DNA of 64,000 nucleotides from Nitrosopumilaceae archaeon (GTDB lineage: Archaea > Thermoproteota > Nitrososphaeria > Nitrososphaerales > Nitrosopumilaceae), in assembly GCA_965203465.1 (NCBI GenBank), contig CBDBCR010000003.1, positions 160,001 through 224,000 of the forward strand, in the 5' to 3' direction. The notes under the pieces are model-generated. The model worked only from the letters and a program-made list of their open reading frames with translations, ran no database searches and was not told the origin of the DNA. Positions 1-64,000 of the stretch are shown here, one piece after another. The translations under genes and the position numbers were made by a program. The stretch's first letter is position 1. Each line of letters opens with the position of its first letter.

Positions 1-1203
1 GTCGTCCCCGGAGAACCCCAACAGGCGGTCGTCGCCTTCGCCGCCGTACACCGCGTCGTCGCCCGGACCTGCAAAGATCAGGTCGTCGCCCGGCCCCCCC
101 AGCAGGCAGTCGTCGCCGCCGTGGCCCGAGACCGCGTCGTCGCCTCCCAGCGCGAACACCGCGTCGGCGGAGCCGGTCCCCTCGATGACGTCGCCGGCGG
201 GGGTGCCGACGATTATGTTGTACGCGGACGGCGGCATTGGGCAGTGCCAGTCGCCGGCCGCGTCAAAGACGCTCGGGGCGTCGTGCAGAAAGTAATGGCC
301 AGAGTACGGCGTGGAGAACTTTAGCACCCGGTGGCCCATCATGTCTACTACGTACAGCGCCCCCGAGCCGGACAGCGCCAGGTCGGCGCCGGAGCCGAAG
401 CCGCCCAGCGGCCCGCGCCTCTCCGAGACGCTCAGGTACCCGTCCTGCTCCTGCTGCAGGTGCACCAGCCTGCCGTCGGCGGAGTTGAGCGCAAACAGCG
501 AGCCGTCCGGCGCCGGCGCCACCGACACGGGCGAAAACTCCCAGCCGGGCGACGCCGGCCGTATCGTCCCTGCGTGCGAGCCGTCCGGGCCGAACTTTAC
601 TATCTTGGAGCCGAGCCGGTCTGCCGCGTACACGTAGCCGTCGCGGCCGGCCGCCACGTCTGATATCCCGACGAACTCCCCGTCGCCGGTCCCCGACGAG
701 CCCATCGAGCGCAGAAACTGCCCGTCCGGCGAGAACGCCTGCACGCGGGCGTTTCCGTAGTCGGCCACATAGACCGTACCGTCCAGAGAGACCGCCACGG
801 GCCCCGGGTTGCGCAGCTGCCCCTCGCCCGAGCCCGTCCCGCCCCACTCGAACAGGAACCTGCCGGAAAGATCGAACGCCTGCACCCTGTCAAGATCGCG
901 GTCCGAGACGTACGCGCGCCCCGAGTGGACGGCGAGGCCCGCAGGCTCGTGGAACTGCCCCTCCCCGGTGCCGCTGCTGCCCCAGTCGCGGGCGTAGGCG
1001 CCGTCCTCGAAGACCTGCACGCGCTTGTTGCCGTAGTCGGCCACGTACAGCAGGCCGCCGGGCCCCTCGGCCGCCTGCAGGGGGTGCGAGAGCGCGCCCG
1101 GCTCCCGTATGCCGAACTGGCCTATCTGGCCCTGCTGCTCGTAGCCTGCGTGCGCCAGGGCCGGCGCCGCCAGCACCGCCAGCACGAGGAGGGCCGCCTT
1201 CAT
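1..1203 (-). CDS. Secreted NHL-repeat beta-propeller protein with hemolysin-type (RTX) Ca-binding repeats; 3' end runs off the window
   Basis: Manual translation from ATG 1203: signal peptide MKAALLVLAVLAAPALAHA, repeated LYVADYGNxRVQxF and GxxGTGEGQF motifs, then GGDD/GPGDD/GEGDD repeats. Absent from the ORF track because it has no stop inside the window. Confidence 0.85.
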   Translation of the reverse strand, partial: MKAALLVLAVLAAPALAHAGYEQQGQIGQFGIREPGALSHPLQAAEGPGGLLYVADYGNKRVQVFEDGAYARDWGSSGTGEGQFHEPAGLAVHSGRAYVSDRDLDRVQAFDLSGRFLFEWGGTGSGEGQLRNPGPVAVSLDGTVYVADYGNARVQAFSPDGQFLRSMGSSGTGDGEFVGISDVAAGRDGYVYAADRLGSKIVKFGPDGSHAGTIRPASPGWEFSPVSVAPAPDGSLFALNSADGRLVHLQQEQDGYLSVSERRGPLGGFGSGADLALSGSGALYVVDMMGHRVLKFSTPYSGHYFLHDAPSVFDAAGDWHCPMPPSAYNIIVGTPAGDVIEGTGSADAVFALGGDDAVSGHGGDDCLLGGPGDDLIFAGPGDDAVYGGEGDDRLLGFSGDD

Positions 1204-1261
1204 GCCTGCTGCTCGCCGCGTCCGCAAAAGACCCCCCGTGTCATGAAAAGTTGAGCTGTTG

Positions 1262-2035
1262 TCAAAAAGGCTTGTTTACTTCCCGCGTGAACGTATAGCT
1301 GGTCACCGCCACCATGGCGGCGGCAAAGGCGGCCACGACGGCCAGCGAAAAGAGCGCCGGCACGTCCGATGCTCCCCCCATCATGTCGCGCACCAGCAGT
1401 ACGGCGTACGTGACGGGGTTGAGGCGGGCCAGCGCCTCCAGCCAGCCGGGCAGCAGCGAGAGCGGAAAGAGCGCCGGGCTGAGCATGAACAGCGGCATGC
1501 CCAAGAAGTTGATCACGCCCCAGAACGTCTCCTGCGACTTTGCCACGGCCGCCACGGTCACCGATATGCCGGAAAAGCCCAGCGAAAAGAGCACCACCAG
1601 CGCCATGATGGGGGCCACCATGAGCGGATCCGTAAACGAGACGCCTATGGCCAGGGCTATGCCCAGCACCAGGCTGGCCTGCAGGGCGGCGATGAGCGAG
1701 ATGGCCAGCATCTTGCCCAGCGCTATCGAGACGCGCGAGACCGGGCAGGTCAGCGCCTTGCCCATGAACCCGTACCTCCTGTCCCAGAGCGTGTTGACGC
1801 CGCCGAATATGCTCGTGAATATGGCAGTCAGCATGATGACGCCCGGCGCCATGAACTCGATGTACTGCCCGTCGAAGCCGGCCGCCTCTATGAGCGGCTG
1901 CGTGCCGGCGAACGTGTTGCCCACCACTATTATCCAGACGGCCGGCTGTATGAGGCGTATGAGCACGCCGCTGCGCGACTTGCGGTACCTCTTCATCTCG
2001 CGCCAGAATATGGCGTACGTGTCCGCGTGCAGCAT
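1262..2035 (-). CDS. ABC-2 type transporter permease (DrrB-like)
   Basis: MLHADTYAIFWREMKRY..., PGVIMLT, ALFPLSLLPGWL..NPVTY; multiple TM segments; TGATG overlap with the ATPase stop. Confidence 0.9.
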   Translation of the reverse strand: MLHADTYAIFWREMKRYRKSRSGVLIRLIQPAVWIIVVGNTFAGTQPLIEAAGFDGQYIEFMAPGVIMLTAIFTSIFGGVNTLWDRRYGFMGKALTCPVSRVSIALGKMLAISLIAALQASLVLGIALAIGVSFTDPLMVAPIMALVVLFSLGFSGISVTVAAVAKSQETFWGVINFLGMPLFMLSPALFPLSLLPGWLEALARLNPVTYAVLLVRDMMGGASDVPALFSLAVVAAFAAAMVAVTSYTFTREVNKPF

Positions 2036-3024
2036 CAGGCCCTCAGCCTCTTCATCTTGTAGTGCTCTTTCTTGCGGTCGAACCGCTCGCCGTCGCGCAG
2101 ATCCCGCCCCGTGTGCTTTACGAACACGTCGTCGAGGGTGGGCCCGCTCATCGAGACCGAGCGCACGCGCGCGCCGGCCGCCGCGCACGCCTCGAATATG
2201 CGCGGCACCGTCGAGGCGCCGTCCCTCGTGTGGAGCGTGGCCGTCTCTGCGCGCGCCGAGGCGCCGATCACGCCCGGGATGGCGCGCAGAGCTTCGAGCA
2301 GCGGGGCCGCCTCGGATCCGATCTCGACGCGTATGGCGTCGTCGCCCAGGGCCGCCTTGAGCGAGCCGGGCGAATCGAGCACCTGCACCCTGCCGCCGTC
2401 CACTATGGCCACCCTGTCGCAGAGCCGGTCGGCCTCCTCCATGTAGTGCGTGGACAAAAACACGCACACGTCGTACTCGTCGTGTATCTTGCGCACATAG
2501 TCCCAGATCTTGCGGCGCGTCTGTATGTCTAGGCCGACTGTCGGCTCGTCAAGGAACAGCACGTCGGGCCTGTGGAGCAGGCCGGCGGCTATGTCGAGGC
2601 GCTTGCGCATGCCCCCCGAGTACGATATGACAGCCTCGTGCTGCCTCTCTTCGAGCTCCACTACGGAGAGCATCTCGTCTATGCGGGGGCCGGCCGAGCC
2701 CCCGCCTATGTGGCTGAGCCTGGCCTGCAGCTGCAGGTTCTCGCGGCCGGTCAGGTACTCGTCTACGGTCGTCTCCTGCTGCACGTACCCGATGTGGCGC
2801 CTCACGCCCGAGGCGCTGCGCGCGACGTCGTGGCCGGCGACCGTGGCCCTGCCCGACGTGGGGCGCAGCAGCGTGGTCAGCATCATCATGGTGGTGCTCT
2901 TGCCTGCGCCGTTGGGGCCCAGGAACCCGAACATCTCGGCGTCGTCTACCTCGAAGGACACGGAATCGACCGCGCGCACCTTGCCGAACGTGCGCGTGAG
3001 CCCGGAGGCGGATATGGCGGTCAA
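2035..3024 (-). CDS. ABC transporter ATP-binding protein (DrrA-like)
   Basis: Walker A GPNGAGKST, signature YSGGMRKR, Walker B LFLDEPT, H-loop STHY. Confidence 0.95.
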   Translation of the reverse strand: MTAISASGLTRTFGKVRAVDSVSFEVDDAEMFGFLGPNGAGKSTTMMMLTTLLRPTSGRATVAGHDVARSASGVRRHIGYVQQETTVDEYLTGRENLQLQARLSHIGGGSAGPRIDEMLSVVELEERQHEAVISYSGGMRKRLDIAAGLLHRPDVLFLDEPTVGLDIQTRRKIWDYVRKIHDEYDVCVFLSTHYMEEADRLCDRVAIVDGGRVQVLDSPGSLKAALGDDAIRVEIGSEAAPLLEALRAIPGVIGASARAETATLHTRDGASTVPRIFEACAAAGARVRSVSMSGPTLDDVFVKHTGRDLRDGERFDRKKEHYKMKRLRA

Positions 3025-3155
3025 CGCCCGGGCGGGCCGCCGTCCAATTATAAACCGCCCGCCGCCTAGTAGCCGGCGGGCCGGAAGTCGGCCGCCCGAA
3101 TGCGCGGGCCGCCCCGCGCGAAAGGCAGATTAACCCCGCGCCCTCCGCGCGCGGC

Positions 3156-3248
3156 ATGCGGGGCCTCTGCCACAGGTGCAACTCGTCCAACGTCGAGGTC
3201 GAGATAAAGGACGGCACGCCCGTCTGCAGGGCGTGCCTGGAAAGCTAG
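3156..3248 (+). CDS. 30-aa zinc-finger micro-protein
   Basis: MRGLCHRCNSSNVEVEIKDGTPVCRACLES*: two CxxC pairs and host-like codon usage; below the ORF-track length cutoff. Confidence 0.7.
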   Translation: MRGLCHRCNSSNVEVEIKDGTPVCRACLES

Positions 3249-3691
3249 GACTTGTACTCGTCCTTTGTGGACCGCAGTATGACCTTCTCGCCTATTCCCC
3301 AGATCTCGGTCTTTGAGACGATGCTCGTGTGTATCAGGCCGTCCTTGACCTCGATGGACTCGATCTCGTGGGTCTGCGGGTTCTTGTGCACCTTTTTGAC
3401 GCTGCCTATCTTGTGGCCGTCGATGTCGACGACGTCCACGTTGACGCGCACCGGCGCGGTGCTCAGCAGCAGCGTCTCCTGGGTGAACCTGTCGATGTAG
3501 TCGTCCCCTAGGAAGTAGTCGCGGCGGAAGCCCTGGTGGACCGTCACTCCGGCCACCCGCAGGGCGTCCTGGTCGATGTGTATGTGCTTGACCTTGCCGT
3601 AGCTGATGCCTTCCCGGTCGACGACCCTCCTGCCGACGAACTTGTCGGCGGTCGTCATCTTGGAGGTGAGCCCCTCCAGTTTCGTAGACAT
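3245..3691 (-). CDS. Tandem PRC-barrel domain protein
   Basis: FVGRRVVDREGISYGKV and a second VVDIDGHKIGSV unit. Confidence 0.85.
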   Translation of the reverse strand: MSTKLEGLTSKMTTADKFVGRRVVDREGISYGKVKHIHIDQDALRVAGVTVHQGFRRDYFLGDDYIDRFTQETLLLSTAPVRVNVDVVDIDGHKIGSVKKVHKNPQTHEIESIEVKDGLIHTSIVSKTEIWGIGEKVILRSTKDEYKS

Positions 3692-3799
3692 GGCGCCTTA
3701 TGGCCGAATCCCCTTAAGAGGGCCGCGGGTCGCGCCCGCGCAACCAATGGTCTAAATCAGTTGACCCGATTATATTGGGCGCGCCCGCCCCGGGCGGCG

Positions 3800-4111
3800 T
3801 TGTCCTTCAAGGCGGTGCTGACCACCAGGGGCAGGGTCACGGGCAGGCCCCATTCCAAGACCCTGCGGGCAGTCCGGATGGGCCGGACTCTGTACTTTAC
3901 CCGCCGCATGCCCGACAGCGACTGGTTCCTCAACGCCCTAGCGGACGGCCGCGTGAGCGTCTCGCTGGACGGCCGGACCGTAAAAGGCTCGGCGTTCCGC
4001 GTGGAGGACGAGGGGCTGCTGGCCACGATATCGGAGGCAAAGTACCCCGGCCAGGCGCGCGCGTCCGAGCCGCGCGTCGGAATCGGCGTCAGGCTATGCG
4101 GACCAGAGTAG
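3800..4111 (+). CDS. Deazaflavin (F420)-dependent nitroreductase-like split-barrel protein
   Basis: LTTRGRVTGRPH...SDWFLNA motif; TTG start at 3800 inferred. Confidence 0.7.
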   Translation: MSFKAVLTTRGRVTGRPHSKTLRAVRMGRTLYFTRRMPDSDWFLNALADGRVSVSLDGRTVKGSAFRVEDEGLLATISEAKYPGQARASEPRVGIGVRLCGPE

Positions 4112-4715
4112 TGACGCCGCGCCTGTCCGTCTCGACGCCGCCGCCCACCTCGACGACCGTCACGGTGAACGAGACCAGATCGCCCGGCGAGGCCGAGCTC
4201 GCGTCGAGCGGTATCTGCATGTCCATGGATTCGTGCTCGGCGGAGCCGGGATCGTCTGGCATGCGGGCCTCGAACGTGGAATCGACGCGGAAGCGCGCGC
4301 TGCCGTAGTGGAACCCGAGGCGCGTGAGCCTGCCGTCCCTGCCGTGCGCGCGCACCCTGACCGGCACCGTGCCGGCGGTGGCCGTCGCGTAGCCGGGCGC
4401 CGAGTTGACGAACACGCCGAGCTGGAACGGCCTGCCGGCGGTGGCCTCGGCCATCTTTTGTATGCCGTCGTTCATCACCACGTCTATGGCGCGTATGGTG
4501 CCTGCCGCCTCCAGCCACCGCGCGCACTGTGAGGCAGCCGACGATATGCCGGCCCTGCGCCGCCGGTCCTCGTCGGCCGGCAGCTTGTAGTACTCTACCC
4601 ACGCCTCGTAGTCGGGCACCATGCTCCCGACGAACTCGGCGCACGTGCGCCGGTACGAGCCGGGATCGTCGGTGCGCTCCCCGCCCGAATCGGACATGTC
4701 GAGGGGCATCGCCAT
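4089..4715 (-). CDS. Hypothetical protein
   Basis: 208-aa ORF with normal composition and an AT-rich TATA-like element upstream. Confidence 0.6.
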   Translation of the reverse strand: MAMPLDMSDSGGERTDDPGSYRRTCAEFVGSMVPDYEAWVEYYKLPADEDRRRRAGISSAASQCARWLEAAGTIRAIDVVMNDGIQKMAEATAGRPFQLGVFVNSAPGYATATAGTVPVRVRAHGRDGRLTRLGFHYGSARFRVDSTFEARMPDDPGSAEHESMDMQIPLDASSASPGDLVSFTVTVVEVGGGVETDRRGVTTLVRIA

Positions 4716-4787
4716 GCTGGCCGGCCGGCGCCCTCCGGTAAAAAACGATCCGCCATCTCTTTATAGGCGCGCGGGCCGGTTGCGGGC

Positions 4788-5252
4788 GTGTCGTTCTCGG
4801 CGCTGGCCTCGGACCTGCAGGCGGCCCTCAGGAAGGACATGGCGCAGATAAGGTACACCATGTCAAAGAGCCCCGCGCAGGCATACGCGCTGATAAACGA
4901 AAAGGGCCGCGCGGTCGGGGCCCCGCGCGGCGTGGAGCTGGTCGTCAACTTTCCGCACGACGGCAAGATACTAGAGTACGAAAAGTACGGCGCGCGCGAC
5001 CTGAGCCTGATAATCGACAAGGAGCGCACCAGGTTCCCCGTGCCGCGCGAGGCGATAAAAAAAGAGGCGGCCCGCATAGACGGGGCCAGCTCCGAGGACG
5101 CGTACATGTACGAGGGCAAGGAGGGCGTGCGCGTGCGCCTGCCCGGCGGCCGCATAGACGTGCTGCCCCACTCGCTCCACGTCTGGTGCGAGTTCGGCCC
5201 GCAGGTCTCGGGGTTCTGCGACTGGCTCATGCGCGAGGTCTACGGGCTATAG
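4788..5252 (+). CDS. Hypothetical protein
   Basis: 154-aa ORF with host-like codon usage; TTTATA about 25 nt upstream. Confidence 0.7.
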   Translation: MSFSALASDLQAALRKDMAQIRYTMSKSPAQAYALINEKGRAVGAPRGVELVVNFPHDGKILEYEKYGARDLSLIIDKERTRFPVPREAIKKEAARIDGASSEDAYMYEGKEGVRVRLPGGRIDVLPHSLHVWCEFGPQVSGFCDWLMREVYGL

Positions 5253-5588
5253 CTGGCCCCGTATGCGGGCCGCCTCGTCGTTGCCCGGATCCGATTCCAG
5301 TATCTGATCGCAGCACCTGCGCGCCTCGTCGCGCTCGCCCAGCCGCAGGTGGACGTTGGTCTTTAGCTGGAGCGCCTCGGTGTCGCCCGGCAGGGCCCGC
5401 AGCGCGCGCTCCAGGTACGAGAGCGACTGCCGGTCGTCCTCGACGATGTAGAATATGCTGCCCATGATGAACAGGTAGTCTGGGTCGGCGCCGAACTCGC
5501 CCTCCAGCGAGCGGCCGAACTCGACGGCCTCGGCGTACTCGCCGCGCGAGACCATCTTGCGCAGCTTGCGCTTTGGGTACCGGAACAA
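5247..5588 (-). CDS. TPR-repeat protein
   Basis: YLFIMGSIFY..SLSYLERAL...PGDTEAL..K..VHLRLGE.DEA helical repeats. Confidence 0.8.
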   Translation of the reverse strand: MFRYPKRKLRKMVSRGEYAEAVEFGRSLEGEFGADPDYLFIMGSIFYIVEDDRQSLSYLERALRALPGDTEALQLKTNVHLRLGERDEARRCCDQILESDPGNDEAARIRGQL

Positions 5589-5619
5589 CGCCGGCCGCTT
5601 CCCGGCGCCCCTTAAAGAC

Positions 5620-7077
5620 CTAGGGTACCACCAGCACGCCGACGCGCACGAGGTGCTGCAGGCCGGCGACGAACGTGGCGTCGTCTATTACATCGTCGGC
5701 CCAGTACCCGGCGTTGTCCCTCACGAACGGCGGGATGTCGCCGCCCTGCCCGGACTGCGCGGTCGGCGGTATCTGGATTACGCCCTGGCCCGCCAGGTAC
5801 TGTATAGCCGAGACGAACGTGGAATCGTCGATGGTGCCGTCCGACCACAGCCGGGCGTTGGTCTTTATCCACGAGGGCAGCTCGGGCGCCCCGCCGGCCG
5901 GCGGGGCCGCGCCTGGTTCGGGCTCCAGTCCCGAGGGCAGCACATCTATCGGAACCACCAGATAGTCGGTGGGCGTCTTTGCAAAGTCTGGTATCTGCGG
6001 CTTTGGCGCCAGGCCGTACACCCAGACCGCGTAGTTGTGCGTCCCGGGCCCCTCTTTTACCGGCATGAGCGGCTCGGCCAGGCCCGACGGCGAGTACAGG
6101 TATATCTGCTCCTCGTCCTGCGCGAGGCTGCGCAGCGGCTTCAGGTCGGGATCCACGACCAGCAGGTCGTACTGGACGTGGTTTAGGAACTCGGTCTCGT
6201 CGGTCTTTTTCTTGAACTTTATGAGCCAGTCCAGCTCGCAGCCGTCCTTGGGGTTCTCTGGCTTGTAGAGCACCTCCATGCCGTACGAAAAGTTCTTCGT
6301 GGTGGTCTTTAGCGAGACGAACGGTATGGTGTCCAGGTCAGGGCAGCCCAGCTGCCGCTCCAGCTCCGCGCTGGCCCTGACCGAGGCGAACGGATCGGAC
6401 ACTATCCCCCGGCCCATCTCGAGCAACTCGATCGCGTATTCCTGCGGGGCGTCCCCCTCTGCCACGTGCGTCCACGTGCTGGCCTTTACGGGGAACGGCA
6501 GGTCGGGCACCACCCAGATCTGGCTGTTTTTCCCGCCCGTGCGCCACCCCACCACGACCGAGTCGAACTCGCCTGCCGGCACCGAGACCTGCCCCGCGGC
6601 GGTGGGCCGCACCTGCTGGCCGCCGATGTTGGCTATCTTGCCCCACGAGGGGTCGCGGAACGGTTTGGGCCCGTCGTCGCCCCCCTCCGGCGAGCTGGTG
6701 AACGCGGCAAGCCAGGCCACCGACGACTTGAACGCGTCGCGGTACTGCGCGATGTTGTCCGTGCCGCCGCTCGGCTCGGCTGATATCTGGCCCAGCTCCA
6801 TCTCGCCCTTTAGGGTGCGCGGGCCGTCGTAGACGACCGTCTTTGCGAGCCACTTTTGCTCGGTGCCCACGGCGCGCTCGCCCTCTATCCAGATGTCCAT
6901 CCGGAACTCCCTGCACTCCTTGTAGTTTACGTGGCACATATTATACGAAAAGTAGTCGCCCACCTCCAGGCCGTTGCCCAGCCACCACGAACCGTCCACG
7001 TCCACTCCGCCGCCGACCTCCTGCGCGTACGCGGCCGGAATGGCCAGGGCGGCAAGTGCGAGCAGCGCGGTCTTCAA
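5620..7077 (-). CDS. Secreted thaumarchaeal protein with C-terminal 'IPxWIK-NA-W-DG-IDD-F' repeats (often annotated 'peptidase')
   Basis: Signal peptide; C-terminal LPSWIKTNARLWSDGTIDDSTFVSAIQYL and IPPFVRDNAGYWADDVIDDATF. Confidence 0.8.
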   Translation of the reverse strand: MKTALLALAALAIPAAYAQEVGGGVDVDGSWWLGNGLEVGDYFSYNMCHVNYKECREFRMDIWIEGERAVGTEQKWLAKTVVYDGPRTLKGEMELGQISAEPSGGTDNIAQYRDAFKSSVAWLAAFTSSPEGGDDGPKPFRDPSWGKIANIGGQQVRPTAAGQVSVPAGEFDSVVVGWRTGGKNSQIWVVPDLPFPVKASTWTHVAEGDAPQEYAIELLEMGRGIVSDPFASVRASAELERQLGCPDLDTIPFVSLKTTTKNFSYGMEVLYKPENPKDGCELDWLIKFKKKTDETEFLNHVQYDLLVVDPDLKPLRSLAQDEEQIYLYSPSGLAEPLMPVKEGPGTHNYAVWVYGLAPKPQIPDFAKTPTDYLVVPIDVLPSGLEPEPGAAPPAGGAPELPSWIKTNARLWSDGTIDDSTFVSAIQYLAGQGVIQIPPTAQSGQGGDIPPFVRDNAGYWADDVIDDATFVAGLQHLVRVGVLVVP

Positions 7078-7349
7078 CGCCTAGGCGTGGGCAAAATTCC
7101 TAATTAAGTCTTGTTTCGGGCGCGGCGCTTTGGTCCGCCTGCGCCTGCACAGGCCGGCCTTGCAGGCAGGACGCCACCACGCGCAGGATCAGATGAGGTA
7201 GGCGGGAGCGACGGTGTCCGAAAGTCGGCGCCTGGCCAGTAGACACGGATCACGCCCCGTTGTTCGACGCGGGCAGGCATGCGCCTAACCTGAAGCCCGC
7301 GATGGTCAGTTTTGTGGCAAGTTGCTTTTAGGTTGCGGCCTTGTTCGAA

Positions 7350-7916
7350 TCATCGGTGCCGGCCTTTGTGTCCAGATCCGACTTGTTTCCTCGTCCGGGC
7401 CTTTCTCTTGTCCCCTACATAGCCGGCATCCCTTTTACCCAGTTTGTGTCCGTCCTCCGAAACAGAACACCTCATGTCGACGAGCCGGGTGTTACAGTCA
7501 TACAGTGCTATCTGGTGTTTTTTCTGGCCTATGCTTACTTTTGTCTTTACGAGTACGCTGTATTGCGCCCATCTGCGGCGTCCCTTGGCGACCAATCCAA
7601 TGATCAAACGGGGTTGCGGCCGGCCGAGTTTGCTTGCTACCTCCAGTGCTTTTTTCCCCCCGCCTTCGAACTGCTTCGTTATTTGATCTACGTCAAAGGA
7701 AAAACTCTTGATCTCGATCAGCGATGCGGTCAGCCGTTTTCGTGTATCAAAAACTATGCAGTCGCATACTGGCGTTTTCTGCCCCGCGAGGATTTCTCCC
7801 TTTAGTATTACGTATGCCGACAAGCCGCCAAAACCTACCTTGCATTTGTGTTCACAGCATTTTGGAATGACGGCGTTTGCGTGCATGGATTTAATGAGAC
7901 GCAGGCTATGATCCAT
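7350..7916 (-). CDS. Putative PD-(D/E)XK-fold protein partnered with the AAA ATPase
   Basis: CDCIVFD...LIEIKS motif; start overlaps the ATPase stop; low-GC island. Confidence 0.5.
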   Translation of the reverse strand: MDHSLRLIKSMHANAVIPKCCEHKCKVGFGGLSAYVILKGEILAGQKTPVCDCIVFDTRKRLTASLIEIKSFSFDVDQITKQFEGGGKKALEVASKLGRPQPRLIIGLVAKGRRRWAQYSVLVKTKVSIGQKKHQIALYDCNTRLVDMRCSVSEDGHKLGKRDAGYVGDKRKARTRKQVGSGHKGRHR

Positions 7917-9357
7917 TGTTAGCACGATCCCGGATAGCTAAAGACTGGCGGTAGATATTTTGGGTTACCTTTACAAATTCTTCTACTGGTATTCCGTCGT
8001 CCGCTTCTATGTCTAGACGATCTATCTCATATCCCGACGGCGATGGAACGAACTCGTACGCCGCCACTTCTTTTGCCTCCAGATAGTCATCTCGCTCTAG
8101 TCCCGAGTCGTCCGGCCATCCATTTTTTCCAAGAACGCCGCTCGTGTCGGTTCGCTTGGATTTTGCAATGTTGCCAGCTTGTATCGTGTTGCTTATCTGT
8201 TCTACGATGAATGGGCTGTGCGTGGTCAGAATGATCTTGAGCCCGCGCCTAACCAATCGAACGAGATACTTGGCGAGTATGGCCTGGTTGTGCGGGTGGA
8301 GGTGCGCTTCGGGCTCTTCTATGATCAGCGTAGATTTTTCAGATATCGTGTGCTTTAGATGCAGTATAAACGGAGCCATTTCGGACACCATTGACGATGC
8401 TAGATGGACTGGTATTTCGCGTTGTTTGTATACGTACTTTATGCCGAATGCAGGACGTCCGTCCCCAATCTTGATCTCGCCCTGTAGTATCTCTTGTTCC
8501 AAGTTAGACGCAATGTCATAAAAACGGCCTTGCTTATTGGGCGTTTTTATGACACCGACTATGAAATCTGCGACTACGCCTGGAAGTTTTGGGATCTCGA
8601 TTTCTTCAAGTCCCCCGTATGGGGCATGCTCGACTATGCTTGCAGATATTGCTTCATGTCCTTGCAGTATGCCGGATCTTGCGGCGGGAAAGTAAAACAT
8701 CGTGCGCGGTTCGAAGTGTTTCCGAATGAGAGTAAACAAGACATGGTCTACCAATCGTCGATCGGTTTTCGAGCTGATTGTGACAATGGATGTAAGTTTA
8801 CGATCGGTTTTCGAGCTGATTGTGAGAGAGTTGTCGTTTGCGCCATGTCCAAGTTTTTTCTTCGGGCTTGTTAACCTAATGTCTGGCCCTTGAACAGGCG
8901 ATATTTTGCACGTAGACTTTTTGCTCGATATGCTTACATTCATAGTCATGTGGTTTGTCCGTATTTTGATGGTGCACCCTCTAGCATCGATCCTGATCAA
9001 CTGCGCGAGGTCGTCAGAAAAGGTACGCTTTACGCTACGCAGAAGTTTTGCTTCAAGATCTTCGATAAACGCAGCTTCTACTTTGCCTACATAGCCGCGT
9101 CCGAACGTGTTGCCATTCATAACCGATTTTCGGATAGGCGTATGCGACGTTTTCGAAGTCCAGCGCGGTCTCCATACGTTGCTGTCGCCAAGCATAGATC
9201 GAATCAGGAGAGATACGTACGACTTGCCCGAATTGTTGGATCCGATGAGGACAGTCATAGGCATGATCTCGATACTGCCGCGTCGTATGGGCCCAAAGTC
9301 CTTTACGTCGATCCTAGTTGTATCTGTATCAGGCTCCCCAGCAACTTTTCTGCGCAT
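7906..9357 (-). CDS. AAA_15/AAA_21-type (ABC-like) ATPase
   Basis: VKDFGPI, Walker A GSNNSGKS, PAARSG, signature-like ASSMVSE, Walker B IIEEPEAHLHP, TTHS. Confidence 0.85.
   Translation of the reverse strand: MRRKVAGEPDTDTTRIDVKDFGPIRRGSIEIMPMTVLIGSNNSGKSYVSLLIRSMLGDSNVWRPRWTSKTSHTPIRKSVMNGNTFGRGYVGKVEAAFIEDLEAKLLRSVKRTFSDDLAQLIRIDARGCTIKIRTNHMTMNVSISSKKSTCKISPVQGPDIRLTSPKKKLGHGANDNSLTISSKTDRKLTSIVTISSKTDRRLVDHVLFTLIRKHFEPRTMFYFPAARSGILQGHEAISASIVEHAPYGGLEEIEIPKLPGVVADFIVGVIKTPNKQGRFYDIASNLEQEILQGEIKIGDGRPAFGIKYVYKQREIPVHLASSMVSEMAPFILHLKHTISEKSTLIIEEPEAHLHPHNQAILAKYLVRLVRRGLKIILTTHSPFIVEQISNTIQAGNIAKSKRTDTSGVLGKNGWPDDSGLERDDYLEAKEVAAYEFVPSPSGYEIDRLDIEADDGIPVEEFVKVTQNIYRQSLAIRDRANNGS
8759..8825. 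repeat. 25-bp direct repeat with 42-bp period inside the ATPase (TISSKTDR twice)
   Basis: cgatcggttttcgagctgattgtga at 8759-8783 and 8801-8825. Confidence 0.9.
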
Positions 9358-9714
9358 GGCCCCATGTCTGAAGCACGTCTTAAAAAAAGTATCTTTGCGT
9401 TTGTGGGTTTGGCCTCGACATGCCGCTAGGAGCGATTAGGTGGAGGCCCGTGCTACCAGTTCTGGCCCAACCTGCGCCGGATCGGCCGTCGCGTCTATGC
9501 CCCTGCCTCCCCGTGTCAGCGTGCACGCCACTGGCGTGTCGAACGTCTTTGTTTCCGAGCGCGGCAAGACCGATCGCCGCGGACGGCATGTCGAAGCTCG
9601 CCCCGGGCCGCGGAAAACCGGGCGGCAGGGCGCGGGCCGCCACCGGCGGAGCCGCCAAGATTCCGGCGGGGCTTTCAGCATAGGCAAATATAGAGGGCGC
9701 CGGGGCCGCCTTGC

Positions 9715-9882
9715 GTGTGCGACTGCTCCAAGGTGCACCTCTACGAGGTAGAGTACAAGCTCGAGGGCATGATAGTGGTGCCCACCCACAAGAACTGCGG
9801 CGCCAGCCTCAACGAGCCGCAGGCCCAAAAGCTCCAAAAAGATCTGGTGAAACTGTGGGGCTTCAAGCAGGAAGAAGAATAG
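9715..9882 (+). CDS. Small Cys/His-containing protein, 55 aa
   Basis: MCDCSKVHLYEVEYKLEGMIVVPTHKNCGASLNEPQAQKLQKDLVKLWGFKQEEE*; TATA-like AAATATA upstream; not in the ORF track. Confidence 0.75.
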   Translation: MCDCSKVHLYEVEYKLEGMIVVPTHKNCGASLNEPQAQKLQKDLVKLWGFKQEEE

Positions 9883-9914
9883 GCTATAAATAAAAATCCG
9901 GCCCGCCTCCCCGC

Positions 9915-10574
9915 GTGATAGTGGACTTGCGCCTAGAAGGCAGGCACGTCGTAATCGTGGGCGGCGGCAGGGAGGGCGACCGCAAGGCGCGCGCCCTGCT
10001 CGGCGAGGGGTGCGAAATAACCGTGCTTTCAGAATCGTTCACGCCGGGCCTCCAGAGGCTCGCGGACCGGGGGCTCATATCTGCAAGGATCGGATCCGCG
10101 CGCGGCGGCCTGCCCGGCGGGCTCGACGCGTACCTGGTCATGGCGGCCACCGACGACCGCGAGCTCAACCGGAGCATAGTGGAGAGCGCCCGCGCGTCCG
10201 GCTGCGTGTGCTACGCGGCCGACGACCCAGAGGCCGGCGACTTTTCCCACCTTTCCTCCTTTACGCTAAAGGGCGGCGTGCGCGTGGCCGTATCGACCGG
10301 CGGGCAGAGCCCGGCCATGGCCATGAGGATGGGCGCGCGCGCCCGCGCCATGCTGGCGGGCCTCGTCTCCGACGAGGACGCGGGCCAGATAGCCCTGCAA
10401 AAGGAGGCGCGCGCGGCCGCGCGCCTGGCCATACCCGGCCAGGCCGGGAGGCGCAAGTTCCTGCACTCGGTAATAGACGACGAAACGGTTAAACGCCTGC
10501 TCAGGTCGGGCGACGGCGATGGGGCGCGCGCCCGCATGACCGAGATGCTGGAGGGGTACGATGGCCATACTTAA
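9915..10574 (+). CDS. sirC: Precorrin-2 dehydrogenase / sirohydrochlorin ferrochelatase (SirC/CysG-N)
   Basis: VVIVGGG, AATDDRELN, VAVSTGGQSPA. Confidence 0.9.
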   Translation: MIVDLRLEGRHVVIVGGGREGDRKARALLGEGCEITVLSESFTPGLQRLADRGLISARIGSARGGLPGGLDAYLVMAATDDRELNRSIVESARASGCVCYAADDPEAGDFSHLSSFTLKGGVRVAVSTGGQSPAMAMRMGARARAMLAGLVSDEDAGQIALQKEARAAARLAIPGQAGRRKFLHSVIDDETVKRLLRSGDGDGARARMTEMLEGYDGHT

Positions 10575-11784
10575 CACGCGGGTGACCTACAAAGATTCGC
10601 CCATACACGTGCTGGAGCGCTTTGCGTTCCGCGACATGGGCGAGGCCTACAGGGAGTTCCGCAGGCACCCCGAGATAGGCGAGTGCGTGATACTGCAGAC
10701 CTGCAACAGGGTAGAGCTGTACTCTACCGGCTCGGACCTTCCCCGCATAAAGAGGGCGTGGGCCTCGCTGACGGGCCTGCGCGAGGGCGACTTTGACGGC
10801 AACCTAGAGTGCTCCGAGGGCGACGGGGCGTGCAGGCACCTGCTGCGCGTGGCCTCGGGCCTCGATTCCATGGTGGTCGGCGAGGAGCAGGTGCTCGGCC
10901 AGGTGAGGGGGTCCATATCGGCGGCGCGCCGGGCCGGCTCTTCGGGCCAGACGCTCAACACCCTTTTCGAAAAGGCCGTCCACGCCGGCGCGCGCATACG
11001 CAGCGCCTCGGGGATCGGCTCGGGCGGCGTCTCGGTCGGCTCCATGGCCGTGCGGCTGGCCGACGAGAGCTCCGGCGGCCTGGAATCCAAGAGGATACTG
11101 GTGGTGGGGACCGGCGAGACGGCCTCGCTGGTGGCAAAGTCGCTGGCGCGGCGCGGCCTGAGCTTCGACGTCTCGAGCAGGACGGTGCGGCGCGCCGGCG
11201 CGTTCTGCCAGAGCCTGGGGGGCAGGCCCGTGCGCTTCGAGGACGCGCTGGAAAACCTGCCCTCCTACGGCGTGGCGTTCGTGGCCACCTCGGCGCCGTA
11301 CTCGCTGGTGACCCCCGAGAGGCTCCCGGGCGCCAAGATGTCCATACTGGACCTGTCCAACCCGCGCGCCGTCTCGGAGGAGGTCGCCTCGGTGCCCGGC
11401 GTCTCGCTGATGAACCTGGACCAGATAGCCGCCGTGGTGGAGCGCAACGTGAGGGGGCGCAGGGAAAAGGCCGGCGTGGCAGAGGAGCTGGTCGAGGAGG
11501 AGGCCGGCGCCCTCGAGGCGTCGATAAAGAGGCTGGGCGCCGAGCCGCTCGTCGAGCGCGTCTTCAAGGGTACCGAGGCGGTGCGCAGAAAAGAGCTGCA
11601 AAAGGCGCTAAAGATGCTAGGCCTGGACGAGCGCGGCGAGCGCATCGTGGACGAGCTGACCCGCGCGGTGGCAGAGGGGATACTGGCCCCGCCGATGAAC
11701 TCGGTCAGGCGCGCCTCCAAGGAGGGCAGGACCGACGTGCTCGACGCGGCCGACGGCCTGTTCAGGTACGACGGGCAAAGCTAG
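10561..11784 (+). CDS. hemA: Glutamyl-tRNA reductase
   Basis: LQTCNRVELY, GLDSMVVGEEQVLGQV, DLSNPR. Confidence 0.97.
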   Translation: MAILNTRVTYKDSPIHVLERFAFRDMGEAYREFRRHPEIGECVILQTCNRVELYSTGSDLPRIKRAWASLTGLREGDFDGNLECSEGDGACRHLLRVASGLDSMVVGEEQVLGQVRGSISAARRAGSSGQTLNTLFEKAVHAGARIRSASGIGSGGVSVGSMAVRLADESSGGLESKRILVVGTGETASLVAKSLARRGLSFDVSSRTVRRAGAFCQSLGGRPVRFEDALENLPSYGVAFVATSAPYSLVTPERLPGAKMSILDLSNPRAVSEEVASVPGVSLMNLDQIAAVVERNVRGRREKAGVAEELVEEEAGALEASIKRLGAEPLVERVFKGTEAVRRKELQKALKMLGLDERGERIVDELTRAVAEGILAPPMNSVRRASKEGRTDVLDAADGLFRYDGQS

Positions 11785-11818
11785 GCGGGCGCGATCGCGG
11801 GCGCTGGGCCGCCTCCGG

Positions 11819-12238
11819 TCAGCCCTTGTCGTCCCACGCGTCCTGCCAGTCGGTCGACCACGGCTCGAGCACTAACTTGCGCGTGCGTCCCGACAGATGT
11901 AAATCCCACAAATTTATGACGTTCCGACCTATCAGCATCCTTGCCTCCTCTTCGAATCCTGCCGCGAGTATTCTTTCAAACACCGCGCCGTTTATGCTCA
12001 GGCGGATCACGTACGCTGGGGCGTGTATGGAACCACCGATGCCTGCCAGCGGGACGCTTTTGACACTCTTCAGATTCAGAGCGTCGACGACGGATGGTGC
12101 TATCATGCTTATGGACGCGCCCGTGTCTATGATGCCCCTGCACTTTACCGTTTTTTCAGAGTGGGCCGACACGCCTACATCCAGAACCGGGGCCGCAGTC
12201 CTGCCGTCAAACCGTTCGTAGTCGGCTACAATTTTCAT
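11819..12238 (-). CDS. Retropepsin-like (clan AA) aspartic protease
   Basis: GIIDTGASIS active site, GIGG flap, LIGRN. Confidence 0.85.
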   Translation of the reverse strand: MKIVADYERFDGRTAAPVLDVGVSAHSEKTVKCRGIIDTGASISMIAPSVVDALNLKSVKSVPLAGIGGSIHAPAYVIRLSINGAVFERILAAGFEEEARMLIGRNVINLWDLHLSGRTRKLVLEPWSTDWQDAWDDKG

Positions 12239-12810
12239 TCCTGACGCAGAACCTTCGGAGTGACAGTTTCGACATATTCGACTCCGGACGACCTGCCCAC
12301 GTACATGTACACGTTTCCGAACTTGTCGTACATGCGAGATATGAGATCCATCTGGGAACGATCGCTGCCTTGGAGCTTTCCGTGAACGAACGCGACAAAC
12401 TTGCCTTTGAATTCTGGGTTGTCCGAGTTGCTGGACACAAAGTCCCGGTACGCGTTCTCGTTGATCGCGTTTTTGGCGCGCTCTGATTCATACCTAGATT
12501 TTGTGGCATTCGGGGATGTCCGATACGGCTCAAATTCGAGATTTTCCCAAGCGGCGACGGCAAAGGCACTGAATTCGTAACGGAGAGGGGCGTATGACAT
12601 ATACTGCCGAGCACGGAAAGTTTCGTCCACGCTCATCTGGCGTGTGAAGAGCGAGGCAAAATTTTCAATGTCCACCAGAATAGGCCCGCATGCATCACAG
12701 GATTTACCCATCTGTTCAGACATGAGCGTCCAGACTTCGAACGCTTCCATCTTGGAACGTTGGGCGCGATCTGTGTGCGGTTCAGAATGCAGGACGCATG
12801 TGCTAATCAA
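12235..12810 (-). CDS. Protein with C-terminal DUF5678-like domain
   Basis: FKGKFVAFVHGKLQGSD...LISRMYDKFGNVYMYVG; ATGA-coupled to the protease. Confidence 0.65.
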   Translation of the reverse strand: MISTCVLHSEPHTDRAQRSKMEAFEVWTLMSEQMGKSCDACGPILVDIENFASLFTRQMSVDETFRARQYMSYAPLRYEFSAFAVAAWENLEFEPYRTSPNATKSRYESERAKNAINENAYRDFVSSNSDNPEFKGKFVAFVHGKLQGSDRSQMDLISRMYDKFGNVYMYVGRSSGVEYVETVTPKVLRQE

Positions 12811-13420
12811 TCATATCGTCCCCCATCTTTTCTTTTATGAACCTAATCTCCATGTCGAGTGAGTCTAGTTGGTTACTAACCTCTTTGCTCAGCCTTCGCG
12901 CCTGAGTTGGATCTAGCTGGATTGATATCGGACGATCATTGGGTGTGTTAGGTTCGCGCAGCACGCCGTTGATGACGAGTTTGGGGATCATTTTTGTGAT
13001 CCGGCCGTCATTCGATATTGGTCTCAGTTCTGTGTAGATGGTAAGTTGGTGAAGGTGAGGATGTCCTGCAACCTCTAGATCGGCCATAGTCTGCATCTGA
13101 TTCACTTTTTGGGCGTCTACTCGTTCATGTAGGTTCTTCAGCACCTGCTTGAGTATGTTCTTCTTGTCTTCTGTCAATGGAGCGACATCAATCATCCGCG
13201 TCATTGTTTGGGGACGTGCGTGGTTAATAACGAAATTGTAAAACACGTTGTTGATACATGACACCTCGGTTTCGCTCAGTTTGACTCCCACGATCTCATC
13301 GACCTTCGTCCTGTCTATCCTGCGGACGATGATCGACTCGTCTATCGTGTCTGCTAGCGCACGAATTTGGCCTTCCGGGAGCTTTGAGAGCGTCGCGATG
13401 TCGGTACTTGGATCTGTCAA
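12803..13420 (-). CDS. Putative COMMD-like protein (helical N-domain plus COMM-like C-domain), about 205 aa
   Basis: TTG start at 13420 inferred from a TATA-like element upstream; helical N-half, then PHLHQLTIYTELRPIS...IPKLVINGVL...ISIQLDPTQARRLSKEV..QL. Confidence 0.5.
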   Translation of the reverse strand: MTDPSTDIATLSKLPEGQIRALADTIDESIIVRRIDRTKVDEIVGVKLSETEVSCINNVFYNFVINHARPQTMTRMIDVAPLTEDKKNILKQVLKNLHERVDAQKVNQMQTMADLEVAGHPHLHQLTIYTELRPISNDGRITKMIPKLVINGVLREPNTPNDRPISIQLDPTQARRLSKEVSNQLDSLDMEIRFIKEKMGDDMID

Positions 13421-14039
13421 CTGCCTAGATGCGCGGGCACCGCTATAATTTCTTATCGGCACCTGCTTAAATACGACTCGTCTAGGCCTACAGTATCCAC
13501 TCACCTCCTCCCCCACCCATCTGACCCGGGGCACGACACGCACCCGTTCTCATTACGGTGAGTATTCGTGGTTTGATGCCTTCTGGCCCACGATTGGGCG
13601 CCTTCTGGTTCACAACCTCGGCGTGCGCCCGTCCGGGCCACCCCAACCACAGTTTGTCAACCCACCAGTTGTCAAGACGAAGTGAACAAAAAGTCAACAA
13701 AAATTGAGTGGTGTCTTTAGATCCGAGTTTTTGGGCCGCGGCCATAGCATCGAAAGCCATGCTACTACAGAGAACTACTCGCGGCTCATATCATGATCTT
13801 CGAACGAGACAAGGAGATCGTCGTACAGGGTGGGCGCATGGCTGTAAATGACAAGACCGCAAAGCTTGAGGCCAGTCTGATCCTGTACGAGGGCCCCAAC
13901 ACCCCGTCGTCGACAGAGTTGTAGTTCAACTACAAGCGCAATAAGTACATCAAAAAGCACGGAGTATCTAGTGCACTAGGTGTTCTCTAGGCTGCTGACG
14001 TTCATTGTGACGTGCGGCATGAACCATATTTTCCGTGCA

Positions 14040-14200
14040 TGGCGGTAGTCGAGATGCTGCGCGACCACAGATAGAGCATGTTCAACCCGGACCTCCGATG
14101 CCGTACGACTGGTCTGTCTTCGATTCGCCAATCTCTGGGCTGACAAGGCCACCCGAGACGGAGGCTGGGCGGGCACAGGTTCCAGCGGCGGCGTCTGCCT
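14040..14200 (-). mobile_element. Degenerate IS5-like (DDE) transposase C-terminal remnant
   Basis: PAQPPSRVALSAQRLANRRQ...VRVEHALSVV resembles the P-KKP...L...Q..NR..S..RV.VEH signature; boundaries approximate. Confidence 0.35.
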
Positions 14201-14330
14201 GACCGCACCTAACGAGCGGCTGGATGCGCTACGGGCAGTGTCAACCTGCCTCAGGCGTCGGGCAGAGAGGATGGCGATACGCGCGGATCGGGGCGTAGGC
14301 ATAATAAAGACTCGGCGCCGCGCCCCGCCC

Positions 14331-15596
14331 GTGTCGCGCTCGGCCCGGATGTACGCAGCCGCAAGGAGGTCCATTCCGTCCGGCGTCAACAGCCCCGTAA
14401 GGTACTACGGCCCGCACCCGTTCTTCGCGTCCAGGGCGCGCGGCGGCGCCGTCTGGGACGAGGACGGGCGCAGGTACACCGACCTGTGCTGCGGGTACGG
14501 CGCGGTAATGCTGGGCCACTCCCACCCGGCGGTCAACTCGGCCGTCTCTGCACAGCTGCGGCGCGGGCAGATCTACGGCGTGCCCACCGAAAAGGAGACA
14601 AAGCTGGCAGAGGCCATAAGGGGCTTTTTCCCATCCATGAAAAAGACCCGGCTGGTCAACACCGGCGGCGAGGCCACCATGGCGGCGGTCCGGCTGGCGC
14701 GCGGGCACACCGGCAGGCCAAAGGTGGTAAAGTTCGAGGGCGGCTACCACGGGGCCCACGACTCCATGCTGGTCAGGGCCGGCTCCGCGCACGCGGGGAT
14801 AGCCGTCTCTGCCGGCGTGCCCGGCCCGGTCGCCAGAAACACCATGGTCGCGAAATACAACGACCTGCACGGGACCGCCGAGCTGCTCGAGGGGCGCGAC
14901 GATATAGCCGGCGTCATAGTCGAGCCGGTGATGGCAAACGCCGGCCTGATACCGCCGGCCAGGGGGTTTTTGCGCGGCCTGCGCCGCGCGACCCGCAAGG
15001 CCGGCGCGGTGCTCATATTCGACGAGGTGGTCACCGGCTTCCGCGTCTCGCCGGGCGGCGCGCAAGAGCTGTACGGCGTGCGGCCCGACCTGACCACGCT
15101 GGGCAAGGCGCTGGGCAACGGCTTTCCGATAGCGGCGGTCGGCGGCAGTTCCCGCATAATGGAGAGGCTCGCGCCGGGCGGGGACGTGTACCAGGCCAGC
15201 ACGTTCGCCGGAAGCCCCGTCTCGGTCTCGGCGGCTGCCGCCGCGCTCGCCCACATGCGCCGGAGGGGCATGCATGCCAAGCTAGAGAGGGCCTGCGCGG
15301 CGCTCGCCGAGACCGCCTCGGACGCGGCAAAGTCGGCCGGCATAGAGCACCGCGTCAACAGGGCCGCCTCGATGTTCCAGATATTCTTCACCGGAAAACG
15401 CGTCACCGACTACGCCTCGGCGGCCTCGTCGGACCGCGCCGCGTTCGACAGGCTCTTCCGCGGGCTGCTGGCCGGCGGCGCGTTCGCGCCCCCCTCGCAG
15501 TTCGAGACCGCGTTCCTCTCGGCTGCCCACACCGAGCGCGACCTGGGGCGCGCCGGGCTCGCCTACTCCAGGGCCATGCGGGCGGTGCGCCGTTGA
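14331..15596 (+). CDS. hemL: Glutamate-1-semialdehyde 2,1-aminomutase
   Basis: PSGVNSPVR, FEGGYHG, FDEVVTGFR, TTLGK; GTG start inferred about 25 nt after ATAATAAA. Confidence 0.96.
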   Translation: MSRSARMYAAARRSIPSGVNSPVRYYGPHPFFASRARGGAVWDEDGRRYTDLCCGYGAVMLGHSHPAVNSAVSAQLRRGQIYGVPTEKETKLAEAIRGFFPSMKKTRLVNTGGEATMAAVRLARGHTGRPKVVKFEGGYHGAHDSMLVRAGSAHAGIAVSAGVPGPVARNTMVAKYNDLHGTAELLEGRDDIAGVIVEPVMANAGLIPPARGFLRGLRRATRKAGAVLIFDEVVTGFRVSPGGAQELYGVRPDLTTLGKALGNGFPIAAVGGSSRIMERLAPGGDVYQASTFAGSPVSVSAAAAALAHMRRRGMHAKLERACAALAETASDAAKSAGIEHRVNRAASMFQIFFTGKRVTDYASAASSDRAAFDRLFRGLLAGGAFAPPSQFETAFLSAAHTERDLGRAGLAYSRAMRAVRR

Positions 15597-16507
15597 TCAG
15601 GGTGGCCACGCGCGCAAGCCCGCTCTCGCTTGCCCAGACGCAGGGCGTACTGGACATGCTGGGGCGCAGTTTCGAGATCGTGCGCGTGACCACGCGCGGC
15701 GACACCGACGCGCGCCCGCTCTTCGCCATGGACCAAAAGGGGATATTCGAGCGCGAGGTGGACGCGGCCGTGGCCTCGGGCAGGGCCGACTTTGCCGTCC
15801 ACAGCCTAAAGGACGTGCCCACCGAGGTCCCCGACGGCCTGGTGCTGGCCTCGGTCCCCAGGCGAGAGGATCCGCGCGACGTGCTCGTGACGGCCGGCGG
15901 CGACAGCATAGATTCGGTGAGGAGCGGCGCGACGGTGGGCACCAGCAGCCTGCGGCGCGCCTCGCAGATCCGGGCCGCGCGGCCCGACCTGCGCCCCGTC
16001 CCGGTGCGCGGCAACGTCGGCACCCGCGCGGCGCGCGTGTCCGGCGGCGAGCTGGACGCGGTGGTGCTCGCGCGCGCCGGCATTTTGCGCCTCGGCCTCG
16101 AGGCCAGGTACGCCATACTGCCCGAGGGGCGGTTCCTGCCCTCGCCCGGGCAGGGCGCCCTAGCGCTGGTCTGCCGCTCGGGCGACGAAGAGACCAGGGG
16201 CATCCTTGCGGGAATCGAGGATCCCGATTCGCGCGCAGAGGCCGAGGCCGAGCGCGCCCTCTCCGCAGAGCTGGAATCGGGATGCAGGTTCCCGGTCGGC
16301 GCGCTGGCGCGCGCGGACGGGGACAGAATCTCGGTCGCGGCCTCCGCGTTCGGGACGGGCGGGGAGCCCGTCTCGGCCCGCAGGTCGGGGCCAAAGTCCG
16401 AGGCGGCCGAGGTGGGGCGCGGGGCGGCCCGGGACATGCTGGAGGGCGGCGCCGGCAGGCTTGCGTTAAATTGGAGGGCCGAGGTGGAAGAGTGGAATGC
16501 CAGGTAA
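15593..16507 (+). CDS. hemC: Hydroxymethylbilane synthase
   Basis: VATRASPLSLAQT, AVHSLKDVP, GTSSLRR, RGNVGTR, GCRFPVG. Confidence 0.96.
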   Translation: MIRVATRASPLSLAQTQGVLDMLGRSFEIVRVTTRGDTDARPLFAMDQKGIFEREVDAAVASGRADFAVHSLKDVPTEVPDGLVLASVPRREDPRDVLVTAGGDSIDSVRSGATVGTSSLRRASQIRAARPDLRPVPVRGNVGTRAARVSGGELDAVVLARAGILRLGLEARYAILPEGRFLPSPGQGALALVCRSGDEETRGILAGIEDPDSRAEAEAERALSAELESGCRFPVGALARADGDRISVAASAFGTGGEPVSARRSGPKSEAAEVGRGAARDMLEGGAGRLALNWRAEVEEWNAR

Positions 16508-17234
16508 GGTGCACCTTGTCGGCGCGGGCCCCGGGGATCCGGGCCTGCTGACGGTGCGCGCATCGGAGCTGCTCCGCTCGGCCGACGCGGTCCTCTACGA
16601 CAGGCTGGTGGACGAGAGGATACTGGCCACGATACCGGCATCGGCGCGCAAAGAGTACGTGGGCCGCGCGGTCGGCGACGACGAGTCTCACCAGGATTCC
16701 ACCAACGAGCTGATGGCAAGGTACGCGCTGGAGGGAAAAGACGTGGTCCGCCTAAAGGGCGGCGATCCGACCATGTTCGGGCGCGGCGGCGAGGAGGCCG
16801 AGTTCCTGCTCGGGCGCGGAATAAGCTTCGAGATAGTACCGGGCATAACCTCGGGGCTCGGATCGGCGGTCTATTCGGGCATACCGCTGACCCACAGGGG
16901 GTACTCGTCTTCGGTGGCGTTCGTGACCGGCCACGAGGATCCGTCAAAGGAGCGCGAGGGCGTGCGCTGGAAGGAGATGGCGCGCGCGGCCGACACCATA
17001 GTGGTGATGATGGGCGTCTCGCGGCTCGGCCGCATATGCTCCGAGCTCAAAGAGGGCGGCATGGATCCGGCGACGCCGGCGGCAGTCATAGAGAACGGCA
17101 CCACCGAGCGCCACCGCGCCGTCTTCGGCACGCTAGACGACATCGCGGGGCGCGCCGAGGCCGAGCGCGTGCGCCCGCCGGCCAACATAATAATAGGCCG
17201 CGTCGTCTCGCTGGCCGGAAGGCTGTCGAAGTGA
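16497..17234 (+). CDS. cobA: Uroporphyrinogen-III C-methyltransferase
   Basis: VGAGPGDPGLLT, RLKGGDP..FGRGGEE. Confidence 0.96.
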   Translation: MPGKVHLVGAGPGDPGLLTVRASELLRSADAVLYDRLVDERILATIPASARKEYVGRAVGDDESHQDSTNELMARYALEGKDVVRLKGGDPTMFGRGGEEAEFLLGRGISFEIVPGITSGLGSAVYSGIPLTHRGYSSSVAFVTGHEDPSKEREGVRWKEMARAADTIVVMMGVSRLGRICSELKEGGMDPATPAAVIENGTTERHRAVFGTLDDIAGRAEAERVRPPANIIIGRVVSLAGRLSK

Positions 17235-18043
17235 AGGGCAAGACCGTTGCGATAACGAGGTCGGCGCGCGACGCGCGCGAGTTTTCGGAGCTGGCCCGCT
17301 CTGCCGGCGCCGAGCCCCTGCCGCTGCCCACCATAGAGCTGGCCGCGCGCGGGGGCATCGCCGCCGAGTTCGTCAAAGCGGCAAAAGAGTACGACCCAGA
17401 CCACACCGTATTCATGAGCTCGCGCGCCGTCTCGCTGCTCTTCGAGGCCGGCGAGGCCGAGGGCATGTCGGGCGCGCTGCGCGCCGCCGTGACGAACACG
17501 TCGGTGGTCGCCGTCGGCCCCGTCACGCGGGCCGCGCTGTCCGAGCGCGGCGTGCGCACAGCCCGCATGCCCGAGACGTACTCGTCGATAGGCATAGGCG
17601 AGCTCTTTTCGAAGATGGGCGGCGGGCGCGCCATCATACCGCGCAGCGGCGCCTCGACCCCGTTCCTCAAGGAGCTGCTCGAAAAGATCGGCGTCTCCGT
17701 GAAAGAGACGGTCCTGTACGACGTGCGCGCCTGCGCCGATTCTCCGGAATGGGCCAGCTTCCGCGCCATGCTGCCGCGCGGCGGCATAGACGGCCTGATA
17801 TTCACGAGCGCCTCGTCGGTGCGCGCGTTCTTTGAGATCATGGGCAGGGCCGGCGGCCCCCCCGACATGGAAAAGACGCGCGTCGTGTCCATAGGCCCGT
17901 TCACGTCTGCCGAGCTCGACAGGTTCGGCGTCAGCCACTCTTCGGCGGACGTGCACACGGTGCCGGGCGCCTTCGAGGAGATCCGCAGGCGGCTTTGCCC
18001 AGATTCCACGCCCCCGGAGCCGGCCCGTGGAAGTACGCGTTAG
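17231..18043 (+). CDS. hemD: Uroporphyrinogen-III synthase
   Basis: VAITRS, AVGPVT, FTSASSV, SIGPFT; GTGA overlap with cobA. Confidence 0.92.
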   Translation: MKGKTVAITRSARDAREFSELARSAGAEPLPLPTIELAARGGIAAEFVKAAKEYDPDHTVFMSSRAVSLLFEAGEAEGMSGALRAAVTNTSVVAVGPVTRAALSERGVRTARMPETYSSIGIGELFSKMGGGRAIIPRSGASTPFLKELLEKIGVSVKETVLYDVRACADSPEWASFRAMLPRGGIDGLIFTSASSVRAFFEIMGRAGGPPDMEKTRVVSIGPFTSAELDRFGVSHSSADVHTVPGAFEEIRRRLCPDSTPPEPARGSTR

Positions 18044-18094
18044 GCAGAGCTATTTTTGCGCATGTATTTATAATCGGCAGGCAGGCTACCCCCC

Positions 18095-19495
<1,401 letters not shown>

Positions 19496-19497
19496 CC

Positions 19498-20895
19498 ATG
19501 TCGCAGGCGCTCTCGGAGCTCGCAGACAGCCACGTCGTACGGATATCCGAGGCGCGCGGCGAGCCGCGCTGGCTCGCCGAGCGCAGGCAGGCCGCCCTCT
19601 CCGAGTACCGGAGCATGCCAGTCGAGACATCGCCGCTGTACACCAAATACACCGACGCGCGGCGCATGGACATGGGCAAGGTCTCCCTGCCGGCCGAATC
19701 CGAGGCCGGCGCGCCCCCCTTCATGTCGCGCCGCCTCGCGGAGCTGGAGGGCAAGACCCACATAGTCCAGGTGGGCACGCACGTCGAGCGCGTGGTCCTC
19801 TCCGATGCCGCAAAAGAGCAAAAGATAGAGGTCTGCTCGCTGGCCGACGCCCTCTCTTCTCGCCCCGATCAGGTCAGGGCCGCGCTCGAATCGGCGGACC
19901 ACGCCGAGGACAAGTTCACGGCCCTCAACAGCGCCGCGTTCAACGCCGGCGTCTTCGTGCGCGTGCCCCGCGGCGCGGAGCTGGACGAGCCGGTCCACGT
20001 AGTCTCGTGCCTGCCAGGCGACGGCACGTCGGTCATATCGCGCAACGTCGTAGATGCGGGCGAGGCCAGCAGGTCCTCGCTCGTCCACGAGCTGTACTCG
20101 CCCCCGTCGGGCCCCCAGCAGGCGTACCTGGAGCTGCTCACCGTCTCGGCCGGCCCCGGCGCGCGCATCGACGGCACCACCCTGCAGATGATGGATTCCT
20201 CGTCGGTCAACTTTTCGACCCGCAGGGCCGAGCTGCTCCAGGACGCCCAGGTCAACTGGTACACGGGCATGTTCGGCACGCAGCTGTCCAGGTACAGGAC
20301 CGGCTACCACCTGCGCGGGCCCGGCGCGTCGGCCAACGACGCCGAGGTCTCTTTCGGCAGCGGCGAGCAGTCCTTCGACCTGCAGACCACGATGAACCAC
20401 GAGAGCGGCCACACCGAGGGGCGCGTCATACAAAAGTCGATACTGCGCGGGCGCTCAAAGTCGCTCTTCAAGGGCATGATACGCATACTGGAGGGGGCAT
20501 CCAAGTCCAACTCTTACCTGTCGGGCCGCTCGATACTGCTCGACAAGGACGCAAAGTCCGAGGCCATACCGGGCCTGGAGATATTCACAAACGACGTAAA
20601 GGCCACGCACTCGGCCTCGGTCGCCCAGATAGACGAGGAGCAGATATTCTACCTGGGCACGCGGTGCCTGAGCAAGTCCGAGGCAGAGCGGACCATAGTG
20701 GAGGGGTTTTTGGAGCCGCTCTCGCGCAAGATGTCCACGCAGGTGCGCGCATGGATAGCGTACCTGATAGAATCAAAGTGGGAGGGCAGGGATCTTTCCA
20801 TAAACACCGACGAGGAGCTGCGCCGGTTCACCGAGGTAGAAGAGACCCGGTACAACGAGAACGCCGAGATAGAGCAGCACTACAAGTACAGGTGA
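19498..20895 (+). CDS. sufD: Fe-S cluster assembly protein SufD
   Basis: PGLEIFTNDVKATHSASV..IDEEQIFYL. Confidence 0.92.
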   Translation: MSQALSELADSHVVRISEARGEPRWLAERRQAALSEYRSMPVETSPLYTKYTDARRMDMGKVSLPAESEAGAPPFMSRRLAELEGKTHIVQVGTHVERVVLSDAAKEQKIEVCSLADALSSRPDQVRAALESADHAEDKFTALNSAAFNAGVFVRVPRGAELDEPVHVVSCLPGDGTSVISRNVVDAGEASRSSLVHELYSPPSGPQQAYLELLTVSAGPGARIDGTTLQMMDSSSVNFSTRRAELLQDAQVNWYTGMFGTQLSRYRTGYHLRGPGASANDAEVSFGSGEQSFDLQTTMNHESGHTEGRVIQKSILRGRSKSLFKGMIRILEGASKSNSYLSGRSILLDKDAKSEAIPGLEIFTNDVKATHSASVAQIDEEQIFYLGTRCLSKSEAERTIVEGFLEPLSRKMSTQVRAWIAYLIESKWEGRDLSINTDEELRRFTEVEETRYNENAEIEQHYKYR

Positions 20896-20899
20896 GGCC

Positions 20900-21202
20900 T
20901 TGGCGTGGATAAGGGCCTGCGGACGGGGCGGCGTGGAAGAGGGCGCCATGCTCGGCATAGAGCACGGCGGCAAGAGGATACTTCTCGCCAGGTTCTCGGG
21001 CGCGCTGCGCGCCATGGACGGCACCTGCACGCACGCCGACGCGGACCTGTCGTGCGGCTTTCTGTCCGAGGAGGGCGTGCGCTGCCCGCTCCACCTCTCT
21101 GTGTTCGGCCCCGACGGCGTCCCCATCAACCCGCCGGCCGAAAAGCCCCTGGCCGTCATGCCCGTCAAGGAAGAGCCCGACGGGATATACGTGGAGGTAT
21201 GA
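20900..21202 (+). CDS. Rieske [2Fe-2S] ferredoxin
   Basis: CTH...CPLH motif. Confidence 0.92.
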   Translation: MAWIRACGRGGVEEGAMLGIEHGGKRILLARFSGALRAMDGTCTHADADLSCGFLSEEGVRCPLHLSVFGPDGVPINPPAEKPLAVMPVKEEPDGIYVEV

Positions 21203-22434
21203 TGCAGGGCCTGGCCTCGTCGGTGCGCGGCGACTTTCCCATACTCTCCAGGACCGTACGCGGCAAGCCGCTGGTGTACCTTGACAACGCCTCGACGACG
21301 CAAAAGCCCGTGCAGGTCATCGACGCCATATCCGACTACTACCGCAACTCCAACGCCAACACGCACCGCGCCGTGTACGCCCTGGCAGAAGAGGCCACCG
21401 AGGCCTACGAGGGGGCGCGCGCCGCCGTGGCGCGGTTCCTCGGCGTGCGCGACGTCTCGGAGTTGGTCTTCGTGCGCGGCACCACCGAGGCCATAAACCT
21501 GGCGGCCCACGCGTGGGGGCGCGCCCACCTCAAGGGGGGCGAGGCCGTGATCACCACCGAATACGAGCACCACAGCAACATCGTCCCCTGGCAGCTGCTC
21601 GCAAAGGAAAAGGGGGCAAGGCTCCTGTACGTCGGGGTGGACGACGACGGGAACCTCGACATGGACCAGCTCGACGCGCACCTGGAATCGGGTGGCGCGA
21701 GGCTGGTCACCTTCAGCCTAATGTCCAACGTGCTCGGGACCATCACCGACGCGCGGGCCGTGGCCTCGCGCGCCAAAAAGGCCGGCGCCCTAGTGATGAT
21801 AGACGGCGCGCAGGCGGTCCCGCACATGAAAGTCGACCTGCCCTCGCTGGGCTGCGACTTTTTCGCCTTTTCGGCCCACAAGATGCTCGGGCCCACCGGC
21901 ATAGGCGCGCTGTGGGTGCGCAAAGGCGTGCTCGAGGCCATGGAGCCGTTCCACGGCGGCGGCGACATGATACGCGAGGTCCACAAGCAGAGCTCTACGT
22001 GGAACGATCTGCCCTACAAGTTCGAGGCCGGCACGCCCAACATAGCCGACACCATAGGCTTCGGGGCCGCCGTCGACTACCTCGAAAAGATAGGCATGGA
22101 CCGCGTCAGGCGGCACGAGCACGAGCTGACCCGGTACGCCCTCGAGAGGCTCTCCGGGGTGCGCGGCATGCGGACGTACGGGCCCGCCGATCCGGACGCG
22201 CGCGGCGGCGTGATATCGTTCAACTTCGCCGACGTGCACCCGCACGACGTGGCCCAGATACTCGATTCGGACGGCATAGCGGTGCGCTCGGGCCACCACT
22301 GCGCGCAGGTGCTCATGGAGAGGATGGACGTGGCCGCGACCACGCGCGCCAGCGTGTACATTTACAACGACGAGGCCGACATAGACAGGCTCGTCTCCTC
22401 GCTCGATCGCGTCGCGGAGACGTTCAAGCTATGA
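21199..22434 (+). CDS. sufS: Cysteine desulfurase
   Basis: YLDNASTTQKP, EHHSNIVPWQ, SAHKMLGPTG, RSGHHCA. Confidence 0.96.
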   Translation: MMQGLASSVRGDFPILSRTVRGKPLVYLDNASTTQKPVQVIDAISDYYRNSNANTHRAVYALAEEATEAYEGARAAVARFLGVRDVSELVFVRGTTEAINLAAHAWGRAHLKGGEAVITTEYEHHSNIVPWQLLAKEKGARLLYVGVDDDGNLDMDQLDAHLESGGARLVTFSLMSNVLGTITDARAVASRAKKAGALVMIDGAQAVPHMKVDLPSLGCDFFAFSAHKMLGPTGIGALWVRKGVLEAMEPFHGGGDMIREVHKQSSTWNDLPYKFEAGTPNIADTIGFGAAVDYLEKIGMDRVRRHEHELTRYALERLSGVRGMRTYGPADPDARGGVISFNFADVHPHDVAQILDSDGIAVRSGHHCAQVLMERMDVAATTRASVYIYNDEADIDRLVSSLDRVAETFKL

Positions 22435-22856
22435 CCGACATCTACCACGAGATGATCGTGGACTATTCGCGCAACCCGGCCAACTTCGGCAGCATCGAAG
22501 ACCCCGACGCGACCCACCACGACGCCAACCCGCTGTGCGGCGACAGCATAGACATGGACCTGCGCGTGCGCGGCGGCAAGCTGGAGGACGTAAAGTTCCG
22601 GGGCCGCGGGTGCGCCATCTGCATGGCGTGCTCGTCGGTCCTCACCGAGATAGCAAAGGGCAAGACCGTCGACGAGGCGAGGAAGATATCCAAGGACGAC
22701 GTGCTCGGCGAGCTGGGCCTCGAAAAGCTGCAGGCGGTGCGCATAAAGTGCGCCCTGCTCTCCCTGAAAGCCCTGAAGATGGCCCTCTACAAGCACCTGG
22801 CCGCGACGGGCGGCGACGCCTCGGATCTCAAAGAGGACGCGGCCGGCCTCTACTGA
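22431..22856 (+). CDS. sufU: Fe-S scaffold SufU/IscU-like protein
   Basis: NPLCGD, GCAICMA, RIKCALL. Confidence 0.92.
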   Translation: MTDIYHEMIVDYSRNPANFGSIEDPDATHHDANPLCGDSIDMDLRVRGGKLEDVKFRGRGCAICMACSSVLTEIAKGKTVDEARKISKDDVLGELGLEKLQAVRIKCALLSLKALKMALYKHLAATGGDASDLKEDAAGLY

Positions 22857-24040
22857 CGCGAGGCCGCCTCCTCGAGCGCGGCTATCATGGGCAGGCGCTT
22901 GCCCGTAAGGTACAGGACGAGGGCGCCGCCGGCCGTGCTGACGTGGTCTATGCGGTCCGCCAGCCTGTACTTTTTGAGCGCGTGGCTCAGGTGGCCCCCG
23001 CTGACTATGGTGGTGGCCATCGAGCCGGCCACCCCCGCGAGCAGCGAGCGCGTGCCGTAGCTGAACCGCTCCAGCTCAAAGTTGCCCGCCGGCCCGCTCA
23101 TGAAGACGGTGCCGGCCCCCGATATTATCCGGTTGTAGTGGTCCATGGTCTTGGGGCCGAGGTCGTAGATGACCTCGCCGGGGCCGAGGTCCCGCACGTC
23201 GACTTCGAGGCGCTCGCCGTCCTTGTCTATGGCCACGTCGACGGGCGTGGAAAAGACATCCGGGTACTCGCCGATCAGCTTGTGCGCGCGCGAGACGGCC
23301 TCGTCCTCGCGGGCGATGCCGAGCGGCGCCCGTATGCGCCCCTGCGCCCTCATGAAGACGTTGCCTATCACGCCGGTGAGCAGCACGTGGTCTGCCCTAC
23401 CGTTCTTTATCAGCTGGCGCACCGCCTCGAGGCGGTCGTACACCTTGGAGCCGCCCAGCACCACGGCGTGCGGCGCCTTGGCGACCGTCATTATGCGGTC
23501 CAGGTGGGCCACCTCGCGCTCGACGGTGCGTCCCGCGCAGGCGGGCAGCACGCGGGCGAACCCGACGATGGAGGGGTGCGAGCGGTGCGCGCTCGGGAAC
23601 GAGTCGAGCACGCACAGATCAAAGAGGCCCGAGAGCCGGCTCACCATCAGCGTCTTTGCGGCGTTTTCCGGGGAAAACTCGTAGTTTTCCTCGGCGCACA
23701 GGCGCAGGTTGTCCAGCACCAGTATCTGGCCCGGCTCCATGGCGCGTATGGCCTCGCGGGCCGCGCTGCCGATGACGTCTTCTACGTAGTCTATCCTGCG
23801 GCCCAGCACGCGCCCGAGCACCTCGGCGTGGCCTGCCATCCCGGTGTACTCGGAGTTGCCCACCCTGCCCTGGTGCGAGGCCACGACCACCTTGGCGCCG
23901 GCGAGGTCGCGCACGGTCCGCGCGGCCTCTTCTATGCGCTTGGTGCCGGCAGGCTTTCCGTCGCTGCCCATCGGGCAGTTCATGTCCACCCGGAGGAAGA
24001 TCGTCTTGCCCCCCGTCTCAAAGTCGTCGATCGTCAGCAC
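22850..24040 (-). CDS. pgk: Phosphoglycerate kinase
   Basis: RVDMNCP, SHQGR, LGGSK, SGGH, HVSTAGGA. Confidence 0.95.
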   Translation of the reverse strand: MLTIDDFETGGKTIFLRVDMNCPMGSDGKPAGTKRIEEAARTVRDLAGAKVVVASHQGRVGNSEYTGMAGHAEVLGRVLGRRIDYVEDVIGSAAREAIRAMEPGQILVLDNLRLCAEENYEFSPENAAKTLMVSRLSGLFDLCVLDSFPSAHRSHPSIVGFARVLPACAGRTVEREVAHLDRIMTVAKAPHAVVLGGSKVYDRLEAVRQLIKNGRADHVLLTGVIGNVFMRAQGRIRAPLGIAREDEAVSRAHKLIGEYPDVFSTPVDVAIDKDGERLEVDVRDLGPGEVIYDLGPKTMDHYNRIISGAGTVFMSGPAGNFELERFSYGTRSLLAGVAGSMATTIVSGGHLSHALKKYRLADRIDHVSTAGGALVLYLTGKRLPMIAALEEAASRQ

Positions 24041-24075
24041 CGCGCGGCCCGCGCCGGGCGGCCCTAAAAAAACCC

Positions 24076-24435
24076 TCACGTCGGCCGCGGGGTTATCTTG
24101 TAGACTGCGACCTTTTTCAGGCCGATGACCGAGCCGGCGAGGAGCCCGGCAAGGCCGTACTTTGACTTGCGCGCGTCCAGCGCGCGCCGGGCCTCGTCGC
24201 CCGAGACCAGGACGGCGTGGCCGTCCTCCCAGCCGCCGCGCAGGCCGCCGCGCAAAGAGCACTCGGCCATCCTGACCGACGGGTTGAGTGCGATGCGCTT
24301 GGCCTTGCCGCTGCGCGCGCCGGTGGCCACGTAGATGCAGCCCTCCCCGTGCACGAACCAGACGGGGGTGCGCACGCCCGCCCCGCTCCTGCGGAATGTC
24401 TCGAGGCTGGCGTATTTGGCGCCCGGGTCGGGCAT
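24076..24435 (-). CDS. PPOX-class F420-dependent oxidoreductase
   Basis: LETFRRSG..V.TPVWF...SGKAKRI..NP.V. Confidence 0.88.
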   Translation of the reverse strand: MPDPGAKYASLETFRRSGAGVRTPVWFVHGEGCIYVATGARSGKAKRIALNPSVRMAECSLRGGLRGGWEDGHAVLVSGDEARRALDARKSKYGLAGLLAGSVIGLKKVAVYKITPRPT

Positions 24436-24438
24436 GGC

Positions 24439-24621
24439 CTAGCGCCGGCGCCTGCGCTGCCCCGGCTTGTTCTGGCCGGGGAACCTGCTGAGCACGCAGC
24501 GCTTTTTGAAGTTGGACTTGTTGCGCAAGCTGGCGTTGGTGCCCACCCTCTTGCGCCCCTCCACCTTGGGGGTCTGGCCCCTGACCTTGCCGGCCTTTGT
24601 GAGCGAACCGTGGGTTGCCAT
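24439..24621 (-). CDS. rps30e: 30S ribosomal protein S30e
   Basis: MATHGSLTKAGKVRGQTPKV. Confidence 0.97.
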   Translation of the reverse strand: MATHGSLTKAGKVRGQTPKVEGRKRVGTNASLRNKSNFKKRCVLSRFPGQNKPGQRRRRR

Positions 24622-24899
24622 GGGGCGGGAGGCGGGGGGTTCGAATTTATGTATTCCGCACGGTCTTGGCGGCAAAGTCGGCCCGGCGACACGCCTCGCC
24701 GGGAGCCGGCACCCCTTGGCGGCCCGGACGGCGCCGGTGCCCGCTTTTGCGCCCCCCGCCGCGCGGCCCGCCCGCTTTGGCGCGCCGCCCCGCGGGGCCG
24801 GCAGGCACCGAATCCGGAGCAGGCAGCGCAGATTGTGCCCCGGCCGTCTGCGCGCCGGCGATGCCGGCCTCCGGTCTTGGCTGTCCGCCGCGTCGGTTT

Positions 24900-25408
24900 C
24901 AGGCGTCGGCCCGCACGCCGTTGACGGTATTCGGGTACACAGCCCAAGCGCCTCTTGTCGCGTGTCGGGCCAGTTTGCGGAATATCCGGGCTGCGTGCTC
25001 GGCGTGCGCAGTCTTCGATGCGGCCCTCAGATGCGGGGGAGTTGGCGCTCCGCCAGCGCGCTCCACCCGAAACGCGCACTACGAATCCCCGCTGTGCAAA
25101 GTAGCGGCTTGCGCTGCGCGACGCGGCATAAAACGCCGTTGCTCCCCAATCCCGGCATCTGGTCGTCTTGGCGTCGAGAAAATCGCGCGCGTCTTTGTGC
25201 TCGCTTTGCGCGTGATGCTTGGCAATCGTGCATCGGGTTGGCCTTTCAAGATCGTGCTGGCGTCCGGCGGGAGCTTGCGCTCCTGTTCGCGCACAGGCGC
25301 GAACGGAGGCTCCAGATACGGCGTGCGCGCCGTGCATTCTGCCTACACAATCTTGCCGACCGCCGGAGCCGAAACATCCCAAAGATCGTAGCCGTCGCGG
25401 GTTGTCAA
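24900..25408 (-). pseudogene. Decayed HEPN toxin/antitoxin-like pair resembling 47830-48662
   Basis: Fragments HHAQSEHKDARDFLDAKTTRCRDWGATAFYA and ALAERQLPRI*GPHRRL align by eye to the HEPN at 48315; stops and frameshifts present; boundaries approximate. Confidence 0.55.
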
Positions 25409-25427
25409 CGGGCGCGACGTACCGCGG

Positions 25428-28400
25428 TCAGTCCTGCCCGTTGATGCCCGGGTACCCGAACAGTTCCTCGAACAGAAGGGCCGCCCTTGCCTGCTCCGCC
25501 AGCACGGCCTCGCGGAGGCGCCGCTCGTCGGCCTCCAGGTCGGGCAGCTGCGGGGCCGGCGCCGGCGCGTCCGGCTCCGGTGCCGGCATCATGGAATCGA
25601 GCACCTTTTGGGCGGCCATCACCTGCGCGTACAGGTGGTCGCGGAACTCCGGGTCGCCGCGGTCGTAGCCCTGCTTGGGGATGCCGTCGTAGATGTACAT
25701 GGACTCGTCGATGTCGTGGTACAGCCGCGACTGGTTGTACAGCGGCAGGTACTCGCCTTCCGGCGAGAGCTTGAACAGGTGCCCGTCGCCGTCGACGAGC
25801 ACGTCCTCGCCCGACGACACGCGGTACAGCAGCATCCCGTCCACCTCGATCCCCGGCTGCGGGTCCATCGGCTCGCCCGATACCCGTATGCCGTGGTTGT
25901 AGTAGTTTTGCCACGAGTTCCTCTCCCTGTCCCAGACGTCGGTCCCCACGATGTCGAACTCGAGCGGCGCCCGGAACGTGTGGGTTATGGTAACGGAGAG
26001 GCACTCGAGCGAAGATCCCGCCGAGCATTCCACCACGTCGTGCGAGGCGGACAGCGTGTCCAGGTCGATGGCGCCGTCCGGATCTATCACGGAGACGGCG
26101 CCGGTCCCGTCGAACGAAATGTCGTAGTTTACGACCGCCCTGCTCTCCGATATGACCTCGCCGGAGCGCAGCCCGAAGGCCAGCGAGACGTGCTCTACGT
26201 TGCCCGGCCCCTGGTTTTCGTACATCTTTAGCACCACGGTGTTTTGCTTGCCGACTTCGGATTCGATCAGCGGGTACGGGGTGAAAAAGTACGCCACGTC
26301 GGACGACAGTCCGTTGTACGCAAAGCCGCCGTCGACGAGTTTGGCGCCGTACTCGTCGTAGCCGAGCGTCGGCGGGGTGCAGTCGTCGCACTCCGAGCCG
26401 CCGCTCGGCGGCAGCGCGGGCCCGGTCCCCCATGCCGAAAAGTGGCTGGTCCAGACAGTCGAGCTCTCCCGCACGTAGCACGAGCCCGCGTCGGTCCCGT
26501 CCTGCCCCTCGAGGGAGGCCAGGTGCCCGGCAGCCTCGGCGTGCGTCGAAGAGCCGGTCAGATCCTCGGGGCACTCTTGTACAGCGAGGGTCTGCCCGCC
26601 GGTCACCACGAAGACCAGCTCCTGGAGCGGCGTCGAAAACTCTATGCGGGCAGGCAGCGACAGCTCGACGCGCCCGGCCGGATCGCCCACCTCCACGAGG
26701 GTCGCCGACTGCGAGGTGTCCAGCCTGTACGAGAACGCGTAGTCGTCGGACGGCACGGTGGAACTGGACGCCGACATAGGCAGCGTCTGATCCGCGGGCA
26801 GCCCGCCCACCTGCAGGCCGGCGGGCAATACGACGGTGGCAGAGGCGAACATGACGGTCAGCCCGGAGCTGAACTCGGCGGTCTGCCCTCCGGCCGAGGC
26901 CACGCTGGCGGCCGGCGAGGCCGGATCGGGCAGCAGCGAGGCGTCGATGGCCACCGGCTGCCGGGCCACGACGGTGCTTACGATCGAGTCGGGCGGCAGC
27001 ACCAGCTCCGTGCGACCGTCCCTGGCCGTGTCGCGCAATACGACCGCCCCGTCGCGCGCGTCCGCCGGGACAAGCGACTTTGCGCCGCCGTTGAGCAGCG
27101 CGTTGCCCACCCTGTCGGTGACCCCGGAGACTTGGAAGTCGATGCGGGTGCTGGACATCAGCTCGGCGTCGCTCTGGGCCAGCATGGCGAGTACAGAGGC
27201 GGTGCCCGAGCCGTGCACCGAAGAGGCTGCCGGCACCGAAGAGGCGCCGTACTCGAAGAGCGTATAGTCCGCAGCCGCGGTCACCACCGGCTCGGAGTAA
27301 AAGAGCGCTACGGAGCGCTGGCCGACAAGCGATATCTGATCTAGCTGCGGGGCCGTGTTGTCCACCAGGACGTTGGGGCCGGTCAGCCTCTCCTCTCCGA
27401 AGGTGACTGGCACCCCGTCGATCATCACCTCTATGCTGATGTCCAGCGGGCCGTCGGGGTCGGTCCCGCAGGCGGCCCACTCTGCGGCGAACTGCTTGGC
27501 CGGCGGGGTCGTCTCTTCGACCGAGCTTTCCGGGTTGGGGAGCGGGGGCTGCAGGGACGCGCTCCTGCCGTTTATCAGTACGTCGAACTCGCCCATGGTG
27601 AACGTCTCTTCGGCCCGGAACGAAATGTCCACCAAGGTCCTGGGCCTGTCCCCCTCCGGGACGCACACGCCCTCCCCGGATGTCAGGACGCGCTGGCCGC
27701 CCTGCAGCACCAGGGTGCCGGTCGGCTCGTAAGAGTCCCCGCCCGTGGCCATGCCCGAGGGGTGGCGCGAAGTCACCGTGAACTCCGTGACGGTCAGCGG
27801 CACCTCGTACTTTGGTATCGGTACGGCCTGCCCGCCGCGCACCTGCAAGAGCTGGAACTCGGTGCCGGCCAAGTCCCCGTTGATATCGAGCGTGGTGTCC
27901 CCTATCAGGCCCGCGTGCCCGCGCGCGGCCGCCGGGATGTTTTCCAGCAGGGCAGAGGCGGCCGCCGAGTCGCCGAGCAGCACCGCCCTGCCCATCAGGT
28001 GGACCGAATCGTAGGCGGCGTACGTATAGATGCCAAAGTCGCGGTGCCCGTCGGGCAGCCTGGCAGATATCTCGCGCGTGACGCGATCGAACTGCGGGTG
28101 GTCGCGGTCGAACACGGCGTCCACGCTCGTGTACCGAACCTGCGAGGCAAAGTCGCGCACCTGGTCCGTGTGGGACAGTATGGTGTCCAGTATCGACGTG
28201 CCGAACCACTGCGAGGTGCCCAGCGCGGCCGCCCCCGGCGGGGCGCCCGGCGCGGACGAGGCCGCGTCGGCGGCGGCCATTATTTCGACCGTGTCGGTGC
28301 TGAAATCGAACAAGAGGACGGCCGAGTCCGAGGCCACGTGCGTGGCGGACATCTGCGATACGAGCGCCGCCGAATCGAGCGGGGCCCCGTCGGTCGACGA

Positions 28401-31400
28401 GACGAACGGCACCAGCGCCGTGGTGTAGCCCGAGCCCAGATCGAATCTTGACTTTACGGATTCGGCCAGGCCTCTCCCCCACGCGTCGTCCCTGTACGCT
28501 ATGGTGGCGTGCTTTATGCCCGCGTTGAGCAGCTGCTCCGCGATGAACGGGCCCATGAGCGTGTCGGGCGGTATCAGCCTGAATATGCCGTCCTGCTTTG
28601 CCAGCGAGGCGGCAGTCGAGCCGTAGCTGAGGACGGTCACGCCGTTGGCCGCCGCATAGTCCTGCACGCGCGTCACGCCGCCCGACGTGGCCGGGCCGAT
28701 TACCGCCTTTATGCCCGCCGAGTTTAGGTCGCTCAGCCGCGCCAGCGCCGTGTCCGGCTCGGCCCGCGAATCGCGTATGTCCAGCGAGACGCGCCAGTCC
28801 GAGTCGGTCTGCTCGAGGCGCTCGTTGAGGTCTTTCACCCCGACCTGCATGGCGGCTTCCCAGTGCTCGCCGAGCGACGAGACCGGGCCGGTCAGCGGCA
28901 CGAGCGCGCCGATCGTGACCGTGTGCAAGTCGCCAAGGCCCGCCGTCTCCGTAAGGTCCAGGACGGTCAGCCCGCCGCGCGTGTTGTTCAGGCCGGTCAC
29001 CGCCGCGTTGGACGAGGCGACGGCCGCGTACAGCCGCCCGTCGACGGTCCTGAGCGAGACGCCCAGCGGGTCGTCCAGGCCGACGCGCTCGCCGGCCGGA
29101 TCGTTGTGGCCGTCGCGCGCGTACGCGAGGCGCTGCGGCGACGCGGGATCCGTGACGTCTATCAGAAACAGCCCGTCGGGCTGATCGACCGTGGCGGCCA
29201 GCACGGTGCGCCCGCCGGCCTCGGACACGTCGATCCGCTCTATGCTGTCGAAGGACGCCAGCGGGTGGCCGTCCAGGTACGGGCCGATGACGCCGGCCGA
29301 GCGGGGCGCGGACGGATCCTTCAGGTTCACTATCTGGATGAATTCGCCGCTGTATTCGTCAGGGTCGTCGCTGGCCACTATGGCCGCGTGCGGCACGCCG
29401 CCCAGCTCGAATGCGAGCACCTGCCCGGGCGAGTAGATGTCGCCGAACGCGCGCCCGTCCCTGTCCAGCAGGCCCGGCGTTATGGAGGCCGCGCGCTTTG
29501 GATTCGCAGGATCCGAAAGATCCAGTATCTGGACGGAGCCCTCGCCGTCGTTGCCGTAATACCAGTCGTCCAAGGAAGATACCACCGCGTACGTCGAGCC
29601 GCCGGACTCGAAGGTGTCTATGCCGACCGGGTTGTACAGCGAATCGAAGAGGCGGCCGTCGGCGTCCCTCTCGCCGGCCACGGCGAACGATATCTGCCGG
29701 ATGGCGGCCGGATTTGAAATGTCCAGTATCGTCACGGCGCCCTGGTACTGGCTGTAGGTTCCGCCGTACTGCGAGGCGAACGCGACGTAGGTCTTGCCGC
29801 CGGTCTCAAAGACGGCCAGGTCCGAGATTGTCAGCAGCGCGTCGATGTTGGTGGCCCAGGCGCCGTTGTTGACCGAGTACCCGCTGTTGGGGTTGCCCGG
29901 ATCCGTAATGTCCACCATCTGGAACCCGCCCACCTGGTACGGGGCGCCCGGCGAGACCGCGACGGCGTACGTGCGGTCGCCTATCTTGACTATCTCTACG
30001 GCGTCGGTCCCGTCCAGCTCGGCCAGCCGGCGCAGCGGGTCGGCGGCAAGGTCGGTCGTCGGCGTGATGCAGTGCAACTGCTGCCCGGTGTACTGGTTGG
30101 GATCGGCGCAGCCGTACATCGGCGAGCGGCCGTCGGCCATGTAAGATACCGAGCGCGGAGAGTACGGATCCGAAATGTCCACTATCTGCAGGCCGTTGTC
30201 GTCCGCCGATGCCACCACGGCGAACGTGCCGGCAGAGCCGCGCAGGCTGACCGTCTCGGGCGGGGTGTCCGGCGAGCCTATCCTGCCGGACAGGTGCGCC
30301 ATCTCGGTGGCCGGATCGTAGCGCACGGTACTCCACGTGCCCGAATACAGGGTGCGCGCCAGCTCTTCGCCGTCCACCGCGTACACGTCCACGTCGGCCG
30401 CGCCGCCCAGGCTGTGGTAGCGCGTTATCGACGGTATGTTGAAGACGTAGCCCGGATCGAAGTTTTTGACGGTCCTGTACGGATCGCCGGGCGATACCGG
30501 GCGGCCGGACGCCTGCCCGTCCGTTATGGCCGAGGCGAGCACCGCGGCCGTGTCCACGGGCGCGTACGCAGAGCGCGCCGAGATCTGCACGGACTGGGCG
30601 GCCACGGCGCGATCGTGAAAGTCCTGCACGTCCCCGGGCGCGTACGACAGCGACTGGCCCGACATGACCGGGTCGCGGAACGTGACGTACGCCGAGATCA
30701 CCGCGGTCGGATCCAAATATTCGGTGGTCCAGCTGGCGGGCACCGGCCACAGCAGGGCGGGCCAGTCGGGGCGCGGCGGGGGCGGTATGTCCTGGGTTAT
30801 CACGCGCTCTTGTGGCACCCGCACGGATATAGCTCCGCTGCCGCCGGCCGACCAGGCCTCGGCCGAGCCGGCGCCGGTCATGGGCATGTTGAAGTATATG
30901 CGCACGGTGTGCGGCGAGACCGACTCTGCGGACATTATCGCGGGCAGCACCGACGGGTCGGGCGTGTCGGATATCTCCAGCGCGACCGGATCGACGCTCA
31001 AGTCGGACAGGTCCTCCACGGCGCTCCGCTCGAAGCGCAGGTGCGGGGCCGCGTACACGGCGCCGGCCTGCGCGAGCGTCTCTGAAAGCTGTACCGTGAT
31101 ACGGGCGTCAGAATCTCCCGACGACGTAATCTGCGAGCCTGTCAGCGCGGTGCCTCCCGTCGTAAAGGAACCGTCGGCCATGAAGATCTTTGCCAAGTCG
31201 GCAGAATCCTTGACCCACTCGTCGAAGGTAAGCGTCAGCACCCCCGAGGCCTCGTCCAGCTCTGCAGAAGATATCGACGGCCGCACGGCGTCGGGCGTGT
31301 CCGTGATTTCGGCCGTCGCGGCCGCTACGGGCAGATCCGAAAGGTCCCGCACCGCGCCCGCGTCCAGGCGCACGTACGGCGTCGTATAGCCGATGGCCGA

Positions 31401-33239
31401 CTGCCGCAGGGCCTCGCTCAATTTTACGGTGATGTAGTCGTCCGTGTCCGTCTCGGATGTCACCTCGGATCCTGTCAGCGCGGCGCCGCCCGTTCCCTGG
31501 CCGTCGCGTATGAAGATCTTCGCCAGGTCGACGCCGGCGCCGTCCTTTACGGACTCGTCGAACGCCAGCGCCAATATGCCGGTGCTCTCGTCGAGGGACG
31601 GCCCGCCGTGGCCTGGCGCTACGCGACAGAAGACGCTTCGGTCAACGTTGCTGCTGCAAAGATCGCCGAGTGACATCCTGTTTTGGCCGGACGTTATGAG
31701 CCGCGGGCCGGTCGAGTCTAAATTCTGGGTGACGTCGGTGCCGGCCGCGTCGGCCGCGATAGGGACTAGGTTGGCGTCCTCTATGCCCCCGGCGGCGATG
31801 TACAGGTACGGATCCGACAGGGCGATGGCGTCCCGCCTGCTGGCCTCGGACATCTCGAACTCGAACGTGGAGCCGTCAGACTGGCCGGGCTTTATCTCCG
31901 CGTCGGACAGGGTGACCTCGCCTGCCGAGCCGTCGGCCGCGCCGGAGCCCTCGCGCAGCTCAAAGTCGGCGCCGTTTGCGCTCGAGATGTCCACGTCCTC
32001 GCTGAACGTTATGGTGAGCAGCCCGGTCTCCTCGTAGAGGGTCGCCGAAGAGACGGTCGGCGGCGTCTGTTCTGTGACCGTTCTGATCCCCGTGCTCGAC
32101 GAAGACGCCACAATGGCCTGGTCCGACAGGTCCTTTACTGCACCCGCGTCAAAGCGCAGGTGCGGCGCCGCGTATCCGACGATCGTAGTCTTGAGCGCCT
32201 CGGGCACCGTTATGGATATCTCGGAGTCCGTGTCCACGGACGAAGTCACCGTGGAGCTGGACAGCGCCGTGCCGCCCGAAGTGAACGAGCCGTCGTTGAC
32301 GAATATCTTGGTCAGATCCACGTTGGCCGGGCCGTCCTTTACCGATTCGCTGAACGTAAGCGTCAGTACGTTGGCTCCCGCGTAGAGCGACGGCCCGGGC
32401 GCGGCCAGCGTCGGGGGCGTGTTGTCCCGCATGTAGGAGACCCAGACGAAGGTGCCACCCGCTACGAAGTTTCCCGACGTGTCCTTTACTGCATCTTGGT
32501 ACTCTACCCAATAGTATTGCCCGCCCAAGTTTATGGCCCTTTTGCGGTGGTCCTCGCTGAGCTTGATTGTGAGCGCGGCGGAATCGCCCGAAGACGTGAC
32601 CGTGGAGCCGTCCCGGGGGCAGGGCGCGGGCAAGCACTGGGCGGACTGGTCGGCTAGCCCCATTTGCAAGGTCCCCAGGTGGAATTGTCCCTGGCCGTGC
32701 AAGAACAGATGCATGTGGTGCAGGTTTACGTCCTCCCGGTCTGCCTGCACGAGCTCGTCAAAGTTGAGCGTGAGCAGGCCCGACTCTCCGTCCAGGGAGG
32801 CCGAGGTTATCGACGGGCGGGTGGTGTCCGGCGTCACGCTGGCACTCGGGATGGACAGATCCCCGTCGCCGACGGCGGGCAGCGCCAGCGAATCCGCGTC
32901 GGACTTGAAGGCGTTCGCCCCTATCAGCACCTCCAAGTCGCCCGACATCGCCCTGACGGCCTCTTTTTGCGCGTTGCTCAGCCCTATCACGACGGTGCTG
33001 GAGCTCGATATGATCGAGGCGCTGGTGTCCAGCGTGAGCGTCGGCGAGTTGTCCGCCTCGCGGACGGTGATCTTGGGGAGGGTGTCCGCCTCGCTCGTGT
33101 GCGCGCCCACGTCCACGTCGAATTTGAGCGTCAGCTTGCCCGCGTAATAGGCGGTGTTTTGGCCGCTGCCGGTCGAAAAGTTGTTCAGATCCACCGAAGC
33201 CGATTCCAGCACCGGGGTGGCCGCCTCGGCCGCCTGCAT
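25428..33239 (-). CDS. Giant multidomain surface protein (2603+ aa): repeated Ig-like units, LVIVD-repeat propeller, type-1 periplasmic-binding domain, C-terminal 'DCTPPTLG' domain
   Basis: About six PxxxSAxLDExxGxLTLxFDE units; LQIVDISDP repeats; VTIGALVPLTG...AVIGPATSG; an in-frame hydrophobic signal stretch continues upstream of ATG 33239. Confidence 0.85.
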   Translation of the reverse strand: MQAAEAATPVLESASVDLNNFSTGSGQNTAYYAGKLTLKFDVDVGAHTSEADTLPKITVREADNSPTLTLDTSASIISSSSTVVIGLSNAQKEAVRAMSGDLEVLIGANAFKSDADSLALPAVGDGDLSIPSASVTPDTTRPSITSASLDGESGLLTLNFDELVQADREDVNLHHMHLFLHGQGQFHLGTLQMGLADQSAQCLPAPCPRDGSTVTSSGDSAALTIKLSEDHRKRAINLGGQYYWVEYQDAVKDTSGNFVAGGTFVWVSYMRDNTPPTLAAPGPSLYAGANVLTLTFSESVKDGPANVDLTKIFVNDGSFTSGGTALSSSTVTSSVDTDSEISITVPEALKTTIVGYAAPHLRFDAGAVKDLSDQAIVASSSSTGIRTVTEQTPPTVSSATLYEETGLLTITFSEDVDISSANGADFELREGSGAADGSAGEVTLSDAEIKPGQSDGSTFEFEMSEASRRDAIALSDPYLYIAAGGIEDANLVPIAADAAGTDVTQNLDSTGPRLITSGQNRMSLGDLCSSNVDRSVFCRVAPGHGGPSLDESTGILALAFDESVKDGAGVDLAKIFIRDGQGTGGAALTGSEVTSETDTDDYITVKLSEALRQSAIGYTTPYVRLDAGAVRDLSDLPVAAATAEITDTPDAVRPSISSAELDEASGVLTLTFDEWVKDSADLAKIFMADGSFTTGGTALTGSQITSSGDSDARITVQLSETLAQAGAVYAAPHLRFERSAVEDLSDLSVDPVALEISDTPDPSVLPAIMSAESVSPHTVRIYFNMPMTGAGSAEAWSAGGSGAISVRVPQERVITQDIPPPPRPDWPALLWPVPASWTTEYLDPTAVISAYVTFRDPVMSGQSLSYAPGDVQDFHDRAVAAQSVQISARSAYAPVDTAAVLASAITDGQASGRPVSPGDPYRTVKNFDPGYVFNIPSITRYHSLGGAADVDVYAVDGEELARTLYSGTWSTVRYDPATEMAHLSGRIGSPDTPPETVSLRGSAGTFAVVASADDNGLQIVDISDPYSPRSVSYMADGRSPMYGCADPNQYTGQQLHCITPTTDLAADPLRRLAELDGTDAVEIVKIGDRTYAVAVSPGAPYQVGGFQMVDITDPGNPNSGYSVNNGAWATNIDALLTISDLAVFETGGKTYVAFASQYGGTYSQYQGAVTILDISNPAAIRQISFAVAGERDADGRLFDSLYNPVGIDTFESGGSTYAVVSSLDDWYYGNDGEGSVQILDLSDPANPKRAASITPGLLDRDGRAFGDIYSPGQVLAFELGGVPHAAIVASDDPDEYSGEFIQIVNLKDPSAPRSAGVIGPYLDGHPLASFDSIERIDVSEAGGRTVLAATVDQPDGLFLIDVTDPASPQRLAYARDGHNDPAGERVGLDDPLGVSLRTVDGRLYAAVASSNAAVTGLNNTRGGLTVLDLTETAGLGDLHTVTIGALVPLTGPVSSLGEHWEAAMQVGVKDLNERLEQTDSDWRVSLDIRDSRAEPDTALARLSDLNSAGIKAVIGPATSGGVTRVQDYAAANGVTVLSYGSTAASLAKQDGIFRLIPPDTLMGPFIAEQLLNAGIKHATIAYRDDAWGRGLAESVKSRFDLGSGYTTALVPFVSSTDGAPLDSAALVSQMSATHVASDSAVLLFDFSTDTVEIMAAADAASSAPGAPPGAAALGTSQWFGTSILDTILSHTDQVRDFASQVRYTSVDAVFDRDHPQFDRVTREISARLPDGHRDFGIYTYAAYDSVHLMGRAVLLGDSAAASALLENIPAAARGHAGLIGDTTLDINGDLAGTEFQLLQVRGGQAVPIPKYEVPLTVTEFTVTSRHPSGMATGGDSYEPTGTLVLQGGQRVLTSGEGVCVPEGDRPRTLVDISFRAEETFTMGEFDVLINGRSASLQPPLPNPESSVEETTPPAKQFAAEWAACGTDPDGPLDISIEVMIDGVPVTFGEERLTGPNVLVDNTAPQLDQISLVGQRSVALFYSEPVVTAAADYTLFEYGASSVPAASSVHGSGTASVLAMLAQSDAELMSSTRIDFQVSGVTDRVGNALLNGGAKSLVPADARDGAVVLRDTARDGRTELVLPPDSIVSTVVARQPVAIDASLLPDPASPAASVASAGGQTAEFSSGLTVMFASATVVLPAGLQVGGLPADQTLPMSASSSTVPSDDYAFSYRLDTSQSATLVEVGDPAGRVELSLPARIEFSTPLQELVFVVTGGQTLAVQECPEDLTGSSTHAEAAGHLASLEGQDGTDAGSCYVRESSTVWTSHFSAWGTGPALPPSGGSECDDCTPPTLGYDEYGAKLVDGGFAYNGLSSDVAYFFTPYPLIESEVGKQNTVVLKMYENQGPGNVEHVSLAFGLRSGEVISESRAVVNYDISFDGTGAVSVIDPDGAIDLDTLSASHDVVECSAGSSLECLSVTITHTFRAPLEFDIVGTDVWDRERNSWQNYYNHGIRVSGEPMDPQPGIEVDGMLLYRVSSGEDVLVDGDGHLFKLSPEGEYLPLYNQSRLYHDIDESMYIYDGIPKQGYDRGDPEFRDHLYAQVMAAQKVLDSMMPAPEPDAPAPAPQLPDLEADERRLREAVLAEQARAALLFEELFGYPGINGQD

Positions 33240-33316
33240 GCCAACCGCGCAGGCGGCGAGCGCCGCTACCGCCAGAACGTAAGAGCCAAGAGATCTTCCC
33301 AGTCCTAAGCCACCGT

Positions 33317-33328
33317 CCCCCCCCCCCC
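33317..33328 (-). repeat. Poly-G12 tract between the TATA-like box and the signal-peptide region of the giant protein
   Basis: C12 on the + strand; TTATATAAT on the - strand at about 33332-33340. Confidence 0.85.
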
Positions 33329-33401
33329 GGTATTATATAAGTCAAGAGCCGGTACCGCGCGCCAAACTACACATAAATCGAAGGGCGTCGGGCCCCATCC
33401 C

Positions 33402-34529
33402 ATGGTCACGGTCTCTGTCATAAAGGCCGACATCGGAGGCATAGGCGGCCACACCAAGCCGAGCGACGGCGTCTTGGAGGCGGTCAACAGGACGGTAAAC
33501 AGGGACAAGGAGCTGTGGCTGGACAGGTACATCGGGTACTGCGGCGACGACATACACATCGTGGTCTCGCACGAGCGCGGCGTCGGGGACGAAAAGATAC
33601 ACAAGATGGCCTGGGAGGCTTTCATGGACGGCACCCAGATAGCAAAGTACCAGGGCCTGTACGGGGCGGGGCAGGACCTGCTAAAGGACTCGTTTTCGGG
33701 CAACATCAAGGGCATGGGCCCCGGCGTGGCCGAGATGGAGTTCGACGAGAGGCCCAACGAGGCGTTCACCGTCTTTGCGGCCGACAAGACCGAGCCGGGC
33801 GCGTTCAACTACCCGATGTACAGGCTCTTCGTCGACGGCCTGAGCAACACCGGCCTGATAGTCAACAAGTCCCTCGCCGAGGGCGTAAAGTTCCGCATAA
33901 TGGACGTCCAGGAGGGCGCCACCGCCGAGCTGGAGCTGTGGGCCGACAAGCCCACCGTAGAGGCCGCGCTGATGTACCCGGGAAGGTACGTCATAGACAC
34001 GATAACCACGAAGGGCGGCGAGCCCATAGTGGCCGCCTCGACGGACCGCCTCCACAACATCGCCGGCACGTACGTGGGCAAGGACGATCCGGTCTGCATC
34101 GTGCGCACGCAAAAGGCGTTCCCCGCGACCGAGGAGGCCGGCAGCGCCTTCAACAACCCCCACTACGTGGCGGGCAACACGCGCGGCAGCCACAACATGC
34201 CGCTCATGCCCGTGAGGCTCAACTCGGCGGCGTCCATCAACTTTTGCATACCCATAGTCGAGGCGCTCGTCTTCAGCATGCACGGCGGCAGGCTGACCGG
34301 CCCGTTCGACGGCTTCTCCACGCCCGACTGGGACCTGGTCAGGGAGACGGCCTCGCGCAAGGCGCGCGACATGCGCAGCCAGGGCTTCGTGCACCCTGCC
34401 ACGCTGGTCCCCCACGAGCTGGAATACGCCGAGGGGTACAGGGCCCGCATGGACGTCCTAAAGTCGCGCATGGTGCCGCTCGAAGAGCGCCCGCGGCCGG
34501 CCGGCGGCGCCTACGAGGATCCCGACTGA
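33402..34529 (+). CDS. fbp: Fructose-1,6-bisphosphate aldolase/phosphatase
   Basis: VIKADIGG..GH, GLYGAGQDLL, ADKTEPGAFN, YVGKDDP. Confidence 0.96.
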   Translation: MVTVSVIKADIGGIGGHTKPSDGVLEAVNRTVNRDKELWLDRYIGYCGDDIHIVVSHERGVGDEKIHKMAWEAFMDGTQIAKYQGLYGAGQDLLKDSFSGNIKGMGPGVAEMEFDERPNEAFTVFAADKTEPGAFNYPMYRLFVDGLSNTGLIVNKSLAEGVKFRIMDVQEGATAELELWADKPTVEAALMYPGRYVIDTITTKGGEPIVAASTDRLHNIAGTYVGKDDPVCIVRTQKAFPATEEAGSAFNNPHYVAGNTRGSHNMPLMPVRLNSAASINFCIPIVEALVFSMHGGRLTGPFDGFSTPDWDLVRETASRKARDMRSQGFVHPATLVPHELEYAEGYRARMDVLKSRMVPLEERPRPAGGAYEDPD

Positions 34530-35548
34530 TGGTCTCGGTGGCCACGCTCGGATCCCACTGCGCCCTGCAGGTGCTCAAAGGCGCAAAGGACGAGGGCTTC
34601 GAGACCGTACTGGTCTGCGAGAAAAAGAGGATGGGGCTGTACGCCCGGTTCGGGTTCATCGATCACGCCGTACCCGTGGACTCGTTTTCGGAGATAGTTG
34701 GGGGCGCGTGCGCCGAGGCCCTCCGGAGGCACGATTCCGTGCTGGTGCCGCACGGCACGCTGGTCTCGCAGCTGGACCCCGAGGCCATCGAGGGCCTGGG
34801 GGTGCCCGTGTTCGGCAACAGGTTCATGCTGCGCTGGGAGTCGGACCGCGCCATGAAGGACAGGCTGATGCGCGAATCCGGCCTGGACGTGCCCGCGCAG
34901 GCCCCCGATCCCGGCTCCATAACAAAGCTCTCCATAGTAAAGAGGCAGGGGGCCGCCGGCGGCCGCGGCTACTTTATGGCCTCGAGCGAAAAAGAGTACC
35001 GCGAAAAGCGCGCCTCGCTCGTGGAGCGGGGCACCATATCCGACGACGAGCCGCTGTACATACAAGAGTACGTCGGCGGGGTGCTGGCGTACCTTCAGTA
35101 CTTTTACTCCCCCCTTTCGGGCACCCTGGAGTTTTACGGCGCCGACCGGCGGCACGAATCGGACATCGAGGGCCTGGCCAGGACGCCCGCCGAGCACCAG
35201 AGGCCCGGCCACGTCCCCTCGTTCAACGTCATAGGCAACAGCCCCATGGTGCTGCGCGAATCGCTGCTCGGGCGCGTCTACGAGATGGGCGAGGGGTTCG
35301 TCGAGGCCTCGGCGCGCCTGGTCCCGCCAGGCATGAACGGGCCGTTCTGCATAGAGGGCGTGTACGACGCGTCCGGCAAGTTCTGGGCGTTCGAGTTTTC
35401 GGCGCGCATCGTGGCCGGCACCAACGTGTACACGCAGGGCTCGCCGTACTCTGTCTTTTACGGCGAGCCCATGAGCATGGGCAGGAGGATCGCCCGCGAG
35501 CTGCGCGGGGCCGAAAAAGAGGGCCGGCTGGCCGACGTGGCCGCCTGA
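34529..35548 (+). CDS. purP: Formate-dependent AICAR formyltransferase (ATP-grasp)
   Basis: ATLGSHCALQVLKGAKDEGF, RESLL, FEFSARIVAGTN. Confidence 0.93.
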   Translation: MVSVATLGSHCALQVLKGAKDEGFETVLVCEKKRMGLYARFGFIDHAVPVDSFSEIVGGACAEALRRHDSVLVPHGTLVSQLDPEAIEGLGVPVFGNRFMLRWESDRAMKDRLMRESGLDVPAQAPDPGSITKLSIVKRQGAAGGRGYFMASSEKEYREKRASLVERGTISDDEPLYIQEYVGGVLAYLQYFYSPLSGTLEFYGADRRHESDIEGLARTPAEHQRPGHVPSFNVIGNSPMVLRESLLGRVYEMGEGFVEASARLVPPGMNGPFCIEGVYDASGKFWAFEFSARIVAGTNVYTQGSPYSVFYGEPMSMGRRIARELRGAEKEGRLADVAA

Positions 35549-37600
35549 TCAGCTGCCGACGACCGCCGCGGACAGGCCCTCGGCGCTGCGCCGCACGGCC
35601 TCGACCACCGCGCCCGGATCCGACATGCCCGACAGGTCCTCGAGGCGGGCCTCGCCCATCAGGCAGACCCGCGGGGCCACGCTCCTGCCTCGCACCTGCG
35701 ATTCCACCCAGGAGGCCACCTGCCCGGGCGCGCCCGAGGCGGCGCGCGCGTCGTCCATCGACATGCGCAACCGGCCGCGCCGGTCCAGCACCACGACCGG
35801 GCGCCGCGCCCTGCCGAGCAGGCCGCCCTTCCTGTCCGCCGAGAACGCCACGTGGTGCTCGGTCGAGGCGGCCACCGAGGCGGGCGAGCCGAGCATCTGC
35901 GAGGCGCGCTCCAAGAGCTCGGCCTCGCCGAGGCGCCCCGAGTCGGAGCTGTCCATGTCCACGCTGCCCACCGCGCAGACGCGCAGCATCGCCTTTTCGG
36001 GGACGAACTCGGTCGACACCGAGACGGTCTGGGGCACCGCGCCGCGCGCTATCATCGAGTCGTGCGCCCCGCGCACGGCCGCCGAGACGGCGCCCGGATC
36101 CGGCGAGGACATCGGTATCTCGGATTCGTCCTGCATCATGGCGGAGGCGGCCCCTATCGACGATATCACCTCGGCGTCGGCGGCCAGCTCGTACTCCAGG
36201 CCCAGCTGCTTTGCCACGAACGGGGCCAGCACCGAGGCGCCGCCCCCGCCGCCGACGATGCGCGCCGAGCCGCCCAGGCCGAACTCCTTGACGGCGCGCG
36301 CGACCGCCTTTGTTATGGGGAACGATGCCGTCTGTATCACCGAGAGGGCCGCCTCCGAGTACGAGACGCCCAGCATCGAGCCGAGCATCCCGAGCGCCGA
36401 GCGCGCCGACTCTTGGCGCGCCGACGAGTTGTCCCCCGCGGGCAGCGAGTCGAGCGCGTTGGCGGCGCACGTGGGCGTTATCGCGAAGGCGCCCGAGCCC
36501 GACTCCACGACCGCGTACCTGCCGCCGGCCACGTCGAGCATTTTCGCCTCGCCGCCGGAGAGCTCGTCCGGCCCCGCGTAGCACGAGTACGTCAGGCCGG
36601 CGATGTGCGCGCTGCGCGGTCCCACCGAGTCTATCCTGCCGTTCTTGACCGAGACCAGGCTGCCGCCGGCGACTCCCAGCACGCGCACGTCCATGGAGCG
36701 CACGCACGTGGGGTGCTCGTCGACGGTCACGTACTTTATCTGCGGCCTGCCGCCGCGTATGACGCAGATGTTCGTGCTGGTCCCGCCAACCTCCACAAAC
36801 ACGCCGTCCGAGACGCGCGTGTGCAGCAGGGCGCCGGCCACGCTGGCCGCCGGGCCCGAGAGGACCGTCGATATGGGCTTTGTGCGGAACGCGCCCATGT
36901 CCGAGATCCCGCCGTCGCCGCGCATCACCATCAGCGGCGCGGCCACGCCGGCGCCGCGCAGCGCCGACTCCACGTAGTCTGCCACCTGCCTGGCGCGCGG
37001 CAGCACGCTGGCGTTGACCGCCGCGGTCAGCGTCCTTATCTCGAGGCCGTACGCGCCCGAGATCTCGTGCGAGGCCGTCGCCGGCAGGCCCTTTTTGCGG
37101 GCGCACTCCATGACGAACTCCTCGTTGGACGGATCGTCCACGCCGAACGCCTCGGTGGCCACGACCACCTCGGCGCCCCCCCCGCGCAGACGGCCGAGCG
37201 CCGAGCCGACCTCCTCTTCGGTGAGCAGCCTCGAGGTGTCCAGGAACTCGTGCAGCACGTCCATGGAGCCGGACAGGCGCGTGCGCCTCGTCACGTTCTT
37301 GCGCTCGGGCCCCACCCCCATGGCCACGACGCCCACGCGCGCCGTGTCCCGCTCGAGCAGCGCGTTTATGGCCTGCGTCGTGCTGTGCGATATCATGTCT
37401 ATCTGATCGGGCCGTATCTCCGAGCCCGACATCAGGGCCTCGAGGGCCGCCACTATGCCGCCGGCCACGCCGCGCGGATCAGAGTGCGTCGTGGGCACCG
37501 AGGCGCGGCCGGCCACCCCGCCGCCGCCCGACTCTACGGCGACGGCCTTTGTGAACGTGCCGCCCACGTCTATCCCTACGCGGAAGCGCCGCTCAGTCAT
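35549..37600 (-). CDS. Hydantoinase/oxoprolinase family protein
   Basis: GIDVGGTFTKAV, HSTTQAINALLE, LSGPAAS, EVGGTST. Confidence 0.88.
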   Translation of the reverse strand: MTERRFRVGIDVGGTFTKAVAVESGGGGVAGRASVPTTHSDPRGVAGGIVAALEALMSGSEIRPDQIDMISHSTTQAINALLERDTARVGVVAMGVGPERKNVTRRTRLSGSMDVLHEFLDTSRLLTEEEVGSALGRLRGGGAEVVVATEAFGVDDPSNEEFVMECARKKGLPATASHEISGAYGLEIRTLTAAVNASVLPRARQVADYVESALRGAGVAAPLMVMRGDGGISDMGAFRTKPISTVLSGPAASVAGALLHTRVSDGVFVEVGGTSTNICVIRGGRPQIKYVTVDEHPTCVRSMDVRVLGVAGGSLVSVKNGRIDSVGPRSAHIAGLTYSCYAGPDELSGGEAKMLDVAGGRYAVVESGSGAFAITPTCAANALDSLPAGDNSSARQESARSALGMLGSMLGVSYSEAALSVIQTASFPITKAVARAVKEFGLGGSARIVGGGGGASVLAPFVAKQLGLEYELAADAEVISSIGAASAMMQDESEIPMSSPDPGAVSAAVRGAHDSMIARGAVPQTVSVSTEFVPEKAMLRVCAVGSVDMDSSDSGRLGEAELLERASQMLGSPASVAASTEHHVAFSADRKGGLLGRARRPVVVLDRRGRLRMSMDDARAASGAPGQVASWVESQVRGRSVAPRVCLMGEARLEDLSGMSDPGAVVEAVRRSAEGLSAAVVGS

Positions 37601-39734
37601 GGCCCTTCCGCGAGACCCGCATCGACTCGAGGCGGGCCGCCCGGCGCGGGCGCAGCACCAGCACGTACAGCGAGGCGCCAAGGTACACCGAGAGCAGCAG
37701 TATCTGCGCGACGACCGTCTCGAGGGTCGGGTATATGCCGGTCATGGCCGCCGTGTTTATGTCCAGGCGCGGGACGGTGCCCAGCAGGCTCGTGTAGGGA
37801 ACGACGTCGATGACCTGCAGCTCCCGCACGCCGTTGCCGAGGAACGCTATGGACAGGTACGCGCCCACGCCCATGGTCAGCCCGAAGAGCGCCCGCAGCG
37901 GGAGCTTTTTGCCCAGCCGGCGCACCGCCCAGTATATGGCCAGCAGCGAGGCCAGGCCCAGCACGAAGCCGAGCGCCACGTACCCCTCCATGTACCGGGC
38001 GAAGCCGGACATGGCCTGGTAGAACAGGACCGTCTCGAAGCCCTCCCTGTACACCGTGAAGAATGCCAGCATCACGAAGACCGAGGCGCTGCCCGTCGCG
38101 GTGGCCTGCCACACCTTGGCCTTTACGAACTCCATCCACTTGCGGTGCTCCAGCTTGCCCAGCACCCAAAAGCTGACGTAGAACAGGACGGCCGTGGCCG
38201 AGAGCGCCGCGACGGCCTCTATCAGTTCCCGGTCGGCCCCCGATATCTCTATCAGGTAGGAGGCCACCGCCCAGGTGGCCGCCGTGGCGGCGACGGCGGC
38301 GGCCACGCCGTAGTACACGTACTTTGAAAAGCGCGTGTTGCGCGACGATTCCAGGTACATCAGTATGACCCCCAGTATCAGGACCGACTCGAGGCCCTCG
38401 CGGAATATTATGGCGAACGAAGAAGTAAACGCGATGGCCGGCGCCAGCGTGCCGGGCCCCGAGACGAGCCTCTCTGATTCGTCGAGGTTGCGGTCTATCG
38501 CGGTGGCCAAGGCCTGCACGTCCTCGGCCGGCTCGCCACGCGATATGGCGCTGCGCAGCTCGGCGAACTGGAACTCGACTTCGAGCGTAAAGTCCGGATC
38601 TATCGCGCGCAGGGGCACCTCGACGTACTCGTAGCTGTCGAGGTACGCGGTGCGCGCCAGCGCGTGCGCCTCAACGGCGTCGCCGGCCTCGTAGGTCGCG
38701 ACTGCCTCGCGCAGCGTGTCCCGGATGAAGTCAATCTCGCTGCGCACCTCGGACTTTTGGTCCTCGGTCGCGCTGCCTATGTCGAGCAGCTCCTTTTCGG
38801 GCGCCGGCCCCGAGGACGAGACGGCCGCCATGGCCTGGGCTATGGTCAGGCTCGGCAGTATGGTTTCGTTGAGGAAGGAGAGTATCTCGGGCGCGGGCCG
38901 CTCCTCCTTTATCATGTCGCGCAGGTCCTCGCGCATCTGCCACTCTAGCTCGTAGAGCAGATCGGGGTCGGCGCGCTCTATGTTGGCCTCGAGGTACTCG
39001 AAGTTCTCCAGGTACGCCTCGATGCACAGCTCTTCCGCCAGGGCGTAGTCGCCCTCTTCGAGAGCGGCGGACATGTCCGAGTACAGGGAGCGTATGTTGG
39101 CGTACAGGTGCGCCTCGTCGTGGCCGCCCAGCTCGTGCCCCGTCAGGTCGCGGCTGATGGCCGCGATCAGCGTCCCGACGGGGTGGAAGTCGTACTTTTC
39201 CTCCATCATCGATTCGAGCTCGTCCCAGAACGATTCCAGCTCCAGAAAGAGGCGTTCCTCGTGGCCCGCGGTGTCCGACAGCGCCCGGGCGCGCGCGACC
39301 AGGTCGCGCGAGAGCTCGTAGGCATCTTCGTTGCCGCCGCGCGAGTGCTCCTGGTAGGCCTCGTCGGCGGAGCCGAGCAGCAGCGATGCGGCAAGCGCCG
39401 GATCCGGCGAGACGGGCTCTATTCTGCCGAGCGCCTCGCGCACCTGCGCCGCCTTTTCGGAAAGATCCCCCCCCTGCGAGGCCTCGCTGTACAGGTCCAG
39501 CACCCCGATGTGGACCAGGTCGGCCGATTCGGGGTCTGCCTCGCGCAGGGAACCGAGGCCGGCTGCCACCACGTCGGCGGCCATCCGCATGGCGTACGAG
39601 TGGTCGCCGGGCCCGTCGGCCGAGCCGAGCGCCGAGGATACGGCCTCCTTTACGTAGAGGACCTGCGTGCCGTCCGCGTAGGCGGGGGCCGCGGCAAAGG
39701 CGGCCAGTGCCAGCAGCATCAGGCAACCGCGCAA
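37593..39734 (-). CDS. FTR1-family iron permease with N-terminal extracellular helical domains
   Basis: Two RExxE motifs (FREGLE, YREGFE); AYLENFEYLE and AYLDSYEYVE. Confidence 0.92.
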   Translation of the reverse strand: MRGCLMLLALAAFAAAPAYADGTQVLYVKEAVSSALGSADGPGDHSYAMRMAADVVAAGLGSLREADPESADLVHIGVLDLYSEASQGGDLSEKAAQVREALGRIEPVSPDPALAASLLLGSADEAYQEHSRGGNEDAYELSRDLVARARALSDTAGHEERLFLELESFWDELESMMEEKYDFHPVGTLIAAISRDLTGHELGGHDEAHLYANIRSLYSDMSAALEEGDYALAEELCIEAYLENFEYLEANIERADPDLLYELEWQMREDLRDMIKEERPAPEILSFLNETILPSLTIAQAMAAVSSSGPAPEKELLDIGSATEDQKSEVRSEIDFIRDTLREAVATYEAGDAVEAHALARTAYLDSYEYVEVPLRAIDPDFTLEVEFQFAELRSAISRGEPAEDVQALATAIDRNLDESERLVSGPGTLAPAIAFTSSFAIIFREGLESVLILGVILMYLESSRNTRFSKYVYYGVAAAVAATAATWAVASYLIEISGADRELIEAVAALSATAVLFYVSFWVLGKLEHRKWMEFVKAKVWQATATGSASVFVMLAFFTVYREGFETVLFYQAMSGFARYMEGYVALGFVLGLASLLAIYWAVRRLGKKLPLRALFGLTMGVGAYLSIAFLGNGVRELQVIDVVPYTSLLGTVPRLDINTAAMTGIYPTLETVVAQILLLSVYLGASLYVLVLRPRRAARLESMRVSRKGHD

Positions 39735-39901
39735 CGGGCCGCCGGGCCCCGGTTTTCTATTTAAGTCAAATACCAATTATACGATCGTGTAAAGCGGCCG
39801 TTCGCCGAAGGGCCCCGTCTTGCGTCGGCGTCTTGCCCCGGCCATGCCGCGCTCCGGATGCCGCTCTGCAAGCCCGGTGTTTTTGCTACTCGGCCACGCC
39901 T

Positions 39902-41239
39902 TTACGCGCCGTCTCTGCTTCCCGCGAACGGCACGCCCCTTGCGGTCTCGCATATGCAGCCCGCCCTCGCCTTGGGGCTGTCCGATATTGCGAACCCGTC
40001 CTTGATCTCCACCAGCTGGCGCGAATCGGGGTTTTCGCCTAATGCTTCCAGCATTCCGATCAGCTTGTTCACCGCCATGCTGGCGGCCATGGTGGTGAGC
40101 GATACGATGCTGGGCTGAGCTTCGAGCCCGTCATAGTATCCTTCGTTTGCAAGCCGCGTCCGCTCTCGGGCGGTCAGCGACTCTTGCAGGATCACGCGCC
40201 CGTCCAGCGTTCCGGTGCACCACAGGCACGGCCCGTCGGGCGTCACTGCCTGTACCTTGGCAACTGCCTGTAGCACGCCTCCCCCGTCTGCCATGTGGAT
40301 TCTGCACCCGACGTCGATCAGAGGCACCAAGTACCTGTGGGATACCTCGTTCAAAACGCACCTGCTAGTCAGGTTGTCGGTGCATGCGAACATGACATCG
40401 GACTCTATCAACGCGCCCCTCATGGCCACCGTCGACGCGTCGGCGCACACCGCCTCCACGTTACACTCTGAAAATGACGAGATGTGCTCCCCCACCACGA
40501 CTGACTTGGGCCTGCCCACGTCGGCGTCGGTCGCCCCGTACACCCGGGGCAGGTTGGTCGGATCCACAGAATCCATGTCTATCAGCCTCAACCGGCCCAC
40601 CCCCATCCGTGCAAGCTGCACGGCCACCGACGAGCCGGTGCCCCCGGCGCCGACCACCGTGACAGCCAGATCCCGCAGCTGCGATTGGGCGAGCCGCCCC
40701 AGCGCCCGCGCCTGCCGGTCGAACTTTGCAGGAGAGTCTCCGCACATGCCGGAGGGGCGTGCCAGCGTTTCGCCTGCGGCCCTTATGCGATCAACCTGAC
40801 AAAACTCGCCGTCCGCGTCGCGCACCACGCCGCGCGCATCCTCCATGCCGAACACGAGGCTGCCCAGCGGCCTGTCCGGCAGTATATGGCCCAGGTTTTC
40901 GAGTAGGCGAACGTTGGACTCTTGGTCGATTTTGCCGAACTCGGCGCGGCGAGAGCTCGGATGGGTGTGCGCGAAAACCAGCCCAAGGCCCCCCTCGTCG
41001 GCCCTCATCGCGCATCGGTTCACGAACGACGAGTTGGGCTCGAGTTCCACGCTCGACGCCCTGTTCCACGAGCCCGCTTCCGGTTCCAGAATTTCCGCCA
41101 CCAGCAGGCCGGCAGACTTTTGCGTGCGGTAGTGTCGCACCAGCAGAAAGCACCCGTTCTCGCGAGGGGCCGTAGAAAACAGCAACCTGCGCAGATCGCG
41201 GTACAGTTTGCCCGGAAACGCCACTGTCCACACGGTCAA
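39902..41239 (-). CDS. JAB/MPN metallopeptidase - ThiF/E1-like adenylation enzyme fusion
   Basis: N-terminal ENGCF...AHTHP...FGKID; C-terminal FDRQ, VVGAGGTGS, DMDSVDPTNLPR, ACTDN, PCLWC, CIC; TTG start overlaps the E2 stop. Confidence 0.9.
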   Translation of the reverse strand: MTVWTVAFPGKLYRDLRRLLFSTAPRENGCFLLVRHYRTQKSAGLLVAEILEPEAGSWNRASSVELEPNSSFVNRCAMRADEGGLGLVFAHTHPSSRRAEFGKIDQESNVRLLENLGHILPDRPLGSLVFGMEDARGVVRDADGEFCQVDRIRAAGETLARPSGMCGDSPAKFDRQARALGRLAQSQLRDLAVTVVGAGGTGSSVAVQLARMGVGRLRLIDMDSVDPTNLPRVYGATDADVGRPKSVVVGEHISSFSECNVEAVCADASTVAMRGALIESDVMFACTDNLTSRCVLNEVSHRYLVPLIDVGCRIHMADGGGVLQAVAKVQAVTPDGPCLWCTGTLDGRVILQESLTARERTRLANEGYYDGLEAQPSIVSLTTMAASMAVNKLIGMLEALGENPDSRQLVEIKDGFAISDSPKARAGCICETARGVPFAGSRDGA

Positions 41240-41624
41240 TCCTCCCCCGGTAGCCTCTGCTGCACGTACGCTACGAACCCCGCAATGTCGCCGCGCGACG
41301 GGTTCCATCCGCGCTCTCTATAAGTGGAGTAGCTGAACCTGCGCCATGCTCGTCCCAGGCGTGATTCTTCCACCTCGCCCCCCGCGGGAATTTGGCCATC
41401 GCGCAATGCAAGAGACGTATCTGCCCAAAACACGCCAAACCCGGCCTGCTGGCAATAGGGCGTAGTAAACACCATTACGCGGCCACATCCATGTTGTGCG
41501 TTCCTTTAGGTACCGGGAAGTCTCGGAATGCGACGTAGGTTTTTGCGTTGCGTTCTGTGACAAACGTACCAAATCTACTCTTTTGCAGGACGGCCAAATC
41601 GCTGTCCAGATCGTGTGGGATCAA
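41236..41624 (-). pseudogene. Prokaryotic E2-like (family E) conjugating enzyme, frameshifted near 41477
   Basis: Frame 1 MIPHDLDSDLAVL...FRDFPVPKGTHNMDVAA* (41624-41475); frame 2 VMVFTTPY...FWAD..LALRDGQIP...GRAWRRFSY...WNPSRGDIAGFV..VQQRL. Confidence 0.8.
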
Positions 41625-41842
41625 CCGTACGGCACGCTCTTTAGTATGGCATTACATTGCATGCCGCACTCTATAGTCACAGCGGCATCGGGTGCCAGTT
41701 TTTCGGCGTCCCGTCCACTCATCTTAAACAGGTCGTATTCGTCTGGTGTTAAGCCGGCCAATTCGAGTACCCGCCTTCCTTGTAGCGGGCCCTCATCAAC
41801 ACGGATCTCTTGCTTGTTGACCCGAATCACGCAAGTCGCCAT
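41621..41842 (-). CDS. Ubiquitin-like beta-grasp protein (multi-ubiquitin domain type) ending in Gly
   Basis: 73 aa: IRVNKQE...LQGRRVLELAGL.PDEYDLF...LAPDAAVTI..GMQ.NAILKSVPYG*. Confidence 0.85.
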   Translation of the reverse strand: MATCVIRVNKQEIRVDEGPLQGRRVLELAGLTPDEYDLFKMSGRDAEKLAPDAAVTIECGMQCNAILKSVPYG

Positions 41843-41863
41843 GCCCCTGTGCATGCAGGGTAT

Positions 41864-41894
41864 GATTTAAGGGCATCTCACTTAACAAGGTTAA
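41864..41894 (-). promoter_or_regulatory. TATA-like box and TTAAC-N3-GTTAA palindrome upstream of the Ubl operon
   Basis: TTAAAT on the - strand about 25 nt before ATG 41842; ttaacaaggttaa at 41882-41894. Confidence 0.45.
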
Positions 41895-42244
41895 TCGCGT
41901 GAACAAGATCAATAAAGTAAAGATGCGCCAAGCCGCGGACAACACTGGGATCCACGTAGCCCCGGCAGGCTGCGATGTCAAGAGGGCGTCCGATCCGCTG
42001 ATGGCCACGCATGCCGATGCCCTGTCGTGCACGTGCGTGACAACTATGCCACCGCCAAGTTTCTAGACGTGGTTTGCCGAGAACCAAATCTACGTCAACG
42101 TATCCACGGGCAGAGATCACCGCGATAGCCGGATGCCGTCGTGCATGGCGTGGTGCGCAGCGCCGTATTACGCGCCCTCGTATCAGAACAGATCCGTCTC
42201 CAGACACGAGAAGTCATGCGTAATTACTCTCAGTTCGCGTATCC

Positions 42245-42497
42245 ATGCCTAGAAAACGCGAACATGGGCATTTACGCATGACTTCTACGGAGTACGTAAT
42301 GGGGCTATTCTGGCGATCATTGAAAAATCGCCTCCCCTTCTGCATGTCAGGCAGGCATGAAACGGAATCTTCCATGACCGGCAGAATAGATCCAATGGAA
42401 GAGCGGAAGTTCGTCTCTGAAGGCCAGCGGGCGCAGAAGCGAAGTGCGGGTTACCGAGCAGGGCAAAAAAGCGCTCAAAATATTCGGCACATCGTAG
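42245..42497 (+). pseudogene. Decayed MarR-like winged-helix regulator
   Basis: Fragments across frames: LRMTSTEY, AILAIIEKSPP, SMTGRIDPMEERKFV, VTEQGKKALKIF. Confidence 0.45.
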
Positions 42498-42817
42498 AGT
42501 GTGCGCTCTGCGCCAGACGGGTTTACCAGACACGTTGGCCGGTTGTGCGATGCCAGTGAAGGTATCTGGTAGCCCAACACGTCACGTTATGCGTGACTGC
42601 CGACATTCTGACAGAGGCGGCGTTTTGCGTGTCGAGTTCATGCGCTTGCCTCCGATCAGGCAATTCCGGCAACTCCCGGCCGCCCCTGCGAGCCAGCATT
42701 TCCGGCAATGCGCTTTTCGACTGCGAGACGTTCGGTGAACGCGTCGTCTGCCACGGCCAGACATCCCGCGTCGTAGTGGCAAGAGCGTTGCGCACGTGCC
42801 TCTGCCGCCTGCCGCGT

Positions 42818-43312
42818 TCAGGCCCGCCCTATCTTCTTTTTGTAGTACGCTTTGGTCTCTTCGTCAGGAATGACGGTGTGAAACGCGCGCGGTCTGTAGT
42901 GCTTCTTCCACGGAGTGTCGCTTGCGTGGGTGAGCGCTATGAGGCGGTTGCCGGACAGTTTTCCGTAGACGTCTATGACGGCGTCCAGTATCTCGCGCCT
43001 TTTTTCGTCTATCCTGCTCTTGAAAAAGTCCAACCGGTCTCCGAATTCAGGCTTGCCAAACGCCGTGCCGCAGTATTCCAACGACTGGATGGGATCCGAT
43101 TCGTGGTCTCTCAGCGCGAAATACAGCGACGGAAATACCGGCCCGTACCTCCACGCCTGGGCCTTTTCCCTGACCAGAGGCACGTCGAGCGCCGCCAGCG
43201 AGTACCCGTGGGCGATGTACGCCGTTTTGATTACTTGGAGCGAGGTCACGCTTGCCTTGCTGTTCGCTATTATGTAGTCGGCAACAAGCAACGCCGAATA
43301 ACCCCCGTCCAT
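42818..43312 (-). CDS. Panacea (DUF4065/SocA) antitoxin-domain protein
   Basis: VADYII...TSLQVIKTAYIAHG...AQAWRYGPVFPSLY...YGKLSGNRLIALTH..TPW. Confidence 0.9.
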   Translation of the reverse strand: MDGGYSALLVADYIIANSKASVTSLQVIKTAYIAHGYSLAALDVPLVREKAQAWRYGPVFPSLYFALRDHESDPIQSLEYCGTAFGKPEFGDRLDFFKSRIDEKRREILDAVIDVYGKLSGNRLIALTHASDTPWKKHYRPRAFHTVIPDEETKAYYKKKIGRA

Positions 43313-43533
43313 CGTGCATCTGCACAAAAGCCCGTATTAAAAGATGGTTCGGCAGGTTTTGTTCGGTAGCTGGCGGCTGGTGCCTGCGCTAGGCGGCTTC
43401 CCGTCTGATCGGCTTTCCCCAGATGCCGAACCCGGTTGCGCGGCGGCACGCCCAGGAAAAGCTGCATGCCCGACGGTCTGGCCGGCCGCCCCGACTGCGG
43501 ACAGCATTGCGGATCTGTCGGCGTCCCGTCCGC

Positions 43534-44592
43534 TCACGACACGGCCTCAAGCACCGCCTCGGCGACTTCCGAGACCTGCCCGTCCTCGAGCTGCGGGTAC
43601 GAAGGAAGGGACAGTACCTGCTCGCAGAAAGACTCCGCGCGCGGCAGGGACGCGCTGCCGGCGAACACGGGCTGCCTGTGTATGGGCGTGGCGTAGTGTA
43701 CGATGGTCCCTATCTCCTTCGACTTCAGGTGCCTCCGTATCCGATCCCTGCCCGCGTGCTTTAGTACTATCTGGTGAAAGACCGACTTTCCGCGCGGGTT
43801 TTCCCGCAGAAGGCGGCCGCCGCCCAGTTTTTTCCGGTACAGCTCGGCTATCCGGCGCCTCCTGGAGTTGGCCCCGTCCAGTCCGGACAGCTGCACCCTG
43901 CCGGCCGCCGCGTTGACCGTGTTCAGCCTCATGGTGTACCCCAGCCTCTCGTGCACGGTCGGATCGCCGGCGGCTCTGCCGTTGTCCCGCATCGAGGCGA
44001 CCGCCGAGGCCAGTTCCTCGTCGTCGGTGGTCACCATGCCGCCGTCGCCCATCACGGTCATGTTCTTTGTCGTGTAGAACGAAAAGCAGCCGGCCCTTCC
44101 GAGGCTGCCGCACTTTCTGCCGCCGAACTCGGCGCCGTGCGCCTGGCACGCGTCCTCCACTACGGGTATGCCCTCGTCCTCGGCGTACGACGAGACCGCG
44201 TCCCAGTCGCACGGGTTGCCGTAGATGTGCACTGGCACCAGCGCGCTCGGCCGCCCCCCGCACGTGGAAACGTCGATGTTCCCGTCCGACTCGTGTATGT
44301 CGCACAGCAGGGGCCGCGCGCCGGCCGCCAGTATGCAGCTTGCAGACGCCACGAACGAGTTGGTGGACGTGGCCACCGCGCCCCCCGCGGAGACGCCCAG
44401 CGCCGCGAGGCACAGGTGCAGCGCCGAGTTCCCCGAATTCACCGAGACCGCGCGCTTGGTCCCCACGTACCTGGCAAACTCCTCTTCGAACTTGTAGACG
44501 CTCTCGCCCATGACCAGCTTTTCGTTGCGCAGCGCGTCGGTCATGGCCTCGACGGTCTCCGGCGTCACCGACGGCACGAAGAACGGTATCAC
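43534..44592 (-). CDS. DegT/DnrJ/EryC1/StrS family aminotransferase
   Basis: FEEEFA, VHIYG, EDACQAHGA, FSFYTTKNMT..DGG. Confidence 0.93.
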   Translation of the reverse strand: MIPFFVPSVTPETVEAMTDALRNEKLVMGESVYKFEEEFARYVGTKRAVSVNSGNSALHLCLAALGVSAGGAVATSTNSFVASASCILAAGARPLLCDIHESDGNIDVSTCGGRPSALVPVHIYGNPCDWDAVSSYAEDEGIPVVEDACQAHGAEFGGRKCGSLGRAGCFSFYTTKNMTVMGDGGMVTTDDEELASAVASMRDNGRAAGDPTVHERLGYTMRLNTVNAAAGRVQLSGLDGANSRRRRIAELYRKKLGGGRLLRENPRGKSVFHQIVLKHAGRDRIRRHLKSKEIGTIVHYATPIHRQPVFAGSASLPRAESFCEQVLSLPSYPQLEDGQVSEVAEAVLEAVS

Positions 44593-44663
44593 GCGGCGGC
44601 CGGCCCCGGGTTTCAATATATAACATGGGCCGCCGGCTTGCGCGGGCGCGCCGCCTGCCATAT

Positions 44664-45122
44664 ATGCAGGGCGCGCGGGCGCGCCGCGTTGCGAGGCGAA
44701 GCGCGGGGCGCATCCGCGCCGGCGCCCCCGGGTCGGTCAGGACCAAGAGCGTCTATGCGCCGAAGGAGCGGGGGGACGGGATCCGGGTGCTGGTCACCAG
44801 GTTCTACCCGCGCGGCGTCAAAAAGGATCACTTTGACAGGTGGTGCAGGGATCTTGCGCCCGGCGCGCAGCTGCTCAGGGAATACAGGGGCGGGTTCGCG
44901 GGCCGCGAGGCGTTCTGCGCCGCCTTCAGGGGGCAGCTGCGCGGGGGCAGCGCGGCGTCGGCCATGGCAGGTCTGCGCGCAGAATCGCGGCGCCGGCCCG
45001 TGACCCTGCTGTGCTACGAGCCGTCCGGCGCCTTTTGCCACCGGCACCTGCTCAGGGAGATCCTCGCCAACCCGTCCCTGATCCGCAAAGACTTCGAGCC
45101 CGGCTACGACGACCCCGGATGA
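44664..45122 (+). CDS. DUF488 (YeaO-like) protein
   Basis: KSVY...DGIRVLVTRFYPRGVKK...W.RDLAP; VTLLCYE...CHR; start uncertain. Confidence 0.82.
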   Translation: MQGARARRVARRSAGRIRAGAPGSVRTKSVYAPKERGDGIRVLVTRFYPRGVKKDHFDRWCRDLAPGAQLLREYRGGFAGREAFCAAFRGQLRGGSAASAMAGLRAESRRRPVTLLCYEPSGAFCHRHLLREILANPSLIRKDFEPGYDDPG

Positions 45123-46378
45123 GGGCCGGCCCCGCCGGCGAGCTCGCGCGCGCGCGACATCGAGACGTCGCCCTCCGAGGCCATCTGCTCCGCTATCCGG
45201 TCGGCCTCGCCGGCCCGGGCGCCGGCCGCCGCGGCCAGGTTGCGCGCGTGCAGGCGCATGTGCCCCTTTTGTATGCCGTCGGTCGCAAGGGCCAGCATGG
45301 CGGCCAGGTTCTGGGCCAGCCCCGCCGAGGCCATGACGCACGCCAGGTCGGCCGCGCCCGACGCCCCGCACACCGCGATGCAGGCCGCCGCGGTCGGGTG
45401 CGCGCCCGATATCCCGCCCACGGTGCCCACCGGCATCGGCAGCTCGACGCTGCCGCGCAGGTTGCCGCCCTCCACGCTCCACTCCGAGAGCGACGAGTAC
45501 GCCCCTCCCCTCGCGGCGTACGCGTGCGCCGCCGCCTCGACCGCGCGCGTGTCCTGCCCCGTCGCCGTGGCCACCGCGGCCACGCCGTTCATGATGCCCT
45601 TGTTGTGCGTGACGGCCCGGTACACGTCGTGCTTTGCGAACAAAAAGGCGGACACCACGTCGCGCGCGGCCCGCTCGCCGCCCATCATCCGCGCGTCGAA
45701 GGTGGCAGAGGCGCGCGCCAGCCGCCTAGTCGAATAGTTTGACAGTATCCGCAGCAGCGCCCGCCCGCCGGTCAGCTCCGATACGAGCGGCGCGACGGCC
45801 TCGCACATGGCGTTGGTCACGTTGGCCCCCATGGCGTCGCCCACGTCGACGAGCAGCTCCACGGAGAGCATGGGCTGCCCCTCCGCGTCTATCTGCCTGC
45901 ACGAGACGCGCTTGGCGCCCCTGCCCAGGCGCGCCAGCGTCGAGCTGCACGCGTTGGCCGCCTCCAGTATGCGCCCCGACTCCGAGAGGACGGCGGCGGC
46001 AGCGTCGGGCCGCGCCCCGAGCACCTGCACCTGCCCCGTGCTGTACGATTCGGGGCACTCTGCTCTGAAACCCCCGTGCGGCCTTGCCAGCTTTGCCGCC
46101 TTGGAGGCGGCGGCGACCACGGAGGGCTCCTCGACCGCCATGGGCACCAGCGTCTCTTTGCCGTTGATGACGAAGTTTGTCGCCACCCCCAGGGGCAGCG
46201 CGAAGGTGCCCAGCGCGTTCTCGGTCATGCGCTCGGCCCGCTCGTAGTCCAGGCCCCCGTCGGGCGAGCGGAGGGCGCCGGCCTGCCCTTCGGAGAGGCC
46301 GGCCAGCTCGCGCACGGCCTCGAGCCGCTCGTCGCGCGTCCTCTTGTGGAATCCGGGCAGCGAGCTCAGGCCCCTCAC
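45104..46378 (-). CDS. hmgA: Class II hydroxymethylglutaryl-CoA reductase
   Basis: ENALG, EEPSVVAA, DAMGAN, THNKGIMNG, GIQKGHM. Confidence 0.94.
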   Translation of the reverse strand: MRGLSSLPGFHKRTRDERLEAVRELAGLSEGQAGALRSPDGGLDYERAERMTENALGTFALPLGVATNFVINGKETLVPMAVEEPSVVAAASKAAKLARPHGGFRAECPESYSTGQVQVLGARPDAAAAVLSESGRILEAANACSSTLARLGRGAKRVSCRQIDAEGQPMLSVELLVDVGDAMGANVTNAMCEAVAPLVSELTGGRALLRILSNYSTRRLARASATFDARMMGGERAARDVVSAFLFAKHDVYRAVTHNKGIMNGVAAVATATGQDTRAVEAAAHAYAARGGAYSSLSEWSVEGGNLRGSVELPMPVGTVGGISGAHPTAAACIAVCGASGAADLACVMASAGLAQNLAAMLALATDGIQKGHMRLHARNLAAAAGARAGEADRIAEQMASEGDVSMSRARELAGGAGPHPGSS

Positions 46379-47490
46379 CTCAGTATCCGCAGCAGGCGGT
46401 CGTCGTCGCCCGACGGGAACCCCCGCCCGTCGGTGTTGGACGTGAGTATGTACACGTCCCCGCCGGGCCCCTGCGCCACGTCCCTGATGCGCCCCACGCC
46501 GCTGAGCACTATCTTTTGCGAGTGCAGTCCCGGATCGGAGGTATCCAGCGAGTACAGGTTGGAGGCGCGCAGCGAGGCCATCAGCAGCCGGCCGTCGAGG
46601 CCGTCGATCCCGCCCCTGTACGCGGCGATGCCGCCCGGCTCGATCGCCGGATCGTAGCAGAGGATCGGATCCTCGTACCCCTCCCCGGAGCACTCCTGCT
46701 CGGGCCAGCCGTAGTTGCGCCCGGGCAGCACGACGTTGATCTCGTCGTTCTTGGTGGGGCCCGCGTCTGAGACGTAAAAGTTGCCCGCCCCGTCCCAGGC
46801 CATCCCCTGCGGGTTGCGGAAGCCCGAGGCGAACACGTGCGAGCCGCCCTCCGGGTTGGTCTCGGGGACCGACCCGTCGTCTGACATGCGCAGTATCTTG
46901 CCGGCAGGCGAGCCCGGATCCTGCGGCAGGTGCGACGAATCCGAGACCGAGCCGGTCGCCACGTACAGGTAGCCGTCGGGGCCGAACTTTATGGCCCCGC
47001 CGTTGCTGAACTCCGAGCCGGGTATGCGATCGAGCAGCGTCCTGGCCGAGGCCAGCCGGTCGCCCGACTCGGTGAACGAGACCACCTTGTTCCAGAGCCG
47101 GCCGTCCTCGACGTACGTGTGGTACGCGTACAGCGTGCGGTTGGACTCAAAGTCGGGGTGGGCCGCTATGCCCAGCAGCCCCCCGTCGAAGGCGCGCGGG
47201 ACGCGGAACGAGGCCAGCGGGGCCTCGAGGACGCGGCCGTCCCTGTACACCAGGACGCGCCCGTCCCTCTCCGCGATGTATATGGCGCCGTCCCCGAAGG
47301 CCATGGAGCGCGGCCTGTCCAGGCCGGTGGCCAGCACCTCGACCGAGTCGTTGCCCTGCCGCGTCGTGAGCGGATCGGGCAGCGGCGGCGGCGCGCCCGG
47401 CGAGGCCAGTATCACCGCCGCGGCGGCCGCGGCGGCGGCGATGCCGGCTACGCGCAGGCGCTTGTCGAGCCCGCCCGGTTTTTCGGTCAT
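46375..47490 (-). CDS. PQQ-dependent sugar (glucose/sorbosone) dehydrogenase family protein
   Basis: GLLGIAAHPDF, GGAIKFGPDGYLY, GKILR, GFRNPQG, GRNYGWP. Confidence 0.9.
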   Translation of the reverse strand: MTEKPGGLDKRLRVAGIAAAAAAAAVILASPGAPPPLPDPLTTRQGNDSVEVLATGLDRPRSMAFGDGAIYIAERDGRVLVYRDGRVLEAPLASFRVPRAFDGGLLGIAAHPDFESNRTLYAYHTYVEDGRLWNKVVSFTESGDRLASARTLLDRIPGSEFSNGGAIKFGPDGYLYVATGSVSDSSHLPQDPGSPAGKILRMSDDGSVPETNPEGGSHVFASGFRNPQGMAWDGAGNFYVSDAGPTKNDEINVVLPGRNYGWPEQECSGEGYEDPILCYDPAIEPGGIAAYRGGIDGLDGRLLMASLRASNLYSLDTSDPGLHSQKIVLSGVGRIRDVAQGPGGDVYILTSNTDGRGFPSGDDDRLLRILR

Positions 47491-47829
47491 GCCCACCCGG
47501 CCCAAGCGCCCATGCGCCGTCCGGGGCGCGCCGTGGTATAAAGCGTGGGGCCGGCGCGGATGCAAGAGTTTGGCCTCGCCCGAGCGGGCCGGTTCTGGCA
47601 TCGGGCGTGAAAACCCCGCGCCGGGCCGGCTGGGGGCGGCCGGCCGGCGGACGGACGGCCCGGGCTCGACGCGGCGCCCGCGCCCCGTTGCGCCTGCAGG
47701 CTCTGGAAAGCGCGGGACAGGCCGCCGTCCGAATCTCCGAACGGAGCGCTCTGCAGGGCGCCTAGCCGAGCTCGCCCCGGACCTGCCCGCATCCTAGATC
47801 TGCGCGGCCCCTCCGAACGCCGGATTTTT

Positions 47830-48318
47830 ATGGCTGGCCGTACCGGATACGCCGTGGGAGAAGCAAGCGCGAAAGTCGGGGATCTCGCGGAGCAGTTCGC
47901 GAACAAAGAGGCCCGCCTTCCAGAGGCGGTAGAAGACCGGGTGTCCAGGCTGGAAAGGCGGATGGAGCGCCAAGAGCGCGCCACCGACGAACTGCGGTTT
48001 CGGGCGAATTCGGGGTTCTCGCAGGAGCGCATCGACAAAGTCGTAGAGTACATGGAAGGCGCGTTCGGCGAACTGGAGGGCGTGGAGCAAATCCGCTACC
48101 TGATCTTGGAGGACGGGACGTGGCGCGTGCTCGCAATCCACTCCATGGAAGACAGGGTGGAGGCGCTGAAGCGCGTCTGCAAAAAATCCGTCCAAGTCGA
48201 GAGGGCGTTCGGGGGCATGGACGTCTTGTCTCTGGTGATGCACAAGACGGAAGTGCTCCCCGAGCACCTTGCGGGCACCAAGGCGGTTTTTGCCAGGGGA
48301 GGCGCAGATCGCCGATGA
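47830..48318 (+). CDS. Putative antitoxin (coiled coil plus nucleotidyltransferase-like fold) paired with HEPN
   Basis: 162-aa ORF with ATGA overlap into the HEPN gene; role inferred from pairing. Confidence 0.5.
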   Translation: MAGRTGYAVGEASAKVGDLAEQFANKEARLPEAVEDRVSRLERRMERQERATDELRFRANSGFSQERIDKVVEYMEGAFGELEGVEQIRYLILEDGTWRVLAIHSMEDRVEALKRVCKKSVQVERAFGGMDVLSLVMHKTEVLPEHLAGTKAVFARGGADRR

Positions 48319-48662
48319 GCTGGCACGCCAAGCAAAGATCCCACAACCACGACGTGCAGCGGATCTTGTCGAAGCACCCCCTGTGCAGGGACTGGAAAAT
48401 CACCGCGCTGTTCTATTCCCTGCTCCACATGATCGACGGGTGTATGATCTCTATAGGCGCGGAACCACAAAACCACAGCCATCGCAGATGTCTCGTTAGG
48501 CAACATCTCCCCCACATCTACGAAGATTACGACCGTTTTTACAACCTGTGCCTGAGGGCGAGGTACTTGGCCCTGTTCGACAGTATAACGGAGGGCGAAA
48601 GGCAACACGCCGTGGAGCTGCACGGATCCATATGCGCCCGCGTACAGAGCAAGATGCCGTAG
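48315..48662 (+). CDS. HEPN-domain protein
   Basis: H.KQ..HN...DW.ITALFYS.LH...NHSHR...Y..FYNL...ARY. Confidence 0.7.
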   Translation: MSWHAKQRSHNHDVQRILSKHPLCRDWKITALFYSLLHMIDGCMISIGAEPQNHSHRRCLVRQHLPHIYEDYDRFYNLCLRARYLALFDSITEGERQHAVELHGSICARVQSKMP

Positions 48663-48921
48663 GCGGCGCTGAAAGATCCCGCAGCGGGGCCAAGTTTTTG
48701 CGTCCGCCGGTTTTGGCGTTGTTTACGCCGTAGGCCAAAGCGCGCCGTTCCGCGTAAAATGCCTGCGACGTGAGGAGCCGCGCGCGGCCGGCCGAGGCTA
48801 AACCCATACGGCGCGGAGTTCGGGCAGGCCGGCAAGATCCCGGGCCGGGCATGCTGTTTGTGCACCAGACGGCCACGAGCCGCCGGCAACACATTAAGCG
48901 GCCCCCGCGCGGCCGCGCTGC

Positions 48922-49545
48922 GTGCACAGCTGCGCCAGCGGGCTCGTCATGGCCGGCGGGCGCGGCTCGCGCATGGGCAATTCAAAAAAGCTGCTCGCGC
49001 TGTACGGCGGGCGCGAGTCGGTGCTGCGCGTCGCGGACGCCATGGCAGGTTCGGGCCGGATAGGCTGCGTAAGGGCGGCGGTCTCGCCACACGCCCCGCG
49101 CGCGCGCGCCCTGCTAGAATCGCGCGGCGTCGAGACCGTAGAGACGCCCGGCCGCGGCTACCCGCTCGACATGGCCGCGGCGCTCTCCGGGGCGGAGCTG
49201 CCCGCGATGGTCGTGCCCGGGGACATGCCCGCGATGGACGCCGGCGCCGTGCGCCAGATACTCGACGCGTGCGACCCGTCTGCTCCCTGGACCAGCGTCG
49301 TGTGCGACGCCGGCTTTGCAGAAAAGATCGGCGCCGAGCCGGGCCCGTGCGCGCCGGGCGGCAGGGTTTACTCCGGGATATCGGTGGTCGGCGCGCGCGT
49401 GCCGGAGGGCGAGGCGACCGAGACGCTGCTGGTGTACAACGACGCGCGCGCCGCGTTCAGCCTGAACCGCCCCCGGGATCTGGGCCTACTCTGCGCTGCC
49501 CGAGGCGGTGCCGCTGATGCGGGCCGCCGAGCCGGTCGGCCGTGA
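48922..49545 (+). CDS. NTP transferase (CobY/MobA-like)
   Basis: VMAGGRGSRMG..K.L, TPGRGY..D, PGDMP, SLNRP.DL. Confidence 0.75.
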   Translation: MHSCASGLVMAGGRGSRMGNSKKLLALYGGRESVLRVADAMAGSGRIGCVRAAVSPHAPRARALLESRGVETVETPGRGYPLDMAAALSGAELPAMVVPGDMPAMDAGAVRQILDACDPSAPWTSVVCDAGFAEKIGAEPGPCAPGGRVYSGISVVGARVPEGEATETLLVYNDARAAFSLNRPRDLGLLCAARGGAADAGRRAGRP

Positions 49546-49683
49546 TATCGGGTTGCCGCACGAGTTGCACGCCACCTCGGTGGTCGCGTGCGAGTACACC
49601 ACCTGCTCCTCGCCGCACTCGGCGCAGTTCACCCTGTTGAACCTGCTGCTCGGCTCGGGCACCGGTATCCTGGACCTCCTCAT
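49486..49683 (-). CDS. rps27e: 30S ribosomal protein S27e
   Basis: PEPSSRF.RV.CAECGEEQVVYSHA...CNSCG...PTG. Confidence 0.95.
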   Translation of the reverse strand: MRRSRIPVPEPSSRFNRVNCAECGEEQVVYSHATTEVACNSCGNPISRPTGSAARISGTASGSAE

Positions 49684-49961
49684 GCTGCCACCAACTCGAA
49701 CTTTTTGATCCGGATGCCGGTCTTGTTGAACTTTTTCTTGCACGCCGTGCAGGTGAGCATGGGGGTGACCTTTTTGGTGACCTTTGCCGGCTTTGCCAGT
49801 TTCGGGAACTTTTGGCCGCCGTACCCGCGCTTGCGCTCGGCGTGGCGCCTCTCGCCCCTGGCAGAGCCGCGCCTCTTGCCGGCCTTGTATATGGAGACCT
49901 TTTGCTCGGTGTGCGTCCTGCACTTTGGGCAGTACTTGCGCACCAGCTTGGGTATGTTCAC
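49680..49961 (-). CDS. rpl44e: 50S ribosomal protein L44e
   Basis: YCPKCRTHT, GYGGQKFP, CTAC. Confidence 0.96.
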   Translation of the reverse strand: MNIPKLVRKYCPKCRTHTEQKVSIYKAGKRRGSARGERRHAERKRGYGGQKFPKLAKPAKVTKKVTPMLTCTACKKKFNKTGIRIKKFELVAA

Positions 49962-50029
49962 GCAATCGGCGGCCGGCGGCCATAATTTAAGCATACACGC
50001 TTAATAGGGCGCCGGCCCCTCCCGCCTGC

Positions 50030-51784
50030 GTGCCGCTCGCCCCCCCTGAAAAGGCCAGTATGGTCGCCATGGGGGAGCTCGGCGCCGACCTGGTGGTGAG
50101 GGGCGCGAGCGTGGTCTCGGTGTACACCGGCGAGATACTCGAGGATACGGACGTGGCCGTGGCCGGCGACACGATAGCGTACGTGGGGCCGGATGCCTCG
50201 CACGCGCGGGGCCGGCGCACGCGCACCGTAGAGGCGCGCGGCAGGTACCTTGCCCCGGGCCTGGCGGATCCGCACACGCACATAGACCAGTTCGTGCTGC
50301 CCTCCGAGGCGGTCGGGCGGTCGCTGCTGCGCGGCGTCACGTCGATCTTTTCCGATCCCATAGACGCGGTGGCCGTGGCCGGGGCTCGCGGCTTTGCCGA
50401 GTTCCGCAGGCTCTGCTCGGGCCTCCCGGCGCGCGTCTTCAACGCGGTGCCCGGCGGCCTGCCGGTGGACCCCGAGTTCGGGCACGGAAAGACCCTCTCG
50501 CCGGCGCGGGCGCGCGCCGCTATGCGCGAGCCGGACGTGCCCTGCCTCGGCGAGGTCTTTTCGTGGACGCGCGTGACCTCGCGCGATCCGGCCACCATGG
50601 AACTGGTCTCGGCGGTGCTCGACTCGGGGTGCCCGGTCAACGGGCACACCGCGGGCGCGTCGGGGAAAAAGCTAAACGCGTACGTCGGCTCGGGCATAAT
50701 CTCGTGCCACGAGCCGATAGACTTCGGGCAGGCGGCCGAGAGGCTGCGGCTCGGCATGTGGGTCATGGTCAGGGAGGGCTCCATCCGGCGCGACTTGGCC
50801 GCCATAATCTCTGAGGTGGTCTCGCGCGGCCTGCGCACCGACCGCGTCATGTTCTGCTCGGACGGCCTCGATCCGCGCGAGCTCGAATCGACGGGGCACA
50901 TAGACCACTGCGTGCGCGAGGCGGTCCGGCTGGGCGTGCCGCCGGCCGAGGCAGTCATGATGGGATCGCGCAACTGCTTCGACTATTACGGCATGGGGGC
51001 GCGCCTTGGCGGCATCGCGCCGGGCAGGTTGGCCGACATGGTGCTGGCCGACGACGTGGAAGACTTTAGGCCGTCGGACGTGTTCGTCGGCGGCAGGCAG
51101 GTGGTCTCGTCGGGCAGGCTGGCCGTGCCGGTGCGGCGGCGCGCGCCGGGCCCGGCGCTGCGCGGGACCGTCAGGGCCGGGCGCGTATCGGAGCGCGACT
51201 TTGCCTTGCCGGCGGCGGGCGACGAGGCCGAGGCCAACGTGATCCGGCTCTCGACGCCGATAGTCACGTCGCTGGAGCGGCGCGCCGTCCCGGTCATAAA
51301 CGGGAGCGCCTCGGCAGATCCGGCCGGCGGCGTCTGCAAGGTCGCCGCCTTTGACAGGTCGGGGCGCACGCGCGCGCGCGCCGTGGGTTTCCTAGCCGGC
51401 ATGGGGCTCGAGTCGGGGGCGCTCGCATCGACGTGGAACTTTCACGAAAACGACCTGCTCGTGGTCGGCGCGGACGATGCGGACATGGCCGCCGCGGCCA
51501 ACGCGGTCTCGGGCGGCGGGCTGGCCGCGGTGCGCGGGGGCCGCGTGGTGGCGCGCCTGCGCCTGCAGGCCGGCGGCATCATGTCCACGGGCAGTTTCGA
51601 GTCGGCCGCGCGCGGGCTGGACGCGTTCGAGGAGGCGGCGCGCTCCATGGGCTGCCCCCATCCGCACCCGCACGTGCCTATTATCTTCCTGCCCTTCCTT
51701 GCGCTGCCGCAGGTGCGCATACTGCACAGCGGCGTAATAGACGTGCGCAGGCGCGAGCGGATAGAGCCGCTGGTCGCGGCGTGA
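50030..51784 (+). CDS. ade: Adenine deaminase
   Basis: PGLADPHTHID, NGHTAG, SCHE, VMVREGS, FCSDG. Confidence 0.9.
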   Translation: MPLAPPEKASMVAMGELGADLVVRGASVVSVYTGEILEDTDVAVAGDTIAYVGPDASHARGRRTRTVEARGRYLAPGLADPHTHIDQFVLPSEAVGRSLLRGVTSIFSDPIDAVAVAGARGFAEFRRLCSGLPARVFNAVPGGLPVDPEFGHGKTLSPARARAAMREPDVPCLGEVFSWTRVTSRDPATMELVSAVLDSGCPVNGHTAGASGKKLNAYVGSGIISCHEPIDFGQAAERLRLGMWVMVREGSIRRDLAAIISEVVSRGLRTDRVMFCSDGLDPRELESTGHIDHCVREAVRLGVPPAEAVMMGSRNCFDYYGMGARLGGIAPGRLADMVLADDVEDFRPSDVFVGGRQVVSSGRLAVPVRRRAPGPALRGTVRAGRVSERDFALPAAGDEAEANVIRLSTPIVTSLERRAVPVINGSASADPAGGVCKVAAFDRSGRTRARAVGFLAGMGLESGALASTWNFHENDLLVVGADDADMAAAANAVSGGGLAAVRGGRVVARLRLQAGGIMSTGSFESAARGLDAFEEAARSMGCPHPHPHVPIIFLPFLALPQVRILHSGVIDVRRRERIEPLVAA

Positions 51785-51898
51785 GGCGGCCCTGCCTCGC
51801 GGCGCGCCCGGAACCGGCGCCGACGTTCAGTCCTCAGCGCCCGCGCCAGACCCCCGCAGCGGATCTTGGACGCGGCGTAGCTGCCCAGTTCGTGTAGT

Positions 51899-52285
51899 TC
51901 AGCCCCGTTCGCGCTCTGGCGGTTTTGCTGTGCCGTTAGGATAATCTGGCGCCCCGTCCGGCGGCGCGGTCGTCCTGCTCGGCTCTGCCGCAGGCTCTGG
52001 CGCCCCGTCTTGCTCTGCGGACTCTGGCGCCCCCCGGATCTCCGTGCACGCCTCGCGGCGGGCATCCCCGAGCTCGGCGCAGACCTCGCGGCCGGCCTCC
52101 CTTATTTCGTCGCCGATTGTACGCGAAGGCCACGTCACCAGACCCGCCAACCCTACAACGAGGAACGCTACGCCTATAGCTGCGTAATGAAAGTTGGACA
52201 GATGGCTCGCCGCCATAAAACCCGCACCCAAGGCCATCATGGCCACGAATATCATCCGCTGCTTCAGAACGATGTCCTCCGCCAC
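51899..52285 (-). CDS. Hypothetical two-TM membrane protein
   Basis: MIFVAMMALGAGFMAA and AAIGVAFLVVGLAGLVTW hydrophobic segments, then a coiled stretch; start inferred. Confidence 0.5.
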   Translation of the reverse strand: MAEDIVLKQRMIFVAMMALGAGFMAASHLSNFHYAAIGVAFLVVGLAGLVTWPSRTIGDEIREAGREVCAELGDARREACTEIRGAPESAEQDGAPEPAAEPSRTTAPPDGAPDYPNGTAKPPERERG

Positions 52286-52627
52286 GCGCGAAAGGCGCGC
52301 CTGCCCAATATTACCATAGAAGCCTCCCGTCGGAAATCTTCCCGCCCCCGCCAAGTACGTGTCGGCGCTGTCCGCGGCACACCCGGCAGATGTCGAATAC
52401 GGCAGCCGCCCGTGAACGCCCCGCCGGGCCGGAGGCGGACGCGTCGGACGCCCGCGGCGCCCGATCCTACGGCGCGCCAAGAGCCGGCGCCTCGGTTAAA
52501 ATTGAGGCCCCGCGGGCGTCGGGCGGGGATGAGGAGACACGCCGCTCCAGTCTGAGCACGCACGGCGCTGAAGAACCCGCGACGATCCGACCCTTGCTTT
52601 AAATACGCACGGGGCCCACGCCCCGCC

Positions 52628-54079
52628 GTGCCAGACTACGACGTCATAGTGGCAGGCGGGGGACTCGCGGGGACCGTCACGGCCCAGTCGATACTGCGCT
52701 ACGGCCCCGAGCTGCGCGTGCTGGTCATAGACCGCAACAGGCCCCCGATGCCGGGCGCAAAGAGCGCCGCCGGCTGGGTCTGCGGGGACGCCGTGAGCAA
52801 GGAGGCAGTGGACTACATGACCGAGCGGACCGGCGTGAGCTGGTCGGCCCCCGAGATAGAGCACCACGTAAAGGGTGTCATGGCCTTTTCCCCAGACAAG
52901 GAGACGGCCATACCGTTCGACGGCGAGGGGTACATGCTGAACCGGAGGGTGTTGCCCGAAAGGCAGAACGAGCGGGCCGGAAAGATGGGCGCCGACTTTG
53001 ACTTCGGGGTCAACCTGACCGGCCTGTCCTACGACGGCCCCCAGGTGTGCGGCGTGCGGGGCAGGGACATTTCGGGCCAAGAGTACTCGCGCACGTGCCA
53101 CATAGTGGTGGATACCACCGGCATGACTTCCATGCTGCGCAACCAGATATCGAACACCGACAAGATGGAGCGCAAAGTGGACAGGCGCGACGTGGAATCG
53201 ACGGGCAGGCGCATCATGTACTTTGATGACGGAAAGGAGGACACGACCGAGTTCGATCCCGAATACTGCATAATACACCTAGACCAGGACATCGCCCCGG
53301 GAGGCTACGGGTGGGTCTTTCCAAAGGGGAAGAACAAGGTCAACGTCGGCCTGGGCGTGGAAAAGACCCTGCTGGAGGCGCGCAACAAGAGGATGTCAAA
53401 GTCGGACAGCGTAAGCTCGCTGATCGAGCAGTACATAGAGAGGAACCCCGCCATACGCAGCCCGCGCCTGTCGTCCGACGAAGCAGACAGGGACAACGCG
53501 TCTGGGAACTTCCAGGTATCGGTGAGGCGGCAGAACGACTGCATGGTCTCGGGCGGCTTTATGCTGGTGGGCGATTCTGCGTGGATGCCCAAGCCGCTCG
53601 ACGCTGGCGGCATAGGGCCGGCCCTGATAGCGGGGACCATCGCGGGCAGGTGCGCCGCGCAGGCCGTGCAGTCGGGCGACGTCTCGGAGGCGGGCCTGTG
53701 GAGGTACAACAAGGAGTTCGTCGAAGAGTACGGCTACAAGACGGCCGGCCTGGAGATATTCCGCAGGCTGATACAGACGCTCACCAACGAGCAGATAAGC
53801 TACGGCATGAAGCACTTTATGGGAAACCTGGACGTCGAGGCCATATCAAAGGGCGAGCACCCCGACTTTGGGCACCTGGGCAAGCTGTCGATGATCATAC
53901 GCGGGGCCCTCAACAAGCGCCTGGCAGACGGGCTGCGCTTCACCACCTCGCAGAACAAGAAACTGACCGCGCACTACCGCGACTATCCGGGATCGCCGGA
54001 CGGCTTTGCGCGCTGGAGCGGCCGCCTGCACCAGATCCTCGACGAGTCCAACAGGGGCCTTGCCGGCTTTCAGAACTAA
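52628..54079 (+). CDS. Geranylgeranyl reductase family flavoprotein (DGGGPL reductase-like)
   Basis: YDVIVAGGGLAG, CGDAV, PGGYGWVFPKG, LVGDSA..PLDAGGI. Confidence 0.9.
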   Translation: MPDYDVIVAGGGLAGTVTAQSILRYGPELRVLVIDRNRPPMPGAKSAAGWVCGDAVSKEAVDYMTERTGVSWSAPEIEHHVKGVMAFSPDKETAIPFDGEGYMLNRRVLPERQNERAGKMGADFDFGVNLTGLSYDGPQVCGVRGRDISGQEYSRTCHIVVDTTGMTSMLRNQISNTDKMERKVDRRDVESTGRRIMYFDDGKEDTTEFDPEYCIIHLDQDIAPGGYGWVFPKGKNKVNVGLGVEKTLLEARNKRMSKSDSVSSLIEQYIERNPAIRSPRLSSDEADRDNASGNFQVSVRRQNDCMVSGGFMLVGDSAWMPKPLDAGGIGPALIAGTIAGRCAAQAVQSGDVSEAGLWRYNKEFVEEYGYKTAGLEIFRRLIQTLTNEQISYGMKHFMGNLDVEAISKGEHPDFGHLGKLSMIIRGALNKRLADGLRFTTSQNKKLTAHYRDYPGSPDGFARWSGRLHQILDESNRGLAGFQN

Positions 54080-54083
54080 AATT

Positions 54084-54149
54084 CCGGCGCGGGCAGGTTT
54101 TTCCGCCAGCGGCCGGCGCGGGCAGGTTTTTCCGCCAGCGGCCGGCGCG
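54084..54149. repeat. 29-bp tandem repeat, about 2.3 copies
   Basis: ccggcgcgggcaggtttttccgccagcgg at 54084 and 54113. Confidence 0.85.
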
Positions 54150-54393
54150 CCAACGTGCCGCGGGGCGAGGCTCGGCGCTGCCTCGCAGGCACGGCACCGT
54201 CGGGGGCGGACGGGCCGGCCCTGTTGCCGAAAACGCGGCGCGTGTGACTATGGCGCGAGGCGACCCCCGCCACGAGCGGGGTCGGGCAGCCAACTGCCGG
54301 AAAACGGTTAGTCGTTCAACCCAGGACGCAGGGCCGTTGCCGACGCCAAGTCGCGCTTTCCGCCAGAAAATCAGGCACGGAGGACGCAGGGTA

Positions 54394-54493
54394 ACGCGAG
54401 GCGATCCGTGCCGCACTGGGTTGGGCACCCGATTCCGATGGAAGGTACAGTTTGTGTAAAGTAGTGACGCGAGGCGATCCGTGCCGCACTGGG
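54394..54493. repeat. 27-bp direct repeat pair separated by 46 bp
   Basis: acgcgaggcgatccgtgccgcactggg at 54394-54420 and 54467-54493. Confidence 0.85.
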
Positions 54494-54546
54494 CAACTAG
54501 GAAAATAAAGTGCCAAATAAGTCCCCGCCGAGCCTCAGAACAACAC

Positions 54547-54891
54547 ATGGAACAGATGGTTTTTACCAAGGGCAGAACTGACAATATTCAGGTACAGACA
54601 GACAGTGCCAACTCTACGCACCGGTTGACGTTCGATGGCGACGAATGGAACGCCGTCGCCGTTTTTGAAAAAAAATGGAATCCCGCACACAACACGCCGT
54701 TGCACATCCCCGAACCCGTACGAGTGATAAAAGAGAACGGGGTAGAAGAGATGCGATACAACAGCTCCGCGATGGAGCTAGGCAGGATCTACCAAGTGTT
54801 GTGGAACGGAAAGATGTACGGACTGCGAAAGACAGAGGGCGAGGTGGAGATTCTAAGGTTTTATCCGGACGATCATAAACATGGGGATTAG
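54547..54891 (+). CDS. Hypothetical protein in a low-GC island
   Basis: 114-aa ORF MEQMVFTKG...; overlaps a following 52-aa ORF (54881-55039). Confidence 0.55.
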   Translation: MEQMVFTKGRTDNIQVQTDSANSTHRLTFDGDEWNAVAVFEKKWNPAHNTPLHIPEPVRVIKENGVEEMRYNSSAMELGRIYQVLWNGKMYGLRKTEGEVEILRFYPDDHKHGD

Positions 54892-55080
54892 GGGCAGGTT
54901 CGGCTTGATCGAAGGAGCATACAAGAAAGAAGCGGCCTCCCTCTTGGTCTCGAAACCGTGCGAGCACGTCTTGTTAATAAAAGAGCGTGCGTTCAAAAAG
55001 GACATCTTGGTGATCATGCACGGCAAGGCCGACGGGTAAGCAAGCGTCACGGAGCATTTGATAGGGAGCGGGGTGAGCAG

Positions 55081-55541
55081 GTGACAAGGTTGGATCTAGA
55101 AGGAATAGTCGGCGACATCGAAAAAATGGGGTATGTGACCGTGGAGCTCAAGGACAGGTTGAAGCCCAGTTTTTACAAGCTTGGCGATGGCACGGTGGTG
55201 CGAGTGCTGATCAGCATCAACCACCTCACAAGCCACACCAAATCTCCACATGGATACAACATCAGCTGGAGCAGCGCGATAACGTGCCAAAAGAAAACAG
55301 ACATCCTGAGAGATACACGCAGTTTGATCCGGCCAGCGTGCAATCCAACATATTGGACGACGATATGCAGTACGAGACACTTGTAGAGAATTTCAACAAC
55401 TACTCGATAAACAACGGTATGACGGTGAGCGTCAAACCCGCAGTAACGCAAGTGGGTAAAACCAGATTTTGCACAGAAGACGGCGAGCTGATCTACGGAG
55501 TGAACGTCATGCCCGTGTTCAAGGTCACCAAGGGCGGCTAG
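55081..55541 (+). pseudogene. Frameshifted hypothetical protein with an internally duplicated beta-rich domain
   Basis: FYKLGDGTVVRV...GYNI and, after a shift near 55283, NYSINNGMTVSVK...GELIYGV. Confidence 0.55.
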
Positions 55542-55593
55542 ACGGCGTTGCCCGGACGCGCGGCGCCCGCCCCGGACAAACCCGCCCGCCACC

Positions 55594-58500
55594 TCAGCGC
55601 CGCCTCGCGAGCATCACTGCTATCAGGATGCCGGCGGCAGTCGCAGCTGCCGCCGCGTGCCAGGGCTCGAAGCCGGATTCTGCGGCCGGCGCGGCGTGCT
55701 CGATCCCCGGTTCGGCGGCGGGCTCGCGCGTCAGATCCGGCGCGGGCGGCGGGCCAGCCTCCGGTTCGGGCTGCGCGGCTGCGGGCTCTGGCCCGCTTTC
55801 GGGGGGCGCGTCTTCCGCCGACAGCGTGCCGGGCCCGGTCTCCGGCCGCGGTAGCTCGGCGGCAGGCTCTCGGGTCACGGGCGGCTTTGCGGCAGGCCCT
55901 TCCGTCCCGGGCCGTTCTGCGGCAGGTGGCCCCGCGGCGGGCGCCGGCCCGAACGCCGTGAAACGGAAAGAGCCCGAGCACGAATCCAAGTCCAGCTGCC
56001 TAGAGTCGACGGCGTCCGGCGTGCTCTGGTGGACCGCCCGGACGTGCAGGGAGCGCGCGTCCGGCAGTATGGGTGCCGTCCAGACCGCCGAATCGGGCGC
56101 GCCGGCGCTCCGTTCGGAAGGGTGCGCCACGGTTCTGGCCCCCGCCTGCTCGAGCGTCACTATGATCCTTTCGGACGGCGAGGCGGTGACCGCCGCGTAC
56201 GGCTCCTCGGAGCACCGCTCGTACGAGACCGAATGTATGACTGCCAGCTCGACGCCGACGCTGCCCGTGCCGCGCGCGGGGACGCCCGGGATCCGCGCAG
56301 GGGCGGCATCGTCCGGGGCGGGCCCGGACGCCGCGTGCCTGGCGCCGTCCGAGACGGACGGCAGGTCGGCCGCGCTCACGGGCGGGTGCGGCAGGCCCGT
56401 CGCGGCGCCGTCCTGCAGTGCCGGCGAATCGGAGAGCAGTCTTGCGGACGCGCCGGCGCGCGCGGAGTCGGACAGTGCGGGCGAGTCTGATTTGGCCGCC
56501 GAAGACAGGCGCGCGATCGCCGAATCGGCCAAGACGGGCGAGTCCGAGTCGAAGGCGGCGCGGGCGCTCTGCCACCGCGCAGAGTCGGACGGGGCCAGCA
56601 GGCCGGACGCGCCAAAGACGGATTTGTAGGCGCGGGCGGAGTCCGCCAAGACGGCCGTGTCCGATCCGATCCGCAGGACGGCGGCAGATCCGGAAGCAGA
56701 GTGGGAGAGGGTCGGCGAGCTGGACTGTACGATCCCGGATCTGAGCGCCCGCGCAGAGTCGGAAAACTGCGCGTGATCGACTTGACCCTGCACGAACAGG
56801 CCCGCGTACGAGGCAGAACTCGACGGCGCGGGCGAGTCCGAGACAGCGATTCCGGAACGGTACGAGCGTGCGGAGTCGGAAAAGACGGCCGTGTCCGAGG
56901 AGGCCGAGACCTTCATGTCCGCCCGGGAGGCGGAGTCGGAGAGGGTCGGCGAGCTGGACTGTACAAAGCCGGACTTGAAGGCTCGGGCGGAGTCCGAGAT
57001 GTTCGCCGTGTCCGACGAGCCTGCGACTAGCATGCCTGCAAACGACGCAGAATCTGACAGGACGGGCGAGCTCGACTGCTCAAAGCCGGACTTGAAGGCT
57101 CGGGCGGAGTCGGACAAAGTAGACGCGTCGACGGATACGCTTACCCTCATGTCCGTGCGCGAGGCAAAGTCCGAGAGGGCCGGCGAGCTGGACTGTACAA
57201 AGCCGGACTTGAAGGCTCGGGCGGAGTCGGTAAAGACGGCGGTGTCCGAGGAGGCCGAGACCTTCATTTCCGTCAGGGCCGCGGAGTCCGATATGGACGG
57301 CGAGCTCGACCGTTCAAAGCCGGACTTGTACGAGCGGGAGGAGTCGGCAAAGACGGCGGTGTCCGAGGAGGCCGAGACCTTCATTTCCGTCAGGGCCGCG
57401 GAGTCCGATATGGACGGCGAGCTCGACCGTTCAAAGCCGGACTTGTACGAGCGGGAGGAGTCGGCAAAGACGGCGGTGTCCGAGGAGGCCGAGACCTTCA
57501 TTTCCGTCAGGGCCGCGGAGTCCGATATGGACGGCGAGCTCGACCGTTCAAAGCCGGACTTGTACGAGCGGGAGGAGTCGGCAAAGACGGCGGTGTCCGA
57601 GGAGGCCGAGACCTTCATTTCCGTCAGGGCCGCGGAGTCCGATATGGACGGCGAGCTCGACCGTTCAAAGCCGGACTTGTACGAGCGGGAGGAGTCGGCA
57701 AAGACGGCGGTGTCCGAGGAGGCCGAGACCTTCATTTCCGTCAGGGCCGCGGAGTCCGATATGGACGGCGAGCTCGACCGTTCAAAGCCGGACTTGTACG
57801 AGCGGGAGGAGTCGGCAAAGACGGCGGTGTCCGAGGAGGCCGAGACCTTCATTTCCGTCAGGGCCGCGGAGTCCGATATGGACGGCGAGCTCGACCGTTC
57901 AAAGCCGGACTTGTACGAGCGGGAGGAGTCGGCAAAGACGGCGGTGTCCGAGGACGCGGCGGCCTTCATGTCCACGTCGGAGGCCAAATCCGAGAGGGCA
58001 GGCGAGCTGGAAGAGACGGAGCCCGACTTGAAGGCTCGGGCGGAGTCGGCAAAGACGGCGGTGTCCGAGGACGCGGCGGCCTTCATGTCCACGTCGGAGG
58101 CCGAATCCGAGAGGGCAGGCGAGCTGGACGGCGCGAGGCCGGACTTGTAGGAGCTGGCAGAGTCCGAGACGGCGGCGGAATTTGACAGGCTCGCGAGCGT
58201 CCTATTGTATGCCGACGCAGAGTCCGAGACGGCCGGCGAGTCCGTACGCGGGTGGCCGGACTTGTAGGCCCTATGCGAATCCAGAACCGACGGCTCGTCC
58301 TGGCCCAGCCCTATATGCACTCCCAGTTGCGCGCCGCTCACGCCGGCAAACCGGTTGCCCAGCGTGTCCTCGAACGCACTGCCGGATATGTCGAGGGTCA
58401 GCGGGCCGTCGCGTAGGTGAGCAAGCACCAAGCGGCGCGTCTGCTCTTGGGTAAGCTTTAGCGCCGTCGTGTCCGTATCCGAGCTCGGGCCCACGGCGCC

Positions 58501-58950
58501 GGCCAGGCGGGTGACGGTGTTGCGGCCCGCCACGGCGACGCCGCCCGCGCTGATCTCGGAGGCGTCCATCTGCTTGTCAAAGTCCAGGCGCAGCGTGCCG
58601 GTTGCAAGATCCAGCAGCGGCGTGCCCTCGAGCACCGGCCGTACCGCATCTATCTGTAGCGCCTTGGAAAACGAGAGCGACAGCGGCGCGCCCGGCGCCG
58701 GCAGGCCATGCACTGTCGTCTTGCTGGAGGCGCCCACGGTGCCGCCGCGCAACAGGAACGACCGCTCTGATACGTACCCCAGATCCGGCGACCTGTCCCC
58801 GTACTGCACGACGTAGCTGAACGCCAGCGTGTCGGTTCCCGAGCCCGAGACGTACCCCGCGTGCCTGTCGACGGCGCCGGTCTCCAGCAACAGCGTCGGC
58901 GTCCCGGTCACGTTGACCGGCTCGGAAAACTCCACTTCGATCTCGATCAC
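55594..58950 (-). CDS. C-terminal half of giant surface protein: Ig-like domains, 39-aa Ser-rich repeat stalk, Pro-rich linker, TM anchor plus RRR
   Basis: IEVEFSEPV.V.G.P.L.L; repeats; C-terminus WHAAAAATAAGILIAVMLARRR; in frame with the upstream ORF. Confidence 0.85.
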   Translation of the reverse strand: MIEIEVEFSEPVNVTGTPTLLLETGAVDRHAGYVSGSGTDTLAFSYVVQYGDRSPDLGYVSERSFLLRGGTVGASSKTTVHGLPAPGAPLSLSFSKALQIDAVRPVLEGTPLLDLATGTLRLDFDKQMDASEISAGGVAVAGRNTVTRLAGAVGPSSDTDTTALKLTQEQTRRLVLAHLRDGPLTLDISGSAFEDTLGNRFAGVSGAQLGVHIGLGQDEPSVLDSHRAYKSGHPRTDSPAVSDSASAYNRTLASLSNSAAVSDSASSYKSGLAPSSSPALSDSASDVDMKAAASSDTAVFADSARAFKSGSVSSSSPALSDLASDVDMKAAASSDTAVFADSSRSYKSGFERSSSPSISDSAALTEMKVSASSDTAVFADSSRSYKSGFERSSSPSISDSAALTEMKVSASSDTAVFADSSRSYKSGFERSSSPSISDSAALTEMKVSASSDTAVFADSSRSYKSGFERSSSPSISDSAALTEMKVSASSDTAVFADSSRSYKSGFERSSSPSISDSAALTEMKVSASSDTAVFADSSRSYKSGFERSSSPSISDSAALTEMKVSASSDTAVFTDSARAFKSGFVQSSSPALSDFASRTDMRVSVSVDASTLSDSARAFKSGFEQSSSPVLSDSASFAGMLVAGSSDTANISDSARAFKSGFVQSSSPTLSDSASRADMKVSASSDTAVFSDSARSYRSGIAVSDSPAPSSSASYAGLFVQGQVDHAQFSDSARALRSGIVQSSSPTLSHSASGSAAVLRIGSDTAVLADSARAYKSVFGASGLLAPSDSARWQSARAAFDSDSPVLADSAIARLSSAAKSDSPALSDSARAGASARLLSDSPALQDGAATGLPHPPVSAADLPSVSDGARHAASGPAPDDAAPARIPGVPARGTGSVGVELAVIHSVSYERCSEEPYAAVTASPSERIIVTLEQAGARTVAHPSERSAGAPDSAVWTAPILPDARSLHVRAVHQSTPDAVDSRQLDLDSCSGSFRFTAFGPAPAAGPPAAERPGTEGPAAKPPVTREPAAELPRPETGPGTLSAEDAPPESGPEPAAAQPEPEAGPPPAPDLTREPAAEPGIEHAAPAAESGFEPWHAAAAATAAGILIAVMLARRR
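57232..57933. repeat. Six apparently identical 117-bp (39-aa) coding tandem repeats inside a longer degenerate array (about 56440-58270)
   Basis: Unit starts at 57232, 57349, 57466, 57583, 57700, 57817; SSDTAVFADSSRSYKSGFERSSSPSISDSAALTEMKVSA. Confidence 0.95.
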
Positions 58951-58956
58951 GCTGCC

Positions 58957-61900
58957 CTAGCCGTACTGGCCGTCAGGCGTCCCGGAGCCGACCCGCGCGA
59001 CGAACGCGGGGCGGATTTCCGACATGATGTGGACGGCGCCCGTGCGCTCGTGAAAGGGCGCGCCCACCGCGATCTCGGCGGCCCCGTCACCGTCGATGTC
59101 CGCCAGGGCGGCGACCGCGTCGCCGAACGTGGAGTCGGCGCCGAGCCTCAGCCCCGCCACGGTCGTCCCGTCTACAATATGCGCGCCCTTGACCGACCCG
59201 TCCTGGTTCAAGAGCAACACGTACGCAGAGCCCGCGCCCGGCGCGCCCACCAGCAGATCCTCCACCCCGTCGCGGTCCATGTCCCCCGCCGCGCCCAGGG
59301 AAGTGCCAAACTGCGCCTGATCGGCCAAGATCGGCACGTTCGGCGTGGAGGGGTTGATCTCGGCCGTGCGCTTCACTGTGCCGTCGGGATTTAGGTACAG
59401 TATGTGGACCGCGCCGGAGTTGGTCAGATCCCCATCGTCGTCTCCCAACGCGCCGACGGCCAAGTCGGCCACCCCGTCGCGGTCCAGATCGCCGAGCGTG
59501 GTAAGGGACGAGCCGAAAAAGTCGCCGCTCGTAAGCTGCGGGCCGTTGGCGGTGGAGGGGTTTATCTCGGCGGTCCTTTTCACGGTGCCGTCCGGATTGA
59601 GGTACAGTATGTGGACCGCGCCGGCAAGCGGGTACCCGCGGGTGGCCCTGTCGGCCCCCGCCGCGAGATCGGGCACCCCGTCTCGGTCGAGATCCCCGAC
59701 GGCCGCAAGCGACGATCCGAACCCGTCGCCGACTGCCAGCACCGGGCCGTTTTCGATCGAGGAGTCGATCTCCACCGTCCTTTTCACGGTTCCGGTGGAT
59801 GTCATGAGGAACAGGTGAACCTCGCCGGTGACCGTGCTGCTCCTCATGCCAGGCTGCCCGGTCCTGATGCTAAAGCCGGACGCGCCGGCCGCGATGTCCG
59901 CGGCTCCGTCGCCGTCGACGTCCCCCACCAGAGCTACCGACGAGCCCAGCGCGTCGGCCAGTCCTAGCTGCGGCCCGTTGGCGGTCGACGCGTTGATCTC
60001 TGCCGTGTTCTTCACGGTGCCGTCCGAGTTGAGGTACAGCAGGCGGACGGCGCCGACGCTCGAGGCGCCCTCGTCGTCTCCGGGCACCCCCACCGCGACG
60101 TCCGCCGTCCCGTCGCGGTCCATGTCCCCCAGCGAGGCGACGGACAGGCCGAAAGCGTCGGCGCGGGCGCCCCCCGAGTTGTCCAAGGTCGCAAAAGACG
60201 CCATCGTGCCGTTCCACAGCGGGGCCCTCGCCCCGAGGCGCACGACATGGACCGCGCCGACATCCGGGGCGCCCGCGTCGTCGCCCGGCGCCCCGGCGGC
60301 CAGGTCCGGCGCGCCGTCGCGATCCAAGTCCCCCACCATGGACAGCGACGAGCCGAACGCGTCGCCGGCGGCCAGCGAAGGTCCGTTGGCGGTCGACGCG
60401 TTGAACTCGATCGTCCGCTTCACGGTGCCGTCCGAATTGAGGTGCAGCAGGTGCACGGCGCCGGCGCGCGAGCCGCCCTCGTCGTCGCCCGGCGCCCCGG
60501 CGGCCAGGTCGGCCACGCCGTCGCGATCCAAGTCCCCGATCGCGGCCAGCGAGGAGCCGAACCCGTCGCCGCCCGCCAGCAAAGGTCCGTTGGCGGCCGA
60601 GGCGCCGATCTCTGCCGTCCTCTTTACCGTCCCGTCCGAATTGAAGTACAGCAGGTGGACCGCGCCGGCGTCCGCCGCTCCCCCGTCGTCGCCCGGCGCC
60701 CCGGCGGCCAGGTCGGCCACGCCGTCGCGATCCAAGTCCCCGATCGCGGCCAGCGACGAGCCGAACCCGTCGCCGCCTGCCAGTAAAGGTCCGTTGGCGG
60801 TCGACGCGTTGATCTCGATCGTCCGCTTCACGGTGCCGTCCGAATTGAGGTACAGCAGGTGCACGGCGCCCGCGTCGGGCGCCCCCCCGTCGTCGCCCGG
60901 CGCCCCGACGGCCAGGTCCGGCACGCCGTCGTAGTCCAGATCCCCCACCGCGGCCAGAGACGAGCCGAACGCGTCGCCGCCCGCCAGCGAAGGCCCGTTG
61001 GCGGTCGAGGCGTTGATCTCGATCGTGCGTTTGACGGTGCCGGTGGAGGTCAAGAGGAGCAGGTGGACGGCGCCCGCGTCGGGCGCCCCCTCGTCGCCGC
61101 CCGGCGCCCCCGCGGCCAGGTCGGCCACGCCGTCGCGATCCAAGTCCCCGATCGCGGCCAGCGACGAGCCGAACGCGTCGCCGGCGCGCAGCCGCGGCCC
61201 GTCCGCTGTACGGGCGTTGATCTCGTACGCCCGCTTTTCGGTGCCCGTAGACGTCATGAGCAGGAGGTGCACGGCGCCGGCGCGCGAGCCGCCCTCGTCG
61301 TCGCCAGGCGCCCCGGCGGCCAGGTCGGCCACGCCGTCGCGATCCAAGTCCCCGATCGCGGCCAGCGAGGTGCCGAACCCGTCGAATTCTTGCAGGCGCG
61401 CGCCCTCGGGCGTCAGGGCGTTTACCTCGGCGGCGCGCCTTACCGAGGCGTCCGGGTTCATGTACAGCACGTGGACCGTGCCGGCGTTGCTGCCGCCCGC
61501 GTCGTCCAAAATCGCCCCCGCCGCCAGGTCGGCCGTGCCGTCCCCGTCCAGATCCGCCGCCGCGATCGACGAGCCGAACCTGTCGAATTGGCCCAGATCC
61601 GGCCCGTTGGCGGAAGAGTCGCTGATCGCCGAAGCGCTCTTTACTGTGCCGTCCGGGTTCATGTACAGCAGGTGGACTGCGCCGCCGCGCACCGTCCCGC
61701 TGTCAAAGACCGCCCCCGCGGCCAGGTCCGGCGTCCCGTCCCCGTCGAAGTCCCCGACGGCGGCAAGCGAGGTGCCGAAATAGTCGTCTCTTGCAAGCGG
61801 CGGGCCGTTGGGGGTCGAGGCGTTGATCTCTACAGTCCTCTTTACTGTGCCGTCCGGGTTCATGTACAGCACGTGGACCGCGCCGGCGCGCGAGCCGCCC

Positions 61901-63076
61901 TCGTCGTCGCCGTAGGCCCCGACCGCCAAGTCTTCGGTCCCGTCCCCGTCCAGATCCAGGGCGGCAAGCGACGTGCCGAAATTGTCGTCTGCCGCAAGCG
62001 ACGGGCCGTTGGGGGTCGAGGCGTTGATCTCTACAGTCCTCTTCACTGTGCCGTCCTGGTTCATGTACAGCACGTGGACCGCGCCGGTGCCGGTGCCGCC
62101 CTCGTCGTCGTCGTCCGCCCCGACCGCCAGATCTTTTGTTCCGTCGCCGTCCAGATCCAAGGCCGCCAGCGACCAGCCGAAACGGTCGCCATGTAAGAGC
62201 GAAGGCCCGTTCGGGGTCGAGGCGTTGATCTCTACAGTCCTCTTTACTGTGCCGTCCGAATTGAGGTACAGCAGGTGGACCGCGCCGGCGTTCTCGGCGC
62301 CCGCGTCGTCGTTCTGCGCCCCGACGGCCAGTTCCGTCACCCCGTCGCCGTCCAGGTCCCCGAGCGCGGCAAGCGACCTGCCGAAATTGTCGTTTGTCGC
62401 AAACGACGGGCCGTTGGGGGTCGAGGCGTTGATCTCGGCTGCCCGCTTTACCGTGCCGTCCGGATTGAGGAACAGCACGTGTACCGCGCCGGCGGCCGAC
62501 CCGCTCACGTCGTCACCGATGGCGCCCACCGCCATGTCCGGCGCGCCGTCGCCGTCCAGGTCCCCGAGCGCGGCGGCAGACGAGCCGAACTCGTCGTTGG
62601 CCGCTATCACCGGCATGCCCCCGAAAGCGTTGATCTCCGAGGCACGGAGCGGGTACGCGTAGTTGCGCGCCAGCGCCTCGCTCCCCCCGAATTGGAGCAG
62701 CAGCGCGTGGGGGCCCGGCGTGTTGACGCGCACGGCAAGCTCGGACACGCCTCCGCCCCCGTACCCCGCAAAGACGAGCCTGTCACCGTCGCGCGCGGGG
62801 GCCGCGTCCCGCCCGCCCGCGTCGCGCAGCCACGCGAACGAGACGTCGCCCGTCTCCCCCACGACGGTGCCCTCGGCGCCCGACACGGCTAGGTCGTGCG
62901 CGCCCCGCACCTCGAACCGCACTGTCCACAGGCCGCCCACCTCGGGGTACGACTGCTGGTTGAGCACAGTTATGCCGTCCGCGTAGGCTGCCGGTGCCGC
63001 GCACGCGAAAAGCGCGGCAAAGACGGCGAGCCTAAAAGACAGCCCCCCCCCCCCCGCGATGCCGGGCGCGAGTCAT
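58957..63076 (-). CDS. FG-GAP (integrin alpha-like) repeat surface protein, N-terminal half; ATG 63076 is out of frame via poly-G13, and the ORF ends at an in-frame TAG
   Basis: Many FGxSLAAxGDLDxDGxxDLAxGAPGDD...AGAVHLL repeats; in-frame signal peptide LSFRLAVFAALFACAAPAAYA upstream of GTG 62967. Confidence 0.85.
63043..63055 (-). repeat. Poly-G13 tract between start codon and signal peptide
   Basis: C13 on the + strand. Confidence 0.9.
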
Positions 63077-63295
63077 GGCCGGCATCGTCGAAAGTCGCGG
63101 GCAGAGATCCAGCACTGCGCTCTGGCGTCATTCTCGTCGGCGTGCGAAATCCCGGGCTTCCTTTTATAGACATATCCGGGGCCGGCGCGCCCCTAACGCG
63201 GATCCCGGCCGGGCGCGATCGGTCAGTCCCCGACGGAGCGGCCTTGGATCCGCATTTTTCAAAACCGACTTATTGGACTGCCCCCGCGCCGCCCC

Positions 63296-64000
63296 GTGTA
63301 CTTGGACTGGAACGGCGCCATGGCCGACCTTGCGAGGGCGCGCGACGCGGGGCTCTTCGCCCTCATCATAGGCCCAAAGGGGACCGGCAAGACCACGCTG
63401 GTGCGCGACTTTGCGGAGCGGTCCGGCGCCGCCCTCCAGACGGTCAATTTCAGCCTCAGGACGCGCGAGAGCCACCTCGTCGGCGCAAAGACCCTCGAGG
63501 GCGGCTCGGTCGGGTTCGACGACGGGGTGCTGGTGCGCTCCATGAAGGGCGGCGGGATGCTGTACCTCGACGAGATCAACGCGGCCGAGGCGGACGTGCT
63601 GGTCCGGCTCGACGAGGCCCTCGACGACAGGCGCCAGATAGTGCTGAAAGAATCGTCGGGCGAGACGGTGCGCGCGGCGGACGGGTGGTTCGTCGTCGGC
63701 ACCATAAACCCGCTCACGCACGCGGGCACCAAAGAGCTGCCGCCCCAGGTGCTCAGCCGCTTTCCCGTCCGCATAAGGCTAGAGTACCCCCCGCCAGACG
63801 TCGAGGCGCAGATAGTAGAGAGGCACGCCCCCGGCGCCGACCCCGAGCAGGCCTCGCGCGGCATCGCCCTGGCCGGCACCCTCAGGGAGGCCGCCGGCGT
63901 CGAGGAGCTGGAATACTCGCCCAGCCTCAGGGAGACCATATCCTTCGCAAAGCTTGTCTCGGGCGGCCTGCCCGAAAAGGAGGCGGCCATGCTGGTCTTC
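63296..64000 (+). CDS. MoxR/CbbQ/NirQ-type AAA+ ATPase, running off the window
   Basis: VYLDWNG..., Walker A GPKGTGKT, Walker B LYLDEIN, GTINP, LSRFP, SPSLRE; not in the ORF track. Confidence 0.9.
   Translation, partial: MYLDWNGAMADLARARDAGLFALIIGPKGTGKTTLVRDFAERSGAALQTVNFSLRTRESHLVGAKTLEGGSVGFDDGVLVRSMKGGGMLYLDEINAAEADVLVRLDEALDDRRQIVLKESSGETVRAADGWFVVGTINPLTHAGTKELPPQVLSRFPVRIRLEYPPPDVEAQIVERHAPGADPEQASRGIALAGTLREAAGVEELEYSPSLRETISFAKLVSGGLPEKEAAMLVF

Follow-up and report, generated by a model that had tools for sequence, protein, structure and literature searches.

The window analyzed here, a 64,000-nt stretch from a four-contig genome assembly of a Nitrosopumilaceae archaeon, carries a minus-strand operon that, by its open reading frame list and sequence, encodes a ubiquitin-like protein (Ubl), an E2 in two pieces and a JAB-E1 fusion, in this order. 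The preliminary description of this DNA had placed three overlap-coupled genes in a lower-GC island of an ammonia-oxidizer lineage. The host assignment was borne out by an AmoA encoded in the genome (383 bits). So was the island, with a GC content of 0.53 to 0.61 over positions 41000 to 43500 versus 0.66 to 0.76 in the flanks and GC3 values of 0.59 (Ubl) and 0.77 (E1) versus 0.87 to 0.93 in neighboring genes. The overlaps were found as well: TTGA between Ubl and the N-terminal E2 piece, TAATG between the two E2 pieces and, if E1 starts with the TTG at 41239, TTGA between the C-terminal E2 piece and E1. However, the E2 is not a single gene but two open reading frames. No convincing direct repeats were found flanking the low-GC stretch, and neither Rfam families nor tRNAs were detected in the window.

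The Ubl (41621..41854, minus strand) is BubA-like. Translation from an ATG at 41854 gives 77 aa and from a second ATG, at 41842, the 73 aa first described; the protein ends in VPYG-stop without a C-terminal extension. Its beta-grasp character held up: the protein matched Pfam Multi_ubiq at 30.1 bits (cut-off 24.5), and its AlphaFold2 model (pLDDT 85.5) was closest in Foldseek to the multi-ubiquitin proteins 8u38 and 9d5b and to Citrobacter BubA (9ea8_B), with TM scores of 0.74 to 0.75. PADLOC and NCBIfam models gave no match for the Ubl. Y76-G77 is invariant in 13 sequences. In 10 of 24 homologues the Gly is followed by 1 to 11 residues, and such tails would provide work for the JAB peptidase.

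The fusion of a JAB/JAMM peptidase with an E1 adenylation domain (39902..41239, minus strand) is 445 aa long when started at the TTG that overlaps the stop of the E2, as in the gene call (P0001), and its frame is open up to an ATG at 41308 (468 aa; 39902 to 41308, minus strand). The JAB (motifs ENG...HTHP...D) joined to ThiF/E1 that had been proposed was confirmed, with 125.5 bits against ThiF and a weak 14.6 bits against Prok-JAB. Its best solved relative is Citrobacter BubCD (9ea4; E = 1.6e-28), aligned over both domains in a single alignment of query residues 34 to 430 to chain residues 14 to 412. E50, H114, H116, D128, R255, Y391, a CxxC at 361 to 364 and a CxC at 451 to 453 are invariant in 17 sequences; Y391 aligns with Citrobacter Y370, and the adenylation Arg with R227. 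The residues between the CxxC and Y391 include no Cys, and the invariant C361-x-x-C364 is found at the base of the crossover loop. C361/C364 and C451/C453 most likely form a Zn site; a catalytic role is conceivable. Relatives of this E1 at 77 to 83% identity are full length. Between strains, we counted 15 non-synonymous and 14 synonymous SNPs in E1, fewer non-synonymous ones than neutrality predicts, and the E1-Ubl pair may still be used.

The broken E2 and the regulator remnant

The N-terminal E2 fragment (41475..41624, minus strand; 49 aa) starts at the TTG of the overlap with the Ubl stop, ends with a TAA at 41475 to 41477 and aligns to residues 1 to 50 of intact E2 homologues. The C-terminal fragment (41236..41475, minus strand; 79 aa), of the BubB/Prok-E2_E type, matched Pfam Prok-E2_E at 29.3 bits (cut-off 25) over only profile positions 55 to 120 of 123, and the E2 family profile matched Citrobacter BubB (E = 6.6e-15). 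The motifs by which an E2 had initially been recognized (FWAD...GRAWRRFS...WNP) are therefore present in a protein of the expected family, but one that is split into 49-aa and 79-aa frames. At the break (41473..41477, minus strand), TAATG combines an in-frame TAA stop with an overlapping ATG of another frame. Compared with 14 intact homologues, one base is missing in the codon preceding the ATG (a 1-nt deletion), and the alignment reads ...TSLLIFTT in the homologues versus ...VAA-stop/MVFTT in the window. Contigs of the runs X1, X3, X4 and X6 (four studies) span the junction with 0 gaps. The TAATG could permit reinitiation, and both E2 halves might be made. Programmed frameshifting at this site was considered and rejected, as no slippery heptamer was seen by eye at the junction.

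The Ser noted earlier in the WxRFS motif is indeed there (WRRFS, continuing as RRFSYS in the C-terminal fragment), but its partners are gone, with Asp changed to Gly and His to Ser. D[MN]F and S-x-H were present in all 32 intact E2 homologues of the loci examined. An exhaustive search (E up to 0.001) returned 41 other library representatives. Thirty-six were E2-like, and 34 of these 36 had D[MN]F and S-x-H, the exceptions being one truncated sequence and one with H changed to Y; the remaining 5 were rejected as repetitive chance matches. A word-indexed search with the C-terminal fragment found only itself (3 candidates), a weak negative given the exhaustive search. PADLOC gave no score for the window E2 fragment, and PADLOC and NCBIfam gave none for the E2 of an intact paralogue. 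Altogether, 5 of 11 invariant E2 columns are altered (Y59C, P60Q, D65G, H100S and D112G), compared with 2 of the 72 E1 columns invariant in 16 relatives and 0 of the 6 Ubl columns invariant in 12 relatives. One of the two E1 changes is S125G, at the position of the JAMM Ser in the BubCD alignment; Gly occurs there in the window copy only. Since its E2 is frameshifted and has lost Asp and His, the window copy is unlikely to conjugate via its own E2.

Divergent from the operon lies a CARF-wHTH regulator pseudogene of the HFX_2341_N plus DUF6293_C type (41935..42494, plus strand). In tblastn with the intact regulators of two related loci (L023 and L025), we found two pieces, an N-terminal one (41935 to 42195) interrupted by a stop and by a gap of 40 residues, and a C-terminal one (42390 to 42494; 54 to 67% identity). 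The intact regulators matched HFX_2341_N at 105 to 108 bits and the PADLOC CARF3 model at 172 bits. Strain contigs differ in the remnant by frame-breaking indels of 5, 1 and 2 nt and by a 246-nt skip. Inside it sits an element of 78 bp (42209..42286, no strand assigned) with perfect 15-nt terminal inverted repeats, present in three copies in the genome. Both of its edges showed raised depth and loose ends in all four runs, and one X6 contig skips the element (42205 to 42287).

Distribution and gene neighbors

Two paralogues of the operon, both intact, and one Type II Bub operon with DUF6527 are found in the same genome. The paralogous E2s are 28 to 34% identical to the window E2 fragment, and the paralogous E1s 37 to 39% identical to the window E1. 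Of 201 genomes of the family Nitrosopumilaceae, 12 have Prok-E2_E; in a 401-genome sample of the phylum, 0 genomes outside the family scored over cut-off. A search of genome contigs for related loci with a single E1 found none, and a search of viral contigs with an alignment found no related loci. Because the nearest E1 relatives (about 50% identity) all come from ammonia-oxidizing archaea and bacterial plasmid homologues reach only 29 to 36%, exchange within the archaeal family fits better than recent acquisition from bacteria. The horizontal acquisition suggested in the preliminary description keeps the support of the lower GC, which fits arrival by transfer, but a recent bacterial origin fits the archaeal E1 relatives less well.

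A BubB-type E2 lies between Ubl and E1 in all 33 loci with that part present. The CARF-wHTH regulator occurs in 17 other loci of 38. Seven loci have a TIR-domain fourth gene, which in L023, L035 and L051 overlaps or abuts the stop of E1. Other neighbors are DAC-domain (diadenylate-cyclase family by Pfam) and Mrr-like genes, and not cofactor genes. When six TIR proteins of relatives were searched by tblastn against the whole of the window's own genome (E limit, 1e-3), no TIR gene turned up. The model of the TIR protein (pLDDT 85.7) has a strand-only N-terminal part (residues 9 to 125) followed by a helix/strand TIR part; Foldseek returned only low-TM glycosidase matches (TMq 0.20 to 0.33), uninformative beyond the model itself. 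A predicted complex of an intact relative's E2 with its TIR neighbor scored 0.00 without controls and is evidence neither way.

Comparison with known systems

By its sequence and model matches, the window operon is Bub-type (6E.1), and not Bil, SAMP/UbaA or eukaryote-like, because its E1 matches BubCD, its E2 profile BubB and its Ubl model BubA. Of the Bil/Bub-type layout originally proposed, unlike that of SAMP/UbaA or of eukaryote-like systems, the Bub assignment and the separation from SAMP were upheld and the Bil assignment was not. The Type I example is Citrobacter BubAB-BubCD-BubE, which uses a Tyr and Ser oxyester mechanism with a D299/S333/H335 triad; the mutant tested there was the S333A/H335A double only (Ye, Gong, Chambers, Corbett; 10.1101/2024.11.21.623953). 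The window operon shares with Type I a Multi_ubiq beta-grasp Ubl with a conserved C-terminal Gly, an E2 of the BubB/Prok-E2_E family with Ser in the place of Cys, and a JAB/JAMM domain fused to the N terminus of a homodimeric-type E1 with Tyr and Arg. The gene order Ubl, E2, JAB-E1 is shared too, and many Table S1 rows have separate Ubl and E2 genes.

There are also differences. According to the preprint, all Bub operons encode BubE (10.1101/2024.11.21.623953), whereas no BubE (DUF6527 serine protease) adjoins the window operon and none scored over cut-off in the 10 other operon-bearing genomes of the family; the sole DUF6527 of the window's genome belongs to the Type II operon, on a different contig. 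The regulator of the archaeal clade is CARF-wHTH in place of CapW or CapH plus CapP. The host is archaeal, some loci have a TIR-domain fourth gene, and the CxxC...CxC set, invariant in the archaeal E1s, is absent from Citrobacter BubCD at the aligned positions. In the window copy, the E2 is broken and, of the Ser, His and Asp corresponding to S333, H335 and D299, retains Ser alone. The intact relatives in the same archaeal family are, by sequence, a Bub variant of which we found no description.

Type II Bub (6E.2), composed of BubA, BubBD (an E2-E1 fusion) and BubE, belongs to the same wider family. It has its E2 fused to E1, no JAB and a DUF6527, in contrast to the free E2, the JAB-E1 fusion and the missing DUF6527 of the window operon. 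The Type II operon of this genome (L022) matched PRK06153.1-4 at 469.8 bits and DUF6527 at 80.7 bits. A ubiquitination-like operon is not wholly new to the lineage, contrary to what had been supposed: Table S1 has Type II rows for Ca. Nitrosopumilus adriaticus and "Uncultured Crenarchaeota C2", and the archaeal names searched in that table gave Type II rows only (10.1101/2024.11.21.623953).

Bil (BilABCD, antiphage) likewise combines Ubl, E2, JAB and E1, and the Ubl model resembles the BilA-type 8u38. However, the preprint describes Bil with an IAD-AAD-CYS E1 and with the JAB as a separate protein (10.1101/2024.11.21.623953), whereas the window E1 has one adenylation domain only, to whose N terminus the JAB is fused. 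The SAMP/UbaA/HvJAMM1 system of Haloferax also pairs an archaeal beta-grasp modifier with a ThiF-type E1 and a JAMM peptidase, but SAMPylation works without an E2 and with a free-standing JAMM, whereas the window operon family has an E2 gene; the window E1 scored 65.3 bits against the UbaA model NF047750 (cut-off 450). Type II CBASS Cap2/Cap3 with TIR resembles the archaeal loci in its E1/E2-type ligase, JAB peptidase, TIR effector and nucleotide-signal-linked defense, and PADLOC E1-E2 (Cap2-type) models gave scores of up to 59.9 bits on the E1 domain. In contrast, CBASS conjugates the cyclase itself and so has no separate Ubl; its Cap2 fuses E2 to E1 and uses Cys chemistry, and no cyclase is found at the window operon.

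Discussion

Bub is a recently characterized cysteine-free ubiquitin-like pathway. By analogy with Citrobacter Bub, the JAB of intact archaeal members would remove any residues behind the terminal Gly of the Ubl, and the E1 domain would adenylate this Gly. The Ubl would then move to the crossover-loop Tyr as an oxyester, from there to the E2 Ser, aided by His and Asp, and finally to a Lys of the target. To judge from gene order, the divergent CARF-wHTH regulator probably controls transcription, and the TIR-domain protein, probably co-transcribed in some loci, is a likely effector or target. The antiviral function deemed probable in the first reading finds no backing in Bub itself: Bub is not known to have an antiphage role, and the authors of the preprint found no phage protection by it in E. 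coli (10.1101/2024.11.21.623953). The partners of the archaeal clade differ (a CARF-family regulator; TIR, DAC-domain or Mrr-like nuclease in some loci; no BubE), and they point to an antiviral or conflict role. Bub chemistry would extend over a sizeable clade in globally important ammonia-oxidizing archaea, and this BubE-less clade provides natural material for testing why BubE is required.

We think it probable that the window locus is a decaying remnant of a horizontally moved cassette of the ammonia-oxidizer Type I Bub-like (6E.1) clade. Open reading frames persist for the Ubl and the JAB-E1, and the adenylation and Tyr residues of E1 are intact. The losses comprise the E2, which is split and without Asp and His, the JAB Ser and the regulator, now a pseudogene with a small repeat; the TIR gene is missing. 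With the E2, JAB Ser and regulator lost in this way, the window copy most likely no longer conjugates via its own E2. It is mainly useful as an example of cassette decay in which E2, regulator and peptidase motif went first, and E1 and tag remain.

That the locus is still functional, with E1 and Ubl acting without a cognate E2, seems to us rather unlikely. Transfer could be direct, as in SAMPylation, could use a paralogous E2 in trans or could use the E2 fragments as a noncatalytic adaptor. E1 keeps 70 of 72 and the Ubl 6 of 6 invariant residues, the E1 relatives at 77 to 83% identity are intact, and the E1 SNPs between strains are close to 1:1 non-synonymous to synonymous. Moreover, two intact E2 paralogues are encoded in the genome, and translation might be coupled at the TAATG. 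However, cross-talk with the paralogues is doubtful, since their E2s and E1s are so distant from those of the window (28 to 34% and 37 to 39% identity), and the additional loss of JAB Ser and regulator looks like general decay. A BubA-BubCD species does form without E2 in Citrobacter, but the authors of the preprint judged it off-pathway (10.1101/2024.11.21.623953).

A more far-reaching scenario, which we hold to be unlikely, is that the clade forms a distinct archaeal defense system. In it, the CARF-wHTH regulator would sense a nucleotide signal and switch on a BubE-free Ser/Tyr-oxyester Ubl module, which would arm or target a TIR NADase or another fourth gene product; the window E1-Ubl pair would have outlived its E2 through a SAMP-like role that needs no E2.

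Compared with decay, an assembly or sequencing error in an otherwise intact operon is a very improbable origin of the E2 break. Four-contig assemblies of this type can carry indel errors, but X3, X4 and X6 contigs (three further studies) cover at least 41416 to 41644 with 0 gaps and 1 to 2 substitutions, the break site is not a homopolymer, and Asp and His were lost by substitution, which does not depend on the indel. A joint at 41357 to 41617 in one X3 contig, with only 29 letters on one side, was not counted. Hardly credible, finally, is a sulfur-carrier pair (ThiS/MoaD with ThiF/MoeB) serving cofactor synthesis or tRNA thiolation and not conjugation: the E1 scored 60 to 85 bits against ThiF/MoeB models and its CxxC...CxC set is like that of MoeB, but ThiF, MoeB and UbaA models all fell far below their cut-offs, BubCD is the best solved match across both domains, the 33 of 33 loci have their BubB-type E2 between Ubl and E1, and the neighbors are CARF, TIR, DAC and Mrr-like genes rather than cofactor genes.

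Bub-type affiliation of the window operon

The ORF list and the sequence showed four overlapping ORFs on the minus strand, spanning 39902 to 41854. The first (41621 to 41854) encodes a ubiquitin-like protein (Ubl) of 77 aa, or 73 aa from the second ATG, that ends in ...VPYG-stop and matched Pfam Multi_ubiq (30.1 bits; cut-off, 24.5). It is followed by a 49-aa ORF without a family match (41475 to 41624), a 79-aa ORF (41236 to 41475) that matched Prok-E2_E at 29.3 bits (cut-off, 25) over profile positions 55 to 120 of 123 only, and a 468-aa JAB-E1 ORF (39902 to 41308) that matched ThiF at 125.5 bits and, weakly, Prok-JAB. The junctions are, in order, TTGA, TAATG, and TTGA, the last being conditional on an E1 start at the TTG at 41239, which is that of the 445-aa gene call P0001. 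GC content was 0.53 to 0.61 across 41000 to 43500 versus 0.66 to 0.76 in the surroundings, and GC3 was 0.59 for Ubl, 0.77 for E1, and 0.87 to 0.93 for neighboring genes. The preliminary description of three overlap-coupled genes in a lower-GC island was thus right about the overlaps and the base composition but not about the gene number, the E2 being split in two. The same lower-GC stretch contains a gene for a SocA/Panacea-domain protein (42818 to 43327, minus strand; 62.5 bits), for which no toxin partner was identified. The gene immediately downstream of E1, on the same strand (37593 to 39776), encodes a 727-aa protein whose C-terminal half matched the FTR1 iron permease (78.5 bits) and whose long N-terminal part had no family match.

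Comparison with solved structures, proposed earlier as a check, led to Bub or multi-ubiquitin proteins for all three products. The best solved relative of JAB-E1 was Citrobacter BubCD (9ea4; E 1.6e-28, 103 bits), and a single alignment of residues 34 to 430 spanned both domains, in agreement with the proposed JAB-ThiF/E1 fusion; the next-best solved relatives were ThiF and MoeB at E 1e-13. The Arg in NLPRV aligned with R227 of BubCD, and the Tyr in ...NEGYYDG... aligned with Tyr 372 of the 9ea4 chain, which by count corresponds to native Y370 (2-residue tag). Residues E50, H114, H116, D128, R255, Y391, C361/C364, and C451/C453 were invariant in the E1 alignment (n = 17). A profile built from intact E2 homologues (n = 16) had Citrobacter BubB as its sole significant match (9eae_C; E 6.6e-15), with Asp, Ser, and His columns aligned to D299, S333, and H335. 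When the Ubl was modelled with AlphaFold2 (pLDDT, 85.5), the top folds were the multi-ubiquitin proteins 8u38 and 9d5b and residues 155 to 229 of BubA (9ea8_B; TM, 0.74/0.75), at E values of ~1e-3 that are in line with expectation for 77 residues; the suggested beta-grasp protein was thereby confirmed.

The Bub preprint (10.1101/2024.11.21.623953) shows that conjugation in these systems involves two oxyesters of the Ubl, one with a Tyr of E1 and one with a Ser of E2. Given this and the family matches to BubCD, BubB, and BubA, the layout of the window operon is Bub Type I-like. The operon had been likened to both Bil and Bub; the Bub likeness stands, and a Bil identity is rejected in view of this layout. 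A SAMP/UbaA identity is likewise rejected, as had been anticipated, since the UbaA model scored 65 bits, below its cut-off of 450.

Decay of the window copy

Alignment with 14 intact homologues from the same archaeal family showed that a single E2 is split into the 49-aa and 79-aa ORFs. The join ...NMDVAA-stop/MVFTT... corresponds to ...NIEKTSLLIFTT... in the relatives; therefore, one base is missing, in the codon preceding the ATG. An assembly error as the cause of the break was rejected, since contigs from sequencing run X1 and from runs X3, X4, and X6 of three other studies covered the site with 0 gaps. No indels were listed in the run contigs across 39902 to 41854. Moreover, of the 11 columns that were invariant in 16 relatives, 5 were altered in the window E2 (Y59C, P60Q, D65G, H100S, and D112G), the active-site Asp and His both being among them. 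The E2-like gene noted earlier is therefore recognizable by its family match but is frameshifted and degraded.

The motifs D[MN]F and S-x-H were retained in all 32 intact E2 ORFs of the examined loci (the E2 cluster of 37 members also comprised three Ubl ORFs and the two window fragments). An exhaustive search of 1.84 billion representatives yielded 41 other proteins matching E2 at E values up to 0.001; 34 had both motifs, five were repetitive chance matches, one was truncated, and one had an H-to-Y change. The representative closest to the window E2 was intact and only 51% identical.

The window E1 was altered at 2 of 72 invariant columns, one being the Ser of the JAMM motif H-x-H...S-x-x-D, a position occupied by Ser in BubCD, and the Ubl at 0 of 6. 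Pieces of a CARF-wHTH regulator, broken up by a stop and by a ~40-residue gap, lie upstream on the plus strand (41935 to 42494), and this regulator is a pseudogene. The remnant is interrupted by an inserted 78-bp inverted-repeat element (42209 to 42286), and the region differs among strains by 5-nt, 1-nt, and 2-nt indels and a 246-nt skip. The element has perfect 15-nt terminal inverted repeats and three genome copies (contig C3 twice, C2 once), with raised depth and varied flanks in all four runs; it was absent, as if from an empty site, from one X6 contig (depth 3.8, single contig).

Three observations argue against the copy being wholly dead: the E1 and Ubl frames are open, E1 relatives of 77 to 83% identity are full length, and 29 between-strain E1 SNPs, a small and nonrandom sample, comprised 15 nonsynonymous and 14 synonymous changes. 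Within its Bub-like clade, the copy in the window is a member in decay, and the earlier interpretation was too generous about function.

Other Bub-type operons in the same genome

The genome (2.26 Mb, 4 contigs, 96.9% complete) encodes an archaeal AmoA (383 bits), and the host is therefore an ammonia oxidizer. The intact syntenic copies sought in archaeal genomes were found here: two further Type I-like operons, L001 (G000:C1:881787-885113) and L002 (G000:C1:378314-381613), have intact E2s and E1s with 37 to 39% identity to the window E1. Their Ubls terminate in G-R and G-A. Beside the Ubl, both encode a 112- to 118-aa membrane protein and an 85- to 92-aa helical protein, without a Pfam or NCBIfam family, that are conserved across L001, L002, L031, and L032. 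The genome also carries a Type II Bub operon (L022; G000:C1:729355-732531), the products of which are an 81-aa Ubl, a 400-aa BubBD-type E2-E1 fusion (PRK06153.1-4, 469.8 bits), and a DUF6527 protein of 133 aa (80.7 bits). A gene for the three-Cys-motif partner protein TcmP (209.6 bits) adjoins this operon.

Gene neighborhoods of the relatives

We compared 39 loci (24 from metagenomes, 14 from genomes, and the window), including the near-duplicate pairs L041/42, L044/45, and L055/56. An intact CARF-wHTH gene divergent from Ubl was present in 17 loci besides the window (HFX_2341_N, 105 to 108 bits; DUF6293_C, 46 to 54 bits; PADLOC CARF3 model, 172 bits); most loci lacking it end upstream of Ubl. 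Directly 3' of E1, seven loci encode a TIR_2 protein (28 to 53 bits), whose gene in L023, L035, and L051 either overlaps the E1 stop or directly adjoins it; in other loci, the slot is taken by a gene for a DACNG-DACNH-DAC or Mrr_cat protein or by unknowns. The DACNG-DACNH-DAC gene follows E1 in two near-identical metagenome loci (L044:3449-5239 and L045:3430-5220), and its product has two predicted sensor domains in addition to a DAC domain, which Pfam assigns to the diadenylate-cyclase family.

Residues beyond the Gly (1 to 11) were found in 10 of 24 Ubls, tails that would fit a trimming role for JAB. The Ubl of a high-GC relative (L024:7470-7934, genome G089) carries a Gly/Pro/Gln-rich tandem insert of ~9-residue repeats inside the beta-grasp domain.

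A variant of Bub-type systems in archaea

BubE is encoded in all Bub operons according to the preprint (10.1101/2024.11.21.623953), and a DUF6527 gene was present in every row inspected of its Table S1 (PMC11601596, file 2). In contrast, DUF6527 was over the cut-off in 0 of 10 other operon-bearing genomes of the family (0 of 9 without G077, a genome flagged unpublished). Many Type I rows of Table S1 have Ubl and E2 as separate genes. A term search of this table returned two archaeal rows, both Type II: "Uncultured Crenarchaeota C2" and "Ca. Nitrosopumilus adriaticus." The earlier claim of novelty for the lineage as a whole was thus too broad.

A Jab-E1 fusion in methanogen RC1 has been noted in print. 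Within the records searched, DUF6527 or "Bub operons" occurred only in the two Corbett preprints and two CapK papers, never paired with Nitrosopumilus, Thaumarchaeota, or Nitrososphaera names, and no title or abstract start described a CARF, TIR, JAB, and ubiquitin-like arrangement in archaea. These searches and that of Table S1, which covered part of the literature, turned up no description of an archaeal Type I-like, BubE-less, CARF-linked clade. This clade is a new variant within Bub-type systems.

Prok-E2_E occurred in 12 of 201 sampled genomes of the same family (11 over the cut-off; 11 of 200 without G077) and in 9 of 27 genera, with 0 of 4 among other genomes of the same genus. Only 3 of 401 genomes sampled across the phylum were over the cut-off, all in this family. 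A clade-specific pattern scan of all species genomes returned eight loci, all titled Thaumarchaeota, Nitrosopumilaceae, Nitrosopumilus, Nitrosotenuis, or Nitrososphaeria. The nearest genome relatives of the window E1 were 49 to 52% identical, in genomes of 34 to 70% GC. The viral contigs searched gave no match, and plasmid homologues (29 to 36% identity; 117 records) came from bacteria and two Natribaculum plasmids. The latter are megaplasmids of Natribaculum longum and N. luteum that encode JAB-E1 homologues of ~31% identity; Bub-like E1s are therefore present in a second archaeal group, Natribaculum being a haloarchaeal genus.
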